A stretch of 57,263 nucleotides of DNA, from positions 1 to 57,263 of IMG/VR virus record IMGVR_UViG_3300034156_000030, one strand, 5' to 3'. This DNA is from a virus. Taxonomy: Duplodnaviria > Caudoviricetes. Of this stretch, positions 1 to 57,263 are shown one piece after another (the first letter of the stretch is position 1; each line of letters opens with the position of its first letter). Made by a program: the position numbers and the translations under genes. A model generated the notes under the pieces. It was not told the origin of the DNA. It saw only the letters and a program-made list of their open reading frames with translations, and did not search any database.

Positions 1-5
1 ATGAA

Positions 6-35
6 GGAGGGGGGCTTATATTGCGAGACCCCTCC
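6..35. other. GC-rich terminal inverted repeat (GGAGGGG...CCCCTCC)
   Basis: ggagggg at 6-12 is complementary to cccctcc at 29-35, directly after the last gene at the window end. Confidence 0.5.
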
Positions 36-275
36 CTATGTCATAACTTTTCTGTAAATTCCTAAGATGTTTTCTTTTATTATCTCATCAATTGCATCTT
101 CAATAGCTATTCGTTCATCTTCTTCTGATAATTCATCACTTGTCTTGGCAATCCTTGCTAAGTATGCACACGAGTTATAACCTTTTGATTCATCAAATGT
201 TTTCCACTTGTCAAACTCAGTGAAAGGATCATAAGGATTGTCTGTTGTAGTTAACATCACGGTAGTCATAGACAT
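36..275 (-). CDS. Conserved phage hypothetical protein
   Basis: 79 aa ORF with AAAGGAG RBS; motif LTTTDNPYDPF. Confidence 0.7.
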   Translation of the reverse strand: MSMTTVMLTTTDNPYDPFTEFDKWKTFDESKGYNSCAYLARIAKTSDELSEEDERIAIEDAIDEIIKENILGIYRKVMT

Positions 276-348
276 GTCTCCTTTTTAATTATTTAAAAGA
301 ATCTTAAAGTTTTGTTAGACATTATCTAAAAGATTCTATTATATTGAT

Positions 349-2994
349 TTAAGTTTTTAAAGCATTAAATAATGCAGATGTAGAGATGCCTAAAGACTCA
401 GCAACTTCTGATTGAGTATAGCCTGAGGCAAGCATTGCTTTAGCACGACTAACACGAGAAGGTGACATCATAGTAGTTGTTCTAGGTGTTGCAAGTTGTT
501 TAATTCTATCTAAGTTAGTGTTCATTAATATCTGTGTTAATTTAGATGGACTAATAGCACCAGCTTGTATAGCCTCCCATTCTCTATCAGTAAGAGGAAT
601 TGGATCTTTCTTTGCTCCTGTTCTAACTCTAGATTCTGCTAATGCTTGATTGCGAACCTTCTTTAGATCATCAGACTCCATACCTGGATTAGCCTGTTTC
701 TTTCTATCTATAATGGAATTGGCTATAACATGTGCCTGTCTTTCTAAAGGTTTATTTTTAAGAGCATTATTCAACTTAGCATTTAATACATCTACTTCTT
801 TAGCATAAGCAAGTCTTGCTGATGGATTATATGGTGTGGGTATTGTTTCGGCAGCGTTCTTTCTAGATGCATTACCTAAAGACTTCAAATTATTAGCATA
901 GGCGGCATAAACTTCTTCTATTGGTCTTCCAGATGATAATGTAAAAGCATTAGAAGTTTCAGCTATTTTTGTAGATTTTATTTGTCTTACTATTGTTTTA
1001 CCATTCTTATCTACATAAGATTCTCCAGTTTTACTATATACTTTTTTTCCAGTATTAACATCAATTGGTCCACCTTCTGCAGCACTTCTAGGTTTTCTAG
1101 CATCTACTCTTGCCTGTGATGATGCTTTAGATATTAATGTTGATGCTCCACCGCTTGAACTATTCTGATATTTGGCTGATAATGAAGCAATTTTATGGTC
1201 TTTAAAAGATTGTCTATAATCCAAGTTATGCTTCTCACTATCTATAACTACCATAGAATGTCTAACAGCCATACATATCTCATCTAAACTAGCACCTTTA
1301 ATAGTCATATCTGTAATGAGATTACTTGCTTCACCCATTTTTGTCTGTTTAGTTTGTGGTTTAATTGGTTTAATATTAGAACCTTCTGGTATTTTATATG
1401 ATGTAATAGGATCAAAATCTTGTAAATTCTTTAATGATGCTGAAGATTTTATTAAACCTTTACTATTAGGTATTACTATTACGGCATCACCATCAAAGTC
1501 TGCTCCAGAAAGTTTTTGTGCTACTTTGGGATGCATACCTATAGCATCTGGTGCTCCTCCCATAACAGCTATTGCATCTTTATTTTTATTATTTACTATA
1601 ACTTGAGGTATTTCAAATGTTCCACCATGAGGATGTCTAATTAGTACAACTGGTTCACCATTATTAAATGTTGGCGCATATATTTCATTTTCTTTCATAC
1701 CTGGAATTGGTAATATAACTTTTGATGCTTGTCTAGGTAAAGCTGCAGCTTTTAAATGGACAGCTGAACTATCACAATCATCTGCAAATGCTTGTAAAAG
1801 TTGTCTTTTTACAACTGGATTGGTTAATTTATTTATTTCATCAAATTCTTCTTGTTTTAATTTTAGTGATAAATCAAGTTGTCTTTTAGCCAAAGGTACT
1901 GATTGTTTTGATAGGATTTGTGATGATATACTTTTAGACCAAGAGCTCCAATCGCCTTCTTCATTAACGATATTAAGTGCACCACTCTTACGTTTAATGG
2001 TTGCTCCAAACGGACTATCAGAATCGATGTTTGTTTGACCATTTTCATCAGTAGTAGTTTTAAGTTTTTTCATAGCACCTAATTTACCAACATCTTTAGA
2101 TTTATTAGTGTTAAACATAATATCCACACCAATAGGCATTTTATCATTATAAATGGCCATACCTTTTAAATAGTGTGTACCATCAACGCTAATACGAACT
2201 TGAGCATATTGTGAACCGCCCAAATCCAAATCTTTAACGCCTCTTCGAAGTTCTATAACGCCATCTTTCTGTGTTCCACCATCTTCGGAAAAATTAATTT
2301 TAATTCTATTAGAGTCAATGCTATGAATAGTTTTATCTATCTCATTAAATGTTCTTCCAAAATCATTAGAATATGCGTTAATTGCTTTTATTTTTCCTAC
2401 ATCTTTTACGACTTCTGACCAACTAGTATCTGGAGCGCCTAAAACTTTCATAATTGTAAATTGTCCAGGTAATCCAACTTGTTCAACGTTAACTCTATGT
2501 ACTTTATATCCTTGTTCTTGTAACTCAGCAACTGCATTATTTAATTTTGTACGGGTTACGCCAAGATATGTTTCAACACCTGCTCCAACATCAATAAATC
2601 TTTTTTGATCTACATTTTCTTTTAGTATACCAGCAGTTACTTTAGTAATAGATGCTCTTTCCGCTAATATGGGATTAAGTATAGAACGAACAGATGATTC
2701 ATTCATTCCCATTCTTCTGCCAATCTCCATATTAGAATAACCTTTATCTTTAAGTTTTAAAATTTCTGTTCTATCTCCTGCTCTTTTTTCTGATTTAACA
2801 AGTGACATTCTAGCTAATAATACAGTTGTAGTTATGCCTTCTCTTTTCGCTATTTCTAAATTACTTAAACCTTCATCACGAAGTTTTTGAATATGAGCTT
2901 TAAAATCAATAGCTCTTTCATAACCGTCTTTTCCGGAGCCCCATGGATACCTTCCAGATTTTCTAGGCATACCATAATGTTTTATCTCACTCAT
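349..2994 (-). CDS. Single-chain phage RNA polymerase (YonO/RdRP-like double-psi barrel) with HTH domains
   Basis: Catalytic GADFDGD motif preceded by RHPH...E; HTH-like segments near both termini (SNMEIGRRMGMNESSVRSI, TQSEVAESLGISTSAL). Confidence 0.8.
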   Translation of the reverse strand: MSEIKHYGMPRKSGRYPWGSGKDGYERAIDFKAHIQKLRDEGLSNLEIAKREGITTTVLLARMSLVKSEKRAGDRTEILKLKDKGYSNMEIGRRMGMNESSVRSILNPILAERASITKVTAGILKENVDQKRFIDVGAGVETYLGVTRTKLNNAVAELQEQGYKVHRVNVEQVGLPGQFTIMKVLGAPDTSWSEVVKDVGKIKAINAYSNDFGRTFNEIDKTIHSIDSNRIKINFSEDGGTQKDGVIELRRGVKDLDLGGSQYAQVRISVDGTHYLKGMAIYNDKMPIGVDIMFNTNKSKDVGKLGAMKKLKTTTDENGQTNIDSDSPFGATIKRKSGALNIVNEEGDWSSWSKSISSQILSKQSVPLAKRQLDLSLKLKQEEFDEINKLTNPVVKRQLLQAFADDCDSSAVHLKAAALPRQASKVILPIPGMKENEIYAPTFNNGEPVVLIRHPHGGTFEIPQVIVNNKNKDAIAVMGGAPDAIGMHPKVAQKLSGADFDGDAVIVIPNSKGLIKSSASLKNLQDFDPITSYKIPEGSNIKPIKPQTKQTKMGEASNLITDMTIKGASLDEICMAVRHSMVVIDSEKHNLDYRQSFKDHKIASLSAKYQNSSSGGASTLISKASSQARVDARKPRSAAEGGPIDVNTGKKVYSKTGESYVDKNGKTIVRQIKSTKIAETSNAFTLSSGRPIEEVYAAYANNLKSLGNASRKNAAETIPTPYNPSARLAYAKEVDVLNAKLNNALKNKPLERQAHVIANSIIDRKKQANPGMESDDLKKVRNQALAESRVRTGAKKDPIPLTDREWEAIQAGAISPSKLTQILMNTNLDRIKQLATPRTTTMMSPSRVSRAKAMLASGYTQSEVAESLGISTSALFNALKT

Positions 2995-3000
2995 AAAAAG

Positions 3001-3555
3001 TTAACCTCCTATCTTTAATTGTTCTATCCTTTTATCAAATTCGATAATTTTAATCATAATATTCCATATTTCTTCCGGTTCTGGAATATGAATTAAAACT
3101 TCATCCGATTGATATATTCTTAGTTCGGTTTCAATTTCAATAGGTTTAATATTATACTCTAAACAGAATAAAGCATTATAAACCAATAATTGTTTTATAG
3201 ATGCTGGTGTTTCTCCTGTTTTTAAATCATGTATTCTTAAAAAGTTTTTTTTGAAAGATATAGCATCTGCTGTGCCAAAACAATTATCCGAAAAATAGAG
3301 AGGTTGTTCTGTTTGCATTTTAAAACCTATAGCATCATTAACATAAATATTAAATGAATTTCTTGTTTTTGGTAATCTAACTCCAAGTTTTATACATTGT
3401 TTAGCAAGTTCATGTAATTCAGTTCCTTTGGCTGCTGCTAAGTATTTAGAAAATGTAGAAACAAGTTTTTCATCATCATAATTTATCCAATGATATTTAC
3501 TTGCACTTAGAAACGCGTGTAATCCGTCTAATCGAGAATGCTTGTTGAAGTTCAT
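3001..3555 (-). CDS. PD-(D/E)XK (Cas4/lambda-exonuclease-like) nuclease
   Basis: GTELH...E...GTADAI...IHDLKTG...QL..Y motifs. Confidence 0.75.
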   Translation of the reverse strand: MNFNKHSRLDGLHAFLSASKYHWINYDDEKLVSTFSKYLAAAKGTELHELAKQCIKLGVRLPKTRNSFNIYVNDAIGFKMQTEQPLYFSDNCFGTADAISFKKNFLRIHDLKTGETPASIKQLLVYNALFCLEYNIKPIEIETELRIYQSDEVLIHIPEPEEIWNIMIKIIEFDKRIEQLKIGG

Positions 3556-3820
3556 ATAAAACCTCCTCTTTATTTTGAGGACATATCATAGATGCAAAAG
3601 ACATATCATCCATTTTATTTATGTAATATTCTTGGTTTGGTTGATATGGTTCGTTAAGACTTCTTTTACATTCTAATGCTGCCCAATGTTTTTTATATAA
3701 AATTAAAAGGTCAGGAATTCCTTGAACGTATTGTGAATCATTTTTTAAGACTATACATCCAGGAAATATATCTTTAAGCTCTTCAATTAAATCAGCTTGA
3801 AATTTATTTTCTCTAGTCAT
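3497..3820 (-). CDS. VRR-Nuc-like endonuclease (possible Holliday junction resolvase)
   Basis: E..FQ...GIPDL...LECK...PNQ motifs. Confidence 0.8.
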   Translation of the reverse strand: MTRENKFQADLIEELKDIFPGCIVLKNDSQYVQGIPDLLILYKKHWAALECKRSLNEPYQPNQEYYINKMDDMSFASMICPQNKEEVLYELQQAFSIRRITRVSKCK

Positions 3821-3894
3821 ATGATCTCCTTTCTAAAAAAATAAGAATCCAATTCTTAAATTAATTCCTATTAAAGGGACATTTTTTATTCCCC

Positions 3895-3922
3895 TCTATT
3901 ATAGGCCATGTTTTTCACGCGA
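3895..3922 (-). promoter_or_regulatory. Phage promoter motif, copy 1
   Basis: TCGC GTGAAAA AC ATGGCC TATAAT AGA, upstream of the VRR-Nuc, exonuclease and RNAP genes. Confidence 0.75.
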
Positions 3923-3930
3923 GTTTGATA

Positions 3931-5109
3931 TTATGATATAAATCTTTTTTCATTAAAATTCTTTTTACCATTAAATGCTTTTCTAATAGCTAAATCGATT
4001 TCTGATGTAGAATATAAATGATAATAATAAAGATTTGTAAATGGTGAGTTTAATCTATCTATTCTACCAGCTGCTTGAATGACTGCTTTATATGAATAAT
4101 TTTGAGAATAGAAAATTACAGTATCTGTTAATATACAATTCCATCCTTCTGCACCTGCAGCATATTGAACTATGTACATCCATTCATTAGTATCAGGAAT
4201 TAATTGATGATTATGACCATTCCATTCTGTTGTTGATATTTTAAGTTTATTACCTAATTCTAAAAGTAATTCTCTCTCATAATTAAAATTATAAAATACT
4301 ATAACTTTAGGATGTTTTTTTATAAGTTGAGCAACTGTATCAACTCTTCTTGGATCACTATTCACAACTCTGCGCATTAAATAACAAAGTTGAGCTACAT
4401 CTCTAACTGGTTCTTTTTCATAAACATTCCAACGTTTAATCATAACTGTATTAAATATTTCTCTATCAAAACCAACTTTAATCAATTTATCATTAGATAT
4501 TGTTCGCTTATTATAATGCATATTAATTATAATTTCATCTCTAAGACGGACTAATCTATTAATCTCTATATAGTGATCTATCTTTGGAAATTTTGAAAAA
4601 TTATTAAATACTACATGTCTACGAATAAATTCGGTACGGTTCTTATAATATCCGTTGGCTACAAATACTGGAATGTAATCAGACCATGTATCACCTGGAG
4701 TTGCACTTAATAAAATCCAGTTATTATTTTTAGTTACTTTAATAAAAGATTTTACCCATGTACCATTTCCTATAACTCGCTGTTCATCTAGTATGAAAAA
4801 TGCATTTTTAACATTAACATATTTTCTTATATTATTCCAAGAATCAACAGTAACTTTAATAGAAAACTTAAATAAACTACATTCTTTTTCCCATTCTAAA
4901 GTATCTCTTTTTCTTGCTGTTGTTATAATATATAAATCTTTTGGTTTCTTCATTTGTAATTTATTGTTATTAAAATCGCCACCACATTCTTTTAAATAAT
5001 ATGCAAGCGAAGTTAATGATTTGCCCGAACCAACACCACCAACTAAAATATTTCCATTTCGAAGTTTTTCTATAGCATCTTTTTGATATGGATATAGTTG
5101 TACAGCCAT
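3931..5109 (-). CDS. SF2 (SNF2/Res-like) DNA helicase
   Basis: LYPYQ, GSGKS Walker A, ILDE, SATP, QAAGRIDR motifs. Confidence 0.88.
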   Translation of the reverse strand: MAVQLYPYQKDAIEKLRNGNILVGGVGSGKSLTSLAYYLKECGGDFNNNKLQMKKPKDLYIITTARKRDTLEWEKECSLFKFSIKVTVDSWNNIRKYVNVKNAFFILDEQRVIGNGTWVKSFIKVTKNNNWILLSATPGDTWSDYIPVFVANGYYKNRTEFIRRHVVFNNFSKFPKIDHYIEINRLVRLRDEIIINMHYNKRTISNDKLIKVGFDREIFNTVMIKRWNVYEKEPVRDVAQLCYLMRRVVNSDPRRVDTVAQLIKKHPKVIVFYNFNYERELLLELGNKLKISTTEWNGHNHQLIPDTNEWMYIVQYAAGAEGWNCILTDTVIFYSQNYSYKAVIQAAGRIDRLNSPFTNLYYYHLYSTSEIDLAIRKAFNGKKNFNEKRFIS

Positions 5110-5169
5110 AGAACAATCCTCCTTAAAATATATGCCCGTCTAGCCGATAGCACAGCTTTATTTTTTTAA

Positions 5170-5706
5170 TTAATCATGATGTTTACAACTACCATCACAT
5201 GCTTCACAATTGCCACAACCACCAATAGAATCAACAGCACTATCTGGGGCGTCATAATATTGTTTTTCAAATTCATCTTCTGCTATTGTTATATACATGG
5301 CTTTAACATATGCTTTAACGCCGCTTTTTTCATTTGGAGTGCCTTTATGCATTGTCCAGTTATATGGACAAATAACTAGATCTATTTTAGCTATATCAGC
5401 CCAATCAATAATGGAAACTGATTCTTCGTCCATTAATGTTTTTCCTTTACTTGAGATTATTAATATTTTTGGCGGTGTATTATCATAAGCTACTTTTACT
5501 TGAAGATATCCTTGTTTCGGGGCACCATCATCTTTTGGAGTTAGCCACCTAACATTCCAGCCATCATCTTCTAACTTGGCTGACAAATTATCATCAAGAA
5601 ATACACAAAAATTTCGTTGTCCTTCTGGATTGAATCTACCTAACTTACCACTAAAATTACGGAAACCTATATCAGCATTAGCGATAGATATATTACTTTT
5701 AATCAT
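5170..5706 (-). CDS. Single-stranded DNA-binding protein (T7 gp2.5-like) with Cys-rich tail
   Basis: FRNFSG...RNF, GVKAYVK motifs; located between polymerase and helicase. Confidence 0.65.
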   Translation of the reverse strand: MIKSNISIANADIGFRNFSGKLGRFNPEGQRNFCVFLDDNLSAKLEDDGWNVRWLTPKDDGAPKQGYLQVKVAYDNTPPKILIISSKGKTLMDEESVSIIDWADIAKIDLVICPYNWTMHKGTPNEKSGVKAYVKAMYITIAEDEFEKQYYDAPDSAVDSIGGCGNCEACDGSCKHHD

Positions 5707-5721
5707 TTAGTTATTCCCCTT

Positions 5722-8700
5722 TCAAAATGGCATACAATCGTAGCCTAATTTACATGAATTTGGTCCTGTACTATCTGTTGTCCAATTGATGCAGTTAACA
5801 CAATCAGTCTTTTTAGGACATTCCGGTAACCAAGGTGGAATATCATCAAAACCTATTGGCGCTAATTCTTGTTGCATTCTTTCTGGGTCATCAGATACAA
5901 ACCAATCAAAATCACCATATTTAGAAATATCTTCGACTGCACTATCAACTAATGTTTCATAATACGATAAATCTATATCAGAATTTCTATCTAATGATTT
6001 TACCATTTCTGCTTCTAACCATTTAAATCCTTTAGTTCCAGTAGCAGAATAATATTTATCATCTTTCATGCGATATAATGTTCCGCCACCACAACCAACT
6101 TTAATAGGACAAAATGCTCCAACTTTTCCGACGAAATGATATTCATGTTGTCCCTCTATAGTTTCATCCATGTCAATATATAAAGCGCCTTGACTCACAG
6201 ATTTAGTTTCACGCATATCTTCAAAACATAATTCTTCTTTAGAGAACAATGTTTTAAATACATAAGGCTGAGCAAATTGTGTTCCAGTAGCAGTCCAACC
6301 TCTTGATTCTATTAAATCTTTTGATTTAGATTCTTCCCAACCTTTAACCCGTGCAATATATACTGCATCGTTAACAAGACAGAATCTAGAATATGTGTCT
6401 TCCAATTCAAATTCATAACCATATTTTTTACCAAAAGCAAATATAAAGTCTATAATATCTGGGTCAGCATCTGGAATGGCTAATTTAATAGAATCTGTTT
6501 TGATGTGAATAGCTGCATAACCTTTCTCTTCAACTGCATATTTTAAGTCTATCATAAATAATGCACCACGTTTTGCAACTATGTTGTCTTTATTTCTAGG
6601 GTCTCTAAATGGATTTTCAAAAGAAGCTGATGTTAAACCATAAGCTGAATTAAGAGCAGTCTTTAATCCATTAGACACATCCTTTAAAGTAAACAAAGGT
6701 TTATCACTGAGTGCATTTTCAATAAATGGCCATATTTTACCATCAAGTAGAACTTTTAATGTATCAAAGTCTTTATGTTTAATTGCTATCCTACCTTTCT
6801 TTAAATCGGAATAATTTTTTGTATATGGGCCAAATAGATTTAATTCCTCTATACTGGTTGGGTGCATAGATGCTACATCAATAACAACTACATTAGAATA
6901 CATTCCAGGAATTGATTCTACATATCCACCCTCTCCAACTTCTATGCCTCGATAAGTACTTTTACCATTCTCAAATTTATATCCTGGAAACATAATACTT
7001 AAATCTGTATACACTAATTTATCTTGGGTCTTTCTATCCTTACCAAATACAATTCTAGTTGAGTGAGTGTTAGTTGTATCGTTAACTGTTAATCCACTTA
7101 ATGCAGCAAGAATTTGTCTAGCTGCCCAATCACCTGCTGTATAATTAAATACAGCTTCTGTAGCATCAACATCATTACCACAATAATCTGCAACTAAGTC
7201 CCACATATGTTCGGGTACTTCTTGGTCCCATGGTAAACCTAATTCTTGATGATGAATACCCAGTTTAATCTCCCACTTTTTAAGACTCATTTTATTACCA
7301 GCACTTAGATAATCATAAGCATCTGTATAAGATATATTATATGCTTCACCAAATAAACAATTTTTACTATCGCCAATAATCTTTTGAGATAGTAAATATA
7401 ATTGCTCATTCGAATATCCAATATATCTGGCATATAATATGTGATTATCATATCTCCGACAATTAAATCCTATTAATTTAAATTTCATTAACGCTTCAAC
7501 ATCTTTCGAAGAAGGGTTAATCATTTTAACTTTATTACCGCCTTTCTTTTTCCAAACAATTATAAATAGATTAGGAAATACTTCAACATCAAAAAATATT
7601 AAATCATCATTAATATATTCTTCTGTCGAATTGCTTATTTCTTCAGAAGCAAACTGCATTTTACTAATTAACTTAATACAATAGTCTGATTGATTACTTG
7701 AGTTATTAGCAAATGCTAAAATCTTCGGACGCATATCAGTCACATCATATTTTATACCTGATTTATAAGCATCCTCTAATATCTTTTGAATAAAGTCTAT
7801 AGATGGTTTTGTTCCTGGGTGTATTTCTTTGTGAAGATTTCGAGCAATTAAATCTCTTAAACCTTTTTCACTTTGAACAGCATTAAAATTTATCAATTTA
7901 CTATCTCCTTTCAAGGGTAGCCCACTATTGATAGTTGCAACTGGTGAGTTGTTGCACTTAGATAATTTTCTTCTCAACGAGGCTTGCCCGGTAAATATTT
8001 TTACTTCAATCCCTTCTGAATATACTCTACTTAATCTTTGTACATCACCATCATAAATATAATGAAGGTGTATGCCACCACCACTCTTACTAAATTCAGC
8101 ATAAGTTAGTGGCCATTTGCTAGCTTCTTCAATATTTAATTCAACTGATTTTTTACCAGAAGAATCTTTTAAGTCAAAATCTATTACTATGTGATTTTCT
8201 GGTGGTCTAACATAATGAATCTTTTTAGTATCAATACTTTTTAGTTTAATTTTTACTTTCTCCCATTTATTTTTAGGTATCTCTTCTTCTGTAGCATATT
8301 GTGCTTGACATTCAGATAATATTTCATCAATTATAGAATTAGTTTCTTCTAGAACAAAAGAAGCTTTTTTAATTATTTCAGATTTTTTATAAGTTTTATC
8401 ATGTAAAGCTTTACCTATAAAATCTTTATATACACTTCTTACTTGCTTATCGTCTATTCTAGTTACGTCATAAAATTCAAAGAAGTATGATTTTAACTCT
8501 TCTCTAAACTTATGCTTTTGCAGTTTATAAGTTATTAATGCTTCATCACAATATATTTTATACATAGAATATGCCTGTGATAATGTGGTCCATTCTTGTG
8601 ATTTAAAAACCTCATAACTATCTTCTACAAAATTGAAGAATATATCTGTTTGCATCATCATGTCTATTGGCTTATAATTAGAATAATATTTACTACCCAT

Positions 8701-9690
8701 AGATTGATATACAGTTAAACAATGATGGGCTATTGCACCTAATTCAAAATTTATTTTATTTACTAGTATATCATATCTTTCTGGTAATAAAAGTTTTCCA
8801 CTGGGTCTAACATCTATTAGTCGTCTAATAATACCAGACTTAGCATCTGTTATATGTATTGGTTTATTAGTTCCAATAAATAACATAGCATGTGATCTCG
8901 CACTATATGATGGTTTATATTTCTCAGTTATTATTATTTCTTCATGAGAAACTATTGAGTTTAATTTTGTATTATCTTCTATCCTTGATAAATCACCATC
9001 GTGTTCTATGGCTATTAAAGGATTAGTCTTAAATGCTTCCGTAGCAAATGATGTATTACTAGTTAATGTTTTAGCTACAAACATTCCATAATATCCTTCA
9101 AATAACTTTTGTAATATATTTAGAAATGTAGATTTACCAGCACCAGAGTCACCATATATCACTATAAATTTTTGTATGAACTTAGAATCACCAGATATTA
9201 TTGAACCAATAGCCCATTCTAACTTAGCTCTTTCTTCTGGAATGTATAATGTACTCATTAATTCTTCATATGCAGATATTGGTCCGGACTCTAGAGGATA
9301 TGATAATTTTCTACTAACATAATCAGTCCTTTTTATATCTGTATTGGAGAAAACTATCTTTGTATCTAGAGTAGTTGCATTATCTGATAATTCTTTCATA
9401 AATAGTTTATAATTCTTCCACATGTTTGATGATGAGCTCATCATATATTTAGTATCTATTTTTCCGTCATAATGTTTTTCTTTTTCTTTTGTGTATTCTT
9501 TTAATTCCATATCCACTAAAGTTTGTACATCATATTCATCATTAGACCATAACTGTTTATCATCATCCCATACAGCATAGAATGATTTTCCACGAATCAT
9601 TAAATCTTTAGAACGACATACTCTAAAGTCAGGAAATATTTCTAAAACTTTATTTTTACTTGTACGCTCTACTATCTTATAGAAATCCAC
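5722..9690 (-). CDS. Fused SF3 helicase / primase / family B DNA polymerase
   Basis: GDSGAGKS P-loop; primase-like IDFD...SKSGGGIHLHY; exonuclease FFDVEVF, GFN..YD, YC.NDV; PolB DVASMHP, K...NSAYG, KTDS. GTG start with AAAGGAG RBS. Confidence 0.88.
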   Translation of the reverse strand: MDFYKIVERTSKNKVLEIFPDFRVCRSKDLMIRGKSFYAVWDDDKQLWSNDEYDVQTLVDMELKEYTKEKEKHYDGKIDTKYMMSSSSNMWKNYKLFMKELSDNATTLDTKIVFSNTDIKRTDYVSRKLSYPLESGPISAYEELMSTLYIPEERAKLEWAIGSIISGDSKFIQKFIVIYGDSGAGKSTFLNILQKLFEGYYGMFVAKTLTSNTSFATEAFKTNPLIAIEHDGDLSRIEDNTKLNSIVSHEEIIITEKYKPSYSARSHAMLFIGTNKPIHITDAKSGIIRRLIDVRPSGKLLLPERYDILVNKINFELGAIAHHCLTVYQSMGSKYYSNYKPIDMMMQTDIFFNFVEDSYEVFKSQEWTTLSQAYSMYKIYCDEALITYKLQKHKFREELKSYFFEFYDVTRIDDKQVRSVYKDFIGKALHDKTYKKSEIIKKASFVLEETNSIIDEILSECQAQYATEEEIPKNKWEKVKIKLKSIDTKKIHYVRPPENHIVIDFDLKDSSGKKSVELNIEEASKWPLTYAEFSKSGGGIHLHYIYDGDVQRLSRVYSEGIEVKIFTGQASLRRKLSKCNNSPVATINSGLPLKGDSKLINFNAVQSEKGLRDLIARNLHKEIHPGTKPSIDFIQKILEDAYKSGIKYDVTDMRPKILAFANNSSNQSDYCIKLISKMQFASEEISNSTEEYINDDLIFFDVEVFPNLFIIVWKKKGGNKVKMINPSSKDVEALMKFKLIGFNCRRYDNHILYARYIGYSNEQLYLLSQKIIGDSKNCLFGEAYNISYTDAYDYLSAGNKMSLKKWEIKLGIHHQELGLPWDQEVPEHMWDLVADYCGNDVDATEAVFNYTAGDWAARQILAALSGLTVNDTTNTHSTRIVFGKDRKTQDKLVYTDLSIMFPGYKFENGKSTYRGIEVGEGGYVESIPGMYSNVVVIDVASMHPTSIEELNLFGPYTKNYSDLKKGRIAIKHKDFDTLKVLLDGKIWPFIENALSDKPLFTLKDVSNGLKTALNSAYGLTSASFENPFRDPRNKDNIVAKRGALFMIDLKYAVEEKGYAAIHIKTDSIKLAIPDADPDIIDFIFAFGKKYGYEFELEDTYSRFCLVNDAVYIARVKGWEESKSKDLIESRGWTATGTQFAQPYVFKTLFSKEELCFEDMRETKSVSQGALYIDMDETIEGQHEYHFVGKVGAFCPIKVGCGGGTLYRMKDDKYYSATGTKGFKWLEAEMVKSLDRNSDIDLSYYETLVDSAVEDISKYGDFDWFVSDDPERMQQELAPIGFDDIPPWLPECPKKTDCVNCINWTTDSTGPNSCKLGYDCMPF

Positions 9691-9713
9691 ATGTTGTCTC
9701 CTTTCTACTATTT

Positions 9714-9907
9714 TGTTACTGTTACACTTTTATTTTAAACTATATTATATATATACTTTTTTCTCACGTGTAAAGGTAAGAAAAAAAGTGTAACAATGTA
9801 ACAAAAAAGCACTAAAATAGACATTTTTTAACAAAAAAGCACTAAAATATCATAATTATACAAAAACACAAAAAACTCGAAAATAAAAGTGTAACAGAAA
9901 GTGTAAC
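9714..9907. repeat. Candidate replication origin (iterons, inverted repeat, AT-rich core)
   Basis: 18-bp perfect inverted repeat (9719-9736 / 9880-9897); 21-bp direct repeat (9799-9819 / 9829-9849); six TGTTAC/GTAACA units; directly upstream of the replicase gene. Confidence 0.65.
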
Positions 9908-9908
9908 A

Positions 9909-10478
9909 TTATATTGGATAATTTTCCAGCATATAAGCACTCATTTGATACCAAATCTCAACTTTTCGTTGGTCTTTTCTCGGATTCTTCAATGGAAATA
10001 ATCCACCATATCCATTCTTTTCATATCGTCTGTAGACTAGCACTTCTATTTTATCGTATATTAAATTATCTATACTTCTGTTAGGTCGCATAAATATATC
10101 ATCATATGGCGATAGTGATAAGTTATCTAATAATATAAAAATCCACTCACTTGGCGTCTTTTCCCAAGAGCTATCTATAGTCTCAAACTCAAGTCTATAT
10201 GATAATCCTATTAACATTTCAAGAACTGAACAACAATCCTCATCTAGGTGAGATAAAGAAAAGGCAGGGTTGTACCCAACCTCCTCTTCAAATTTTTGTC
10301 GCCATTGTTTACCATCTTCAATTCTATTATCATCATTCGGAACAAGTGAATAAAATTTTATATCGTGCAAACTGCTTAATAATATACTATATTCCTTTGA
10401 ATTATCCACTAAATTACAAAGGAATCCTAGATAATCAAGCATCTGGTTTATTGCCTTTACGCTTAGCATATCTTTCAC
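9909..10478 (-). CDS. Conserved phage hypothetical protein
   Basis: 189 aa; D.NR..DG...R and GGLFPL...EIWYQM motifs. Confidence 0.7.
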   Translation of the reverse strand: MKDMLSVKAINQMLDYLGFLCNLVDNSKEYSILLSSLHDIKFYSLVPNDDNRIEDGKQWRQKFEEEVGYNPAFSLSHLDEDCCSVLEMLIGLSYRLEFETIDSSWEKTPSEWIFILLDNLSLSPYDDIFMRPNRSIDNLIYDKIEVLVYRRYEKNGYGGLFPLKNPRKDQRKVEIWYQMSAYMLENYPI

Positions 10479-11283
10479 GAGGGCTAAGATTCGCTTTTAT
10501 TTGTACAGGTGCTAAATCAGCAAATGAACCAATAACAGCAATGATTTCGTAGTCTACAGAATTGAATTCATTACGTACGTATAAGGCTTCATTAGGATTA
10601 GCGGCTATTTGAGTTAAGGCATTATACCCAAATACTATATCTGGGTCCTCTATTAATGACTCAGTTTCATCAGACATCTTATTATCAACGGTATGATAAT
10701 AAACAGTCTCTTTATCGTTATGGTCTCCACCCTCAGTAAATTCTAAGTAGTCTATTACGTACGGCTCAGGATTATTAAAGACGTTTCTGGCTATCATACT
10801 TTCTTCAGTTTCACCAGCATCATCTGTCTCTGGACCTTCATCTTCCTCATTATAGGAAATTTTATCTGGTTCTAGGGCAGGCTTTTTACTTGTTAAATTA
10901 TACATTTTTTTTGCCTGCTCATACGGATTAGCATCTAGAGATGAACGAACAAGTGGATTATTATTCGTCCGTTCTACTTGAGATTCACCATATTCTTCAT
11001 CAGTCATCCCGTTATCAACATCTAAAGCACCATTCGTCGCTCTCTTTCCTCGAGTATTTTCTGATATCATTTGTATCTCGGCCAAATCCTCATTATAACT
11101 TTTCATGGCACTTGCATAACCAGTTTGATAAGCCACATTTCGAACACTATCTATCTCCTCTTGTAAAAGGTTTTCATAGAATTCCTCATATTTCTTCTTA
11201 CCTACAAAGAATCCTATAGTTACTCCCAATGAAAATATTATAGCATTTATAAGCATAGTTCCTCTAGTATCAAAATTATTCAT
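10435..11283 (-). CDS. Membrane-anchored acidic hypothetical protein
   Basis: N-terminal hydrophobic helix followed by an acidic region; GAGGAGG RBS. Confidence 0.7.
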   Translation of the reverse strand: MNNFDTRGTMLINAIIFSLGVTIGFFVGKKKYEEFYENLLQEEIDSVRNVAYQTGYASAMKSYNEDLAEIQMISENTRGKRATNGALDVDNGMTDEEYGESQVERTNNNPLVRSSLDANPYEQAKKMYNLTSKKPALEPDKISYNEEDEGPETDDAGETEESMIARNVFNNPEPYVIDYLEFTEGGDHNDKETVYYHTVDNKMSDETESLIEDPDIVFGYNALTQIAANPNEALYVRNEFNSVDYEIIAVIGSFADLAPVQIKANLSPRERYAKRKGNKPDA

Positions 11284-11315
11284 CTTTATTATCCTCCTCT
11301 TATTTTAATCAGAAT

Positions 11316-11570
11316 CTACTTCTTTATCATTTTTCCTAATAAAGTGACTTTATAGTCATCTTTTTCATCTGGATTTTGTGACTCGATAACTGTTAATTTA
11401 AATTCCATTATTATCATACTTAAACTACTACCTCTTACTGGTATAGTGTTTTCAGCATTTTTGGATGCTTCTAAGAATCGCATTGCGGCATCAGCTTCAA
11501 TCTTGTTTTTACCTTGGTATATTACACAAGACGCTACCATGCCTTCTTGAAATTCTAATGAATTACTCAT
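11316..11570 (-). CDS. Hypothetical protein (paralog family B)
   Basis: RBS present; shares DAAM.F...YKV..G pattern with 11907 and 13214. Confidence 0.6.
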   Translation of the reverse strand: MSNSLEFQEGMVASCVIYQGKNKIEADAAMRFLEASKNAENTIPVRGSSLSMIIMEFKLTVIESQNPDEKDDYKVTLLGKMIKK

Positions 11571-11590
11571 TTAATCATCTCCTCTCAGAC

Positions 11591-11845
11591 TTACAATATT
11601 AAATCTTTTAAAGAAATGACTTCTCCATTAATATCAATAATTTTATAATCTTTTCTTGATAAAACATGTACGATCTCTTTAAATTTATCTGGATTCATCA
11701 CGACGAATGATAATTCATAATCAGTTGCATCTTTATCGTGTCTTGGTGTTTTAGTTAATAATGATATCGAACTTTCAGTAATTAGACTTATCATTTTTTC
11801 AGTCAGCATAGACATAATATATTGTTTAAATTCATCTTCTGACAT
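11591..11845 (-). CDS. Hypothetical protein
   Basis: 84 aa ORF in a tightly packed minus-strand run. Confidence 0.55.
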   Translation of the reverse strand: MSEDEFKQYIMSMLTEKMISLITESSISLLTKTPRHDKDATDYELSFVVMNPDKFKEIVHVLSRKDYKIIDINGEVISLKDLIL

Positions 11846-11906
11846 ATATTTCTGATGATTAAGTGTCTCCTCATTATCAATCGATATTCCCCTTTCGAAT
11901 TAAATA

Positions 11907-12194
11907 TTAATGTACAATATCCCAAACCCTTAGTTCAAGTAAAATACCCTTTGCTACTACTTTGTATGTTATTTTATTAGTATTTAAACCATCCAATTCA
12001 ATAACAACTTCTTCTATTTCCAATACAAAGTTACATATTTCATCTGGTACCTCGTCTATATAAGCACCACTCATCGTAATAGGAATAAATAATTTTTCTT
12101 TTCTCATATTTTCTAAAGTATTAAAGAAATGCATAGCTTCAGCAGCATTGGTGTCGTTATACATGATAACACGTGCATCATCACCATCTACCAT
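11907..12194 (-). CDS. Hypothetical protein (paralog family B)
   Basis: GAGGTG RBS; AEAMHFF...YKVVAKG. Confidence 0.6.
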   Translation of the reverse strand: MVDGDDARVIMYNDTNAAEAMHFFNTLENMRKEKLFIPITMSGAYIDEVPDEICNFVLEIEEVVIELDGLNTNKITYKVVAKGILLELRVWDIVH

Positions 12195-12207
12195 ATTAAC
12201 ACCTCAA

Positions 12208-12414
12208 CTATCTTCCAATATCTATTTCTTCTACTCTAGAACCATTTAATAACTTATTTCTTTGACGTTCTAGGGTTTCTAGTGATTTTAGTAATAACTG
12301 TGTTGCTACACTTTCAGGAGTATCTAATTTTGTAATGGCATCTTTAACATTATGTATATCTTTATCTAGTTTTTCAAGAAAATCTAAAGCTTCTTTAAAT
12401 GTTTTAAAGTTCAT
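12208..12414 (-). CDS. Small coiled-coil hypothetical protein
   Basis: AAGGAGG RBS; heptad pattern. Confidence 0.6.
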   Translation of the reverse strand: MNFKTFKEALDFLEKLDKDIHNVKDAITKLDTPESVATQLLLKSLETLERQRNKLLNGSRVEEIDIGR

Positions 12415-12428
12415 AACAAATACCTCCT

Positions 12429-12773
12429 TTAATCAAAACACATTCGCCATTTACCTTTTTCATATCTGTCGGCTCGTTCTCCATCGTCGTTAATATCCAT
12501 AGTTTCATAATCAGAGTCATCATCCAACCAGTATAATTCACAGACAACATTTTTTAATGTTTTATGATTTACTATCATGTAACATTTTTTCTTTTTAAAC
12601 AAGTATAAATCATTTGGGGTAATCATTGTAAATATCTCATAAATAGGAAAACCATCTTCGTCAACAAAGATATTGTTATCTCTATCATAATACATACCGA
12701 TTGAATCACCGTTATATTCCGGAGGTATATCAAATGGTTGCGTATACATAGAATGATACCTTATAATAATCAC
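12429..12773 (-). CDS. Hypothetical protein (paralog family A)
   Basis: YYD..NIF.D.DG..I..IF..ITPNDLYLFKK motif shared with 12770 and 13493. Confidence 0.7.
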   Translation of the reverse strand: MIIIRYHSMYTQPFDIPPEYNGDSIGMYYDRDNNIFVDEDGFPIYEIFTMITPNDLYLFKKKKCYMIVNHKTLKNVVCELYWLDDDSDYETMDINDDGERADRYEKGKWRMCFD

Positions 12774-13024
12774 TCCTTTTTCTCATACATTGTATTATCC
12801 ACATCTATTGTTGGTAAAATATCATACGTCCATTTTAATTCATAAGTTATATTGTCATATTTTTTATGTTGAATTTTTATGTTAGTTTTATTTTTTTTGA
12901 ATAGATATAAGTCATTAGGAGTAATTGCTGTGAATATATCAAATAATATTATTCCATCTGTGTCAATAAATATATTGTTTATTTTGTCATAATACAAAGG
13001 AATATTATATATCACAGTAATCAC
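12770..13024 (-). CDS. Hypothetical protein (paralog family A)
   Basis: YYDKINNIFIDTDG..LFDIF.AITPNDLYLFKK. Confidence 0.7.
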   Translation of the reverse strand: MITVIYNIPLYYDKINNIFIDTDGIILFDIFTAITPNDLYLFKKNKTNIKIQHKKYDNITYELKWTYDILPTIDVDNTMYEKKE

Positions 13025-13034
13025 TCCTTTTAAC

Positions 13035-13217
13035 TTATACTTTAGGATTGTTTAACTGTTTTTCAATTGAATCTATTTGTGCTTGTAACATGTCTACTTT
13101 CGTAGCGTATGTCGCAATTGCTATCCGATGTTGAACTTGAACCTCAGCAAGTTCTAATTTCTTAGATCTTAACTGAAGTTCAAGATATTTACTATCTGAT
13201 GTTATCAAAATAATCAC
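13035..13217 (-). CDS. Small coiled-coil hypothetical protein
   Basis: 60 aa with heptad pattern. Confidence 0.5.
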   Translation of the reverse strand: MIILITSDSKYLELQLRSKKLELAEVQVQHRIAIATYATKVDMLQAQIDSIEKQLNNPKV

Positions 13218-13486
13218 CTCACTTTTAGTATAAATATACCTTTTATGGTTACTTTAAATCTTAAATTAAGTCTGTCCTCTATTTGTTGATCATAAGTTTC
13301 AAATAAGACGTCTGTTACTTTAATCCGAATATTATTTTCAATAAACATAAATGGTTCTTTGGATTCTTTCACAGCTGAAGCAAAATTAAACATATTAGCA
13401 GCGTCATCATGTTTTTCTGTATCTATAATGATCATGGACACGTCAGCATAACAGCACTTATCTAATGTTATTCTCAAAATAATCAC
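13214..13486 (-). CDS. Hypothetical protein (paralog family B)
   Basis: DAANMF...FKVTIKG. Confidence 0.6.
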   Translation of the reverse strand: MIILRITLDKCCYADVSMIIIDTEKHDDAANMFNFASAVKESKEPFMFIENNIRIKVTDVLFETYDQQIEDRLNLRFKVTIKGIFILKVR

Positions 13487-13492
13487 CTCTTT

Positions 13493-13702
13493 CTATTCAT
13501 CATAATAATCTACTAATATCTCACATAATATTTTTCTGTCATATCTATGAGGAAATACACAGTTTCCAGGATCTCTTCTAAATAAGAAAATATCATTGGT
13601 AGTTAGGAAATCAAATATATTGTATATCTCATTATAAAAATCTTCATAAAATATGTTTTTTTCTGTATCGTAAAAGATATACAATATACTATCATATCCC
13701 AT
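13493..13702 (-). CDS. Hypothetical protein (paralog family A)
   Basis: FYDTEKNIF...IYNIF..LTTNDIFLFRR; start moved to the ATG following the GAGGAGG RBS. Confidence 0.65.
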   Translation of the reverse strand: MGYDSILYIFYDTEKNIFYEDFYNEIYNIFDFLTTNDIFLFRRDPGNCVFPHRYDRKILCEILVDYYDE

Positions 13703-13874
13703 TTCTATGCCCTCCTCTAGATTAATCATATTTCTAGTCCTCCTATTTCGGATAATGTGGAATAAAGGTCTAAGAAACATCCATCCTGATCTGTACTCAT
13801 TATACCATTATCAAATAAATACAAATCAGGATAATCAAAGATGTCTCTGTAGAAACTTCCACTACCTACAAAGT

Positions 13875-14825
13875 TTAGACCTTTTGTACTGTGAAAAGAT
13901 CGTAGATAACTCCGTCGACATTAAAGTCAAGTAGGATACTATTTTCATGACCATTTACGAAATCTCTAGCTCTTGGTCTGTCGCCATCAAATATTCCGAA
14001 GTCGATGAAGTCATCACCAGCGCCTAGAACCCAACCAACAACTGCTCCAGCTTGAGACCTAGGAATTCCGAGAGAATCATATACTTCATTTAGGAATACA
14101 TGACCTCTTGCTCTTAACATGTCATTGAAGTAGTTCTGCTGAGCTTTTAAGAACATGAGATTATATTCTGCGGTTTTAGTCCACTGAGAACACATCTGAT
14201 CAAAGAATCTAGCATATGTGCTGAGGCCATTAGGGTCTTGTTCCACGATAGTTTTCTTTTCAGCTTTATGCTTAACACCATCAGTATCTGTGTAGGCGGC
14301 TTGAGTTATTTCATTAGCTCTTAGACCATTTTTATACATGTAGTCAGCTTGTTCTCCATGTTCCTCAACAACTCTCTTACGATATGCTGCAAAGCCCTCT
14401 TCAACCGCTTTAAAGGCTGCTACAAGAGCCAAATTTCTTTTCTTCATGATATTATGCCCACCAATTATACAGGCGATAGACGCGGCTCCTATAGCGATAG
14501 GAAGGCCATACAATTTTAGTAGTTCTGCGCCAGTTTGAAGATATGTTACCGCCAAATCTTTTCTTTTGTCGTTTTCAGTGTACTCATCTCTAGATATGGT
14601 TCCGTCTAATACCATATCCCAGCCCTCATGAACTTTATCAATCTTATCTTTATGTTCGTCTAAAACATACTCAATCTTTAGAGTTGCTTGACAAGCTAAC
14701 ACGGTTGATGTAATTATGCCGATTACACCAACTCCCAATAATAACTCAGGACTATTTTTTTGCAAGGCTAGTCCACTAGTACCCTTTAATTTAGCAAGAC
14801 CGTTCGTAACTTTTTCGAAATTCAT
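13875..14825 (-). CDS. DUF6353-like phage protein (paralog of 24909)
   Basis: KNSPELL.G.G, two hydrophobic helices, GHVFLNEVYDSLG, LDFNVDG motifs. Confidence 0.7.
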   Translation of the reverse strand: MNFEKVTNGLAKLKGTSGLALQKNSPELLLGVGVIGIITSTVLACQATLKIEYVLDEHKDKIDKVHEGWDMVLDGTISRDEYTENDKRKDLAVTYLQTGAELLKLYGLPIAIGAASIACIIGGHNIMKKRNLALVAAFKAVEEGFAAYRKRVVEEHGEQADYMYKNGLRANEITQAAYTDTDGVKHKAEKKTIVEQDPNGLSTYARFFDQMCSQWTKTAEYNLMFLKAQQNYFNDMLRARGHVFLNEVYDSLGIPRSQAGAVVGWVLGAGDDFIDFGIFDGDRPRARDFVNGHENSILLDFNVDGVIYDLFTVQKV

Positions 14826-14863
14826 AATAATATTCTCCTCTCAAAATACGGTTAATGTTGGTG

Positions 14864-14931
14864 AAAAAAGAAGAGTGTTGATTATTTTACTAATCTTGAT
14901 TCCTGTCTGCACATGGGAATCCATACTCTTC
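14864..14931 (-). ncRNA. Candidate structured small RNA A (three-way junction, ~68 nt)
   Basis: Starts immediately after a promoter motif; GAAGAGU/ACUCUUC closing stem, two internal hairpins, then a U6 tract; no RBS or ORF. Confidence 0.6.
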
Positions 14932-14956
14932 ATTAAACACCATGTTATTTCTGCGA
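14929..14956 (-). promoter_or_regulatory. Phage promoter motif, copy 2
   Basis: TCGC AGAAATA AC ATGGTG TTTAAT GAA. Confidence 0.75.
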
Positions 14957-15157
14957 GTTTATTATAGTACTAATTGATTTTAACAATTCACACTTTCTGA
15001 AAAGTCTATTTCCTAAATCTTTTATATTATGTCGAAGTTTTGTTTTTGTTTCGGGTGCATTTGTTTCACCCACATTTGATAACTCGGTTTCTAGACTATC
15101 AATTTGTTTATCCAAATCAATTACATCATTTATTAACATTTCAATTTTATTAGTCAT
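14945..15157 (-). CDS. Small coiled-coil hypothetical protein
   Basis: AAGGAGG RBS. Confidence 0.6.
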   Translation of the reverse strand: MTNKIEMLINDVIDLDKQIDSLETELSNVGETNAPETKTKLRHNIKDLGNRLFRKCELLKSISTIINSQK

Positions 15158-15175
15158 ATTATATGCCTCCTTTTT

Positions 15176-15385
15176 TTATTCATCATTCAAAGCTGTTACT
15201 TCCCAATGCTTAGCAGGCGTACTATAATATATGGTATTATCGTCGCCACGTACATCAAGAAGTATCTCTCCAAAGTCTTCAGGTTTTGGAGATGGAAATT
15301 TAGTAATAACAACACCAGTTGTTTCATTATTTTTGTTTTTTACTGTATCCATCAATGCTGGTTCTAAATCTTTAAAATAAGACAC
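15176..15385 (-). CDS. Small SH3/KOW-like hypothetical protein
   Basis: V.NK...TGVVI...LLDV...Y.TP...W beta-strand pattern. Confidence 0.55.
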   Translation of the reverse strand: MSYFKDLEPALMDTVKNKNNETTGVVITKFPSPKPEDFGEILLDVRGDDNTIYYSTPAKHWEVTALNDE

Positions 15386-15396
15386 ATTACACCTCC

Positions 15397-15591
15397 CTAA
15401 ATCTCATATAAATCAATTTTATTCACAGTTATTTCCACATCAAAATCTCTAAGTTTAATAGTGATTAATCGTTGGTCCTTATAAACAAAAGGATGTATTC
15501 GAAGTACAACTGCTGGTTGAAATGCGTATTCTTTAAAAGATTCTATTTTCTCATTTGAATTAGTAAAGATAACCGCACTACCCATTTTCAT
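15397..15591 (-). CDS. Small SH3/KOW-like hypothetical protein
   Basis: MKMGSAV...AVVLRI...ITI...V....L pattern; AAGGAG RBS. Confidence 0.5.
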   Translation of the reverse strand: MKMGSAVIFTNSNEKIESFKEYAFQPAVVLRIHPFVYKDQRLITIKLRDFDVEITVNKIDLYEI

Positions 15592-15605
15592 TATATATGC
15601 ACTCC

Positions 15606-16214
15606 TTAAGCTTTATTTTTCTGGCTCTCTAAAAATTCTTTTGTAGTAAATTCACCAAATTTTTCTTTCAACCATTTTTCCTGTGATTTGATTATAGCAT
15701 TAGCTAATTTATCGTCCAGTGGTTGTTTGTTCAGAAAATATTCTTCTAAAGGTTTACCATCTAAATAAGAAGTGGGTCTACCCAACTCATCAGCTTTTAA
15801 TCCATTTGTTGGGCAAGTTTGCCATAATCTTTTAGGAGCATCGTACGTATCATCTCCACCAACTTCCTGAATTACTACTATTTCTTCACCAGATGTCGGT
15901 GAGTTGTATATGTATATAACATCACCAATCATATTTTTTTCTTTATGTATTACTCGCTGTCCGATTTCAGTAGGTGTTGTAGTGTCAAGAGTGTTAAAAT
16001 AATTTATAACATCCTGACACATTACCTCTTCTTCAAATATAGTATTTAATGCCTCACCATTAGGAGACAGAATATATTTTCTTTCTATTACCTTTTGGTA
16101 CATATGTCCATCTTTGTAGAAGCATAAAACAAAAACTGCTGGGTTTGGATATTTTGGAGTATAATGTGTCTGCTCAATTTTAATACCCATACCCAATACG
16201 TTTAAAATATTCAT
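15606..16214 (-). CDS. Hypothetical protein with central SH3-like segment
   Basis: IGQRVIHKEKNMIGDVI segment resembles 15176. Confidence 0.6.
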   Translation of the reverse strand: MNILNVLGMGIKIEQTHYTPKYPNPAVFVLCFYKDGHMYQKVIERKYILSPNGEALNTIFEEEVMCQDVINYFNTLDTTTPTEIGQRVIHKEKNMIGDVIYIYNSPTSGEEIVVIQEVGGDDTYDAPKRLWQTCPTNGLKADELGRPTSYLDGKPLEEYFLNKQPLDDKLANAIIKSQEKWLKEKFGEFTTKEFLESQKNKA

Positions 16215-16231
16215 AATAATTCATCTCCTTT

Positions 16232-16483
16232 TTATTTATCCCAATCATCTATTATGATGTCAAAACCACAAGATTGTAATATTTTCGTTGACTCTTCATA
16301 AGTTTTACCATAAAAAGTGTGAGTAGACAAATAGTGATGTCCATTCCAATTTTTAAATTCCAAATCATTTTTAGGATGAATCCAACCACATCCATCTTTG
16401 ATTTCAAGGATATGTGTTTCTGATTCGCACTCAGATAATTCTTCCCAATTATGTATTATTTTAGGCATAATAACCTCTTCCAA
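16232..16483 (-). CDS. Hypothetical protein
   Basis: NWEELS, YLSTHTFYG; true start is probably MPKII. Confidence 0.6.
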   Translation of the reverse strand: MEEVIMPKIIHNWEELSECESETHILEIKDGCGWIHPKNDLEFKNWNGHHYLSTHTFYGKTYEESTKILQSCGFDIIIDDWDK

Positions 16484-16677
16484 AAGCTAGAGCGTTTAAT
16501 ATTAATAGCAGTATCAAAAGTAAACATTCTCGGCTCAATATCAAATTCAACATTATTACCGTTTCTTAATTTAGGATAATCTTTGATGTTAAAATCAAAT
16601 ATGGTACCTTCGATTGTTTGTATATAAGCAAAATCTTTACTCACTATACATACTTTACCATTACTCATATTAAACAC
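16456..16677 (-). CDS. Cold-shock-domain-like OB-fold protein
   Basis: G.V.....FAYI....G..F.F......L..G..VEF.I......A.NI resembles the CSD fold. Confidence 0.5.
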   Translation of the reverse strand: MFNMSNGKVCIVSKDFAYIQTIEGTIFDFNIKDYPKLRNGNNVEFDIEPRMFTFDTAINIKRSSFWKRLLCLK

Positions 16678-16699
16678 TCCATTCTTTTTAATTTAGATA

Positions 16700-17317
16700 T
16701 TAAATATCATCAAAAACTATGGGTATAATACTTCTAAGAAGAGATAAAGCCATATCTGCAACTTCTCTCATTTGAGGATGTGCTGTTTGAGCAGTTCTTA
16801 ATTTAAAGAAATGTCTCCATTCACGAACATTACCAGTAACGATAATCTCAGTTTTAAGACTATTAGGAAGAACAGACCTGGCTTCTTGAGGTGAAGCACC
16901 AGCTTTAAGTAAGGCTAAATATGATTTTTCTGCATCATTCATAGCACTAAGCCAAGTGTAATACATTTGATCGGTTCTAATATTCCAGAACAACGGCTCA
17001 ATAACAGATATCTCATCTTGTTTTCCATAGTTGCAATATCTTGTAGATTCCTGTGCGAAACTGAAAAGACGATGTCTAACAATTTCATGTGATACACCAC
17101 GGTCACAAATGAATTTAATTGATATGCTAGGTGCATGTTCGATCATGGCTTCATGACCTCTATCTATTAATGTCTTAACAAATTTAAGAGCTGAATCATT
17201 TGTTATTTTATCCTCAGATTTGTAACATATGCGACCAGCCTTCTCAATGGCTTTAAGTACATCCATACCATTAAGGTCAGGATTCATCAGTTCAATAGAT
17301 GCTTTAACAATATTCAT
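16700..17317 (-). CDS. thyX: FAD-dependent thymidylate synthase
   Basis: GH...IEH, RHR..SFAQESTRY, EARSVLPN, WRHF..LR motifs. Confidence 0.95.
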   Translation of the reverse strand: MNIVKASIELMNPDLNGMDVLKAIEKAGRICYKSEDKITNDSALKFVKTLIDRGHEAMIEHAPSISIKFICDRGVSHEIVRHRLFSFAQESTRYCNYGKQDEISVIEPLFWNIRTDQMYYTWLSAMNDAEKSYLALLKAGASPQEARSVLPNSLKTEIIVTGNVREWRHFFKLRTAQTAHPQMREVADMALSLLRSIIPIVFDDI

Positions 17318-17390
17318 TATTTATTCCTCCTAAAATTATCAACCTGAATATAATAACTATATCAATTATTGTCAATTTATCTTACTTATG

Positions 17391-17636
17391 TTAACTCTGT
17401 TCAATCACGGCGTCAAGTATTGTTTGTATATCTTTTGATATTATTTTTCTTTTAGTTACAGATATTTTCGCATTAATTTTGTTTAATATATTAATAGTCA
17501 TCAATTTTGCTACCATCTCTGTATCTATTTTACTATCATTTTTTGGAAATCTTATATTCTGTTCGCGATTACACTCTGGGCATAAATCTGTAGTAAATAC
17601 ACATCCACAGACATCACATGTTTTAGTTCGTTCCAT
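17391..17636 (-). CDS. Zinc-ribbon hypothetical protein
   Basis: CDVCG...CPEC. Confidence 0.6.
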   Translation of the reverse strand: MERTKTCDVCGCVFTTDLCPECNREQNIRFPKNDSKIDTEMVAKLMTINILNKINAKISVTKRKIISKDIQTILDAVIEQS

Positions 17637-17686
17637 TATATATTCCTCCTTAAATTAAAATTGTTATCTTTTGTATATTAAATATA

Positions 17687-18355
17687 CTAATCTAATAATT
17701 GAGTCTTAGGTAGATTCAGTAAATATCCAGACCTTACTCTCTGTACGCTGGCGCTACGCAAATCAGTCCATCCGTACTTATTGTCCGTGAAGTCGCTGTT
17801 AATTCCCACTAACTCATACAAATCAGCAACAGTTGCTTGTTGATAATCAATGGTTAAATCTACAAGATGAGCTAATACCTCTTCAGCTTCGCCCCTGTTT
17901 TCAAGTATAATCTCATCAAAGTCATGTTTAGCTCTTCCGCTCCGTGTCATTTCTCTTCCACCACGGTCTCTATCTTTTCTATCTCTGGAATCATAGTAAT
18001 CTCCATAACTAGTACGACTATTACTCATTCCACCTCGTCTAGAAGAATTTCGACCACGTTGAGTCCCATATAAAAGCATTTCAAGTCCGCCACCAATCAT
18101 ATCATTTATTAATGCTTTTGCAGCCGGAACGAGCACATCATGAAAAATATAACTACCAACACTTTGTGTATCGTCGCCTAGAAAGGTCTCAGCCAATCTT
18201 TTACCAAAACCTCTTTTTTGTTTCTTAACAACACCGGTTATAATTTTCTCAACTTTTTTGTCTTCCACTTTTGATTGCGTGGATTCTCTTCTAGATGTCC
18301 TAGAATTAGAAGGGAAATTATTAGTTCTGATTATTTCTTTCTCGCTGTCTCCCAC
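17687..18355 (-). CDS. Conserved phage hypothetical protein
   Basis: C-terminal R.EAE.V...ATVADLY..VG...KYGW..L...GYLL domain, shared with 18614. Confidence 0.7.
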   Translation of the reverse strand: MGDSEKEIIRTNNFPSNSRTSRRESTQSKVEDKKVEKIITGVVKKQKRGFGKRLAETFLGDDTQSVGSYIFHDVLVPAAKALINDMIGGGLEMLLYGTQRGRNSSRRGGMSNSRTSYGDYYDSRDRKDRDRGGREMTRSGRAKHDFDEIILENRGEAEEVLAHLVDLTIDYQQATVADLYELVGINSDFTDNKYGWTDLRSASVQRVRSGYLLNLPKTQLLD

Positions 18356-18357
18356 AA

Positions 18358-18522
18358 TTATTCCCCCTTCTTTTTAGAGTCTTTTTCTTTTCTTGACAAC
18401 CTACAAGAAGCGCATCTTTTGTATAGTTCTAAACCTTTATTAAAAAGCCAATTCGCCTCTTTAGAAGTAGTAGTGAATGCTTGTTTACAATCCTTACATT
18501 TACAACTAATATTTGCATCCAT
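18358..18522 (-). CDS. Zinc-ribbon protein (zf-trcl-like)
   Basis: CKDC...F.....E......KG....KRC..CR; start at the ATG following GAAAGGAG. Confidence 0.7.
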   Translation of the reverse strand: MDANISCKCKDCKQAFTTTSKEANWLFNKGLELYKRCASCRLSRKEKDSKKKGE

Positions 18523-18613
18523 GGTGATTTCTCCTTTCAATTTATGATGTTTAAGATTTAAGCCCTGAAATATACACATTTGTTTTACATTTATTCAATC
18601 AACTGTTAAAACA

Positions 18614-18979
18614 TTATTTAAACCAGTTTGGTTGACCTACCCGAAGTAAATAACCTTCTTTATGATGTGTTATTCTTATATGTAAAATATTAGTCCATCC
18701 ATATTTATGATATTCAAATTTAGTTGAGGTACCAACCATATCTGATAAATCAGCTAATGTTACTACACCATACTCTAATAAACAATTTTGCATTGAGTCT
18801 ATAACTTTTTCGGCATCTGCTCGCTCAGCAAACATTATGTCATAGTTATTATCGGAAGTTTTTACAACAACATCAAGCATTTTCTTCATTTGACATGTTA
18901 TTATTTTACGAGTAACATATATACCAATAAATGTTGATATAAGACAAATAAGAACTAAATTAATAATACTAATAAACAT
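18614..18979 (-). CDS. Membrane protein carrying the same C-terminal domain as 17687
   Basis: N-terminal TM helix; RADAEKV...VTLADL..MVG...KYGW...GYLL. Confidence 0.65.
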   Translation of the reverse strand: MFISIINLVLICLISTFIGIYVTRKIITCQMKKMLDVVVKTSDNNYDIMFAERADAEKVIDSMQNCLLEYGVVTLADLSDMVGTSTKFEYHKYGWTNILHIRITHHKEGYLLRVGQPNWFK

Positions 18980-19007
18980 GGTGATTTCTCCTTTCAACTT
19001 TACGGTG

Positions 19008-19030
19008 AAAAAGAAAGAGACCTAAGCCTC
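19008..19030 (-). terminator. Intrinsic terminator with stop codon in the loop
   Basis: GAGGC TTAG GTCTC TTTCTTTTT. Confidence 0.7.
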
Positions 19031-19360
19031 TTCTTTATATACCATTTCTAATCCACTATCTTTTAAATCTTCTTTGATTTTTTCTTTTGTTTCATCTGAA
19101 AGTTCATCATTATCTTCTGTAAACACACTTAACACTTTAGCTATTCTGTCTATAGTATTTCCAAATTCGTTCTTGGCTGCATTAGCAGCTAAACCCGCCA
19201 CAAAAAAACTTCCTACAGCTACGCATACTTTATTTAATGTCTTTGCGTCTACTGGTGTTGTTGTTTTGATTAAGTTTACTGTTACTGCTCCAATTCCTAC
19301 TGAAATTACTAGTCCTCCAATTAGCTTTACTGCCATTGTTCCTGTTTTTATCTTATCCAT
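19022..19360 (-). CDS. Membrane protein (two TM helices)
   Basis: Start placed downstream of the promoter motif and GAAAGGA RBS. Confidence 0.65.
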   Translation of the reverse strand: MDKIKTGTMAVKLIGGLVISVGIGAVTVNLIKTTTPVDAKTLNKVCVAVGSFFVAGLAANAAKNEFGNTIDRIAKVLSVFTEDNDELSDETKEKIKEDLKDSGLEMVYKEEA

Positions 19361-19384
19361 AATAATCATCCTTTCGATTTTATT

Positions 19385-19412
19385 TTCATTATAGGACAAG
19401 TTATTGGCGCGA
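19385..19412 (-). promoter_or_regulatory. Phage promoter motif, copy 3
   Basis: TCGC GCCAATA AC TTGTCC TATAAT GAA. Confidence 0.78.
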
Positions 19413-19506
19413 GTTATTTATGAGACGAACATAAAAACCAAACAATATACTTATTATTAAAAGAATACAACCTTGTTGATATGACATAAATATGTTCCTT
19501 TCTAAT

Positions 19507-21300
19507 TTATATTTTATAAGTTTTTCTGTCTTTGAATTCTTGTTGTTTACCATCATTCCAATTTTGTACTGGGCGATAGTAACCTGTAATACGGCTGAAT
19601 ATTTCTGTTTTTCTACCACATGTAGGACACACATCTACTTCTCCATTTAAGTATCCGTGCGAAGAGCAAATAGAATATGTAGGTGATAACGTAAAATATG
19701 GTAGTTTATAATTCTCAGCTACCTTTTTTACTATACCTGCTGCAGTTTGCCAATCAGGAAGTTTCTCACCAACAAAACCATGAAATACAGTTCCTGAAGT
19801 ATACAGGATTTGAAGGTCGTCTTGTATTTCAAGAGCATCAAACATGTTGTCTGTATATCCAACTGGAAGATTACTAGAGTTGGTATAATACGGCGTAATT
19901 TCTTCTCTAGCATTGAATATATTATCAGTCACAATATCTGGGTATAATGTCTTGTCTTTTTTGGCAAATCGATAAGCAGTAGATTCGGCAGGGGTAGCTT
20001 CTAGATTATACAAGTCACCATATTGTTCCTGGTAATCACTTAATCTCAAACGAATGTGATTTAGTATATCCTTAGCAAAGTCTTGACTAACCGCATTGTG
20101 TAATGTCTTACCAATCCAATTAGCATTCAAACATGCTTCATTTATCCCAACAACACCTATTGTCGAGAAATGATGGTCAAAAGAGCCAAGATATCTTTTT
20201 GTGTATGGATATAATCCAATATTCAAAAGTTTAGTGATATACTCTCTTTTGAGTTTAAGAGACCTGGCGGAAATATCAAGTAATACATCGAGTCGTCCAT
20301 AGAAGTCTTTTTCGTCTTTAGCCAGATATGCAATTCTTGGAATATTCACAGTTACAACACCAACTGAACCAGTTGATTCACCAGAGCCAAAGAAGCCACC
20401 AGATTTTTTACGCAATTCTCTAAGGTCTAATCTTAATCTACAGCACATCGAACGAACATCACTTGGGTCCATATCTGAGTTGATATAGTTAGAAAAATAT
20501 GGCGTTCCATATTTAGCAGTCATTTCAAAGAGAAGACCGTTATTTTCAGTGTCAGACCAATCAAATTCTTTTGTGATGGAATATGTTGGTATAGGATATT
20601 GAAATCCTCGTCCATTAGCATCGCCCTCTAACATAATTTCAAGGAAGGCTTTATTAACCAAGTTCATTTCTTGCTGACAATCTTTATATTTGAAGTCCAT
20701 TTGGAATCCACCAACCATAGCAGGAAGTTCAGATAAATCTTTTGGTACAACCCAATCTAATGTTATATTACAGAAAGGCGATTGAGTTCCCCAACGAGAT
20801 GGAGTATTTATTCCAAATATGAACGATTGTATGCATTGTTTTACATCTTTATAAGACATATTATCAACCTTAACAAAAGGCGCCAAATATGTATCAAAAG
20901 AAGAGAATGCTTGTGCTCCAGCCCATTCATTTTGCATTATTCCAATAAAGTTAACCATCTGATTACACAAAGTAAAAAGATGTTTAGCAGGTGCGGATGA
21001 TATTTTACAATCTACTCCGCCTACGCCTTCTTGAATAATTTGCATCAAACTCCATCCAGCACAATATCCAGTTAACATTGATAAATCGTGCAAATGAATA
21101 TCAGCCTTTTTATGAGCGTCGGCAATTTCTTTATCATATACTTTAGAGAGCCAGAATTCTTTAGTTATCTCTCCAGAATTTGAGATTATGAGTCCACCTA
21201 TAGAATAGTTGACAGTGCTGTTTTCTTTAACATTCCAACTGCTTCTATCGATGTAATCTTCTATCAACTTAATGTTTCTTATATTCATAGAAACCTCCAA
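19507..21300 (-). CDS. nrdD: Anaerobic (class III) ribonucleoside-triphosphate reductase, no ATP cone
   Basis: HLHDL...YC.G, SMCCRL, TPAES, C..HG...CP.CG, SRITGYYRP glycyl-radical motif. Confidence 0.95.
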   Translation of the reverse strand: MEVSMNIRNIKLIEDYIDRSSWNVKENSTVNYSIGGLIISNSGEITKEFWLSKVYDKEIADAHKKADIHLHDLSMLTGYCAGWSLMQIIQEGVGGVDCKISSAPAKHLFTLCNQMVNFIGIMQNEWAGAQAFSSFDTYLAPFVKVDNMSYKDVKQCIQSFIFGINTPSRWGTQSPFCNITLDWVVPKDLSELPAMVGGFQMDFKYKDCQQEMNLVNKAFLEIMLEGDANGRGFQYPIPTYSITKEFDWSDTENNGLLFEMTAKYGTPYFSNYINSDMDPSDVRSMCCRLRLDLRELRKKSGGFFGSGESTGSVGVVTVNIPRIAYLAKDEKDFYGRLDVLLDISARSLKLKREYITKLLNIGLYPYTKRYLGSFDHHFSTIGVVGINEACLNANWIGKTLHNAVSQDFAKDILNHIRLRLSDYQEQYGDLYNLEATPAESTAYRFAKKDKTLYPDIVTDNIFNAREEITPYYTNSSNLPVGYTDNMFDALEIQDDLQILYTSGTVFHGFVGEKLPDWQTAAGIVKKVAENYKLPYFTLSPTYSICSSHGYLNGEVDVCPTCGRKTEIFSRITGYYRPVQNWNDGKQQEFKDRKTYKI

Positions 21301-21421
21301 TATATAATTTACTTGTTAAAAGTTGTATCATATGCTAAAATCCATTCAGTTTGTGAATCATGATTGATAAACAATCTTTTTGGGATAGTATACCATTTAA
21401 TATATATAAAATATATTGTGT

Positions 21422-21862
21422 TCATATCAATCCTTTCTCTATTTTTATTATTTGTTGGTTGCTACTACCATACATTTTACCAGTTATTATATTATTAATT
21501 TCAAATTTACCATCAACAATATAATCAACCATATTAGCTAATTCTGTATGTTTTATATCTTTATATTTAAAACCTGTATAAATCCATACATTTAAATGTT
21601 TAGGTAGAAGTTTTAAAAGTTCTATACACTTATCTTGCTGAAAGAAAGGATCACCTCCGGATAGAGTTATACCATCTAAGTAAGTATATTTTTTTATGTC
21701 GTCTAGAAGTTCCTGTGTTGATATCTCTTTACCACCATTAAAATTCCATGAGTCTGGATTCTGACACCCGTCACAATGATGTCTACATCCCTGACAAAAT
21801 ATGACATAGCGAGTTCCATAACCATTAATAAATGAGCAATTTAATGTTCCTGCTATTCTCAT
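21422..21862 (-). CDS. nrdG: Class III RNR activase (radical SAM)
   Basis: NG.G.R...F.QGC.H.C.GCQN, LSGGDP, GSSNQ. Confidence 0.95.
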   Translation of the reverse strand: MRIAGTLNCSFINGYGTRYVIFCQGCRHHCDGCQNPDSWNFNGGKEISTQELLDDIKKYTYLDGITLSGGDPFFQQDKCIELLKLLPKHLNVWIYTGFKYKDIKHTELANMVDYIVDGKFEINNIITGKMYGSSNQQIIKIEKGLI

Positions 21863-21864
21863 GA

Positions 21865-22386
21865 TTAACCTAACCTTTTATTTTTTAATTTTTGTTTTAA
21901 TTTCTTTAATTGTTTATCTTTATACATTAAAATATCAGCCTCAAACATAGCAAAGCCAATAGTTTCGTTTGCTGTTTTATGTGTAGTTCCTATTGCAGCT
22001 TCTGAAAATATGTGAAATATCGGTGATACACTGAACACTAAGAATTCATCTCCTCCTAATCTAAATACTAATTCCGAAGTTAATTGTAACGTGTCAGCAA
22101 TGTCTCTTATCAGTATATCACCAGCCTGATGACCTTCTAAATCATTAATTTGCTTTAATCCGTTAATATCAATAATAGAAACATACATATCCATATTATC
22201 ATATTTATTACGGAATTCTTCCAACATATTTCTATTGTATACACCAGTTAATTTATCAGTAAAAGCAAGTTTATAAAGTTCGTCTTTAGTTTTATCAACA
22301 TACGTAGATGTTAAAACAAAAGTTGGCTTGTTAAATAGAACTTTGTAGAGAATACTTTTAAACAATGATAATACAGATTTTAACAT
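21865..22386 (-). CDS. GGDEF-domain diguanylate cyclase
   Basis: D.LTGVYNR, IDINGLKQIND..GH.AGD, RLGGDEF, AD..MY..K. Confidence 0.9.
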   Translation of the reverse strand: MLKSVLSLFKSILYKVLFNKPTFVLTSTYVDKTKDELYKLAFTDKLTGVYNRNMLEEFRNKYDNMDMYVSIIDINGLKQINDLEGHQAGDILIRDIADTLQLTSELVFRLGGDEFLVFSVSPIFHIFSEAAIGTTHKTANETIGFAMFEADILMYKDKQLKKLKQKLKNKRLG

Positions 22387-22406
22387 TATAATCTCCCCTT
22401 TTTTGT

Positions 22407-22445
22407 AAAAAAGAGAAGATGCTTAAATCTCTTTAAACATCTTTC
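22407..22445 (-). terminator. Terminator hairpin (duplicate 1)
   Basis: AAGATGTTTAAA GAGA TTTAAGCATCTT CTCTTTTTT; differs from the 22653 copy by one loop base. Confidence 0.7.
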
Positions 22446-22459
22446 TTGGTTAATGGTTA

Positions 22460-22642
22460 CTACAGTGAATACATATTTTTGCAATAGCAACGATGTGAAT
22501 AATTTGCTTCCTTTATTTTTTGTCTGGCCTCTGCTCTTTTAACTTGCCTAGATTTGGGTCTCAAGAAAACCACAACAGGATGAAATAGGAATTTAAAATA
22601 CTTAATAAACCTTTTAATCAATTCAATCATTAGGATTACCAC
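22460..22642 (-). CDS. Small basic hypothetical protein
   Basis: GAAAGGTG RBS; followed by a terminator. Confidence 0.55.
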   Translation of the reverse strand: MVILMIELIKRFIKYFKFLFHPVVVFLRPKSRQVKRAEARQKIKEANYSHRCYCKNMYSL

Positions 22643-22652
22643 CTTTCAACTT

Positions 22653-22690
22653 AAAAAGAGAAGATGCTTAAATTTCTTTAAACATCTTTC
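22653..22690 (-). terminator. Terminator hairpin (duplicate 2)
   Basis: AAGATGTTTAAA GAAA TTTAAGCATCTT CTCTTTTT. Confidence 0.7.
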
Positions 22691-22706
22691 TGATTGATAG
22701 TTTCAA

Positions 22707-22922
22707 TTATGGATTTACTACATCACTTATGGTTTTCAAGCCATCTGTTAATTCTTCCGGATTTAAATCTTCAACCAATTCAAGGAGCTGTTCTTTACTG
22801 TTGTTTCTCAGGGTTACTATTACCGCTATTCCTGCTACCACACCAGCAACTATTAAAGTTCCTTTGATGATTGTTGATTTATTATCTCCTACAAATTTAC
22901 CAAACATGCTTTTTTCTTTCAT
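22707..22922 (-). CDS. Small single-TM membrane protein
   Basis: Downstream of a promoter motif; GTLIVAGVVAGIAVIV helix. Confidence 0.65.
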   Translation of the reverse strand: MKEKSMFGKFVGDNKSTIIKGTLIVAGVVAGIAVIVTLRNNSKEQLLELVEDLNPEELTDGLKTISDVVNP

Positions 22923-22950
22923 GATGATCATCCTTTCAATTTTTATTATC

Positions 22951-22978
22951 TTCATTATAGTCCTTGTATTTTTTGCGA
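22951..22978 (-). promoter_or_regulatory. Phage promoter motif, copy 4
   Basis: TCGC AAAAAAT AC AAGGAC TATAAT GAA. Confidence 0.78.
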
Positions 22979-22983
22979 GTTAA

Positions 22984-23622
22984 TTAAGGTTCCATGTAGA
23001 TAATACCTTTACCTAGCTTTTTAGCATAAAGAATCTCGCTAGCAGTACCATCACCTATATACTTATTTTTGTTAACTACATAGATAAAATCAGACATATC
23101 TATTTTTTGAAGATGTAAATCAACAAGCATAGCTATTTGAAAGTCTGACATATCTAGATTATCTGCATGATCAAAGAAAGGTAATGATAATACCACGTGT
23201 CCAGCTAATGTTAGATTATACTGCACCTCAAGTATATCTTTTTTAAAACTTGTACCGCCACAAATTGTAATTACTAATGATTTTTCTTTTTCACTTCGTA
23301 ATACCGATTTATCATCCCAATATTCGTCAGCCATTATCTTTCTTGAATCACCTTGATATTTATCTATGATTTCTGGCAGATTCTCGTTAATACCTGACAG
23401 TTTAATATCAAAATGTTCACAGAAAGCCACTGCTTGTTCTAAAGCCTCACCCGTACGACAAGTCCATAAAACAATTTTTGCTCCTCTTTTTATTTCTTCT
23501 TTAACTTTATTAATATTATGTATAATTGGCTCACCAAGTTTTGGCCATTTATCAGTCATTAAACATCCGTCGAAATCAAGAGCAATAATTTTTGATTTTT
23601 TCTTTTCCATTAAAATCATCAA
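22984..23622 (-). CDS. HAD-family phosphatase fused to a nucleoside-deoxyribosyltransferase-like domain
   Basis: ALDFDG, WTCR, K..AD.Y.DD in the N-terminal half; ITICG...L...GH.VL...H..KID.SD...YIG..T..EI.YA in the C-terminal half. Confidence 0.7.
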   Translation of the reverse strand: MMILMEKKKSKIIALDFDGCLMTDKWPKLGEPIIHNINKVKEEIKRGAKIVLWTCRTGEALEQAVAFCEHFDIKLSGINENLPEIIDKYQGDSRKIMADEYWDDKSVLRSEKEKSLVITICGGTSFKKDILEVQYNLTLAGHVVLSLPFFDHADNLDMSDFQIAMLVDLHLQKIDMSDFIYVVNKNKYIGDGTASEILYAKKLGKGIIYMEP

Positions 23623-23628
23623 CCTTTC

Positions 23629-24126
23629 TTAATTAGACGTTGAACCAAGCCCACCAATTCTTTCTTCACATAGCGGTATATCATCATCAGCCAGTAGGTA
23701 GTTATAGAATGTTCCTTGTGCAATAGCATCTCCAGCTTTTACATCAAATATTTTATTACCAGTATTTACTAGTTTTAGGAAAATATGACCTTCATTTTTT
23801 ATATTGTTATAATAGTCTGAATCAACTTTTCCTATGGTGTTAGCGATTTGAATTCCATATTTGAAACTTATGCCACTTTTTGGGAATATTAATAATTCCT
23901 CATCATCCAGCATATAAGCCTTTATTCCAAGAGGTATAACAATATCTTCTCCTGGTAATAGTGTAAAACTGCAAGGGGCATATAAATCATATCCAGAACT
24001 TCTTCTTGTTGCTCTTTTTGGTGTTTTTATATTGCAATAATCATGATTTTTATCCATACCAACATCTTTTAAATATTGAAGCATTGAAATTACTTCAAAT
24101 CCGCGTGTTTTGATCATAATAATCAT
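23629..24126 (-). CDS. dut: Trimeric dUTPase
   Basis: S.GYDL, PKSG, G.VDSDYY, IAQG, R.GG.GST. Confidence 0.92.
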   Translation of the reverse strand: MIIMIKTRGFEVISMLQYLKDVGMDKNHDYCNIKTPKRATRRSSGYDLYAPCSFTLLPGEDIVIPLGIKAYMLDDEELLIFPKSGISFKYGIQIANTIGKVDSDYYNNIKNEGHIFLKLVNTGNKIFDVKAGDAIAQGTFYNYLLADDDIPLCEERIGGLGSTSN

Positions 24127-24141
24127 CCTTTCAATTTTTAT

Positions 24142-24321
24142 TTAATTTTTAAGTTTCGCGTAATAACTTGCTGCAGACACGAATTCTGATGTTGTTATAA
24201 TGCCATCACGTAGACCATTACTATAAAGTCTAGTATAACATTTTTCATCGTTCGGGTATAAATCTTTTAGAATTTTAGTTGTATTTTCTATATTTTGTAC
24301 GACTAAAAGATATTCGTGCAT
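24142..24321 (-). CDS. Hypothetical protein (59 aa, below the ORF-track cutoff)
   Basis: MHEYLLVV...YYAKLKN, translated by hand; fills the gap, with AGGT RBS. Confidence 0.5.
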   Translation of the reverse strand: MHEYLLVVQNIENTTKILKDLYPNDEKCYTRLYSNGLRDGIITTSEFVSAASYYAKLKN

Positions 24322-24353
24322 AAAATCAACCTACCTTTTTTAATTTACAACAA

Positions 24354-24611
24354 TTAAACCTCTGTTGTTAATTCTTTAAAAAGTTCCAAGTAGTATTCAA
24401 AGTTATGAAATCTAGTTAACATCCTTTTTATATTAGCATCTTTAATTGCTTCTTCTGCCAATTTTATTTCTTTTTCTAGGTCTAATATAAGATCTAGAAT
24501 TTGAAATTGTTTAGTGTAATGTTTGTTCTCGTCAATTATTTCTCTTTCGTATTTTTCAATAGTTTTCTTCATAATTTCAATTTGTATAGGTAAATATTCT
24601 TGTACAGTCAT
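24354..24611 (-). CDS. Coiled-coil hypothetical protein
   Basis: AAAGGAG RBS. Confidence 0.6.
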   Translation of the reverse strand: MTVQEYLPIQIEIMKKTIEKYEREIIDENKHYTKQFQILDLILDLEKEIKLAEEAIKDANIKRMLTRFHNFEYYLELFKELTTEV

Positions 24612-24626
24612 GATATCTCCTTTATT

Positions 24627-24896
24627 TTAATCAGGAATTCTCATCCAATGTGTTATTTTTACTCCTCTATTGATTTCTATTGTTGTTCCGCCATAATGTT
24701 CAATAGAACGACCATTGTTTATTACTCGTGAACTTCTACTATGTTGTTCATACCATTCGCCGTCTACTAATTCAGCAATAAGTGGTAGAGAATACGCATT
24801 TGCCAGCGCATATCTTACTAAAAACCATTCCTCTGTATCAGAATCAGGTAAGCGCTCATCAACAGAAATACATACACCGAATGTAATACCACTCAT
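24627..24896 (-). CDS. DUF551-like phage protein
   Basis: ISV.ERLP...ITHWM.IP signature. Confidence 0.7.
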   Translation of the reverse strand: MSGITFGVCISVDERLPDSDTEEWFLVRYALANAYSLPLIAELVDGEWYEQHSRSSRVINNGRSIEHYGGTTIEINRGVKITHWMRIPD

Positions 24897-24908
24897 ATTA
24901 ACTCTCCT

Positions 24909-25748
24909 TTATTTTGGATATTTGGGCGTTACAGTATAATTAAGGACTAAACAAGGTTCTCCATCTTGTGATAATTGAGTACTGAATGTGATTTCAATCA
25001 TACCTTTTTCTACATCCCAACCCATCTGTTCACCAAGTTGTATATCTGGCAATCCGAGTTTGTAATACAACTCATTTATTGAAAGGAACATAGAACTCAT
25101 CAAAGTATAATTCAACTCGTTTACCGTTCTACGAATCTTTTCTATATCACTACGGAAATATCGTCCACTTAAGCTGTCATAACACATAACTGAACCATTA
25201 CCTGTAATTAATACTTCGTTCGTAGAAACTGGATTCTTTTTTATTCTGTCTGCTGATATTTCATCACGGATTTTAGTTTCTTTGTTGGCTCCGATAGTTT
25301 CAATAACTTTAGTCTGATATTCCTTAAATGCTGCCTCTGTGATGCCATATATGCTCGCTAGGGCTGCATTACGACGAAGAGAAATATGATTAGCACCAAT
25401 TATACAGCCTATAGTTACTAAGCCTAATACGGTCGCTGGTACGTATTCTCTCCATGTAAGTTGTATGATTTCTTTTTTTGTTAACATATGAGTAGTATCA
25501 CTCCACGTATAACCTTCTTCAACTCCTAGCCATTCTTCAAAAGTAAGATGACTACTAATACTATCTTCTTCATACATATCATATATATGATTATCTACGA
25601 TAGATAAAGCTTTTGGTGTTGCTCGAATAGCCATTATAGTCGTACTTACAAGTCCAGCAACTGCCACACCTGTAAGAATAGTTGGACTATTTTTAGAAAT
25701 GACTCCACCGAGATTTTTTATCATTAGTGAAATATTTGTTAACTCCAT
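24909..25748 (-). CDS. DUF6353-like phage protein (paralog of 13875)
   Basis: KNSPTILTG, RATPKA, CYDSLSGRYF, SINELY..LGL. Confidence 0.7.
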   Translation of the reverse strand: MELTNISLMIKNLGGVISKNSPTILTGVAVAGLVSTTIMAIRATPKALSIVDNHIYDMYEEDSISSHLTFEEWLGVEEGYTWSDTTHMLTKKEIIQLTWREYVPATVLGLVTIGCIIGANHISLRRNAALASIYGITEAAFKEYQTKVIETIGANKETKIRDEISADRIKKNPVSTNEVLITGNGSVMCYDSLSGRYFRSDIEKIRRTVNELNYTLMSSMFLSINELYYKLGLPDIQLGEQMGWDVEKGMIEITFSTQLSQDGEPCLVLNYTVTPKYPK

Positions 25749-25767
25749 AGTGAGGATCTCCTTTCTA

Positions 25768-25896
25768 TTAACAGAATAACCAAGTTACAAGTTTAACGGT
25801 GATAGCAATAATCGACACTACAGCACAAACTAATATTGTTATGCAAAAAAGACTAACTGCAGAATCAACACCTTTATTATTTTCACTATATTTCAT
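25768..25896 (-). CDS. Small TM protein (42 aa)
   Basis: MKYSEN...SLFCITILVCAVVSIIAITV..., AAAGGAG RBS; translated by hand. Confidence 0.5.
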   Translation of the reverse strand: MKYSENNKGVDSAVSLFCITILVCAVVSIIAITVKLVTWLFC

Positions 25897-26065
25897 TTTT
25901 AATATCTCCTTTCTCTACTTTAATGCTCATATTATCACATTTGAAATTTATCTTTATTCCACCTTCTGTTCCATTAGGAATAGTAATATCAGTATTAACA
26001 TTTTTTGCTTCATACATAATGCCTTTTTTAAGAAGTGCAGATATAATCATATCAGTGATTGTCAT
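25886..26065 (-). CDS. Hypothetical protein (59 aa)
   Basis: MTITDMIISALLKKG..., AAGGGG RBS; translated by hand. Confidence 0.5.
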   Translation of the reverse strand: MTITDMIISALLKKGIMYEAKNVNTDITIPNGTEGGIKINFKCDNMSIKVEKGDIKNEI

Positions 26066-26090
26066 ATGGTTATTCCCCTTTCAAGTTATA

Positions 26091-26186
26091 TTATTTGTGC
26101 TTATTTAGACATTTAACGTATACAACTAAACCAACTATGGTTGAAAATAATAAGCAATTTAATATAATAGTATCTACAATTTTCAT
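26091..26186 (-). CDS. Small TM protein (31 aa)
   Basis: MKIVDTIILNCLLFSTIVGLVVYV..., AGAGG RBS. Confidence 0.45.
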   Translation of the reverse strand: MKIVDTIILNCLLFSTIVGLVVYVKCLNKHK

Positions 26187-26207
26187 AGTATACCTCTTTT
26201 CTGTACA

Positions 26208-26318
26208 TCAATGTGTCCTCATAAATCGGATAGCGACCCACATTAACCAAAATCCTCCTGTACAGCATACCATGATAAAATCAAATACTAGACTACAAAA
26301 TCCATATTTCTTTTTCAT
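26208..26318 (-). CDS. Small TM protein (36 aa)
   Basis: MKKKYGF..LVFDFIMV..TGGFWLMWVAIRFMR, AAGGGATG RBS. Confidence 0.55.
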   Translation of the reverse strand: MKKKYGFCSLVFDFIMVCCTGGFWLMWVAIRFMRTH

Positions 26319-26345
26319 AGTAATCATCCCTTCAAGTTTTACTTG

Positions 26346-27119
26346 TTATTCTTTATTATTGATATGTATATCAGCAAGTGATTTATATTCAACTTTACCT
26401 ATAGCTTTTAAATTGTCGGAAAGTGTGTCATATTTAACATTTGGAAATTCAATACCTTTAAGAATATCATCTAACTCGGGTTTAGTATCATATGTCCAAT
26501 AAGCACAAAGCATATTCCAGACGAATGCTCTATCATGTGGTTCGTCCGTATCGCCCCTTAGATGTTTGAGAAAATGCCTAACACCAGAATCAATGTAACA
26601 ATGTAGTGGCATTCCTTTCATCCAATTATTTTCACAATATTTTTTAGCACCATCTTCAAAGTGTATTGATACTTCCAACATCAAAGTTGTTAAATTCGTT
26701 TTTTCATTATCCGCAAAAATACAAAGTGCCTGATTCAAAAATGCTGTATTTTTTGTTCTTTTGAAATGCTCAATAGAGTTTAATTCATCCCTCATAAGAA
26801 TTCTTGATAGTACACTTAATGGTAATAAATCACATCTACCTTTTCCATCACTGATATCTCTTACTGCACCTGTACCAAAATCTCTTCTTTCGCCATTGTC
26901 TTTTAAATCCATAGTTAATACCTCTCCTTCTTTATTTGTAAAGAATACTGTGTTACCAATATCATCTTGTAAGAAGTCTATGTGTCGACACGATTCATAT
27001 CTAACTCTAAATGTTGAAAAAGTGACTGCGATAACTTCCCCAAATATGGTAGTAGTATGTCCATTATAAGGTCTATATACTGTCGCCTTAATAAAATCTC
27101 CAATTTTAGCACTAATCAT
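26346..27119 (-). CDS. dATP/dGTP diphosphohydrolase (DUF5664-like) with N-terminal SH3-like domain
   Basis: F.TGAVRD...GKGR.DLLP, GAKKY..NNW.KG, S..RH...D.DE.H...WN; internal RBS and ATG at 26912. Confidence 0.8.
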   Translation of the reverse strand: MISAKIGDFIKATVYRPYNGHTTTIFGEVIAVTFSTFRVRYESCRHIDFLQDDIGNTVFFTNKEGEVLTMDLKDNGERRDFGTGAVRDISDGKGRCDLLPLSVLSRILMRDELNSIEHFKRTKNTAFLNQALCIFADNEKTNLTTLMLEVSIHFEDGAKKYCENNWMKGMPLHCYIDSGVRHFLKHLRGDTDEPHDRAFVWNMLCAYWTYDTKPELDDILKGIEFPNVKYDTLSDNLKAIGKVEYKSLADIHINNKE

Positions 27120-27217
27120 TATTTCACCTCCATTATTATGATTTATATATTAAATATAACCTTATTTTGACCTTAAAATAGGTTAAAAATGACCAAATTA
27201 ACAATAGGGCATATAGA

Positions 27218-27328
27218 AGCCATTTTAAGCGTTTTTACCCTTTACAGGTCATATTATATTACCTACTAATCAAAAGTGTCTTAGAATCAATCCTCAGAGG
27301 TCGTTTTTTCTAAAAGTGCGAAAAAAAT
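27218..27328. repeat. 111-bp direct repeat, copy 1 (palindromic core)
   Basis: Matches 30637-30747 with 3 mismatches by eye. Confidence 0.9.
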
Positions 27329-27338
27329 TAAAAATTAT

Positions 27339-27397
27339 AGAAATAGTACGAAGTGCAGTCCTTTATTTTCGGATATGCACTCCCATATACTATTCTT
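27339..27397 (-). other. Long interrupted hairpin
   Basis: AAUAGUA/UACUAUU, GGAGUGCA/UGCACUUC and UCC/GGA stacked stems. Confidence 0.55.
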
Positions 27398-27454
27398 GTT
27401 AAATTCACATGATACTCACTCCTTTAATTACTTATGTGTGATATTAGAAAATAT

Positions 27455-27515
27455 AAAAAGTAAGTATAGATATTTAACTATCTAATTACGCACCTTACAT
27501 ACGTACTTACCTCTC
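27455..27515 (-). ncRNA. Candidate structured small RNA B (three-way junction, ~61 nt)
   Basis: Follows a promoter motif; GUAAGUA/UACUUAC closing stem, CGUAU/GUGCG and UAGAUA/UAUCUA hairpins, then a U tract. Confidence 0.6.
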
Positions 27516-27540
27516 ATTAGAGGATGTGTTTTTATCGCGA
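27513..27540 (-). promoter_or_regulatory. Phage promoter motif, copy 5
   Basis: TCGC GATAAAA AC ACATCC TCTAAT GAG. Confidence 0.75.
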
Positions 27541-27662
27541 GAATATTAAAAGTAATATGGAAAACATCATCAATGTTAATGCTAATGCTAATGCTATTAG
27601 AACTAATATAATTCCTTTAATAATATTATCAAAGAAGTTTTTAATATAATCATCTCCTTGTG

Positions 27663-27742
27663 AAAAAAAGAGTCTTCGGATTCGAACCGATTTCGCCATT
27701 ATTGCTAATGGTGTTTTACTTTTTTAAACTAGCTCACTCTTC
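27663..27742 (-). ncRNA. tRNA-like RNA with non-canonical anticodon arm and acceptor stem
   Basis: UA-GUUU...AAAC D arm, CCAUUA-GCAA-UAAUGG arm, UCGG-UUCGAAU-CCGA T arm, AAGAGU/ACUCUU end stem, U7 tract; no encoded CCA. Confidence 0.7.
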
Positions 27743-28228
27743 ACTATAGACTGTGTTATTCTTGCGATCTTGTATGAATACCCATTTACCAATATCTTGA
27801 AAATTAAAAGTTTCATAATGTCTTTCTCCCACATATGTAACTATAAAGGTATATTCATCCATTTGTGTGATTTTACCAAATCTCATTTTACTACCATTAT
27901 GAGGTTTCACACTAACTGAATCTCCAATAGAACAGACAGCCACTGCAAAGTGCATAAGATTTAATACTTTATCTTTTTTCTTCTGTATCATTTCTTTAAT
28001 AGAAACTGAATCACAATCCGTTACATATACGTCTTGTTTATCGCATTCCTCTTTAACTAGTTCATAGACAGCCCTAACGTCTATAAATTCTTGTTGCATT
28101 TTATCAACACTAGAGGGCTCTCGATTCCATTTGTTATCTATTCCAAAGCGTATAGCTTTAGAAGCTTCTTTTTGTAACTCACTACACTCTTCCATTAAAC
28201 AAACTAATAAATATTCTACTTTAGTCAT
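27734..28228 (-). CDS. MazG-like NTP pyrophosphohydrolase with C-terminal SH3-like domain
   Basis: LMEECSELQKEASKAIRFG...EFIDV (EExxE...ExxD). Confidence 0.7.
   Translation of the reverse strand: MTKVEYLLVCLMEECSELQKEASKAIRFGIDNKWNREPSSVDKMQQEFIDVRAVYELVKEECDKQDVYVTDCDSVSIKEMIQKKKDKVLNLMHFAVAVCSIGDSVSVKPHNGSKMRFGKITQMDEYTFIVTYVGERHYETFNFQDIGKWVFIQDRKNNTVYSEE
27740..27767 (-). promoter_or_regulatory. Phage promoter motif, copy 6 (drives the tRNA-like RNA)
   Basis: TCGC AAGAATA AC ACAGTC TATAGT GAA, embedded in the 3' end of the MazG-like ORF. Confidence 0.72.
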
Positions 28229-28241
28229 GTTTTATTCTCCT

Positions 28242-28757
28242 TTAAAAACGATATTTAATAGTAAACTGTATTTCTGGTAAATCAATTATTTTTTGTTTTG
28301 ATATATGAAACCAATCCTTGTCACAAATATCGGGTGTTAAGCCATATTCAGGGTTACTTCTAATTTCTTTTAATTCACCAGAAAGTCTTGCTCTTAGTAA
28401 ATAAAACCAACACGGTTCAAACGCAAAACTTAATTTATCAGCCCAGCATAATTTACTAATATCCACATGTACTAATTTAGCATAAGACCTCGAATGACCT
28501 GCACATAATAAATATTCTTTGTGAGAGAATAACATACCTGCTATTTTGGCGCCTAATGCTGGATGATATTTACCTTCATCCATTCGTTCACCATCTAAAT
28601 TAGGTTTACCAAAATATCCCCAATCATGTATGAATATACATATAAGTTCTTTAAAGGATGGTCGTCCGTATAAATATAACCAAGCTCTGCAGACTACAAA
28701 TGGATGCCAGAATATTTGGTGTATTCCAAATAACAAACTTTTTGTACCAATTTTCAT
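28242..28757 (-). CDS. HD-domain phosphohydrolase-like protein
   Basis: H...IHDWG...HP..GA...H....ADK metal-ligand pattern. Confidence 0.65.
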   Translation of the reverse strand: MKIGTKSLLFGIHQIFWHPFVVCRAWLYLYGRPSFKELICIFIHDWGYFGKPNLDGERMDEGKYHPALGAKIAGMLFSHKEYLLCAGHSRSYAKLVHVDISKLCWADKLSFAFEPCWFYLLRARLSGELKEIRSNPEYGLTPDICDKDWFHISKQKIIDLPEIQFTIKYRF

Positions 28758-28775
28758 AATTATTTCTCCTTTCAA

Positions 28776-29012
28776 TTAACATTGCCAATTTAATAGCTCG
28801 ATATGAATATCTAACTTTGTTAAAAATATTAAATCTTTTTTAAATTTAGCCCATTTATTAGTCTTTCCATAAATGTTTATTTGCACATAATCATCAGTTA
28901 ACATAAAATATGATACTGAAAAATCATATGTTTTAGCTAAATTAATAATCTTTAAATAGTCTTCATTTTTTAATCTAGTTTTTATGTCTGATATAAATGT
29001 TTTCATAAACAT
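28776..29012 (-). CDS. Hypothetical protein
   Basis: 78 aa with GGAAGGA RBS. Confidence 0.55.
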   Translation of the reverse strand: MFMKTFISDIKTRLKNEDYLKIINLAKTYDFSVSYFMLTDDYVQINIYGKTNKWAKFKKDLIFLTKLDIHIELLNWQC

Positions 29013-29332
29013 ATCCTTCCTCTTATTAAATTACATTTATTTCTTTGGTTTACCAATAGTTAGACTAGTGTCAATATTAGTAGTAATACTAAATGCTATT
29101 TTGTTACTAATGGACAGTCCTATACAAATACCACCGATAATAGAACCTCCAATGATTATCATATTTACCATAATAATAGTTTTAATCATATATAAACCCC
29201 CTTATCCATAATAATTTCGTCTGTATATAATCTTTGCTTTATAACCGTTAATACGTAATAACCAATAAGTAAAACGTGCATCTTCTGATATTGAATATCC
29301 TTCTATTCCATAATCCCAAATTACAATCCACA

Positions 29333-29518
29333 TTATGTATTAGGTTTGATTTCTACGAACAATTTACAACAACATTGATTGTTTTCTCTCTTCTTTTTGC
29401 ATGGGCAAATAGTGTCTACTGACCACTCATGTGCCGGTACACATGGACATTGACCGTCTGTAATTCTTAATCGATCTTCTATTGCACTCACTATTTTCTT
29501 ATCTGGATTTAATTTCAT
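29333..29518 (-). CDS. Ferredoxin:thioredoxin reductase catalytic-subunit-like Fe-S protein
   Basis: CPC-x10-CPC-x8-CCC.LF matches the FTR CPC/CPC/CxC pattern; AGGAGG RBS. Confidence 0.8.
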   Translation of the reverse strand: MKLNPDKKIVSAIEDRLRITDGQCPCVPAHEWSVDTICPCKKKRENNQCCCKLFVEIKPNT

Positions 29519-29530
29519 TATATTTCCTCC

Positions 29531-29815
29531 TTAAAATTTTACTTTAATTAATTTCTCTGGATTTAATGCTGACCAATTTTCGTAAAGTTCTTTCAATTTT
29601 ATGTCAGGAAATTCTTGGTTACACCATTTCATTGTCTCTTCAAAACTGATTATCGCGCCTACTCTAACACCTTTCATAAATATTTTTTTACACATATAGA
29701 AAGTACCTAAAGTTAAAACCCCACAACCAGCCATTAATGCAATTATTTGTAACTCTCTTTTGTTTTTCTTTAAAAAATCAATTTTGTGATCTTTCATATT
29801 TATTACTTTTCCCAT
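29531..29815 (-). CDS. Single-TM membrane protein
   Basis: Start moved to MGKVIN after the GAAAGGG RBS. Confidence 0.6.
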   Translation of the reverse strand: MGKVINMKDHKIDFLKKNKRELQIIALMAGCGVLTLGTFYMCKKIFMKGVRVGAIISFEETMKWCNQEFPDIKLKELYENWSALNPEKLIKVKF

Positions 29816-29852
29816 TATAATCACCCTTTCAAAATATTTATATATTAGCGAC

Positions 29853-30005
29853 AAAAAAAGAATCCGTAATCGCATCGAACGATTTTGCTGCCCAACTAAT
29901 TGTTTGGCTACCTATGACAGTGCCAAGACAGTCCGTATTTGAGTTCTAGTGCTACCTAGTCTTTATTCTATGGACATTTACATTCCATACAACTCTATTC
30001 TTTTC
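29853..30005 (-). ncRNA. Candidate structured RNA C (~153 nt, multi-domain, with a T-arm-like hairpin)
   Basis: Follows a promoter motif; AAAAGAAU/AUUCUUUU end stem, three-way junction, second helical domain, AAUCG-UUCGAUG-CGAUU hairpin, U7 tract. Confidence 0.65.
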
Positions 30006-30030
30006 ATTATAGTAAATGTAATTTTCGCGA
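30003..30030 (-). promoter_or_regulatory. Phage promoter motif, copy 7
   Basis: TCGC GAAAATT AC ATTTAC TATAAT GAA. Confidence 0.78.
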
Positions 30031-30033
30031 GCC

Positions 30034-30054
30034 AAAGAAAGAGACTTATGTCTC
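30034..30054 (-). terminator. Intrinsic terminator with stop codon in the loop
   Basis: GAGAC ATAA GTCTC TTTCTTT. Confidence 0.7.
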
Positions 30055-30273
30055 ATTTTCTTTTGATTCTAATTTCTTTTTTAATACTTCATTTTCTTTT
30101 GATGTTTTTATTAATTCTTTTTTAAATGCCTCTGCAACGATAGCCCAGGTTACTTCACTTTCTTTAGATTTGTTATTGGTTTTACTTATTATAACACATC
30201 CTATGAAAACTCCAAGTCCTAGACCCACTAATGCAACATTTAAACTTAATTTTGATAATAATTTATCATTCAT
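30046..30273 (-). CDS. Small TM plus coiled-coil protein
   Basis: Own promoter, AGGAGG RBS and terminator. Confidence 0.7.
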   Translation of the reverse strand: MNDKLLSKLSLNVALVGLGLGVFIGCVIISKTNNKSKESEVTWAIVAEAFKKELIKTSKENEVLKKKLESKENET

Positions 30274-30300
30274 AAAATATCCTCCTAAAATTTATTTATC

Positions 30301-30328
30301 TTCATTATAAGCTAAGTTTTTTGTGCGA
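30301..30328 (-). promoter_or_regulatory. Phage promoter motif, copy 8
   Basis: TCGC ACAAAAA AC TTAGCT TATAAT GAA. Confidence 0.78.
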
Positions 30329-30347
30329 AAGAAGAAGCCTAAGCTTC
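30328..30347 (-). terminator. Intrinsic terminator with stop codon in the loop
   Basis: GAAGC TTAG GCTTC TTCTTT, abutting the next TCGC. Confidence 0.7.
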
Positions 30348-30512
30348 CACTACTTTTCTTTTTAATTTTTCCAGTTTCTTTTGTTGAACTTTTTGTTCTG
30401 TTTCTAAGAACTTGTTGTAAGCGTCAATACCATATTTACACGATGTGTTATTATAGCAATATCTGCATTTACTTCCATTAGTTTCTTTAAAACATATATC
30501 ATATTTTTCCAT
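30339..30512 (-). CDS. 57-aa Cys4 protein (not in the ORF track)
   Basis: MEKYDICFKETNGSKCRYCYNNTSCKYG...VVEA; own promoter, AGGAGG RBS and terminator. Confidence 0.7.
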   Translation of the reverse strand: MEKYDICFKETNGSKCRYCYNNTSCKYGIDAYNKFLETEQKVQQKKLEKLKRKVVEA

Positions 30513-30534
30513 ATAAAATTCCTCCTAAATTTAT

Positions 30535-30562
30535 TTCATTATAATATATGTTTTATATGCGA
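30535..30562 (-). promoter_or_regulatory. Phage promoter motif, copy 9
   Basis: TCGC ATATAAA AC ATATAT TATAAT GAA. Confidence 0.78.
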
Positions 30563-30636
30563 AATACATCAAATTAAGCCCTAAAAGACCCCTATTTTGA
30601 CCTAAAATAGACCAAATCAACGCTAAGGCCAATAGG

Positions 30637-30747
30637 AGCCATTTTAAGCGTTTTTACCCTTTACAGGTCATATTATATTACCTACTGATCAAAAGTGTCT
30701 TAGAATCAATCCTATGAGGTCGTTTTTTCTAAAAGTGCGAAAAAAAT
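30637..30747. repeat. 111-bp direct repeat, copy 2
   Basis: Matches 27218-27328 with 3 mismatches. Confidence 0.9.
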
Positions 30748-30760
30748 AAGATAAATAGAG

Positions 30761-30790
30761 AAAAAAGGAAAAGCGTGTTATTACACACGC
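30761..30790 (-). terminator. Intrinsic terminator with stop codon in the loop
   Basis: GCGTGT GTAATA ACACGC TTTTCCTTTTTT. Confidence 0.7.
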
Positions 30791-31065
30791 AATTTAAGTA
30801 ACGTACTCATAGCCTTAGTAGTGATTATATCTATTTGCTCATGTTTCAGTATTAAAACTGTCTGAACTATTGTTCCAACTATTAACATCACTGTATTAAG
30901 ATCTATACTTTTATCTTTCTGATAGCTATTCGCTTTCATTAGTATATCCAAATTTTGTGACATATTGTTGTATTCAACAGAATCAGGTTTTACCTCACTC
31001 ATGCTAGCTATTAAATTGCTAATTACTTTGTCTATTTTATTGTCTTTCTTAAATGGGTTTTTCAT
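30781..31065 (-). CDS. Conserved phage protein with C-terminal hydrophobic helix
   Basis: SVEY..M..NL..L...I..HEQ..IITTKA motif. Confidence 0.7.
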   Translation of the reverse strand: MKNPFKKDNKIDKVISNLIASMSEVKPDSVEYNNMSQNLDILMKANSYQKDKSIDLNTVMLIVGTIVQTVLILKHEQIDIITTKAMSTLLKLRV

Positions 31066-31093
31066 ATTCGCTCATCCTTTCTATTTTTTATTC

Positions 31094-31121
31094 TTCATTA
31101 AAGGATAAGTTTCTGACGCGA
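31094..31121 (-). promoter_or_regulatory. Phage promoter motif, copy 10
   Basis: TCGC GTCAGAA AC TTATCC TTTAAT GAA. Confidence 0.78.
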
Positions 31122-31140
31122 AAAAAGAAGCCTAAGCTTC
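31121..31140 (-). terminator. Intrinsic terminator with stop codon in the loop
   Basis: GAAGC TTAG GCTTC TTTTTT, abutting the next TCGC. Confidence 0.72.
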
Positions 31141-31311
31141 CTTGTGATTGAGTTTCTTTAAATTATCGTTCTCGATAAATACTTCATTTTCAAATTGTGC
31201 AATGTAGTACTGGTCAATTTCTTGAATTGTACGTATAGCCGCATTTAAAGATGCTACCGTATCATTTTTATTATTGGTCATTACTGCAACTACAGTTCTT
31301 TTTGTTTTCAT
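31132..31311 (-). CDS. Small hypothetical protein, first gene of the early region
   Basis: Start MKTKRT after AAAGGAG; own promoter and terminator. Confidence 0.65.
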   Translation of the reverse strand: MKTKRTVVAVMTNNKNDTVASLNAAIRTIQEIDQYYIAQFENEVFIENDNLKKLNHKEA

Positions 31312-31339
31312 ATAAATCGTCTCCTTTAATTTAATGTAT

Positions 31340-31367
31340 CTCACTAAAGGGCAAGTTTATTACGCGA
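31340..31367 (-). promoter_or_regulatory. Phage promoter motif, copy 11 (late/early boundary)
   Basis: TCGC GTAATAA AC TTGCCC TTTAGT GAG. Confidence 0.75.
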
Positions 31368-31399
31368 ACAGAAATCTCAATTTTCCCACCCGGGAATTT

Positions 31400-31747
31400 T
31401 TAAGAAAGCTTTGCGTCCTTATCAACTGCAAATACTACTCTATTTTTATCAGCCAAAGTACTCACATCATCTTTTACTTGTAATCTATAAATATCTTTAT
31501 TTGGGTCACTTGTATCTATTTGTAATGTGCCATGAGTGTCTGCCCCACTACTCTTATATGCAGACGAGCTTATTGCTAAGATTACATTTAAGAATATTGT
31601 CAATGCAGATATAGTACCTAATGTTTCCTGTCCATATGGTAGTCCCCAAATAGATGTCAATGTAAAATAAAAAGTGCCTGATGCTGGTAAAATATAAGCT
31701 ACAAACAATTTTAGAAAACTATAAACTTTATCATTAAATATCATCAT
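31400..31747 (-). CDS. Holin (Dp-1 family-like)
   Basis: N.KVY..LK.....LPA.GT.Y..L..IWGLPY.....GTI.A...FL...L.ISS..Y. Confidence 0.85.
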   Translation of the reverse strand: MMIFNDKVYSFLKLFVAYILPASGTFYFTLTSIWGLPYGQETLGTISALTIFLNVILAISSSAYKSSGADTHGTLQIDTSDPNKDIYRLQVKDDVSTLADKNRVVFAVDKDAKLS

Positions 31748-32048
31748 GACTACCCCTTATCGGTAATTTATTTACTTCGCGCATTATTCTATCTGCAGAA
31801 CCGTTACCACCCATTTGTTTATATGGTTTAAATAGATAATGATTTAAATTTTCGTATTCGTCTTCAGTAACCCAACCTTTTTCTATAAATTTTAATCCAA
31901 GTCGTATTATTCTATCATGACCTAAACCTATTAACATTAGTGTTTTAGCATCTTTATTTTGCATACGTTTTTGTAGGAATATCCAGAAACCAGAAGAGGC
32001 CATCGCTGATAACAATCCCGTAATAATAAGTTTAACAATATCATCCAT
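31734..32048 (-). CDS. Lysis-associated membrane protein
   Basis: N-terminal TM helix; GL.HDRI...G..T.DEYENL..YL..PY..MGGNG. Confidence 0.65.
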   Translation of the reverse strand: MDDIVKLIITGLLSAMASSGFWIFLQKRMQNKDAKTLMLIGLGHDRIIRLGLKFIEKGWVTEDEYENLNHYLFKPYKQMGGNGSADRIMREVNKLPIRGSHDDI

Positions 32049-32070
32049 AGGATCTACCTCCAGAATAACT

Positions 32071-33315
32071 TTACGTTAAGTGATATTCTAGTTCATAACT
32101 AACACTCATACCATATCCAGCTGGTCTTACAGGTGCATCGCCTGGTAGATGATACATACAGAATATTCCTGGAATCATAATATTAGCAGTGGCTGTATCT
32201 GTTTGAGCAAAGGCTAAAAAGAATGTGTCATAGGCATATCTTGATATTTGTAAATTAGAAGTAGATGAACCAGTCCCTAAATAACCAACTACTGTTTCCG
32301 TTAGCAAATCAAATATGTAACCAACACTATTCATACCAAATGCTAAAATGAAGTTGTCGTAGTTGATACATTTAACATTACTTGGATTTATGGCTCCTTT
32401 ATCATATCCAGTTGCAGGTGCCATCGTCATATCTACTCCAGCAATATTATTTACAAAATCGTATCTTGTCATTGTGGTAAATATTCTATATGCTTTCCCT
32501 CCATGAACATAGAAAGGACTTTGAAAGTTAACAAGATTTGAAGGGGACCATGTATTTACTACAGTAGTAAATGTAGCATCAGAGAATTCTCTCATACGTC
32601 TATTACCAGCTGTACCATGATATGTCCATACAAAGAAATGACCTGTATCTGGCTCAAATCCCAAATATGTAGAATATCCACCACCCGGATAAGTTATAGC
32701 TGCTGTATTTATAGTAATATCTGAACCACTATATAAGTCACATATTCTAACTATACCAAGAGTATCTATGTTATATATTTTAGTACCAACGGCTATACAT
32801 TGAGTTGATGGATTTGATGCGAAAGGTCCATAATTAGGTATCATACCCATGGGGAACAAATTTACTTCTGGTGATGAACCGAATTGATGACCCATAGCAA
32901 CTTTTTTAACCACACCCAATGCTTGATATGGGAAAAAATCATACACATGTTTTGAGTAATATCCGTACGTAGTTCTTAGAAAACGTGTACTTAATCCCGC
33001 ATTCCAACCACCCTTATAATTACCACTTGCTGTTGCTAGAGGCATACCATATCCTATTGGTGTACCAGTAATATAAGGAAAGCTATTATCTAATGTATCT
33101 TTACCACCTGCGCCAGCCAAATATAAAGTGGCTGCAGCATTATAACTTGTGTCGTAAAAATATCTGTTAAATAACATCTTCTCATATATATGATTATTAC
33201 CTTTTACTTGTTCTTTTATTTTACCAGTAATAGGATCTGTATAATCAATACAAACTCGACCTATTCCAGTATTAGTTAATATTTTGTCTTTTGGTAGTAT
33301 CGCAATCTCTTTCAT
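32071..33315 (-). CDS. Putative receptor-binding / baseplate protein
   Basis: Beta-rich and G/T/Y-rich; last gene of the tail module. Confidence 0.55.
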   Translation of the reverse strand: MKEIAILPKDKILTNTGIGRVCIDYTDPITGKIKEQVKGNNHIYEKMLFNRYFYDTSYNAAATLYLAGAGGKDTLDNSFPYITGTPIGYGMPLATASGNYKGGWNAGLSTRFLRTTYGYYSKHVYDFFPYQALGVVKKVAMGHQFGSSPEVNLFPMGMIPNYGPFASNPSTQCIAVGTKIYNIDTLGIVRICDLYSGSDITINTAAITYPGGGYSTYLGFEPDTGHFFVWTYHGTAGNRRMREFSDATFTTVVNTWSPSNLVNFQSPFYVHGGKAYRIFTTMTRYDFVNNIAGVDMTMAPATGYDKGAINPSNVKCINYDNFILAFGMNSVGYIFDLLTETVVGYLGTGSSTSNLQISRYAYDTFFLAFAQTDTATANIMIPGIFCMYHLPGDAPVRPAGYGMSVSYELEYHLT

Positions 33316-33327
33316 ATATTAACCTCC

Positions 33328-33960
33328 TTATGGATTATAAGTTACAGTAACATTCTCAATACCACTCAGATGAGTAAATACATCATTAACTATTGATGCA
33401 CCACCATAAGCTAATTCAGAGATTACAATAGATGTATCAAATTGTGTGTATGATAATGACACACTATAAGCATTACCTGTAAATGATGGTATAATGCCCA
33501 TATTAAATGTTGTGGATTCAAATATATATGCTTGTTTGATGTAGGAACTCAATCCAGCAACAAAGAAAGATACTGAGAATACTGGTAATTTAGCACCAGA
33601 TGCCAACTTAAGTAATGTTTCTGATTTATTGATGACTGTTATTCCAAATACCTGAGTTGAAATATCGACATATATCTTGTATGTGATACCATCTACAGAC
33701 TCTACTGCAGTTGGGGTTAAATAGGCATTATTACTGGTTATAATTATGCTTTCTCTAAACATCCCAAGACTAAACGATTGTACTGCTTGTTGGAAGTTGA
33801 TATAGAAGAAAGAATATACCCCAGAGTCATTATAAACTGTGGGAGTATAAACTATCACGTTTGTTTTGGCATTGATTAATCCTTTAGTTGCCATACCACA
33901 TAAGAAACCATTTTGAAATTCAATTTCTGCTGCACTCATGGCATAACCTCCTCGTGCCAA
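33328..33960 (-). CDS. Putative minor tail protein
   Basis: Follows Tal; F.NGF.CG.A.KG N-terminus; beta-rich. Confidence 0.5.
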   Translation of the reverse strand: MARGGYAMSAAEIEFQNGFLCGMATKGLINAKTNVIVYTPTVYNDSGVYSFFYINFQQAVQSFSLGMFRESIIITSNNAYLTPTAVESVDGITYKIYVDISTQVFGITVINKSETLLKLASGAKLPVFSVSFFVAGLSSYIKQAYIFESTTFNMGIIPSFTGNAYSVSLSYTQFDTSIVISELAYGGASIVNDVFTHLSGIENVTVTYNP

Positions 33961-35927
33961 GTTACTGGAGTAACAACCATATCTTCAGCAACTAATTGAG
34001 TTATTCGTCCGTCGCCATCTTTAGTCCATGTGAACTTTACAATTTCATCACTATAGACTGCCTTGAATCCATTTGTATAGAAGTCTAGACTATCCAACTT
34101 ATATGGATGTAATATTATACCACCATTAGTTAGAGCTATTCTTCTTAATGTACCGTCCGTAGAAGTGTAGTAATCTAAATATAATCCGTCTGTACCTTTA
34201 TAGATGAACGCTTTTCCATTATCACCTACACCAGTTCCAGCACCTAATGTAAGTTTTGGAATATATGCGCCACTCTCATCATGAAAAGATTGTTCCATTT
34301 TGACGGTTTCGTTGTACTTATAAATATAAACAGGGAAGTCAGTAACAGTACTAGACATTACTTCTTTTTTGTCATTCATCCAATAACAAACTTCACCATT
34401 ATGATTTCTGTATGATTCAAAGTTATCAAAATGATTCGTAACATTCATAACAACATATTTAACTTTATAATCTCTCGCACCACCACTCATTTGGTAATAA
34501 GATGTGGAATTAAGTGCTCTATATTGTCGACCAGCTACAAAAGCATCCCAAGCGTTCATCTCGGCGCCATTTGAGAATATAATTTCACCAGTTGTTTGAT
34601 TGATGGATACACTCATATAATATGTATCAGTGAATGGGTCTAATGTCATATCCCATACGCCAGATATACCTTGTATTGCTGCATATAAAATAGCAATATA
34701 TGCTTGTATGAATTGTATTGTCTGACCTACTATTTTGATATAATTAACATCACTTGTATCACTATTAAGATATTTATGTATCTTAACTGATGTATCTAAC
34801 TGAGAAACTGTAAGTTCTGCTATATTACCATTATCAGCATATAGATTTGGTGTGATAAGTACATTTGGATGTAATATACCATCAAATATAAGTGACATTT
34901 CTGAATGTTCAGGGTCATTAACGTCCTCGTATTCAAAGTACATTCTATCTTTCCATACAGTGCCACTACCATCACCTGATTGAAATTTCATCTCATCTGC
35001 CCGAAAATACGACCGGGCTTTTTTGTCAGCTCGAACATTCTCGAAGCCAAATTCCGGACCTATTCGAGTTCCATTATAAAGTTTATCCTTAACAACAGTA
35101 GATGTTTCTATCCTATACAGATGTTCTGCTAAACCATTCACATATTTAGAAAATTGGAAAGTAACATCACTGATATCATAAACATTTCGATTAATGCTGA
35201 CAACTCTCAGACTCTCTCTAATATGTAATTCGTTTTGTATTAGTATTATTTCATCACCTATATTATAAACATCTCCAGGTAAATATATAGGAGTGCAAGT
35301 ATATGTTATGGTTGGATTACCGTCCTTATCACGTTGTCTTTTATTAATTTCTTTAGATATAATCTTGACATTACGATTTTTAATAGCAGGTTTAACTGAA
35401 GTAGAACCTCTATGATGAACTATTGATACTGTAAATTTATCAAATACAATATCACCTGCAAGATAAGCAACAAACTCCATTAAAGTTGCACGTCTACTTT
35501 TAGTTTCTTCAATAGAATAAGCAGTATTATCTTCAAACTCTACTGTACCAACCGTAAAGGGTGTATCTTCAAGAATCTTACCTAGGATATATGTTGGTGT
35601 TCCCAATTCTGCAAAGTATTCTAAGTTGTATAGTTCCTGATTCAAACGATATGATATATGTTCCGATTGTATTACTACGGAAAAGCTACCATCTTCGTTC
35701 GAATTTTTCTTAATATATGCCGTATCAAACCAATCATTATCAACCTCAAATATAGAATCTTCATTTATTAAATCACTTAATTTTTGATCTAATATTGCAT
35801 CAAAATCAAGAGTATTTTCACCGTTTAGCTCTTCAATACGATTAGAAGAAATGGTGCTTTTTATTATACCCAATCTTTCAAAACTAGTATTAAGTATTCT
35901 AATCATAACACCATTCCTCCTTATCAT
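33936..35927 (-). CDS. Tail-associated (Tal, prophage endopeptidase-like) protein
   Basis: EELNG.NTL.F, EHISY.L, ILE.TPFTVG.V; located downstream of Dit. Confidence 0.75.
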   Translation of the reverse strand: MIRRNGVMIRILNTSFERLGIIKSTISSNRIEELNGENTLDFDAILDQKLSDLINEDSIFEVDNDWFDTAYIKKNSNEDGSFSVVIQSEHISYRLNQELYNLEYFAELGTPTYILGKILEDTPFTVGTVEFEDNTAYSIEETKSRRATLMEFVAYLAGDIVFDKFTVSIVHHRGSTSVKPAIKNRNVKIISKEINKRQRDKDGNPTITYTCTPIYLPGDVYNIGDEIILIQNELHIRESLRVVSINRNVYDISDVTFQFSKYVNGLAEHLYRIETSTVVKDKLYNGTRIGPEFGFENVRADKKARSYFRADEMKFQSGDGSGTVWKDRMYFEYEDVNDPEHSEMSLIFDGILHPNVLITPNLYADNGNIAELTVSQLDTSVKIHKYLNSDTSDVNYIKIVGQTIQFIQAYIAILYAAIQGISGVWDMTLDPFTDTYYMSVSINQTTGEIIFSNGAEMNAWDAFVAGRQYRALNSTSYYQMSGGARDYKVKYVVMNVTNHFDNFESYRNHNGEVCYWMNDKKEVMSSTVTDFPVYIYKYNETVKMEQSFHDESGAYIPKLTLGAGTGVGDNGKAFIYKGTDGLYLDYYTSTDGTLRRIALTNGGIILHPYKLDSLDFYTNGFKAVYSDEIVKFTWTKDGDGRITQLVAEDMVVTPVTWHEEVMP

Positions 35928-35950
35928 CCTTTAATATTTGTTTTGGGTAA

Positions 35951-36307
35951 TTACTCCACCGGGATTTTTTCAGAATCGTCTTTCATGAATTTACGTATTT
36001 CCTCGATATCGCAATTTTCATTAAAGCTACAGAAATTATTTTGGTCACCCATATTTGATAGAAGTTTTTTCTCGTCATCATTCAAGAAAAGTTTCACTGG
36101 TATTTCCGCTGAACTATTGTATGTTTTGTCCCCTATTTTGACCTTTATAGAGATGTCCTTATGATTGAACGTTAATGTCTTGTGTGATGTATTCTCTATA
36201 AATGTCTTAGCACTTGAATTCAAAACAAGTGCTATGGGCGTTTTTACACTGTTAAATTCGTCTGTACCTATTTTTACCTTCATAATACTACCTCCTATCA
36301 CATCCAT
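35951..36307 (-). CDS. Hypothetical protein with internal duplication
   Basis: KVKIG...NS...P..L.LN occurs twice. Confidence 0.6.
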   Translation of the reverse strand: MDVIGGSIMKVKIGTDEFNSVKTPIALVLNSSAKTFIENTSHKTLTFNHKDISIKVKIGDKTYNSSAEIPVKLFLNDDEKKLLSNMGDQNNFCSFNENCDIEEIRKFMKDDSEKIPVE

Positions 36308-37062
36308 AATGGAATATATTCAATTGATATTTCTACAAGGATACTGTCTCCTGATATTAATACTGTGTTTTCTCCAGGAACAATGGGTAAGAATGTATCT
36401 ATATCACCAGTAATAACAGAGAATTTGTTTTCATCATTCAAGATGACTTCCATCTCTATATTATCAATAATAAGTAAACCAGAACCTGATTCACCATAAT
36501 ATAAACTCTTACCATTCATACCTATACCAATGTTTTGCCAACTACCTAATATCTTGATAATAGATTTACTACCTTGAGGACTCTTAAAATTAATTCTACG
36601 AGTTCCAAGGTTAGTAAATGTATCATCAACTCCAGTAACACTAATCCATTGAGGTCGTCTTTCGTTGGAATAAGCAAAAGGTTGACAATCGAATTCAATA
36701 TCAGCAGAACCTGATTCCCACAAATTCTCCAAATCAATTGCGCTTGTAACCTTTGCTAGATAGTATTTATCCTCCTCATCATGCATTTTTAGTTGTGCCC
36801 AACTTTGAGTAGATAACCACGCGGCTATTTGACGAGCTCTCGTACGTAGTTCTTCATAAGATGTGCCAATATACTGTATCTTCATAGTAATCGTACGTAA
36901 TGAATACTCTTGACCGTCATCATCAAAATCATAGGATCCAGAGATGCCAGGCGGATCTATTCTACGTAACTTTGCTGCTGGTAGTAATGGACGTTTAACT
37001 GATTTACAAACCAATTTAAATGTACTACTTTCAACATTATTAAATATGAATGAACCTATCAT
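36298..37062 (-). CDS. Distal tail protein (Dit)
   Basis: F.FN...S, IAAWL, DE.DKYY.A, F.CQPFAY, PGENT; follows the tape measure gene. Confidence 0.85.
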   Translation of the reverse strand: MIGSFIFNNVESSTFKLVCKSVKRPLLPAAKLRRIDPPGISGSYDFDDDGQEYSLRTITMKIQYIGTSYEELRTRARQIAAWLSTQSWAQLKMHDEEDKYYLAKVTSAIDLENLWESGSADIEFDCQPFAYSNERRPQWISVTGVDDTFTNLGTRRINFKSPQGSKSIIKILGSWQNIGIGMNGKSLYYGESGSGLLIIDNIEMEVILNDENKFSVITGDIDTFLPIVPGENTVLISGDSILVEISIEYIPLWM

Positions 37063-40000
37063 TTTACTTGCACCCCTTTCGCTAGATTATATCTATCTAT
37101 GAGATTTCTTTGGTCGTTGCTAATCTTACGTATGTCATTATCGTTACGTACAGTGTAGTAATTAGGTCCGAAACTAATCTTACTGTCATTACTATTATTT
37201 GTTGTATTATTAGTTCCTTCTGAAATGCCCCCATTTTGACCTTGAGTGGCTACCGTTGCAACTTGGTTTGTTGTTGCTGTTACATTAAGACCCTGTTGAT
37301 TAGCAAATGATGATTTAATACCACTTTCTACATCTGTCATATCAACAACAGGTCTGATGGTTGGTTGTAAATCAATGTTTCCATCTAGAAGGTCTTGAAT
37401 ATGACTTAGAGCACTACTCATAGAATCAACGGCAGTTTTACCCATATCTTCAGATGCACTACCTACCTTACCTGATATACCATATAAGCCATTAATCATA
37501 CCTTGACCCATATATACACCCATCTGTTCTGTTACTTTAGATGGTGAATGCATATCTAATAATTTAGCAATAGCTTCAATCGAACTACCAACAACATCTT
37601 TAGTTGCTGCGGCTAATTCTTTACCTGTACTAGCTATACCTTTTATTAATCCTTTTACTATGTTAGCACCAACTTCTGGTAACTTAGTTATAAGGTCAGT
37701 AAGTGATTCTATTATAGCAGTGATTAGATTACTACAAGCATCATAAACTAGATTATGATTCTTACGAATAGCATCAGCTAATCCATTAATTAATGTAATA
37801 ATAATCTTAAATGCCATGTCGATAATATCTGGAAGTTTTTGTCTGACACCATCTAAGAAATTAAGTATAACATCTATTCCAGCCTTAACTATGTCTGCTA
37901 TATTATTAGATATACCTTGGAGGAATCCAATAATAATCTTAGAACCAGTATCAATAAATTGTGGTAAGAATTCAAGAATCTTCTTTAATGTTTGTAATAT
38001 GAATTTCATGATTGTATCTATAAGTGGAGGCATTAAGTCGTTAATAATTTTAATTAATCCAGCAAAGAATACACTAATTGCTTGTACTATTACTGGCATA
38101 CCATCTATTATAACACCGGCAAAAGCTATTATCGCTAATCCCATCTGCTTGAATAAGAATGGTATTAAACCTATTAACCCGGTGACTATACTTATAAAGA
38201 CTGCTACTCCTGCCGCACCAGATACTGCTAATGCAGCTAATCCAGCAGAGAATAACAATAGTCCGCCACCAATTGCTAATATGGCTATGCCAAGAAGTCC
38301 AATAGCAACTCCTAATGCTAATATGACAGGTACTAGTGGTGCTAGAACAAGAGCTGCTACTCCTATTACTACAAACACACCAGCTAGTGCAAGTAACCCA
38401 ATACCAATTTGTATTAGTGACATATCGCCTAACGTTTTTAGAACCTTGGCTAGGATCGTTAATGCAAATGATACTATTAATAATGCGGCTGCTCCGGCTA
38501 AGGATGTTTGCATGAATTTCAGAGCAACACCAATTATAAGTAAAGAGCCAGCTAGAACAACAAGACCTTTTGCTATTTGTTCCCATGACATATTGCCCAT
38601 TTGAGATAGTGCTTTTGATAGAATTAGTAAGGACGCTGATATTGCTAGCATTCCTAGACCAATAGATATCATATTATTAGGCATTAACTTCATGGCAACT
38701 GTTATCGCGATAAGTGCACCAGACAATGTAAGTAGTCCCTTACCAATTTGGTCAAGTGATAAATTACCCATCTTCTCTATGGCAATAGCAAATACAATCA
38801 TTGCTCCACCTAAAATAGCTAGACCAAGTGCTGTAGAGATAACTCTTTTTGTATCTGGCATTACTCGTAAGAATAGACTAATCTCACCTAATAGTATAGC
38901 AATAGCCCCAAGACCTTTAGCTAAAGTTTTAATGTCTATATCGCCTAACTTTTTAACAGCAACAGCTAATATTTCTAATGCTACTGCTAATAATATAATC
39001 CCTACGCCCTTAGTAATACCCATTTGATTGAGGTTAGTTGCTTTCATGAATAATGCAAGTTCTGTCATAAGTATTGCAACGGATAGTAGACCTTTACCTA
39101 ATGTTTTTGTATCGAGTTTACCAAGTTTACCTACCGCTATGGCTAGTATATTAATTGCAATGGCAAATGCAATAATTCCAGCGGAGCCTTTAATCATACT
39201 GGCTGAATTGGTTGACAATAATTTTGCAGTTATAACTAACATCGCCAATAGACCACCAACGGCAGTAAGACCTTTCTTAATTCCGTCCCAATCAAGTTTA
39301 GCCATCTTAGCCATTGCAAAAGATAGCAATAATACTGCAACTGATATTCCCATCATAGATAACGTTAATTTACCCATAGACGTATAACCAGAAGACGACA
39401 TTATCTTAGCAAAGATAGCCATTGACCCAAATAGGTCTACGAACAAAGTAGTTATTGCAGCTAAAGCGCCAGCAAGTCTTTTAGGGTCTATAGCTGCTAA
39501 TACTGCTAAAGAAACTGCTAGTATACCGATTGCAATAGCTATATTTAATAGAACCTTGGCTTTTAAAGACGATTGCCATGCTTCTAGTGAACCTTTAACA
39601 CCATTAAGAATTCCAGCAAATCCACCAGTTACACTAGACATTGAATTAACAAACTTCTTAATACCAACTAAAAGAGCACCAAGTAATCCAGTATTAACAA
39701 TATCAAGTATAGAACTGAAATTACCCTTATTCATTGCATCCATAATTCTTTCTTGCATGTTAATGAGTGCTTCTCCGATTAGACTAGTAAATTTATAGAA
39801 TAATGGCGCTGTCTTTTTAAGTTCATTAACTATACTAGAAAATATACGTCCAATACCATCAAATAATTTAGAGAATGGACTTAAGCTGGCTTGTACTTTT
39901 CCAGTAAAAGTTTCTATTCCACTTGTATTTATTTCTCCGAATTGTTTAAAGAATCCAATCATGGCAGATATTCCACCACCAACAGTCTTTGCAACCTTTT

Positions 40001-42440
40001 CAATAACGTCACCTATTACTTGTATTACCTTGCCAAAGACATCTCCTTTTTTCAAGAAGTTATCAAATGATACAAGTAAGTCTCCAATACCAGCTGAGAA
40101 ATCAAGAATATTAGAAGTCCCCGGAGCCATTATCTTTATTAGTCTAATTATTCCACTAACTATAGCGGAAATAGCCTGCTTACCTATATCCCATACAGCG
40201 AAGAAACCAGCGTACGTACGTTTAATCTTGTCAGCCGTTTCTCCCCCTATTTTGAGGCTTTCAGTGAAACTTAATAGACCTTTAGTTAATGCTACCAGAT
40301 CTTGTCCAGTTGTTGCTGGAAATATTTCTCTAAATGCTTCACTAATAGGTTTAATTATTTTAACAATTGCTTCAAACGCATTTTGTAATGATTGTATTAG
40401 TGCTGCACGTCCGCCATTATCTTTCCAAATTTGTAGCATACCGTTACGAGCTTTTGATGTTTCATTAATAAATCCACCAACCACATCACTAATATTAGTA
40501 AATAATGATTTAGCTTCTTCAAAATTACCTAATAGAATTTCAAAAGTATTTGTCCAACCAGAACCTACAGCTTCTTGTAATGTCTCAATAAGTTGAGAGA
40601 ATGTTTTAACTTTTGTGGCTGCGTCATTTGCTGTTTGTCCTAATTTTAATATACCTTTTATTTGTTCCTCATTATAACCAATAGCTTTAAGTTGATCCGT
40701 TGTCATGTCACCAGTGAATTTGTTTAATGTTTCAAGAAGAATATCAGATGATAGCCAACCTTTGTCTAAAGATTCTCTAAATGATCCTTCTTTAGCTATT
40801 ATCTTATCAACTTCTACACCATGAACTTTGGCAGTTTCCTTCAAAGCATTTTGAAATACTTGACCACCAATTCCAGCATTAACTACTGAATTCCAATCCT
40901 GAAGTTTAACTTTTCCAGATGCTAATGCTTGAGATAATTGATACATTGCTGATGATACTTGGTCTGCATTTGAACCAGATAATGCACCTAGATTAGCAAT
41001 ACCCTTTATGGCTTTTACAGATGTATCTAATCCTACTCCAGCGGCTGTAAATGTACCAATATTTTTAGTCATTTCGGTAAAGTTATATATTGTTTTATCA
41101 GCATATGTATTTAACTGATCTAAAGCTTTATTTACGTCATCTAAAGTAGAACCTTTAGTTTTAACATTAGCAATATCATTGAGTGCTTTTATATCGGCAT
41201 CTCTTTTTTCTGTTATATTACTAAGAGCTGTTTTTTGTGATTGTTTAAAGTATTTTTCTTCAGCATTTTGTTTTTCTGTTAATGCTTCTCTATCACTTGC
41301 GTGTCTAGCATCCATTAATTCTTTTTCTGTTTTATAAGTATAATTTAAACTTTTAACTTTTGCGTTTTCTTGATCTTTAAGATTTTTAGATGTTACTGAG
41401 TATATATCATTTTCATTTTTTACCTTATTATCATAATCAGTTTTTAATTGATCCTTTTTAAGGTCATACTCAGTCTTAACAGTATCTTTCGCAGTTTCAA
41501 GATTACTAATTTGACTATCTCTTTGTTTGAGTAATGCTTTACGACTCATTTGATCTTGAAAATTAGCTACTGCTTGTTCTGCATCTTTTCTTTTTTGAAT
41601 TGTTTTAGCAAATGTAACTTTCTTTTCCAAATCTTCTAGTGTTTTCTTATCTTGAGCTACTGCTAATGAATCATTTTCAGCTTTAGTTAAACCTTTGAGT
41701 CCATTAATTTCATCATCTAAAGCTTTAATTTTATTATATTTTTCTTCATTTATGGCTTTAAGTTTCTGCATATATTCTTCATTATATATATCAAGAATTA
41801 CTTTATGAGCCTTCTGAAGAGCATCATTTTCGTTTTGAATTGCTGTATCTAAATCGTCTTTTTCTTTACTATGTTTATCTTGAATGATTCTGACTTCATC
41901 ATCTGCTGCTTTTTTAGCTTCTCTTACTTTCTTAGACTGAGCATCTCTGAAATCGCTAAGTGCATCTGCATTGGATGTTTTCATTGCTGCTGTTGCCGTT
42001 ACTGCTGATGTTTTAAGAGCATCTATAGTTACTTGATTAACTTTTCCTACGCCTTCTTGCGTATTGGCTAATATTGTTTGAACCGCATTCATCTGTGTCT
42101 CATATTCATGAAAGCCAGCCATTATTGGGTCTATAGTTAGTGAAGATATTAAATTTTTACCAGCTTCTAAAGCTGCATTAGTGATATTTTGAAGAGCGGT
42201 AACACCAATAAGACCAAACGTTGTAAATCTATTAGCTATTGTTTCTACACCATCGGCGATACCAGCAAGTGAGAATCTTTTTCCAGTTTCAGCCAAGTCA
42301 TTTAAACTTCTACTAGATTCATCAAGATTAAGTCCCTTCTTAAGTTTATCGAGACTATCGAGACTATCTTTTACACCAGATTCGAATTGGCTATTGTTAA
42401 ATTGCATATCAACAATTCTTTCATCAACAGACCTACTCAT
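37059..42440 (-). CDS. Tape measure protein
   Basis: 1793 aa; YADKTIYNF.EMT tape-measure domain, hydrophobic repeats, HSPSKV. Confidence 0.93.
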   Translation of the reverse strand: MSRSVDERIVDMQFNNSQFESGVKDSLDSLDKLKKGLNLDESSRSLNDLAETGKRFSLAGIADGVETIANRFTTFGLIGVTALQNITNAALEAGKNLISSLTIDPIMAGFHEYETQMNAVQTILANTQEGVGKVNQVTIDALKTSAVTATAAMKTSNADALSDFRDAQSKKVREAKKAADDEVRIIQDKHSKEKDDLDTAIQNENDALQKAHKVILDIYNEEYMQKLKAINEEKYNKIKALDDEINGLKGLTKAENDSLAVAQDKKTLEDLEKKVTFAKTIQKRKDAEQAVANFQDQMSRKALLKQRDSQISNLETAKDTVKTEYDLKKDQLKTDYDNKVKNENDIYSVTSKNLKDQENAKVKSLNYTYKTEKELMDARHASDREALTEKQNAEEKYFKQSQKTALSNITEKRDADIKALNDIANVKTKGSTLDDVNKALDQLNTYADKTIYNFTEMTKNIGTFTAAGVGLDTSVKAIKGIANLGALSGSNADQVSSAMYQLSQALASGKVKLQDWNSVVNAGIGGQVFQNALKETAKVHGVEVDKIIAKEGSFRESLDKGWLSSDILLETLNKFTGDMTTDQLKAIGYNEEQIKGILKLGQTANDAATKVKTFSQLIETLQEAVGSGWTNTFEILLGNFEEAKSLFTNISDVVGGFINETSKARNGMLQIWKDNGGRAALIQSLQNAFEAIVKIIKPISEAFREIFPATTGQDLVALTKGLLSFTESLKIGGETADKIKRTYAGFFAVWDIGKQAISAIVSGIIRLIKIMAPGTSNILDFSAGIGDLLVSFDNFLKKGDVFGKVIQVIGDVIEKVAKTVGGGISAMIGFFKQFGEINTSGIETFTGKVQASLSPFSKLFDGIGRIFSSIVNELKKTAPLFYKFTSLIGEALINMQERIMDAMNKGNFSSILDIVNTGLLGALLVGIKKFVNSMSSVTGGFAGILNGVKGSLEAWQSSLKAKVLLNIAIAIGILAVSLAVLAAIDPKRLAGALAAITTLFVDLFGSMAIFAKIMSSSGYTSMGKLTLSMMGISVAVLLLSFAMAKMAKLDWDGIKKGLTAVGGLLAMLVITAKLLSTNSASMIKGSAGIIAFAIAINILAIAVGKLGKLDTKTLGKGLLSVAILMTELALFMKATNLNQMGITKGVGIILLAVALEILAVAVKKLGDIDIKTLAKGLGAIAILLGEISLFLRVMPDTKRVISTALGLAILGGAMIVFAIAIEKMGNLSLDQIGKGLLTLSGALIAITVAMKLMPNNMISIGLGMLAISASLLILSKALSQMGNMSWEQIAKGLVVLAGSLLIIGVALKFMQTSLAGAAALLIVSFALTILAKVLKTLGDMSLIQIGIGLLALAGVFVVIGVAALVLAPLVPVILALGVAIGLLGIAILAIGGGLLLFSAGLAALAVSGAAGVAVFISIVTGLIGLIPFLFKQMGLAIIAFAGVIIDGMPVIVQAISVFFAGLIKIINDLMPPLIDTIMKFILQTLKKILEFLPQFIDTGSKIIIGFLQGISNNIADIVKAGIDVILNFLDGVRQKLPDIIDMAFKIIITLINGLADAIRKNHNLVYDACSNLITAIIESLTDLITKLPEVGANIVKGLIKGIASTGKELAAATKDVVGSSIEAIAKLLDMHSPSKVTEQMGVYMGQGMINGLYGISGKVGSASEDMGKTAVDSMSSALSHIQDLLDGNIDLQPTIRPVVDMTDVESGIKSSFANQQGLNVTATTNQVATVATQGQNGGISEGTNNTTNNSNDSKISFGPNYYTVRNDNDIRKISNDQRNLIDRYNLAKGVQVK

Positions 42441-42811
42441 AAGTTAGTTACCTCCCTCCAAATTTCATCTAATAGATTATCTAGTATAGGTTTTAATGCA
42501 GGATTAATATAATCTTGTCCTTGTACGTATCCACCATTTCTAGTGGCATGTCCATATTGTAGAATGATGGCTATGGGAACTCCATCCACAATATTTGAAT
42601 TTGTCCAGGTTATTTTATATGAATATTTAGAAATTTTAATATTATAGTTCCAACATCTAGCAGTTTCACCGGATTCGGAAGGAGTAGCAGCCGATAAAGC
42701 AGTTACCCCTTCTTTTCCATATTTATTTAATATGCTACTGAGGTTATCCATTTTACGATTTAAGAACTTTTCTGTACTATTAAAATTGCCATGATGCTTA
42801 AAAGTAATCAT
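42437..42811 (-). CDS. Tail completion protein (HK97 gp10-like)
   Basis: ATP..SG.TA..W, LQYGH.T.NGG.V.G..YINPA. Confidence 0.75.
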   Translation of the reverse strand: MITFKHHGNFNSTEKFLNRKMDNLSSILNKYGKEGVTALSAATPSESGETARCWNYNIKISKYSYKITWTNSNIVDGVPIAIILQYGHATRNGGYVQGQDYINPALKPILDNLLDEIWREVTNL

Positions 42812-42833
42812 GATATAACCTCCTTATAATGAT

Positions 42834-43655
42834 TTAATATTTTTTATCAAGTAATCCAGCTTTGTTAAGAACTGTCGCTAATTCTTGACGTTTCAAAAAT
42901 GCCTGTGGATTATCAACAAGACCATCTTTATTTCCATCTGAAAATAATCCGCTAGAGATACCTTTAACTGATGAATCTTTTGCATAGTCTGAAACTGGTA
43001 ATGTAGCAAGTCTAGCATTAATTCTATTAACCAATTGGTCAACCTCTTGATCTGTTAAATTTGCAAAATCCATATTTTCAATCTCCTCTCTCCCATTTTG
43101 AAGTTCTTCTTTAAATCTCGCCCACATCTTATTACCAGTTATCCCGTAGCAAGTATTTATATCATCACCCATGAATGGACGAGGACAATACTTGTGTGTA
43201 ACATCATAATGTCGTACAACATTTTCTATAGGGATATTATACTTGGTAATTAATCCTCTAACAAACGTCATAAGATTAATCCAGACTTGTTCGTTGAAAT
43301 ACCAATCCTTATCTTCTGCATAATCTTGACGATTTGGAGTTAATTTAGATGGACGTACTTCAATACCAATACTATTAGTGTTCCTACAATAAGGATGAAA
43401 GTAAGGTCCATTAGCCGCACCAAGTCCACAGTGCCAAGCAATATCAGCATCATCAACACTTTGATATACTATAGGCAGTTCATCTATAGCATAATGAGCT
43501 GAAGCACCAACATATGATCCTGCAAAATATTGTGCCACTGATAAAGCAGTACCAAGATCACCAAAGAAATGGATGACTAAATATTGTATTCTGCTTACAT
43601 CATTATAATCAGAGAAGTTATACGGGGTCAACATCTTTTTTACTGTTAGTTCCAT
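42834..43655 (-). CDS. Endolysin, N-acetylmuramoyl-L-alanine amidase (Amidase_2)
   Basis: YLVIH, SAHY.ID, AWHCG, NSIGIE, RHYDV..K.CP; SLH-like C-terminus. Confidence 0.9.
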   Translation of the reverse strand: MELTVKKMLTPYNFSDYNDVSRIQYLVIHFFGDLGTALSVAQYFAGSYVGASAHYAIDELPIVYQSVDDADIAWHCGLGAANGPYFHPYCRNTNSIGIEVRPSKLTPNRQDYAEDKDWYFNEQVWINLMTFVRGLITKYNIPIENVVRHYDVTHKYCPRPFMGDDINTCYGITGNKMWARFKEELQNGREEIENMDFANLTDQEVDQLVNRINARLATLPVSDYAKDSSVKGISSGLFSDGNKDGLVDNPQAFLKRQELATVLNKAGLLDKKY

Positions 43656-43788
43656 CTGATGTAGTCACCTCCTTACCATTAAACCCCATAAAATTAGGGT
43701 CAAGAGATTTTCTCCACTTTTCAAATTCTACAGGATCAGTTGGAGGTACTAATCCTGCTTTCTCTGCTTCTGACTTTTCTGCCATCAT
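43618..43788 (-). CDS. 56-aa hypothetical protein overlapping the endolysin start (not in the ORF track)
   Basis: MMAEKSEAEKAGLVPP...KDVDPV; GAAAGGA RBS. Confidence 0.5.
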   Translation of the reverse strand: MMAEKSEAEKAGLVPPTDPVEFEKWRKSLDPNFMGFNGKEVTTSDGTNSKKDVDPV

Positions 43789-43790
43789 TA

Positions 43791-44330
43791 TCATCCTTTC
43801 GTATTTAATGTATTTCTACGAGCCGCATTAATAGCAGCATTACGACTCAATTGTTCTTTTTGACTCATCTTTTTTGGTGGATTGTTTTTTATATTAATTA
43901 CATTTACAAGAGTTAGTAGCCTATTTAAATGCCATTTTTGACATTCGAAAGGAATATTTAAAGCTACCATCCAATAATAGATAATTTCCGATGTAATAAT
44001 TTCTCTATTTAAGGGTCCTTTTTCATTGCGGATTATTGTTGCTGTCATAGGAGCTTCTATATATTGTGTTACTTGTCTTATATGATTATAAGTTATACCA
44101 GCATATGCTTCTGAATCAACATTTTGTATTATAGTCATACAACGAATGTAATCAACTGATTCTTCAAAAGTCTTTTCTTCTTTAGACAGAAATGGCTTAC
44201 ACCACTTTGCCTCCCATTTTGATATGGAGAGTAAAGAATGTTCAAGTTGTAATATTTGTTGTTTTGTATTAACAAACTCTTCTTTTATTTCATCGTATAA
44301 TTCGGTCGCCTGTATTATAATCTTAAACAT
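43791..44330 (-). CDS. Tail assembly chaperone (second)
   Basis: LEHSL.SISKWE.KW.KPF, ECQKWHLNRLLTL; located between MTP and TMP. Confidence 0.65.
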   Translation of the reverse strand: MFKIIIQATELYDEIKEEFVNTKQQILQLEHSLLSISKWEAKWCKPFLSKEEKTFEESVDYIRCMTIIQNVDSEAYAGITYNHIRQVTQYIEAPMTATIIRNEKGPLNREIITSEIIYYWMVALNIPFECQKWHLNRLLTLVNVINIKNNPPKKMSQKEQLSRNAAINAARRNTLNTKG

Positions 44331-44365
44331 TCTGTCACCTCTCTTTTATTTGTTATGATTATTGA

Positions 44366-44794
44366 CTATTTAAAATTTGTGTATTCTCCTGATTTTAAAT
44401 TATTCTGTATAGTATTCACGTTGGCTATTGCATCTTTCATATTAGGTATAATACCTCGAACGAAAGTTGCTGCTGCATCTGCATCGCTAGCAAGTTCCAT
44501 GAATAATTCAACATATGCTTCTGTTTGAGAAAATTCATCTCGAAGTTCTTGAGTCTTTTTGAATACTTTACCATCTGCTGATTTAACGCCATATGCTTTA
44601 AGAATCAAATCTTTGAATGTGTCTATCATGCGTTTATTATCTTTTTCACCGATGATTTTCTTTAACATTTCAGATAAACCACCTTTTTCTGACATTTCCA
44701 TTTCAGTTATTTCTGCTTTATTCATATTAAAGTAAAAAACCTCAGTTCGTACATTACCATCATAATCTGTATAGGTGATTTCTTTTTTTAACAT
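44366..44794 (-). CDS. Tail assembly chaperone
   Basis: ITYTDY.G..RTE.FYFN; directly after MTP. Confidence 0.7.
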   Translation of the reverse strand: MLKKEITYTDYDGNVRTEVFYFNMNKAEITEMEMSEKGGLSEMLKKIIGEKDNKRMIDTFKDLILKAYGVKSADGKVFKKTQELRDEFSQTEAYVELFMELASDADAAATFVRGIIPNMKDAIANVNTIQNNLKSGEYTNFK

Positions 44795-44874
44795 AGTAAT
44801 TTCTCCTTTTCAATTTAAAATTAATAAGGCTCCCGAATAGAGAGCCCCATTAAATTATTAATAGTTTTTGTATT

Positions 44875-45846
44875 TTAGCTAATTGTCAAGAAATTCTTAA
44901 CAACAGGTGCTAGACTTTGATTGTAAATATCTGACACTCCACCAACAGTAACAATGTAAACCATATCATTTGCAAGATTTACTGTAGGATCAAATGTGAG
45001 AATCTTACCAGTTACATCAAATGTCTTTGAACCAGCAATAATACCACCATCTGCATCAGCAACAATGATGGATTCTTTACTGATTTTGTTATTGAATGTA
45101 AGAACTATATTAGCTGTTACAGCAACATTAGTAGCATCATCAGCAGGAGTAATAGTAGAAAGTGCTAAAGCACTAGGTGCTGCACCTGCAAATAAAGCGG
45201 CAATTTCATCTGGTAATGGAAGTCTTGGGTCTGCAACATCTGTACCATATAGGATATCAAGTAGCGTTGCAAGATCGCCAGCATCTACTTTTGTTGAATC
45301 GATTGTTAATGATGCAGTTGGTTTAAATCCAGCAACGGCTACAGGAATGGTAGATATTCCCCATGAGAATGTTATTGCTGCTGGACTATCGTTAATTGTA
45401 GCATAAGCTTTTTCTGATGGAGCAGCAGTAGCACCATATATGATGTGTATTTTATATCCATAGTCTTCACCCTCAATGTCATTACCAAGTGCTGTTCTAT
45501 AACAAAGACCAAATGCACTTCTCTTTTGCTGACCAATATTAACACCAGCAGCAATAGCAGCAGAACCATCACAAGCACCAAATTCATCAGGATAGGTATA
45601 TGCTTCGACTGTTGCTGCAAATACTTCAACAGAAATTAGATTGAGATATTTAATATCATCAGCGTAGATAGCAGTTGCTTCTGCCCCAGAAGGACTTTCG
45701 GTAACAGTTGTTAAACCATTCCAGGCGATACCAAGTGGATACAATCCAGTTGACGGATTCTGAGGATATAGAACTCCATGACGAATGCCTGTTTCATACA
45801 AACGTTGTCCTGATAAATCCCAAGCAAGTTTACTCATAATTTTCAT
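44875..45846 (-). CDS. Major tail protein (phi13-like) with C-terminal Ig-like domain
   Basis: WNGLT.VTESPSGAE...YADDIKY; C-terminal P.D.ATNV....NI.LTFN (Big_5-like). Confidence 0.88.
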   Translation of the reverse strand: MKIMSKLAWDLSGQRLYETGIRHGVLYPQNPSTGLYPLGIAWNGLTTVTESPSGAEATAIYADDIKYLNLISVEVFAATVEAYTYPDEFGACDGSAAIAAGVNIGQQKRSAFGLCYRTALGNDIEGEDYGYKIHIIYGATAAPSEKAYATINDSPAAITFSWGISTIPVAVAGFKPTASLTIDSTKVDAGDLATLLDILYGTDVADPRLPLPDEIAALFAGAAPSALALSTITPADDATNVAVTANIVLTFNNKISKESIIVADADGGIIAGSKTFDVTGKILTFDPTVNLANDMVYIVTVGGVSDIYNQSLAPVVKNFLTIS

Positions 45847-45862
45847 TCTCCTTTTCGTTTAA

Positions 45863-46195
45863 TTAGAAATACAAGTTATAAATATCATGATTAAGGTTAT
45901 CTTTTGTAAAGTGTCTATCAAATGCACACTTAGACAGTTTTTCAATTTTATCAGGTATTAAACTATCTGGATTTGCATCGATTACTGTAATTTGATACTG
46001 TTTTGTTGACGAGTATGATATATCATCTGCAAAATTAGTTTTAATATCGTTACGCCTGTATACTATACAAGGATAGTCCATCTTTTTACTTTCTGGAGGT
46101 TGAAAATATACGTTCGCACCCCATAACGGATTAATCCCAGTCATAAGATCTCTGAGGATCTGTGATAATGCTAGGCGTTGGCCCATTATAGACAC
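45863..46195 (-). CDS. Tail terminator
   Basis: NVYFQPP...M.YPCIVY, FDRHF..DNLNH. Confidence 0.75.
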   Translation of the reverse strand: MSIMGQRLALSQILRDLMTGINPLWGANVYFQPPESKKMDYPCIVYRRNDIKTNFADDISYSSTKQYQITVIDANPDSLIPDKIEKLSKCAFDRHFTKDNLNHDIYNLYF

Positions 46196-46502
46196 CCCCT
46201 ATAGTTAAGATGAGACGGGGTCTTTGAACTTCTACATTAGTAATTTTCCAAAGTGCACCCATCCATTCAACATATCTCATTGTAAGAAAGTTTTGGATAG
46301 CAAAGGGGTCGGCTACAATACTGATTAAATTATTAATGTTAATATTATCGTTTAAACCTTCCCCTGCCTCCAAACGACGTGTGTTCTTAACAATATCACC
46401 AAAATAATTTCGTTCGGTAATTACATCAGTCCACACATCCGGCGAAGTTTCAGAAGACTCAGCATAACCGATTTTTCCATAAAACTTTGCCATTATTATC
46501 AC
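46131..46502 (-). CDS. Head-tail stopper
   Basis: MAKFYG.IGY, ISIVADPFA, PRLILTIGGVYNG; follows the capsid gene. Confidence 0.7.
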   Translation of the reverse strand: MIIMAKFYGKIGYAESSETSPDVWTDVITERNYFGDIVKNTRRLEAGEGLNDNININNLISIVADPFAIQNFLTMRYVEWMGALWKITNVEVQRPRLILTIGGVYNGPTPSIITDPQRSYDWD

Positions 46503-46524
46503 CTTCCATTTTGACGTTTTAAGA

Positions 46525-48414
46525 TTAAGGTGCTACTGGTAAACTCTCAACTACGATAGCAGATTTAGGTCTAGTTAAAGCACCTGAAATACGAGTTTCA
46601 ATTAGGTATTTCTGTTGATTGTAGTCAATGTCAAAGTTGTCAAACATGCTAACTTGACCACCTTTGTCAGCACCAATTGTGTAATCTTTAAGATTAACAA
46701 CAATACCAAGAATTTTATGTGCAACATCACCAACCATACGAACAGCCTCATTCATTGGCTCAACTTCAATGATTTCACTAACACGAAGAACTGAAGCCAA
46801 CTCTTGTACTGTGGCATATAGTCTATGGCCAGTTGTATCCTTTAGAAGTAACATTTCAGTGAGTAAATCAGTTGAAATATACAAAGATGGTACACCTGAA
46901 CCTTTATAAAATTTTCTTGCTCTGATAAAATCATCAATAATAGCATCAGTGGTCTCATTACCAGGAACAATTACTCTGACAACAAACATATTATCGTTGT
47001 CAAGGGCGATAGGTCTAACATTCTGTTCATTGATTTTGCTTTCATCAGCAGGGCTACGACCATCACCAAGAAGAACTGCTCTAGCTATTTCCTCATCAAG
47101 CATTCCTCTCATTTCAGCTTTTAGCCAAACGACAACATCGAAGTCGGTAATATCAAGAACATCATCCCTATCAAGTTTCTGTTTCTTGTATATTGTAGTA
47201 GGTGTGGTTACACGTTTTGTTAATGTGATAACTTCCTCCAATTTAAGATTTCCAGTAATATAACCCTTGGCCCTTGCTTCGTCAGGTGTTAAATCGGCAA
47301 TACGAGTTCTTATTCTGGAGAATGGTGTGTGATTTGTGTCTGCAAGAACACTGGCTACCCATGCATTCTTACGACTAAGTGTATCCGGTCCACCAGATAA
47401 AACATCTTTTGCATCAGGGAAAAGGATATCAATTGGATTAAATCCATACTCTTCAGCATGAGCGATGAAACTTTCTTTTAATGAACCGCCATATTTAGAA
47501 ACATCTTTTATGATTGCCGCCATTTGGTCATGTGTTAATACATTTTTCTCATCTTCATTTTTTGTTCCTTTATCAAAAACATTATTTTTCATAATCAAAT
47601 CTCCTTTATTATTTATATTTGTGTGCTTAACTGGTCCAGTTTTACCGGCAGTATCTCCAGTATTAGTAGATGCGGTGTTCTCATCTACAGCGGCGCCTAT
47701 CATGTAATAAACGACCTTTTTCTGATCTTCGCTAAGTGTATCAAATACATCTTTAACTGTTGGCTCAGTTTTTTTAGCAGCATGTTGTAGTTGAAGTGCT
47801 GGTTTAACATCAGTTTGTTTTCCAGTTGATGCATGTGCTAACATAGTGTATAAAACTGCTTTTTGGTCTTCATTGAAAGTATTAAATACATCTTCAATTG
47901 AAGGGATGTCACTATGTGCAGCTGTAGCATCATCATTGAAATTTAATCCAGTATAGATAATTGCTTCTGAATCATCAACCGTAGTAGAACCATCTTCATG
48001 TGCAAAAGCAATATTATCAATCAATGCTCCTGGATTGGCTCCGGAAAGAACTAAACTCACTTCTCTAATTGCACCATGAGAAACCTTTTTAGATTGCTCT
48101 TTAAGGTCATTGGCATAGATAGATAATGCTGAAATATCACCATGAGAAACAAGTTCTTTGGCGGTTTTTCCTTTTTCAGAATCATTAAACTTTCCATAAC
48201 AATATACGCCCTCTGCACGATTCTCAAGAACAGCATGACCAAGAATATTATCTGGCTCATTATGCATATGTCTCCATACTAGAGGTACAGTTGCCCCATC
48301 CTGATGTTTAAAAGCATCTTTAATGATTGTTCTACCGTCAGAGCATTTAAGATCATTTTTAGTGGCATATCCACTAAAGTCATACTGAGTTTTAGTTTTA
48401 TCATTCTTTGGCAT
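46525..48414 (-). CDS. Prohead protease-scaffold-major capsid protein fusion (HK97 fold)
   Basis: FSGYA, W.H.H, LSI, EVSLV..GANP.A protease motifs; C-terminal capsid domain ending YLIETRISGAL. Confidence 0.9.
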   Translation of the reverse strand: MPKNDKTKTQYDFSGYATKNDLKCSDGRTIIKDAFKHQDGATVPLVWRHMHNEPDNILGHAVLENRAEGVYCYGKFNDSEKGKTAKELVSHGDISALSIYANDLKEQSKKVSHGAIREVSLVLSGANPGALIDNIAFAHEDGSTTVDDSEAIIYTGLNFNDDATAAHSDIPSIEDVFNTFNEDQKAVLYTMLAHASTGKQTDVKPALQLQHAAKKTEPTVKDVFDTLSEDQKKVVYYMIGAAVDENTASTNTGDTAGKTGPVKHTNINNKGDLIMKNNVFDKGTKNEDEKNVLTHDQMAAIIKDVSKYGGSLKESFIAHAEEYGFNPIDILFPDAKDVLSGGPDTLSRKNAWVASVLADTNHTPFSRIRTRIADLTPDEARAKGYITGNLKLEEVITLTKRVTTPTTIYKKQKLDRDDVLDITDFDVVVWLKAEMRGMLDEEIARAVLLGDGRSPADESKINEQNVRPIALDNDNMFVVRVIVPGNETTDAIIDDFIRARKFYKGSGVPSLYISTDLLTEMLLLKDTTGHRLYATVQELASVLRVSEIIEVEPMNEAVRMVGDVAHKILGIVVNLKDYTIGADKGGQVSMFDNFDIDYNQQKYLIETRISGALTRPKSAIVVESLPVAP

Positions 48415-48454
48415 ATAGTATGCCCTCCTTCTTTTTAATTTTTAACACATTATG

Positions 48455-49678
48455 TTAAGCGTTTGAATTGTCCGCTGCCGAAGCATTAGGGTCATTGATG
48501 TTCTTATTTCTAAGTTCATCTGCTTTAGGATCTGTTGATGGTTTCCATCCAATTATAGATCTGATATCATTGGATGATAAGATTTCATTTCTTGTAAATT
48601 TATCTGCAATATTAGCGATTTCAGTAGCTGGAACGAAACTAAAGATATCTTTGAAATATTCAATAGATTGGTTTTGAGTTCTTGCTGTTTTAGTTAAGAA
48701 TTTTCGTTTGAACTCAGCTATGATCGCTAATAAAATTGGAACGACTGTTCTGTTATAATAATTAAGCATAGTTTTTTCGTCAGCTGTTCCGTTAAAGACC
48801 GCTTCTGTTAAACCTAATTGACTATATAACATAGATGTTAGATATTGAATTTGTGCCATTAGATTATTTTCAGCTGGTCTATTTAGTTGAGTTATTCTTT
48901 CTGTGCCGTCAGTATAGGCAATACCATATTTAGAACCTGAAAGTTGCATCTCAATATCCTTACGACGTTCTTCTGCTTGTAATCTTCTAGCTGGTGTTTT
49001 AATAACATATGGAAGTTGTATAATTAAATCAAGTTTACCAGATCCACTTTGTTCATCAATAGCATCCAGAATAGATAATTTCTTTAGAAGTCGTTTTAAG
49101 GTGCTATTGGGTTCATTCATAACTGAATATAATGGATTTTCTATGATAGCAACCATACTCTTTGGAAGTATGAGTTCTTCTTGTTTACCTGTTGACTCAT
49201 TATAAATTTTAACACGCACGTGCTTAGGATACCACGAAAGTATCCTAGCTGTACGCATTGTCTGAATATCAAAAGCTCCAGATATGGTTGGATTTATAGT
49301 GGTATCAACTGGAACAACAGCAACAACACCTTCATCAAATAGAGACATTACTACATCTTGTATGAATGCTCTATTAGTTTGATCAAGATTTGCTTCTAGT
49401 GTTAAAACATTATTTAAACCAGATGATATGGTTTCAGAATATTTTCCATTATCATCTAATCTAACATGTTGTATATTAGCCGATGCCACATCTAGGGCTA
49501 TTCTATTATAAACAGAAATAATAACAGATCTATCATTGGTTAGGCTCATTCTAACTCGGTCTTGTCTAGTATACGAACCATAACCAATGTCTCTCTGTTC
49601 TGTTGAGGATTGCGTAGGATCTTTATTCATAAAAGCATTCCATGCATGTTTTATTCTAGCTGTTAATGGTCCTGCCAA
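48455..49678 (-). CDS. Portal protein
   Basis: YNRIA.DVA, FIQD.V.SL.DEG, ILSSN.IR; located between TerL and capsid. Confidence 0.88.
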   Translation of the reverse strand: MAGPLTARIKHAWNAFMNKDPTQSSTEQRDIGYGSYTRQDRVRMSLTNDRSVIISVYNRIALDVASANIQHVRLDDNGKYSETISSGLNNVLTLEANLDQTNRAFIQDVVMSLFDEGVVAVVPVDTTINPTISGAFDIQTMRTARILSWYPKHVRVKIYNESTGKQEELILPKSMVAIIENPLYSVMNEPNSTLKRLLKKLSILDAIDEQSGSGKLDLIIQLPYVIKTPARRLQAEERRKDIEMQLSGSKYGIAYTDGTERITQLNRPAENNLMAQIQYLTSMLYSQLGLTEAVFNGTADEKTMLNYYNRTVVPILLAIIAEFKRKFLTKTARTQNQSIEYFKDIFSFVPATEIANIADKFTRNEILSSNDIRSIIGWKPSTDPKADELRNKNINDPNASAADNSNA

Positions 49679-49712
49679 TCAAATAACCCCCTTTACCAGC
49701 TTAGTTTATTTA

Positions 49713-52487
49713 TTATGGTGTAGTTTCTATTTCAAAATAATCTCCGATGTCTAAAGCTATACTGAAATAACCAGTTGTGGCACTATACCATACAAATTCT
49801 ACGCCTTTTCTTTCTTGTGAACCATTTAATATAACTTTGTATCCTTTTCCATTATTAAATGATGTGCCGTCACCACCAAGATTTATCAAAGATGCATCTC
49901 CAGAAATGGAAGCAACACCATTGGCTAAGCCCAAACCAGTTGTAACATCAAATAACTCAGCTGGTATAAATGCTGTAGTTACTTCATACTTACCTATTAA
50001 TGGAAAAGTTGGAGATGTAGAATGCCAAATATTTGTATGATGTACTCCATTAACATCTACAATGAAATCCATAGTTTTTCCACTATCTAATGTGAATATA
50101 TTGGCACCAGCATCGTTCCAATTTTTAATTAAAACTGGTTTAGACGATAAATTTATTATTATGGTTGTTGTGGCTAATAAAAAATCGAAGAATAAACGAT
50201 ATCCATCATTAGGTATGCCCGATAATGTTATTTGCTGTGCATTTAGTTGACTTGGACTTAATTGTGTATAATCTAAATTTGTTATGTCTATATACACATT
50301 TTTATTTGTTAAGTCGGTGTATGCTCCAGAAAAGAAGGTTTCTGGTAATGTTGGTTTATCTGTTAAAGCATTATAACTACTTAAAGTTAATTTTGTAACT
50401 GTGGTATAATTGAAGAATGATGCAACTTCAGCTAGTCCTAATGTTGATGTTCCACCAGAATTATCATTAGTTATTGTTGCAACGCCATCTGTATTATTAG
50501 CAATGGTGTATAATCTTTCAGTATCGCCACTTGCATTTGGTAAAAATACATTAAATGGTGCTGCAGGCATACCAAATAATATTATATCTGTTACATTTAA
50601 TTGATTGGCTGGTACAATAACATCTCCACCAGCACTACAATCCAATTGGAGAGTTTTTAGTCTTCCAACAGATTCAAGTATGGTAGTTCCGTCACTAAAC
50701 AATTCTCTAACTTCTCCAACTTGTATTGGTTTTGAACTACCTCCCAAATCGGTCCTAAACTGGATGTATCCACTGCTATTATTAAATACAGTAAACTTTT
50801 TTACAGTTCCAGCATAGGGTTTTACGTTAGCATGTGTTCCATAAGAACCTGTAAAGATTAAAGTATTAGCTTTACTTTGTTCTTCCGTCATTTGATAATT
50901 ACCACTGGTTATTTCTATAGTAAGTATATCTACCACAGATGATGGTTTACCAGTTAAGTCATTATATGATCCTGAAATTGCCACAGGTGCTAAGTTATCA
51001 TGGTTTGTAACTAGATTAACATTGCCTCCAGCAGAATCTATTACCAAAGTACCGTTAGTATTAGCGGCTAATGTTGGTAATACCTGTGGTAAATAATTCT
51101 TATTTTTAATTGATATGGCATGATTAGTACGATTATACAATAGAATATGAGTTTCTATAGTCAAATCAAATTCTAAATCAACAACATCATCTGGTGTACC
51201 GTTTATATATAATGTATTCATTTTTTGTTCTGTAGGTGTTAATATTATTGCATCGTGTCCGTTAGGTATATATTTAGTCGCCGAGGTATTGGTAAGATCG
51301 CTATAGTTTCCAGAAAACCTAAATCCTACATGACATGAACCACTCAAATCAATGGCTATATCTATAGCCGAATTAGATGCTAAACTAAACAATTCCACAT
51401 TTCCATTTATTCTTATAGAGATTGTTTTTGATGATTCGTTAATTATAACAGCATTTGTCTGAACCGCAGTGTCTAATATTACTTGAAAATCATCTACAGG
51501 TGTGCCAGTTAATACTATTTTAGATGCACCTTGTTGAATTGCATTTAAACTAGTAGAGCTACCAGATGAAATATCTATTTCAATATTAGCATATATTAGA
51601 TCAACTAATCTTCCTGAGAACAATGATGGCTTATTGGTCAAATCATTATAATTACCCGAAAATCCAGCTTCAACAATACCTGTATGATTATCATAGAGTA
51701 CTGTTTTTACACCCCATGAAGGAATTATAACTGCCGGGCCAGATGGAAAATCAACTGACTTTATTGTAGCCACTTCTGGACCTGCATTTATAAATGTTAC
51801 TGGTGCGTAATTACCATTAGTCATTATAACATCAAATGGATTGGTCATTGCATAACCGTCTAGGTATAAACAGTTATATGATTCATCTTCTGCTGTTAGA
51901 TGTGTTACAGTTTGTGGATTCATGAATTTAGTTTTATTAAATCCACCATTCATAGCAATTATTTCTGTATATGTTGGTGTTAAACCAATATTTCCTTGAG
52001 GACCTGTTTCTCCTTGAATACCCTGAGCGCCCTGAGGACCTGTTTCTCCTTGAATACCCTGAATACCTTGGGCTCCAGTTTCTCCTTGAACGCCTTGAAT
52101 ACCCTGAGCGCCTTGAATACCTATTTCTCCTTGAATACCTTGGGGACCTTGAGTACCTGGTTCGCCTGGAATATCACTACTTGCTCCTTGAATACCTTGA
52201 ATACCTTGAATACCTTGAATACCTTGCGCTCCAGTTTCTCCTTGAGGACCTTGAACCCCCTGAGGACCTATTTCTCCTTGAACTCCCTGTATGCCTTGAG
52301 GACCTATTTCTCCTTGAACTCCCTGTATGCCTTGAGGACCTATTTCTCCTTGAGGTCCAACTGTGCCACCACTTTCATTTAATTCTTCTATTGTTGCTTC
52401 TAATTCATCACCAAGTCTAACCGATGCATTTCTTACTCTTGATAAATCATTCATTGCTTTGATTTCTTTCGGTGTTAATTGTTCCAT
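49713..52487 (-). CDS. Collagen-like fibre protein with repeated SGxYxDL modules
   Basis: Long Gly-X-Y run (GPQGIQGE...) followed by beta domains separated by FSGNYNDLTNKP-like linkers. Confidence 0.8.
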   Translation of the reverse strand: MEQLTPKEIKAMNDLSRVRNASVRLGDELEATIEELNESGGTVGPQGEIGPQGIQGVQGEIGPQGIQGVQGEIGPQGVQGPQGETGAQGIQGIQGIQGIQGASSDIPGEPGTQGPQGIQGEIGIQGAQGIQGVQGETGAQGIQGIQGETGPQGAQGIQGETGPQGNIGLTPTYTEIIAMNGGFNKTKFMNPQTVTHLTAEDESYNCLYLDGYAMTNPFDVIMTNGNYAPVTFINAGPEVATIKSVDFPSGPAVIIPSWGVKTVLYDNHTGIVEAGFSGNYNDLTNKPSLFSGRLVDLIYANIEIDISSGSSTSLNAIQQGASKIVLTGTPVDDFQVILDTAVQTNAVIINESSKTISIRINGNVELFSLASNSAIDIAIDLSGSCHVGFRFSGNYSDLTNTSATKYIPNGHDAIILTPTEQKMNTLYINGTPDDVVDLEFDLTIETHILLYNRTNHAISIKNKNYLPQVLPTLAANTNGTLVIDSAGGNVNLVTNHDNLAPVAISGSYNDLTGKPSSVVDILTIEITSGNYQMTEEQSKANTLIFTGSYGTHANVKPYAGTVKKFTVFNNSSGYIQFRTDLGGSSKPIQVGEVRELFSDGTTILESVGRLKTLQLDCSAGGDVIVPANQLNVTDIILFGMPAAPFNVFLPNASGDTERLYTIANNTDGVATITNDNSGGTSTLGLAEVASFFNYTTVTKLTLSSYNALTDKPTLPETFFSGAYTDLTNKNVYIDITNLDYTQLSPSQLNAQQITLSGIPNDGYRLFFDFLLATTTIIINLSSKPVLIKNWNDAGANIFTLDSGKTMDFIVDVNGVHHTNIWHSTSPTFPLIGKYEVTTAFIPAELFDVTTGLGLANGVASISGDASLINLGGDGTSFNNGKGYKVILNGSQERKGVEFVWYSATTGYFSIALDIGDYFEIETTP
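51990..52360. repeat. Collagen-coding tandem repeats (9/27-bp period)
   Basis: ccttgaata and ccttgaggacctatttct repeats on the plus strand. Confidence 0.9.
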
Positions 52488-52516
52488 AATAACATTCCTC
52501 CTATTAATTTAATATT

Positions 52517-53683
52517 TTATTGCATGACAAACCATTGACCAGTACTACCTTTATATAATTTTAGCATTCCATAATTTGTATTTATGACTTTACTAGTTAC
52601 CCCTTCTATTGTATCCGTGCTACTACGTTGTATTGTTATGTTATTAACAGATGCTAATCCCGATTCATCTTTAATAATTATAACTGAACCTTCATTCATA
52701 AATGATGCAGTGGGTAGAAATACTGTCATTGGTACCGCTGTACTTGTCACGGCAATGATATAATCCAAATTAGTTGCATAATAAGGTGATGTATTTACTG
52801 TTATGCGTGGATTTACTATTCTAAGTGAGGATTCATTTCCACGTGGGTCCATAACAACTGTTGTTGCAATGCTTCTTTCAGCTAATGTTGGTAAACAACC
52901 AAAAGAATAATGTATACCAGACCAACCAGTAACAGTAAATGAACTTCTTATTTGAGTATTCATTAACCACACATCTATATATTCTGTACTTAAAGGATTA
53001 TTTACAGTTAAACCATTGGGTAAATAACTGTTAGAAAATATAGTAGAGCATGATGTTAATGGTAAACTAGAACAAGTTACTAGACCATTATATACACTAC
53101 CCATACCATGAACATATCCACCCATAGTATTTAAAGTACTAAATGTTTCACAGAAAAATGTATAAAATCTACTTGATGCTGCATACGCTTTAAATGTTAT
53201 AGCTTTATTGAACTGACAACCTCTGTTATACATTCTAGCATTAGTTGCAGTAACCGCAAACATATCAACATTTAGAATACCATCAATATAAATATTTATA
53301 AATCCAAATCTGTTATCCAAAGAACCTGCAAATGACGAATCTAATGAATATGTTCCTGAAAACACTACTCGAGTAGTATATGCAAAATCACCCATTACCC
53401 AAACATTTGGTTTATGTACAATATTTTGTGTTTCAGTAAAAAATCCAATACCATATTTTATGACATATCTTTTTGTAGGTGTTGCGTCAACTATTGTATT
53501 CATCGCGTGATATAAAGATGCAAATGGTTTACTAATGCTGCCATCACCAGTAGTATCATTACCTAACACATCTATAAATATAACATTTGTCATTGATAAA
53601 GCGTTAGGTTTATCTGATAGATCGTTATAACTACCAGATATAGCGACTGCTTTTAAATCTCGAATTTGTTTAGGACTCATCAT
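52517..53683 (-). CDS. Fibre/spike protein with beta-helix-like body
   Basis: AISGSYNDLSDKP, G.D.TGDGS..KPFAS, C-terminal IIIKDESG.A..NNITI; start MMSPK after GAGGTGA. Confidence 0.65.
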   Translation of the reverse strand: MMSPKQIRDLKAVAISGSYNDLSDKPNALSMTNVIFIDVLGNDTTGDGSISKPFASLYHAMNTIVDATPTKRYVIKYGIGFFTETQNIVHKPNVWVMGDFAYTTRVVFSGTYSLDSSFAGSLDNRFGFINIYIDGILNVDMFAVTATNARMYNRGCQFNKAITFKAYAASSRFYTFFCETFSTLNTMGGYVHGMGSVYNGLVTCSSLPLTSCSTIFSNSYLPNGLTVNNPLSTEYIDVWLMNTQIRSSFTVTGWSGIHYSFGCLPTLAERSIATTVVMDPRGNESSLRIVNPRITVNTSPYYATNLDYIIAVTSTAVPMTVFLPTASFMNEGSVIIIKDESGLASVNNITIQRSSTDTIEGVTSKVINTNYGMLKLYKGSTGQWFVMQ

Positions 53684-53699
53684 ATATATCACCTCATCC

Positions 53700-55445
53700 T
53701 TAATCAAACATTTCTTTATTTGCTTTATACGCAACCCATGAATCTATTAAAGCGGCAACACTATCAATCTTTTGATCATGTCGTTTCTTAAGTAATTTAC
53801 GATTACCGTTTGTATCTTCCATAGTAATAGCATTTCCCATAGCAAATGACATTAAATCTTGATCGAATACAAGCATCCTTTCTTCTGAGAATGTTTTTAG
53901 TTCACCAAGTGGAACTGATTCTGTTTTAGAACCTTGTATAACTTTTTCTATACCATATTCACCGTTCTCTTTACCCCATCTCTCAACAAATTCTTTAGCA
54001 TTATATGGGTCAAACCCAAAACAACGGACATCATATTCTGAATCTTGTATAAATTTATCAAGATCATCATAAACATCCATCATATCCAGGACGGCACATT
54101 CTAATACCATTAAGGAACCTTCTTCAATAAATTGGTCATATTTAATTCGCATAGATGGCGCCAATTTCATTAAAGTTAGAGAAGAAATATAACATCTGGT
54201 TTTAATACCAAAGTGATCTTTGGGTAAAGGAAATAAAAAAGTGAATGCACAGAAATCGTCACCTTGTGATAGGTCACCACCCATAGCACATGGCATATTC
54301 CAGAATGTACGTTGCTTGTGTGGCAATGTTTCTTCGTAAGTGAAGAAATAAGTAAAACCTTCCATAGGAATACCAAATCTTTTGGCAAGGATATCATTAC
54401 GAGTAGCTGGTGCTTTTTCAGCACGTTCTACATCGAGTTGATAAGCTTCATATGAAACAGTTTTTCCTAGATTAGGTTGAGCTTTCGGCCACATTGACGG
54501 GTCAGCAACTTCGCTAATATCATCCAAACGATAATACCAAATTGAAACATGAGGATTCGGATAATCTCCTCTAAGAATACTCATAAGTTCCATTTTTATA
54601 TTATCACCAGAAGCATTACGAACTGTTCCTTCTGAACTAATTGCTATTATAAGATAATCATCTATTTTAGTAGCACCTTGTTCTATTGCGCCTACAACAT
54701 CTTCTCTAACATCTCCGGATAACCATTCGTCTACTGTAGATATTTTTGGTCTTAAACCTTGAAGTTTATCTATAGTCATTGGTTTGATTGCCAATATAGA
54801 ACCAGTTAAGAAATTTTCTATACCTTGTTTAGTTGAAGTAAGTTTTACTCTATTGGCTCTTGAGCCGGTTGTATTTTGTAGTGAGCCTTCTGTCAGAAAT
54901 TTATATAATGGTCCTCTGGATCTTGTTATGGCAGTTCGAATTGGAGACATAACTTCATCAGCTTGCTTCATAGTTGGCGCAGTTGTTATTTGTTGTGTGG
55001 TAGATGTGTCTACATTCAGAAAATAATTTTGTATACAAGATGCATACATAGATTTGGCTCCGCCACGAGCAACAATTAAATATTGTTTATTGATAAGTCT
55101 TTTTTTAATCATTTTTTTTACATACTTACCACCATGGTTATCTTTATTAGGAACATAAATACTTTTTTCGACAAAATAGTACCACCCAAATATTTGCTCT
55201 GACCAGAGTTTAAAAGTATCAAGTAATATCAAATCAGCTCCATCAGTAAGAGTTAACTCGTGTTCACAATATTCGATGAAACCTTCCACTGCATCTTCAT
55301 AATAGAAAATACCACGATTTTTGATTAAATCATCTATTCGATTCATCTCCATCGAGATCTCTTTGCAGACTGGAATATTTCCTTGAAGAACATCTTCGCG
55401 AAACTGAGCATAATACTTAGGGGTCGCTGTATTTGATAGACCCAT
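53700..55445 (-). CDS. terL: Terminase large subunit
   Basis: VARGGAKS Walker A, VDE Walker B, G.DLS..DD, KID.V.A..D nuclease motifs. Confidence 0.93.
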   Translation of the reverse strand: MGLSNTATPKYYAQFREDVLQGNIPVCKEISMEMNRIDDLIKNRGIFYYEDAVEGFIEYCEHELTLTDGADLILLDTFKLWSEQIFGWYYFVEKSIYVPNKDNHGGKYVKKMIKKRLINKQYLIVARGGAKSMYASCIQNYFLNVDTSTTQQITTAPTMKQADEVMSPIRTAITRSRGPLYKFLTEGSLQNTTGSRANRVKLTSTKQGIENFLTGSILAIKPMTIDKLQGLRPKISTVDEWLSGDVREDVVGAIEQGATKIDDYLIIAISSEGTVRNASGDNIKMELMSILRGDYPNPHVSIWYYRLDDISEVADPSMWPKAQPNLGKTVSYEAYQLDVERAEKAPATRNDILAKRFGIPMEGFTYFFTYEETLPHKQRTFWNMPCAMGGDLSQGDDFCAFTFLFPLPKDHFGIKTRCYISSLTLMKLAPSMRIKYDQFIEEGSLMVLECAVLDMMDVYDDLDKFIQDSEYDVRCFGFDPYNAKEFVERWGKENGEYGIEKVIQGSKTESVPLGELKTFSEERMLVFDQDLMSFAMGNAITMEDTNGNRKLLKKRHDQKIDSVAALIDSWVAYKANKEMFD

Positions 55446-55460
55446 ATAATACCTTCTTTC

Positions 55461-56003
55461 TTAAGCTTTGGTTATTAGCTTCTTTACTGCTTGTCCCATA
55501 GGAGTTGTACTAAGGGCATATATTGAAGTTAATGTTGTACCAATTCCTAATATGGTTTTTGCAACATCTGCACCTCTTGTTACATCAGCGGTTTTTAAAT
55601 CGCGTAATTGTTTTTCGAGTTGTAAACGTTTTGTAAGGTCTCCTAATTCTTTAGTTGATAAATTTTTTGATCCCTTGGCTTGTAACATCCTTGCTTCTGT
55701 ATAGTCTGCTGAGGGACTAGTTTTTGTAGCAGATTTATGTGAGTGCCACTTCATACCAGAAATTCCAAAGTGAGCAAGAACATCTTCAGCTGTATGATAT
55801 AGTTTATTAATTGGTTGTTCAGTACTAACATTAACAGCTGAGTCATAATATCCTCCTCCATTCATCATGTCAGAACTAGACATAGATCTTCTTTTGATAT
55901 CAGCGATTAAACTTTGAAGTTGACTTTCTTTTGATAATCTACTAATCAAATCATTTAGTTCCTGATCAGTTGCATCTTTAATTGTTACTGTTTTATCAGC
56001 CAT
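55461..56003 (-). CDS. Putative virion protein with LAHFG..GMKW motif
   Basis: VLAHFGISGMKW; EL..L..RL..E.QL motif present twice. Confidence 0.65.
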   Translation of the reverse strand: MADKTVTIKDATDQELNDLISRLSKESQLQSLIADIKRRSMSSSDMMNGGGYYDSAVNVSTEQPINKLYHTAEDVLAHFGISGMKWHSHKSATKTSPSADYTEARMLQAKGSKNLSTKELGDLTKRLQLEKQLRDLKTADVTRGADVAKTILGIGTTLTSIYALSTTPMGQAVKKLITKA

Positions 56004-56348
56004 TTAACTTCCTCCTTCTACTTGAACAAGTAATCTAAATTCTAATTCCCTAATCTGAGATTCTATTGATGTTACTAAATACCCCATTTGTGGTGGGTCA
56101 AATGTTAAACGAGTTTTAAGATAGACAAACATTTTTACTCCTTCCAAATCATGTCGTGTACTTATAAAATCCGACCAAGTTGCAGTGGCATCTTGAATAA
56201 TAAAACCAGTTGATGGTCCAACACCAAGTTGATTCAAATGCATTAATGCTCCGTTAATATACATTATAATATCTGAATCAAAGTGAGTGTATGATTCTTC
56301 TATTCCTAAAAGTTTTTTAATAGATGTTAATATACTTGGTATTACCAT
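56004..56348 (-). CDS. Head-tail adaptor
   Basis: SILTSIKKLLG...FD.DII..IN...L.QLGVG, L.FDPP. Confidence 0.7.
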   Translation of the reverse strand: MVIPSILTSIKKLLGIEESYTHFDSDIIMYINGALMHLNQLGVGPSTGFIIQDATATWSDFISTRHDLEGVKMFVYLKTRLTFDPPQMGYLVTSIESQIRELEFRLLVQVEGGS

Positions 56349-56776
56349 AATCTAGTATCTCCTCTCTTTCGTTCTTTTGGAAGTTGTATTAACAAAGACT
56401 CATCTCCATAATGAATTGCATTACTTGTCTGGTGAGATGTACATATTAAATTATTGAGATCAAATACACAATCTTTTCCCAATTCGATATCTTCTACTGT
56501 GATTGGATTTATATGGTGTACAATAATTTTACCAAAAATTTCTCTACCTTTGATTCCAAGATCACAACCGTTATCTCTAACTATAGCATCTCGTCTTAGA
56601 TATTTCCATTCAATAGAATGATAGAAACTTTGATTAATATGTCGCTCGTATCCAAATGTTTCTCTGCCAACTATTCCACCAATCTTTAAATAATTATAAC
56701 GTTCTTCAAAAGTGTTTAGACGAATGAGTTCTCTATAAGATTTAATCATCGTTATCATCTTCTTCATCGTCGTCAC
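56342..56776 (-). CDS. HNH endonuclease (packaging-associated)
   Basis: FY.S.EW...R..RDNGC...VHHINP...NLIC...NAIH. Confidence 0.85.
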   Translation of the reverse strand: MTTMKKMITMIKSYRELIRLNTFEERYNYLKIGGIVGRETFGYERHINQSFYHSIEWKYLRRDAIVRDNGCDLGIKGREIFGKIIVHHINPITVEDIELGKDCVFDLNNLICTSHQTSNAIHYGDESLLIQLPKERKRGDTRLW

Positions 56777-57098
56777 TCCTTTTATTGCCTGAATAAGTTT
56801 TCATAGCATTTAACGCATCTTTATATAATTTTTCTACATTTTTTGCCGATTGTATGGCTTCGGTTTTAGCTTTTAATAATTCGTTTTGTTGTACCATCAT
56901 CTCTTGTTCTAATCTTTCTTTACTAGAACCTAGTTTTAGAAAGTGAGCTATTACTTGTGAGCTTGCTGTTCCCTTTTCTAATTGTTTTTCAGCAAGATCA
57001 ACTGCTAATGCTATTAATTGTTTCTCTCTTGCATCCGGTGTTGTAGCTGGAGGTCTCTTTCTTTTTAAGTTTTCATCTGGTTTCTTTGGTGAGCTCAT
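56742..57098 (-). CDS. Putative terminase small subunit
   Basis: First gene of the packaging module; helical, RE.QLI.LA.DLAE.QL..GTASSQVI.HFLKLG. Confidence 0.55.
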   Translation of the reverse strand: MSSPKKPDENLKRKRPPATTPDAREKQLIALAVDLAEKQLEKGTASSQVIAHFLKLGSSKERLEQEMMVQQNELLKAKTEAIQSAKNVEKLYKDALNAMKTYSGNKRSDDDEEDDNDD

Positions 57099-57104
57099 AA
57101 GTTA

Positions 57105-57238
57105 GGACCTCCTTTCAATGAGTTTTACTATACTTTTAGGAGTTGAAAAGATACTATGTTAATGACCTTGAAAGGAGTCCCGGTCACCACTCCGGAATAA
57201 TACCAATCACCAACGTAGTATCTTCTCAACTCCTAAAA
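57105..57238 (-). promoter_or_regulatory. Structured leader: 27-bp hairpin whose loop is complementary to the downstream RBS
   Basis: Inverted repeat 57134-57160 / 57212-57238 (25/27); loop segment 57168-57180 is complementary to 57105-57118. Confidence 0.6.
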
Positions 57239-57263
57239 ATGTCCCTCCGGAGCTTTTTTGAAG

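What the first reader, a model, noticed from the sequence alone, without database searches (positions are those of the whole stretch)
29853..30005. A 153-nt multi-domain RNA ending in a TpsiC-like arm
Seen: after the shared three-way junction comes a second domain (CUGUC/GGCAG outer stem enclosing UUGGC/GCCAA). It is followed by AAUCG-UUCGAUG-CGAUU, a 5-bp stem with a 7-nt UUCGA loop in T-arm geometry, just before the end stem and U7. UAGGUAGC and UACGGA each occur twice. Inference: a larger ncRNA combining the new module with a tRNA-like 3' end, architecturally reminiscent of Y RNA or tmRNA-type mimics.
Basis: partly seen in the sequence, partly recalled or inferred. Interest (0 to 1): 0.7.

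Follow-up and report, generated by a model that had tools for sequence, protein, structure and literature searches.

The report
Phage small RNA with tRNA-like arm
A 153-base non-coding RNA gene of an uncultured phage appears to be an enlarged, much-changed relative of a family of tRNA-shaped RNAs without anticodons, which related phages place directly behind their own promoters.

Summary
The RNA lies on the minus strand (30005->29853) of a 57-kb phage genome. Every stem, the UUCGAUG hairpin, the U7 and both repeated words are present. The fold is more stable than shuffles (z -3.1).

It is a discrete non-coding unit. A phage promoter (TCGC-N15-TATAAT, 10 copies in the window, conserved in relatives) ends one base before it. 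Its first 9 nt pair with the 9 nt running into U7. A strong RBS and an orphan gene follow.

It matches no Rfam family, tRNA or tmRNA, and the phage encodes no Ro protein.

Context supports a tRNA link. In relatives that encode a YonO-like RNA polymerase, the same promoter is fused to tRNA-derived RNAs. These keep D and T arms, mostly have abnormal anticodon loops, and have an acceptor stem running into a U-tract (62 unique elements; cloverleaf covariation 0/500 shuffles). A second window RNA (27742->27663) scores 47.9 bits on that family's model.

The 153-nt RNA does not (12.9 bits). Three 132-134-nt relatives share its promoter, layout and T-arm-like hairpin, with one compensatory change, but similarity is weak (13.5 bits, E 0.54).

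Caveat: thermodynamic folding of this RNA breaks the T-arm. Function is inferred: a terminated, stable tRNA-mimic RNA that also attenuates the downstream gene.

The parts
30006..30030 (-). Phage promoter motif TCGC-N15-TATAAT (TCGC 30030-30027, TATAAT 30011-30006), ending one base before the RNA
   Evidence: Repeat families D2/D4/D6. There are 10 minus-strand copies in the window. The motif is conserved and strand-biased in 5 of 5 related phage records, while the reversed-pattern control finds almost nothing. A logo over 299 instances was made.
29853..30005 (-). The 153-nt RNA (RNA 1) from the first base after TATAAT to the end of U7
   Evidence: Sequence. Fold z -3.12. No Rfam, tRNA or tmRNA match.
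29997..30005 (-). 5' arm of the closing (end) stem, GAAAAGAAU
   Evidence: Pair probabilities 0.7-1.0 with 29863-29855.
29855..29863 (-). 3' arm of the closing stem, AUUCUUUUU, which overlaps the U-tract
   Evidence: Only GAAU/AUUC is specific pairing; the rest is A-run against U-run.
29941..29995 (-). Three-way-junction domain: GAGUU/AACUC enclosing AUGGA..UCCAU (29988-29970) and CUAG-GUAGCA-CUAG (29959-29946)
   Evidence: Read. Only the CUAG hairpin is favoured thermodynamically (P 0.97). Relatives L098up, L139 and L143 have an analogous layout.
29888..29931 (-). Domain 2: CUGUC/GGCAG enclosing the hairpin UUGGC-13 nt-GCCAA (29926-29904), whose loop ends in GGUA like a D-loop
   Evidence: The inner hairpin has P 0.88-0.98 and the outer stem about 0.
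29868..29884 (-). T-arm-like hairpin AAUCG-UUCGAUG-CGAUU
   Evidence: Matches GTTCRANNC with 5 of 5 stem pairs. Relatives keep it as GUCG-UUCGACG-CGAC, with an A-U to G-C change. It is not in this RNA's own MFE.
29853..29859 (-). U7 tract
29531..29830 (-). RBS GAAAGGGTGA (29830-29821) and gene P0001 (ATG 29815; 94 aa, one predicted membrane helix). No promoter motif lies between U7 and this gene.
   Evidence: The only match in 5.8 billion proteins is itself.
27663..27767 (-). Paralogous unit: promoter (TCGC 27767-27764, TATAGT 27748-27743) and RNA 2 (27742-27663). RNA 2 is a cloverleaf with a canonical T-arm UCGG-UUCGAAU-CCGA, and its end stem runs into U7.
   Evidence: Model R1, built without this sequence, scores it at 47.9 bits, E 2.2e-9.
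14864..14956 (-). Promoter and RNA 3 (14931-14864): end stem GAAGAGU/ACUCUUC plus two hairpins and U6. It has no T-loop. This is the plain three-way-junction module.
3835..3922 (-). Promoter and RNA 4 (3897-3835): a 5'-terminal hairpin, then a terminator hairpin and U7
   Evidence: The homologous promoter in relatives is followed by simple or branched stems plus a U-tract.

Best explanation
The 153-nt stretch is a discrete, non-coding RNA gene of the phage.

Shown:
- A conserved phage-specific promoter (TCGC-N15-TATAAT followed by purines) ends one base before it.
- Its first 9 nt can pair with the 9 nt that run into U7, closing a multi-branched RNA in the manner of an intrinsic terminator.
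- No promoter lies between U7 and the next gene.
- The same promoter-to-U-tract design recurs at three other places in this genome and in many related phages that encode a YonO-like RNA polymerase.
- In those relatives the enclosed RNA is often a tRNA-derived cloverleaf. It has D and T arms, usually an abnormal anticodon loop (short tetraloop caps seen in examples), and an acceptor stem made partly from the promoter's purine-rich start.

Inferred:
- This RNA is an expanded, strongly diverged member of that tRNA-derived lineage. It keeps a T-arm-like hairpin next to the closing stem and two GGUAGC loops that resemble D-loops.
- Transcription starts at the G right after TATAAT.
- Most transcripts end at U7 and give a stable, end-protected small RNA that displays a tRNA-elbow-like module to some tRNA-binding factor of the host or phage, acting as a mimic or decoy.
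- The fraction that reads through U7 provides the mRNA of the orphan membrane-protein gene, so the element also attenuates that gene.
For: Promoter:
- 10 copies in the window.
- Conserved in 5 of 5 related records, with strand bias.
- Over 299 unique instances, the first base after TATAAT is G in 228 and A in 68, and the second is A in 217 and G in 78.

Structure:
- z -3.12.
- Closing stem pair probability about 1.

Class design:
- About 13 of 39 promoters first collected are followed by a stem that starts 1-3 nt after TATAAT and abuts a U-tract before the RBS.

tRNA-derived family:
- 73 IMG/VR loci, 62 unique elements.
- ARAGORN gives 4 typed tRNAs, 20 'tRNA-???' and 38 with no call.
- In the 12 loci scanned with Rfam, 8 promoter-adjacent elements reach the tRNA gathering score, among 11 tRNA matches in all. 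Tetraloop caps are visible.
- In 40 of 47 the outer helix starts within 2 nt of TATAAT.
- The cloverleaf on 30 sequences is 81.4% paired against 61.9% in shuffles (0 of 500 reach it), and 37-51% when the partners are slid.
- 5 of 5 tested contigs that bear such elements encode the RNA polymerase homologue.

Paralogue:
- RNA 2 scores 47.9 bits on a model built without it.

Relatives of this RNA:
- L098up, L139 and L143 have the same promoter, 132-134 nt, a closing stem, several hairpins, and the hairpin GUCG-UUCGACG-CGAC 7 nt before the closing strand.
- In all 3 of 3 the next promoter follows at once, so they are stand-alone units.
- L098up lies in the same early-gene region, directly before an RNA 2-type element.
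- The model built from them finds this RNA as its best hit in the window, aligned end to end.

Expanded intermediates:
- In phage G004, G004b has a closing stem from +1, an extra 5' hairpin, a D-arm, a GAAA-capped mini stem, a T-arm and a 6-nt spacer.
- G004a passes Rfam tRNA at 31.9 bits with a broken acceptor stem.
Against: - No expression data exist and the transcription start is not mapped.
- If TATAAT is a sigma-70-type -10 box, the start would lie about 7 nt downstream and the 5' arm would not be transcribed.
- Kinship of this RNA to either family is not statistically shown. R1 gives 12.9 bits, E 1.6. R2 gives 13.5 bits, E 0.54. BLAST matches only the 3' 32 nt at 78%, E 0.37, and nhmmer finds nothing.
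- The MFE of this RNA breaks the T-arm, the junction stem and the outer stem of domain 2.
- Much of the closing stem is A-run against U-run. Purine-rich starts pair with U-rich terminator tails even across small genes.
- The helix beside U7 is AU-rich, and the nearest compact hairpin is 8 nt away, so this is a poor intrinsic terminator by the usual rules. The terminator scan did not list it.
- Unlike its three relatives, it is followed by an RBS and not by a promoter. That fits a purely cis-acting leader equally well.
- The family alignment was selected on the T-loop and on acceptor complementarity. Only the D-stem and anticodon-stem counts are free of that bias.
Confidence: 0.5

Rival explanations
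1. It is a purely cis-acting 5' leader or attenuator of the orphan gene P0001. The closing stem plus U7 stops most transcripts from the promoter, and read-through, possibly modulated by a factor or by alternative folds, sets the gene's expression. The released RNA has no function of its own, and the tRNA-like pieces are relics.
For: - There is no promoter motif between U7 and the RBS of P0001.
- In 37 of 62 related elements an RBS-like site, not a promoter, comes first after the U-tract.
- Mutually exclusive pairings exist: UUGGC/GCCAA against GCCAA/UUGGG, and T-arm against rod.
- At the promoter near the polymerase gene, simple hairpin plus U-tract forms take the place of branched forms.
Against: - In all 3 of 3 closest-architecture relatives, and in 9 of 62 tRNA-like elements, the unit is followed at once by another promoter, so there the RNA is the only product.
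- A plain attenuator does not need 130 nt of branched structure, or conserved D and T arms across a family.
Confidence: 0.25
2. It is a terminator for read-through from upstream that overlaps a sigma-A-type promoter. TATAAT is a -10 box and transcription starts about 7 nt downstream. Transcripts from this promoter then lack the 5' arm and run into P0001 with a long structured leader. Only transcripts coming from upstream form the closing stem and stop at U7.
For: - TATAAT is the sigma-70/sigma-A -10 consensus, and a weak -35-like TTGGCT lies 18 bp upstream.
- The 5' arm occupies just the 6-9 nt that would be the discriminator.
Against: - In 7 of 34 tRNA-like elements with at least 6 of 7 acceptor pairs, the acceptor strand starts 1-3 nt after TATAAT. 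These cloverleaves could not form from a start at +7.
- The base right after TATAAT is G or A in 296 of 299 promoters, as at the start sites of phage-polymerase promoters.
- Units flanked by promoters on both sides make little sense under this model.
- The upstream gene already has its own hairpin plus U-rich tail at 30054-30041.
Confidence: 0.1
3. It is a decayed remnant of one or two phage tRNA genes with no present function. The stable fold and the T-loop are leftovers.
For: - It scores at noise level on the tRNA-like models and has no Rfam hit.
- A related phage carries real tRNAs.
- The T-arm is not in the MFE.
Against: - The intact consensus promoter, closing stem and U7 are all kept.
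- The fold is far more stable than shuffles.
- Relatives keep the same layout with a compensatory change in the hairpin.
- In a 32% G+C genome an unconstrained G+C-containing hairpin would be expected to decay.
Confidence: 0.1
4. It is a Y RNA-like (YrlA) or tmRNA-like mimic in the strict sense.
For: The 5' and 3' ends pair, and a T-arm-like hairpin sits next to the 3' strand, as in the tRNA-like domains of YrlA and tmRNA (the comparison itself is recalled knowledge).
Against: - No Rfam match at E up to 10.
- ARAGORN finds no tmRNA.
- There is no credible tag reading frame.
- The phage has no TROVE/Ro gene, while the control genomes did give matches.
Confidence: 0.03

Closest known systems
tRNA genes and tRNA-derived pseudo-tRNAs of phages (Rfam RF00005)
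   Same: - T-arm-like hairpin with a UUCGAnn loop closed by G-C, next to a helix formed by the two ends.
- Loops ending in GGUA, like D-loops.
- Relatives of the same design reach the tRNA gathering score (30.7-59.5 bits).
   Different: - This RNA is 153 nt and has no anticodon arm.
- There are 4 nt between the T-stem and the closing strand, and a U7 where the CCA end would be.
- It gets no tRNA score.
- Family members mostly have abnormal anticodon loops (20 'tRNA-???' and 38 with no call among 62). Tetraloop caps can be seen.
Stable RNAs 'species 1 and 2' (bands C/D) of the phage T4 tRNA gene cluster (recalled, not checked in any call)
   Same: They are phage-encoded stable small RNAs of about 80-140 nt. 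They are associated with tRNA genes, have tRNA-like features, and have no known function.
   Different: As recalled, the T4 RNAs are cut out of a tRNA precursor. Here each RNA has its own promoter fused to its 5' end and a U-tract at its 3' end. No sequence comparison was made.
Lambda pR'-6S RNA-tR' and Q antitermination (recalled)
   Same: A promoter is followed after about 150-200 nt by a terminator in front of genes. The default product is therefore a short RNA, and gene expression needs read-through.
   Different: No Q-like protein or binding site was identified. There are several such units per genome. The RNA body derives from tRNA, and its 5' end forms the terminator stem.
Bacterial Y RNA-like YrlA and the tRNA-like domain of tmRNA
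   Same: Paired ends plus a T-arm, giving tRNA mimicry without decoding.
   Different: There is no Rfam or ARAGORN match, no Ro gene and no tag reading frame.
Rfam RF02435 SpF41 sRNA (Streptococcus)
   Same: Its consensus is an acceptor-like stem, an arm and a GGUUCGAAUCC T-arm, followed by a terminator. The window's RNA 2 aligns to it along its whole length.
   Different: The score is 15.6 bits against a gathering score of 52, E 5.4, so RNA 2 is not a member. The 153-nt RNA gives no match at all.
tRNA scaffolds and tRNA-like 3'-end elements such as mascRNA and plant-virus TLS (recalled)
   Same: They use a tRNA fold to stabilise or process an RNA or to recruit tRNA enzymes.
   Different: Different kingdoms and different contexts. 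No processing or aminoacylation signal was tested here.

Membership tests
tRNA (RF00005 / ARAGORN) | Score at or above the gathering threshold of the covariance model, or a detector call | tested here: not met
   No tRNA match for 29840-30020 even at E up to 10. ARAGORN finds 0 genes in the window.
tRNA (RF00005 / ARAGORN) | T-arm: a 5-bp stem, a 7-nt loop UUCRANN and a G53-C61 closing pair | tested here: met
   AAUCG-UUCGAUG-CGAUU at 29884-29868. It is not part of the MFE fold.
tRNA (RF00005 / ARAGORN) | Anticodon arm with a 7-nt loop, and a 7-bp acceptor stem directly following the T-stem | tested here: not met
   No such arm is present. A 4-nt spacer (ACGG) separates the T-stem from the closing strand.
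   12.9 bits, E 1.6, and misaligned. The paralogue RNA 2 scores 47.9 bits, E 2.2e-9.
   The same holds in 40 of 47 family members.
   It is the best hit in the window and aligns end to end, but at only 13.5 bits, E 0.54. The model rests on 3 sequences that are 93% identical.
   It lies in the same genome region as in G006.
Intrinsic (factor-independent) terminator | A stable, usually G+C-rich hairpin directly followed by a U-run | tested here: inconclusive
   U7 is present, and the helix next to it is the long-range closing stem (P about 1). That helix is AU-rich, and the consensus scan did not list it. Termination itself cannot be tested with these tools.
Y RNA / YrlA | Rfam match and a Ro (TROVE) partner | tested here: not met
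   No Rfam match. There is no TROVE gene in the phage, while 2 of the 14 control genomes gave matches. The host genome is unknown.
tmRNA | tRNA-like domain plus a tag reading frame; detector call | tested here: not met
   ARAGORN finds none, and there is no Rfam match.
Riboswitch or other known cis-regulatory leader | Match to a curated aptamer family | tested here: not met
   There are 0 matches at gathering score in the window and only noise at E up to 10.

The most novel reading that the evidence does not exclude
Siphophages that carry a YonO-like single-chain RNA polymerase encode an undescribed class of small RNAs. These are tRNA bodies that have lost the anticodon loop. They are fused at their first nucleotide to the phage's own promoter, and their acceptor stem doubles as the terminator. 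The 153-nt RNA is an expanded multi-domain member. These abundant mimics of the tRNA elbow and acceptor would act in trans. They could be decoys for tRNA-directed host defence nucleases or toxins, or baits for tRNA-processing enzymes. The conserved TCGC-N15-TATAAT|GA motif would be the long-sought promoter of this polymerase family.
Probability: 0.2. Interest if true: 0.85.

Novelty: new variant of a known kind. Interest (0 to 1): 0.62.

Why it matters
If the reading is right, the finding opens a family, not a single oddity.

- Dozens of uncultured phages place tRNA-shaped RNAs that mostly cannot decode directly behind a phage-specific promoter, and use the acceptor stem plus a U-run to end the transcript.
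- That would be a new use of the tRNA fold in phages, as mimic, decoy, scaffold or terminator.
- Standard tools report these genes as 'undetermined tRNAs' or miss them.
- The analysis gives a concrete candidate promoter and start site for the YonO-type RNA polymerases. The 2017 YonO paper (PMC5467207, passages read) says the promoter was still to be determined.
- The 153-nt RNA shows how far such a tRNA-derived unit can be rebuilt.
- It also offers testable cases: in vitro transcription and termination with both polymerases, RNase P and CCA-enzyme assays, and defence-system screens.

Tried and rejected
- **Near relatives of the locus.** None were found. The searches were blastn of 501 nt and megablast of 10 kb against 50,697 phage records. 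I also ran a 21-mer scan and pattern scans of IMG/VR (2 chance hits, read), and protein-anchored scans with P0001, P0003 and the 414-aa neighbour. P0001 matches only itself among 5.8 billion proteins. The MazG-like neighbour has 4 weak partial relatives.
- **Sequencing runs.** No RNA holder is listed. Three DNA runs (peat metagenomes) hold the phage. One may be the source, and the other two hold only short identical pieces, so they gave no variants and no expression data.
- **Pattern TCGTTCGAYGCGA-N4-12-TTCTTTTT.** IMG/VR gave 2 loci: L098, and 1 chance hit in a coding repeat. The metagenome scan gave 31 loci, of which 2 are real (L139, L143) and 29 are chance or coding.
- **Sequence searches with the RNA.** nhmmer against 1.13 Mb of held loci found nothing, and BLAST found only the 3' 32 nt. 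Model R2 over 1.0 Mb of related loci found only its own source.
- **RNA 2 region.** A search against named phages found no match.
- **Long closing stems.** A scan for closing stems at more than 95 nt mostly returned small genes with ordinary terminators. Complementarity between the purine-rich start and a U-rich tail is therefore weak evidence on its own.
- **Literature.** Four full-text searches on YonO promoters and on tRNA-like, anticodon-less phage RNAs listed nothing that describes this class. I saw only listings and abstract starts, except PMC5467207, where I read passages. Supplements were not seen.
- **Small peptide.** Considered and rejected. The frames inside the RNA are 4-6 codons long and have no RBS (read).
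- **The 145-nt duplicated element.** The two copies (27184-27328 and 30603-30747) are a different element, not a copy of this RNA.
Full report
**What the window is**

The window is the whole record: one 57,263-bp contig with 32% G+C. Essentially all long reading frames lie on the minus strand.

It is a tailed phage. It has a large terminase, a fused primase-polymerase, a helicase, an anaerobic ribonucleotide reductase, ThyX, dUTPase and MazG-like enzymes. It also has an 881-aa protein of PHROG 4291, annotated 'RNA-dependent RNA polymerase' (1208 bits), that is, of the YonO-like two-barrel kind.

The nearest named relatives are only about 50-55% identical in these proteins. They are Arthrobacter, Streptomyces, Gordonia, Lactococcus and gut phages. 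The DNA occurs in peat metagenome runs.

**The observation**

The RNA of the finding is on the minus strand, 30005 down to 29853.
- the end stem;
- the GAGUU/AACUC junction with two hairpins;
- CUGUC/GGCAG around UUGGC/GCCAA;
- the hairpin AAUCG-UUCGAUG-CGAUU;
- U7;
- the doubled words.

The strand folds better than all 200 shuffles (z -3.12). The opposite strand does not (z -1.42).

The thermodynamic ensemble keeps only three of the helices: the end stem, the CUAG hairpin and UUGGC/GCCAA. It replaces the junction stem, AUGGA/UCCAU, CUGUC/GGCAG and the T-arm by pairing of the 5' 24 nt with the T-arm region. The MFE is -39.2 kcal/mol.

**Surroundings**

Directly upstream lies one copy of a repeated motif, TCGC-N15-TATAAT. 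With a slightly looser -10 there are ten minus-strand copies. All lie in the non-structural half. Their TCGC starts are at 31367, 31121, 30562, 30328, 30030, 27767, 22978, 19412, 14956 and 3922. Six of them run straight into an RBS 14-22 nt later.

Four are followed by a structured stretch that ends in a U-run before the RBS:
- this RNA;
- RNA 2 (27742-27663);
- RNA 3 (14931-14864);
- RNA 4 (3897-3835).

In RNA 2 and RNA 3 the MFE itself is a closing stem made of the first 7 nt after the -10 box and the 7 nt before the U-run, enclosing further hairpins.

Downstream of U7 there is no promoter motif. There is the RBS GAAAGGGTGA and ATG 29815 of a 94-aa protein, which matches nothing but itself among 5.8 billion proteins. 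The longer frame from AUG 29875 starts inside the hairpin loop without an RBS, so translation of the RNA region is unlikely.

**Known families**

- Rfam gives nothing at gathering score in the window and only noise at E up to 10 around the RNA.
- ARAGORN finds no tRNA or tmRNA.
- The phage has no TROVE/Ro gene.
- RNA 2 aligns along its whole length to the tRNA-shaped Streptococcus sRNA SpF41, but at 15.6 bits against a threshold of 52.

**The T-loop clue**

GTTCRANNC occurs three times in the genome, against 8.3 expected. Only two copies have at least 4 of 5 flanking stem pairs. One is in this RNA. The other is the canonical GGUUCGAAUCC of RNA 2. Each lies a few nt before a U7 behind a promoter copy.

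**Relatives**

This locus has no near relatives in any collection. Phages that share the polymerase at 41-70% identity do exist in IMG/VR. They carry the same promoter motif, strand-biased, in 5 of 5 records, while the reversed-pattern control finds almost nothing.

Over 299 unique instances, the base after TATAAT is G in 228 and A in 68. The next base is A in 217 and G in 78. Sixty-two of these instances came from a pattern that required two purines there.

At the promoter two genes before the polymerase gene, relatives show either a simple hairpin plus U-run or a branched version. In both, the stem starts 1-3 nt after TATAAT.

**A tRNA-derived family**

Scanning four related genomes for T-arms showed tRNA-like elements behind promoters. 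One of them (G004a) passes Rfam tRNA at 31.9 bits with a broken acceptor stem.

A pattern joining the promoter to GGTTCRAWTCC 40-70 nt later found 73 IMG/VR loci, mostly on contigs of 50-64 kb. These hold 62 unique elements.
- Many of them show a normal D-arm (TAGCTCAGTTGGTAGAGC and variants) and a T-arm.
- In the examples read, an 'anticodon' stem is capped by UUCG, GAAA or another short or odd loop.
- The acceptor stem's 5' strand is the purine-rich start after TATAAT, and its 3' strand runs into a U-run, with no CCA.
- ARAGORN types 4 of them, 'tRNA-???' and misses 38.
- In the 12 loci scanned with Rfam, 8 promoter-adjacent elements reach the tRNA gathering score, among 11 tRNA matches in all.
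- In 40 of the 47 that have a U-run, the MFE outer helix begins within 2 nt of TATAAT. The sequences were cut at TATAAT, and purine starts pair readily with U tails, so this count is soft.

I aligned 30 of the 33 non-window elements with at least 6 of 7 acceptor pairs (L062, L114 and L130 were left out).
- The cloverleaf is 81.4% paired, against 61.9 +/- 1.3% in shuffles (0 of 500 reach it) and 37-51% when partners are slid.
- The D-stem is 91% paired, with CG<->UA exchanges.
- The T-loop and the acceptor were selected for, so the D-stem and anticodon-stem counts are the unbiased part.

In 7 of 34 elements the acceptor strand starts 1-3 nt after TATAAT. That cannot be transcribed from a start 7 nt downstream. 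I therefore infer that transcription starts right after TATAAT, as at phage-polymerase promoters.

All 5 of 5 tested element-bearing contigs encode the polymerase homologue. The YonO paper says its promoter was still to be determined. It also argues that YonO lacks the conserved domains of multi-subunit polymerases, among which it names the flap used in hairpin-dependent termination (PMC5467207, passages read).

**Is the 153-nt RNA a member?**

A covariance model (R1) built without any window sequence finds RNA 2 at 47.9 bits (E 2.2e-9). It finds this RNA only at 12.9 bits (E 1.6) and misaligns it. RNA 3 scores 9.8 bits. So RNA 2 is a member, and this RNA is not demonstrably one.

A BLAST trace led to L098. 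Its contig, G006, encodes a polymerase 65% identical over the part of the gene that lies on the contig. Three promoters stand there in tandem:
- the first drives a 132-nt RNA (L098up);
- the second drives an RNA 2-type cloverleaf (53.1 bits on R1);
- the third drives another closed RNA.

A pattern from the shared hairpin found two more copies of the 132-134-nt RNA in metagenomes: L139 and L143, 2 real among 31 loci.

These three RNAs share with the window RNA:
- the promoter;
- a closing stem;
- a 5' junction-like domain;
- middle hairpins;
- the hairpin GUCG-UUCGACG-CGAC, 7 nt before the closing strand and U-run.

Against AAUCG/CGAUU, one pair is changed on both sides (A-U to G-C), and in their MFE the hairpin forms. 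In all three the next promoter follows at once, so the RNA is the only product of its unit.

The model built from them (R2) has this RNA as its best hit in the window, aligned from first to last nucleotide. The score is only 13.5 bits (E 0.54). R2 finds nothing else in 1.0 Mb of related loci.

G006 carries its RNA cluster in the same early region, between homologues of window genes 31065-30781 and 25748-24909. Gene order is not fully collinear.

G004b is a 109-nt unit. It has a closing stem from +1, an extra 5' hairpin, a D-arm, a GAAA-capped mini stem, a T-arm and a 6-nt spacer. It shows that expanded intermediates exist.

**How it most likely works**

Shown:
- promoter, closed structure and U-run form one compact unit;
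- the design is recurrent and conserved;
- the tRNA-derived body covaries.

Inferred:
- the unit yields a small RNA, end-protected by its closing stem, that carries a tRNA-elbow-like module;
- because no promoter follows, read-through supplies the mRNA of the orphan gene, so the element also attenuates it.

What the RNA does in trans is unknown. A tRNA mimic or decoy for a tRNA-binding enzyme or defence factor is the most natural guess, but no call tests it.

A purely cis-acting leader remains a serious rival. In 37 of 62 related elements an RBS-like site comes first after the U-run, against 9 where a promoter comes first. A sigma-A-type start that would leave out the 5' arm is less likely, for the reasons above.

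**Limits**

- There are no expression data. No RNA run is listed, and the DNA runs showed no variants.
- The start site is unmapped.
- Homology of this RNA to either family rests on layout, position and a 32-nt similarity, not on significant scores.
- The literature searches cover only the held open-access library, and supplements were closed.

Noticed in passing
window minus strand; TCGC starts at 31367, 31121, 30562, 30328, 30030, 27767, 22978, 19412, 14956, 3922; also loci L007-L132: A conserved motif of about 30 bp, TCGC-R-N-AAA(T)TTACA-N4-C-TATAAT followed by G/A-A-R-R. It occurs only on the gene strand of the non-structural half and is shared by distant phages that encode the YonO-like polymerase. 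It is a candidate promoter with its start right after TATAAT.
   Followed up: partly
window 27184-27328 and 30603-30747 (minus strand): Two copies, 92% identical, of a 145-nt non-coding element. It has a TCGCAC word, a sigma-70-like TTGAT(C/T)...TATAAT, and a downstream structured stretch (GGTC..TTTTAGGTCAAAATAGG). Each copy lies before a gene. It is unrelated to the RNA of the finding.
   Followed up: no
window 27650-27522 (minus strand): After RNA 2 and the RBS AAGGAG, the position where other genes have ATG holds ATT. It opens a frame of about 42 codons for a small hydrophobic protein (KNFFDNIIKGIILVLIALALALTLMMFSILLLIFSR). This may be an ATT-initiated gene.
   Followed up: no
window 349-2994 (minus strand): An 881-aa protein of PHROG 4291 ('RNA-dependent RNA polymerase', 1208 bits). 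It is the last gene of the array, and many relatives annotate it only as a helix-turn-helix protein.
   Followed up: partly
L165 (G006) 32421-34830: The relative G006 has at least four promoter-driven small RNA units in a row within 2.4 kb: a 132-nt multi-hairpin RNA, an RNA 2-type cloverleaf, a closed RNA of about 100 nt containing GUUCGAUGG, and a T-arm-bearing unit at 34735.
   Followed up: partly
L128, L093, L123 (IMG/VR): A further type of promoter-fused RNA of about 130 nt. Its closing stem starts at the first nucleotides, its T-arm is in the 5' half, and it has a D-loop-like hairpin (..UUUUAGUUGGG..) near the 3' end. It has no Rfam match in L128 or L093.
   Followed up: no
L054 (G003) 13552-13648: A tRNA-like element with a perfect 7-bp acceptor stem directly after a canonical T-arm. 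Its body is about 60 nt and contains a second T-arm-like hairpin. Rfam tRNA gives 20 bits, below threshold. An RBS follows at once, with no U-run.
   Followed up: partly
window 51958-52413: A repeat array with 9/27/36-nt periodicity inside the 924-aa reading frame 49713-52487, suggesting a collagen-like Gly-X-Y stretch in a structural protein.
   Followed up: no
window 13875-14825 and 24909-25748: Two paralogous DUF6353 genes. The first is preceded by RNA 3. The second has a 55%-identical homologue just after the small-RNA cluster of G006.
   Followed up: no
window 26346-27119: A 257-aa protein with the N-terminal domain of dATP/dGTP diphosphohydrolases (PF18909). It lies beside MazG-like, dUTPase and ThyX genes, which suggests an unusual nucleotide-pool or base-modification module.
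   Followed up: no
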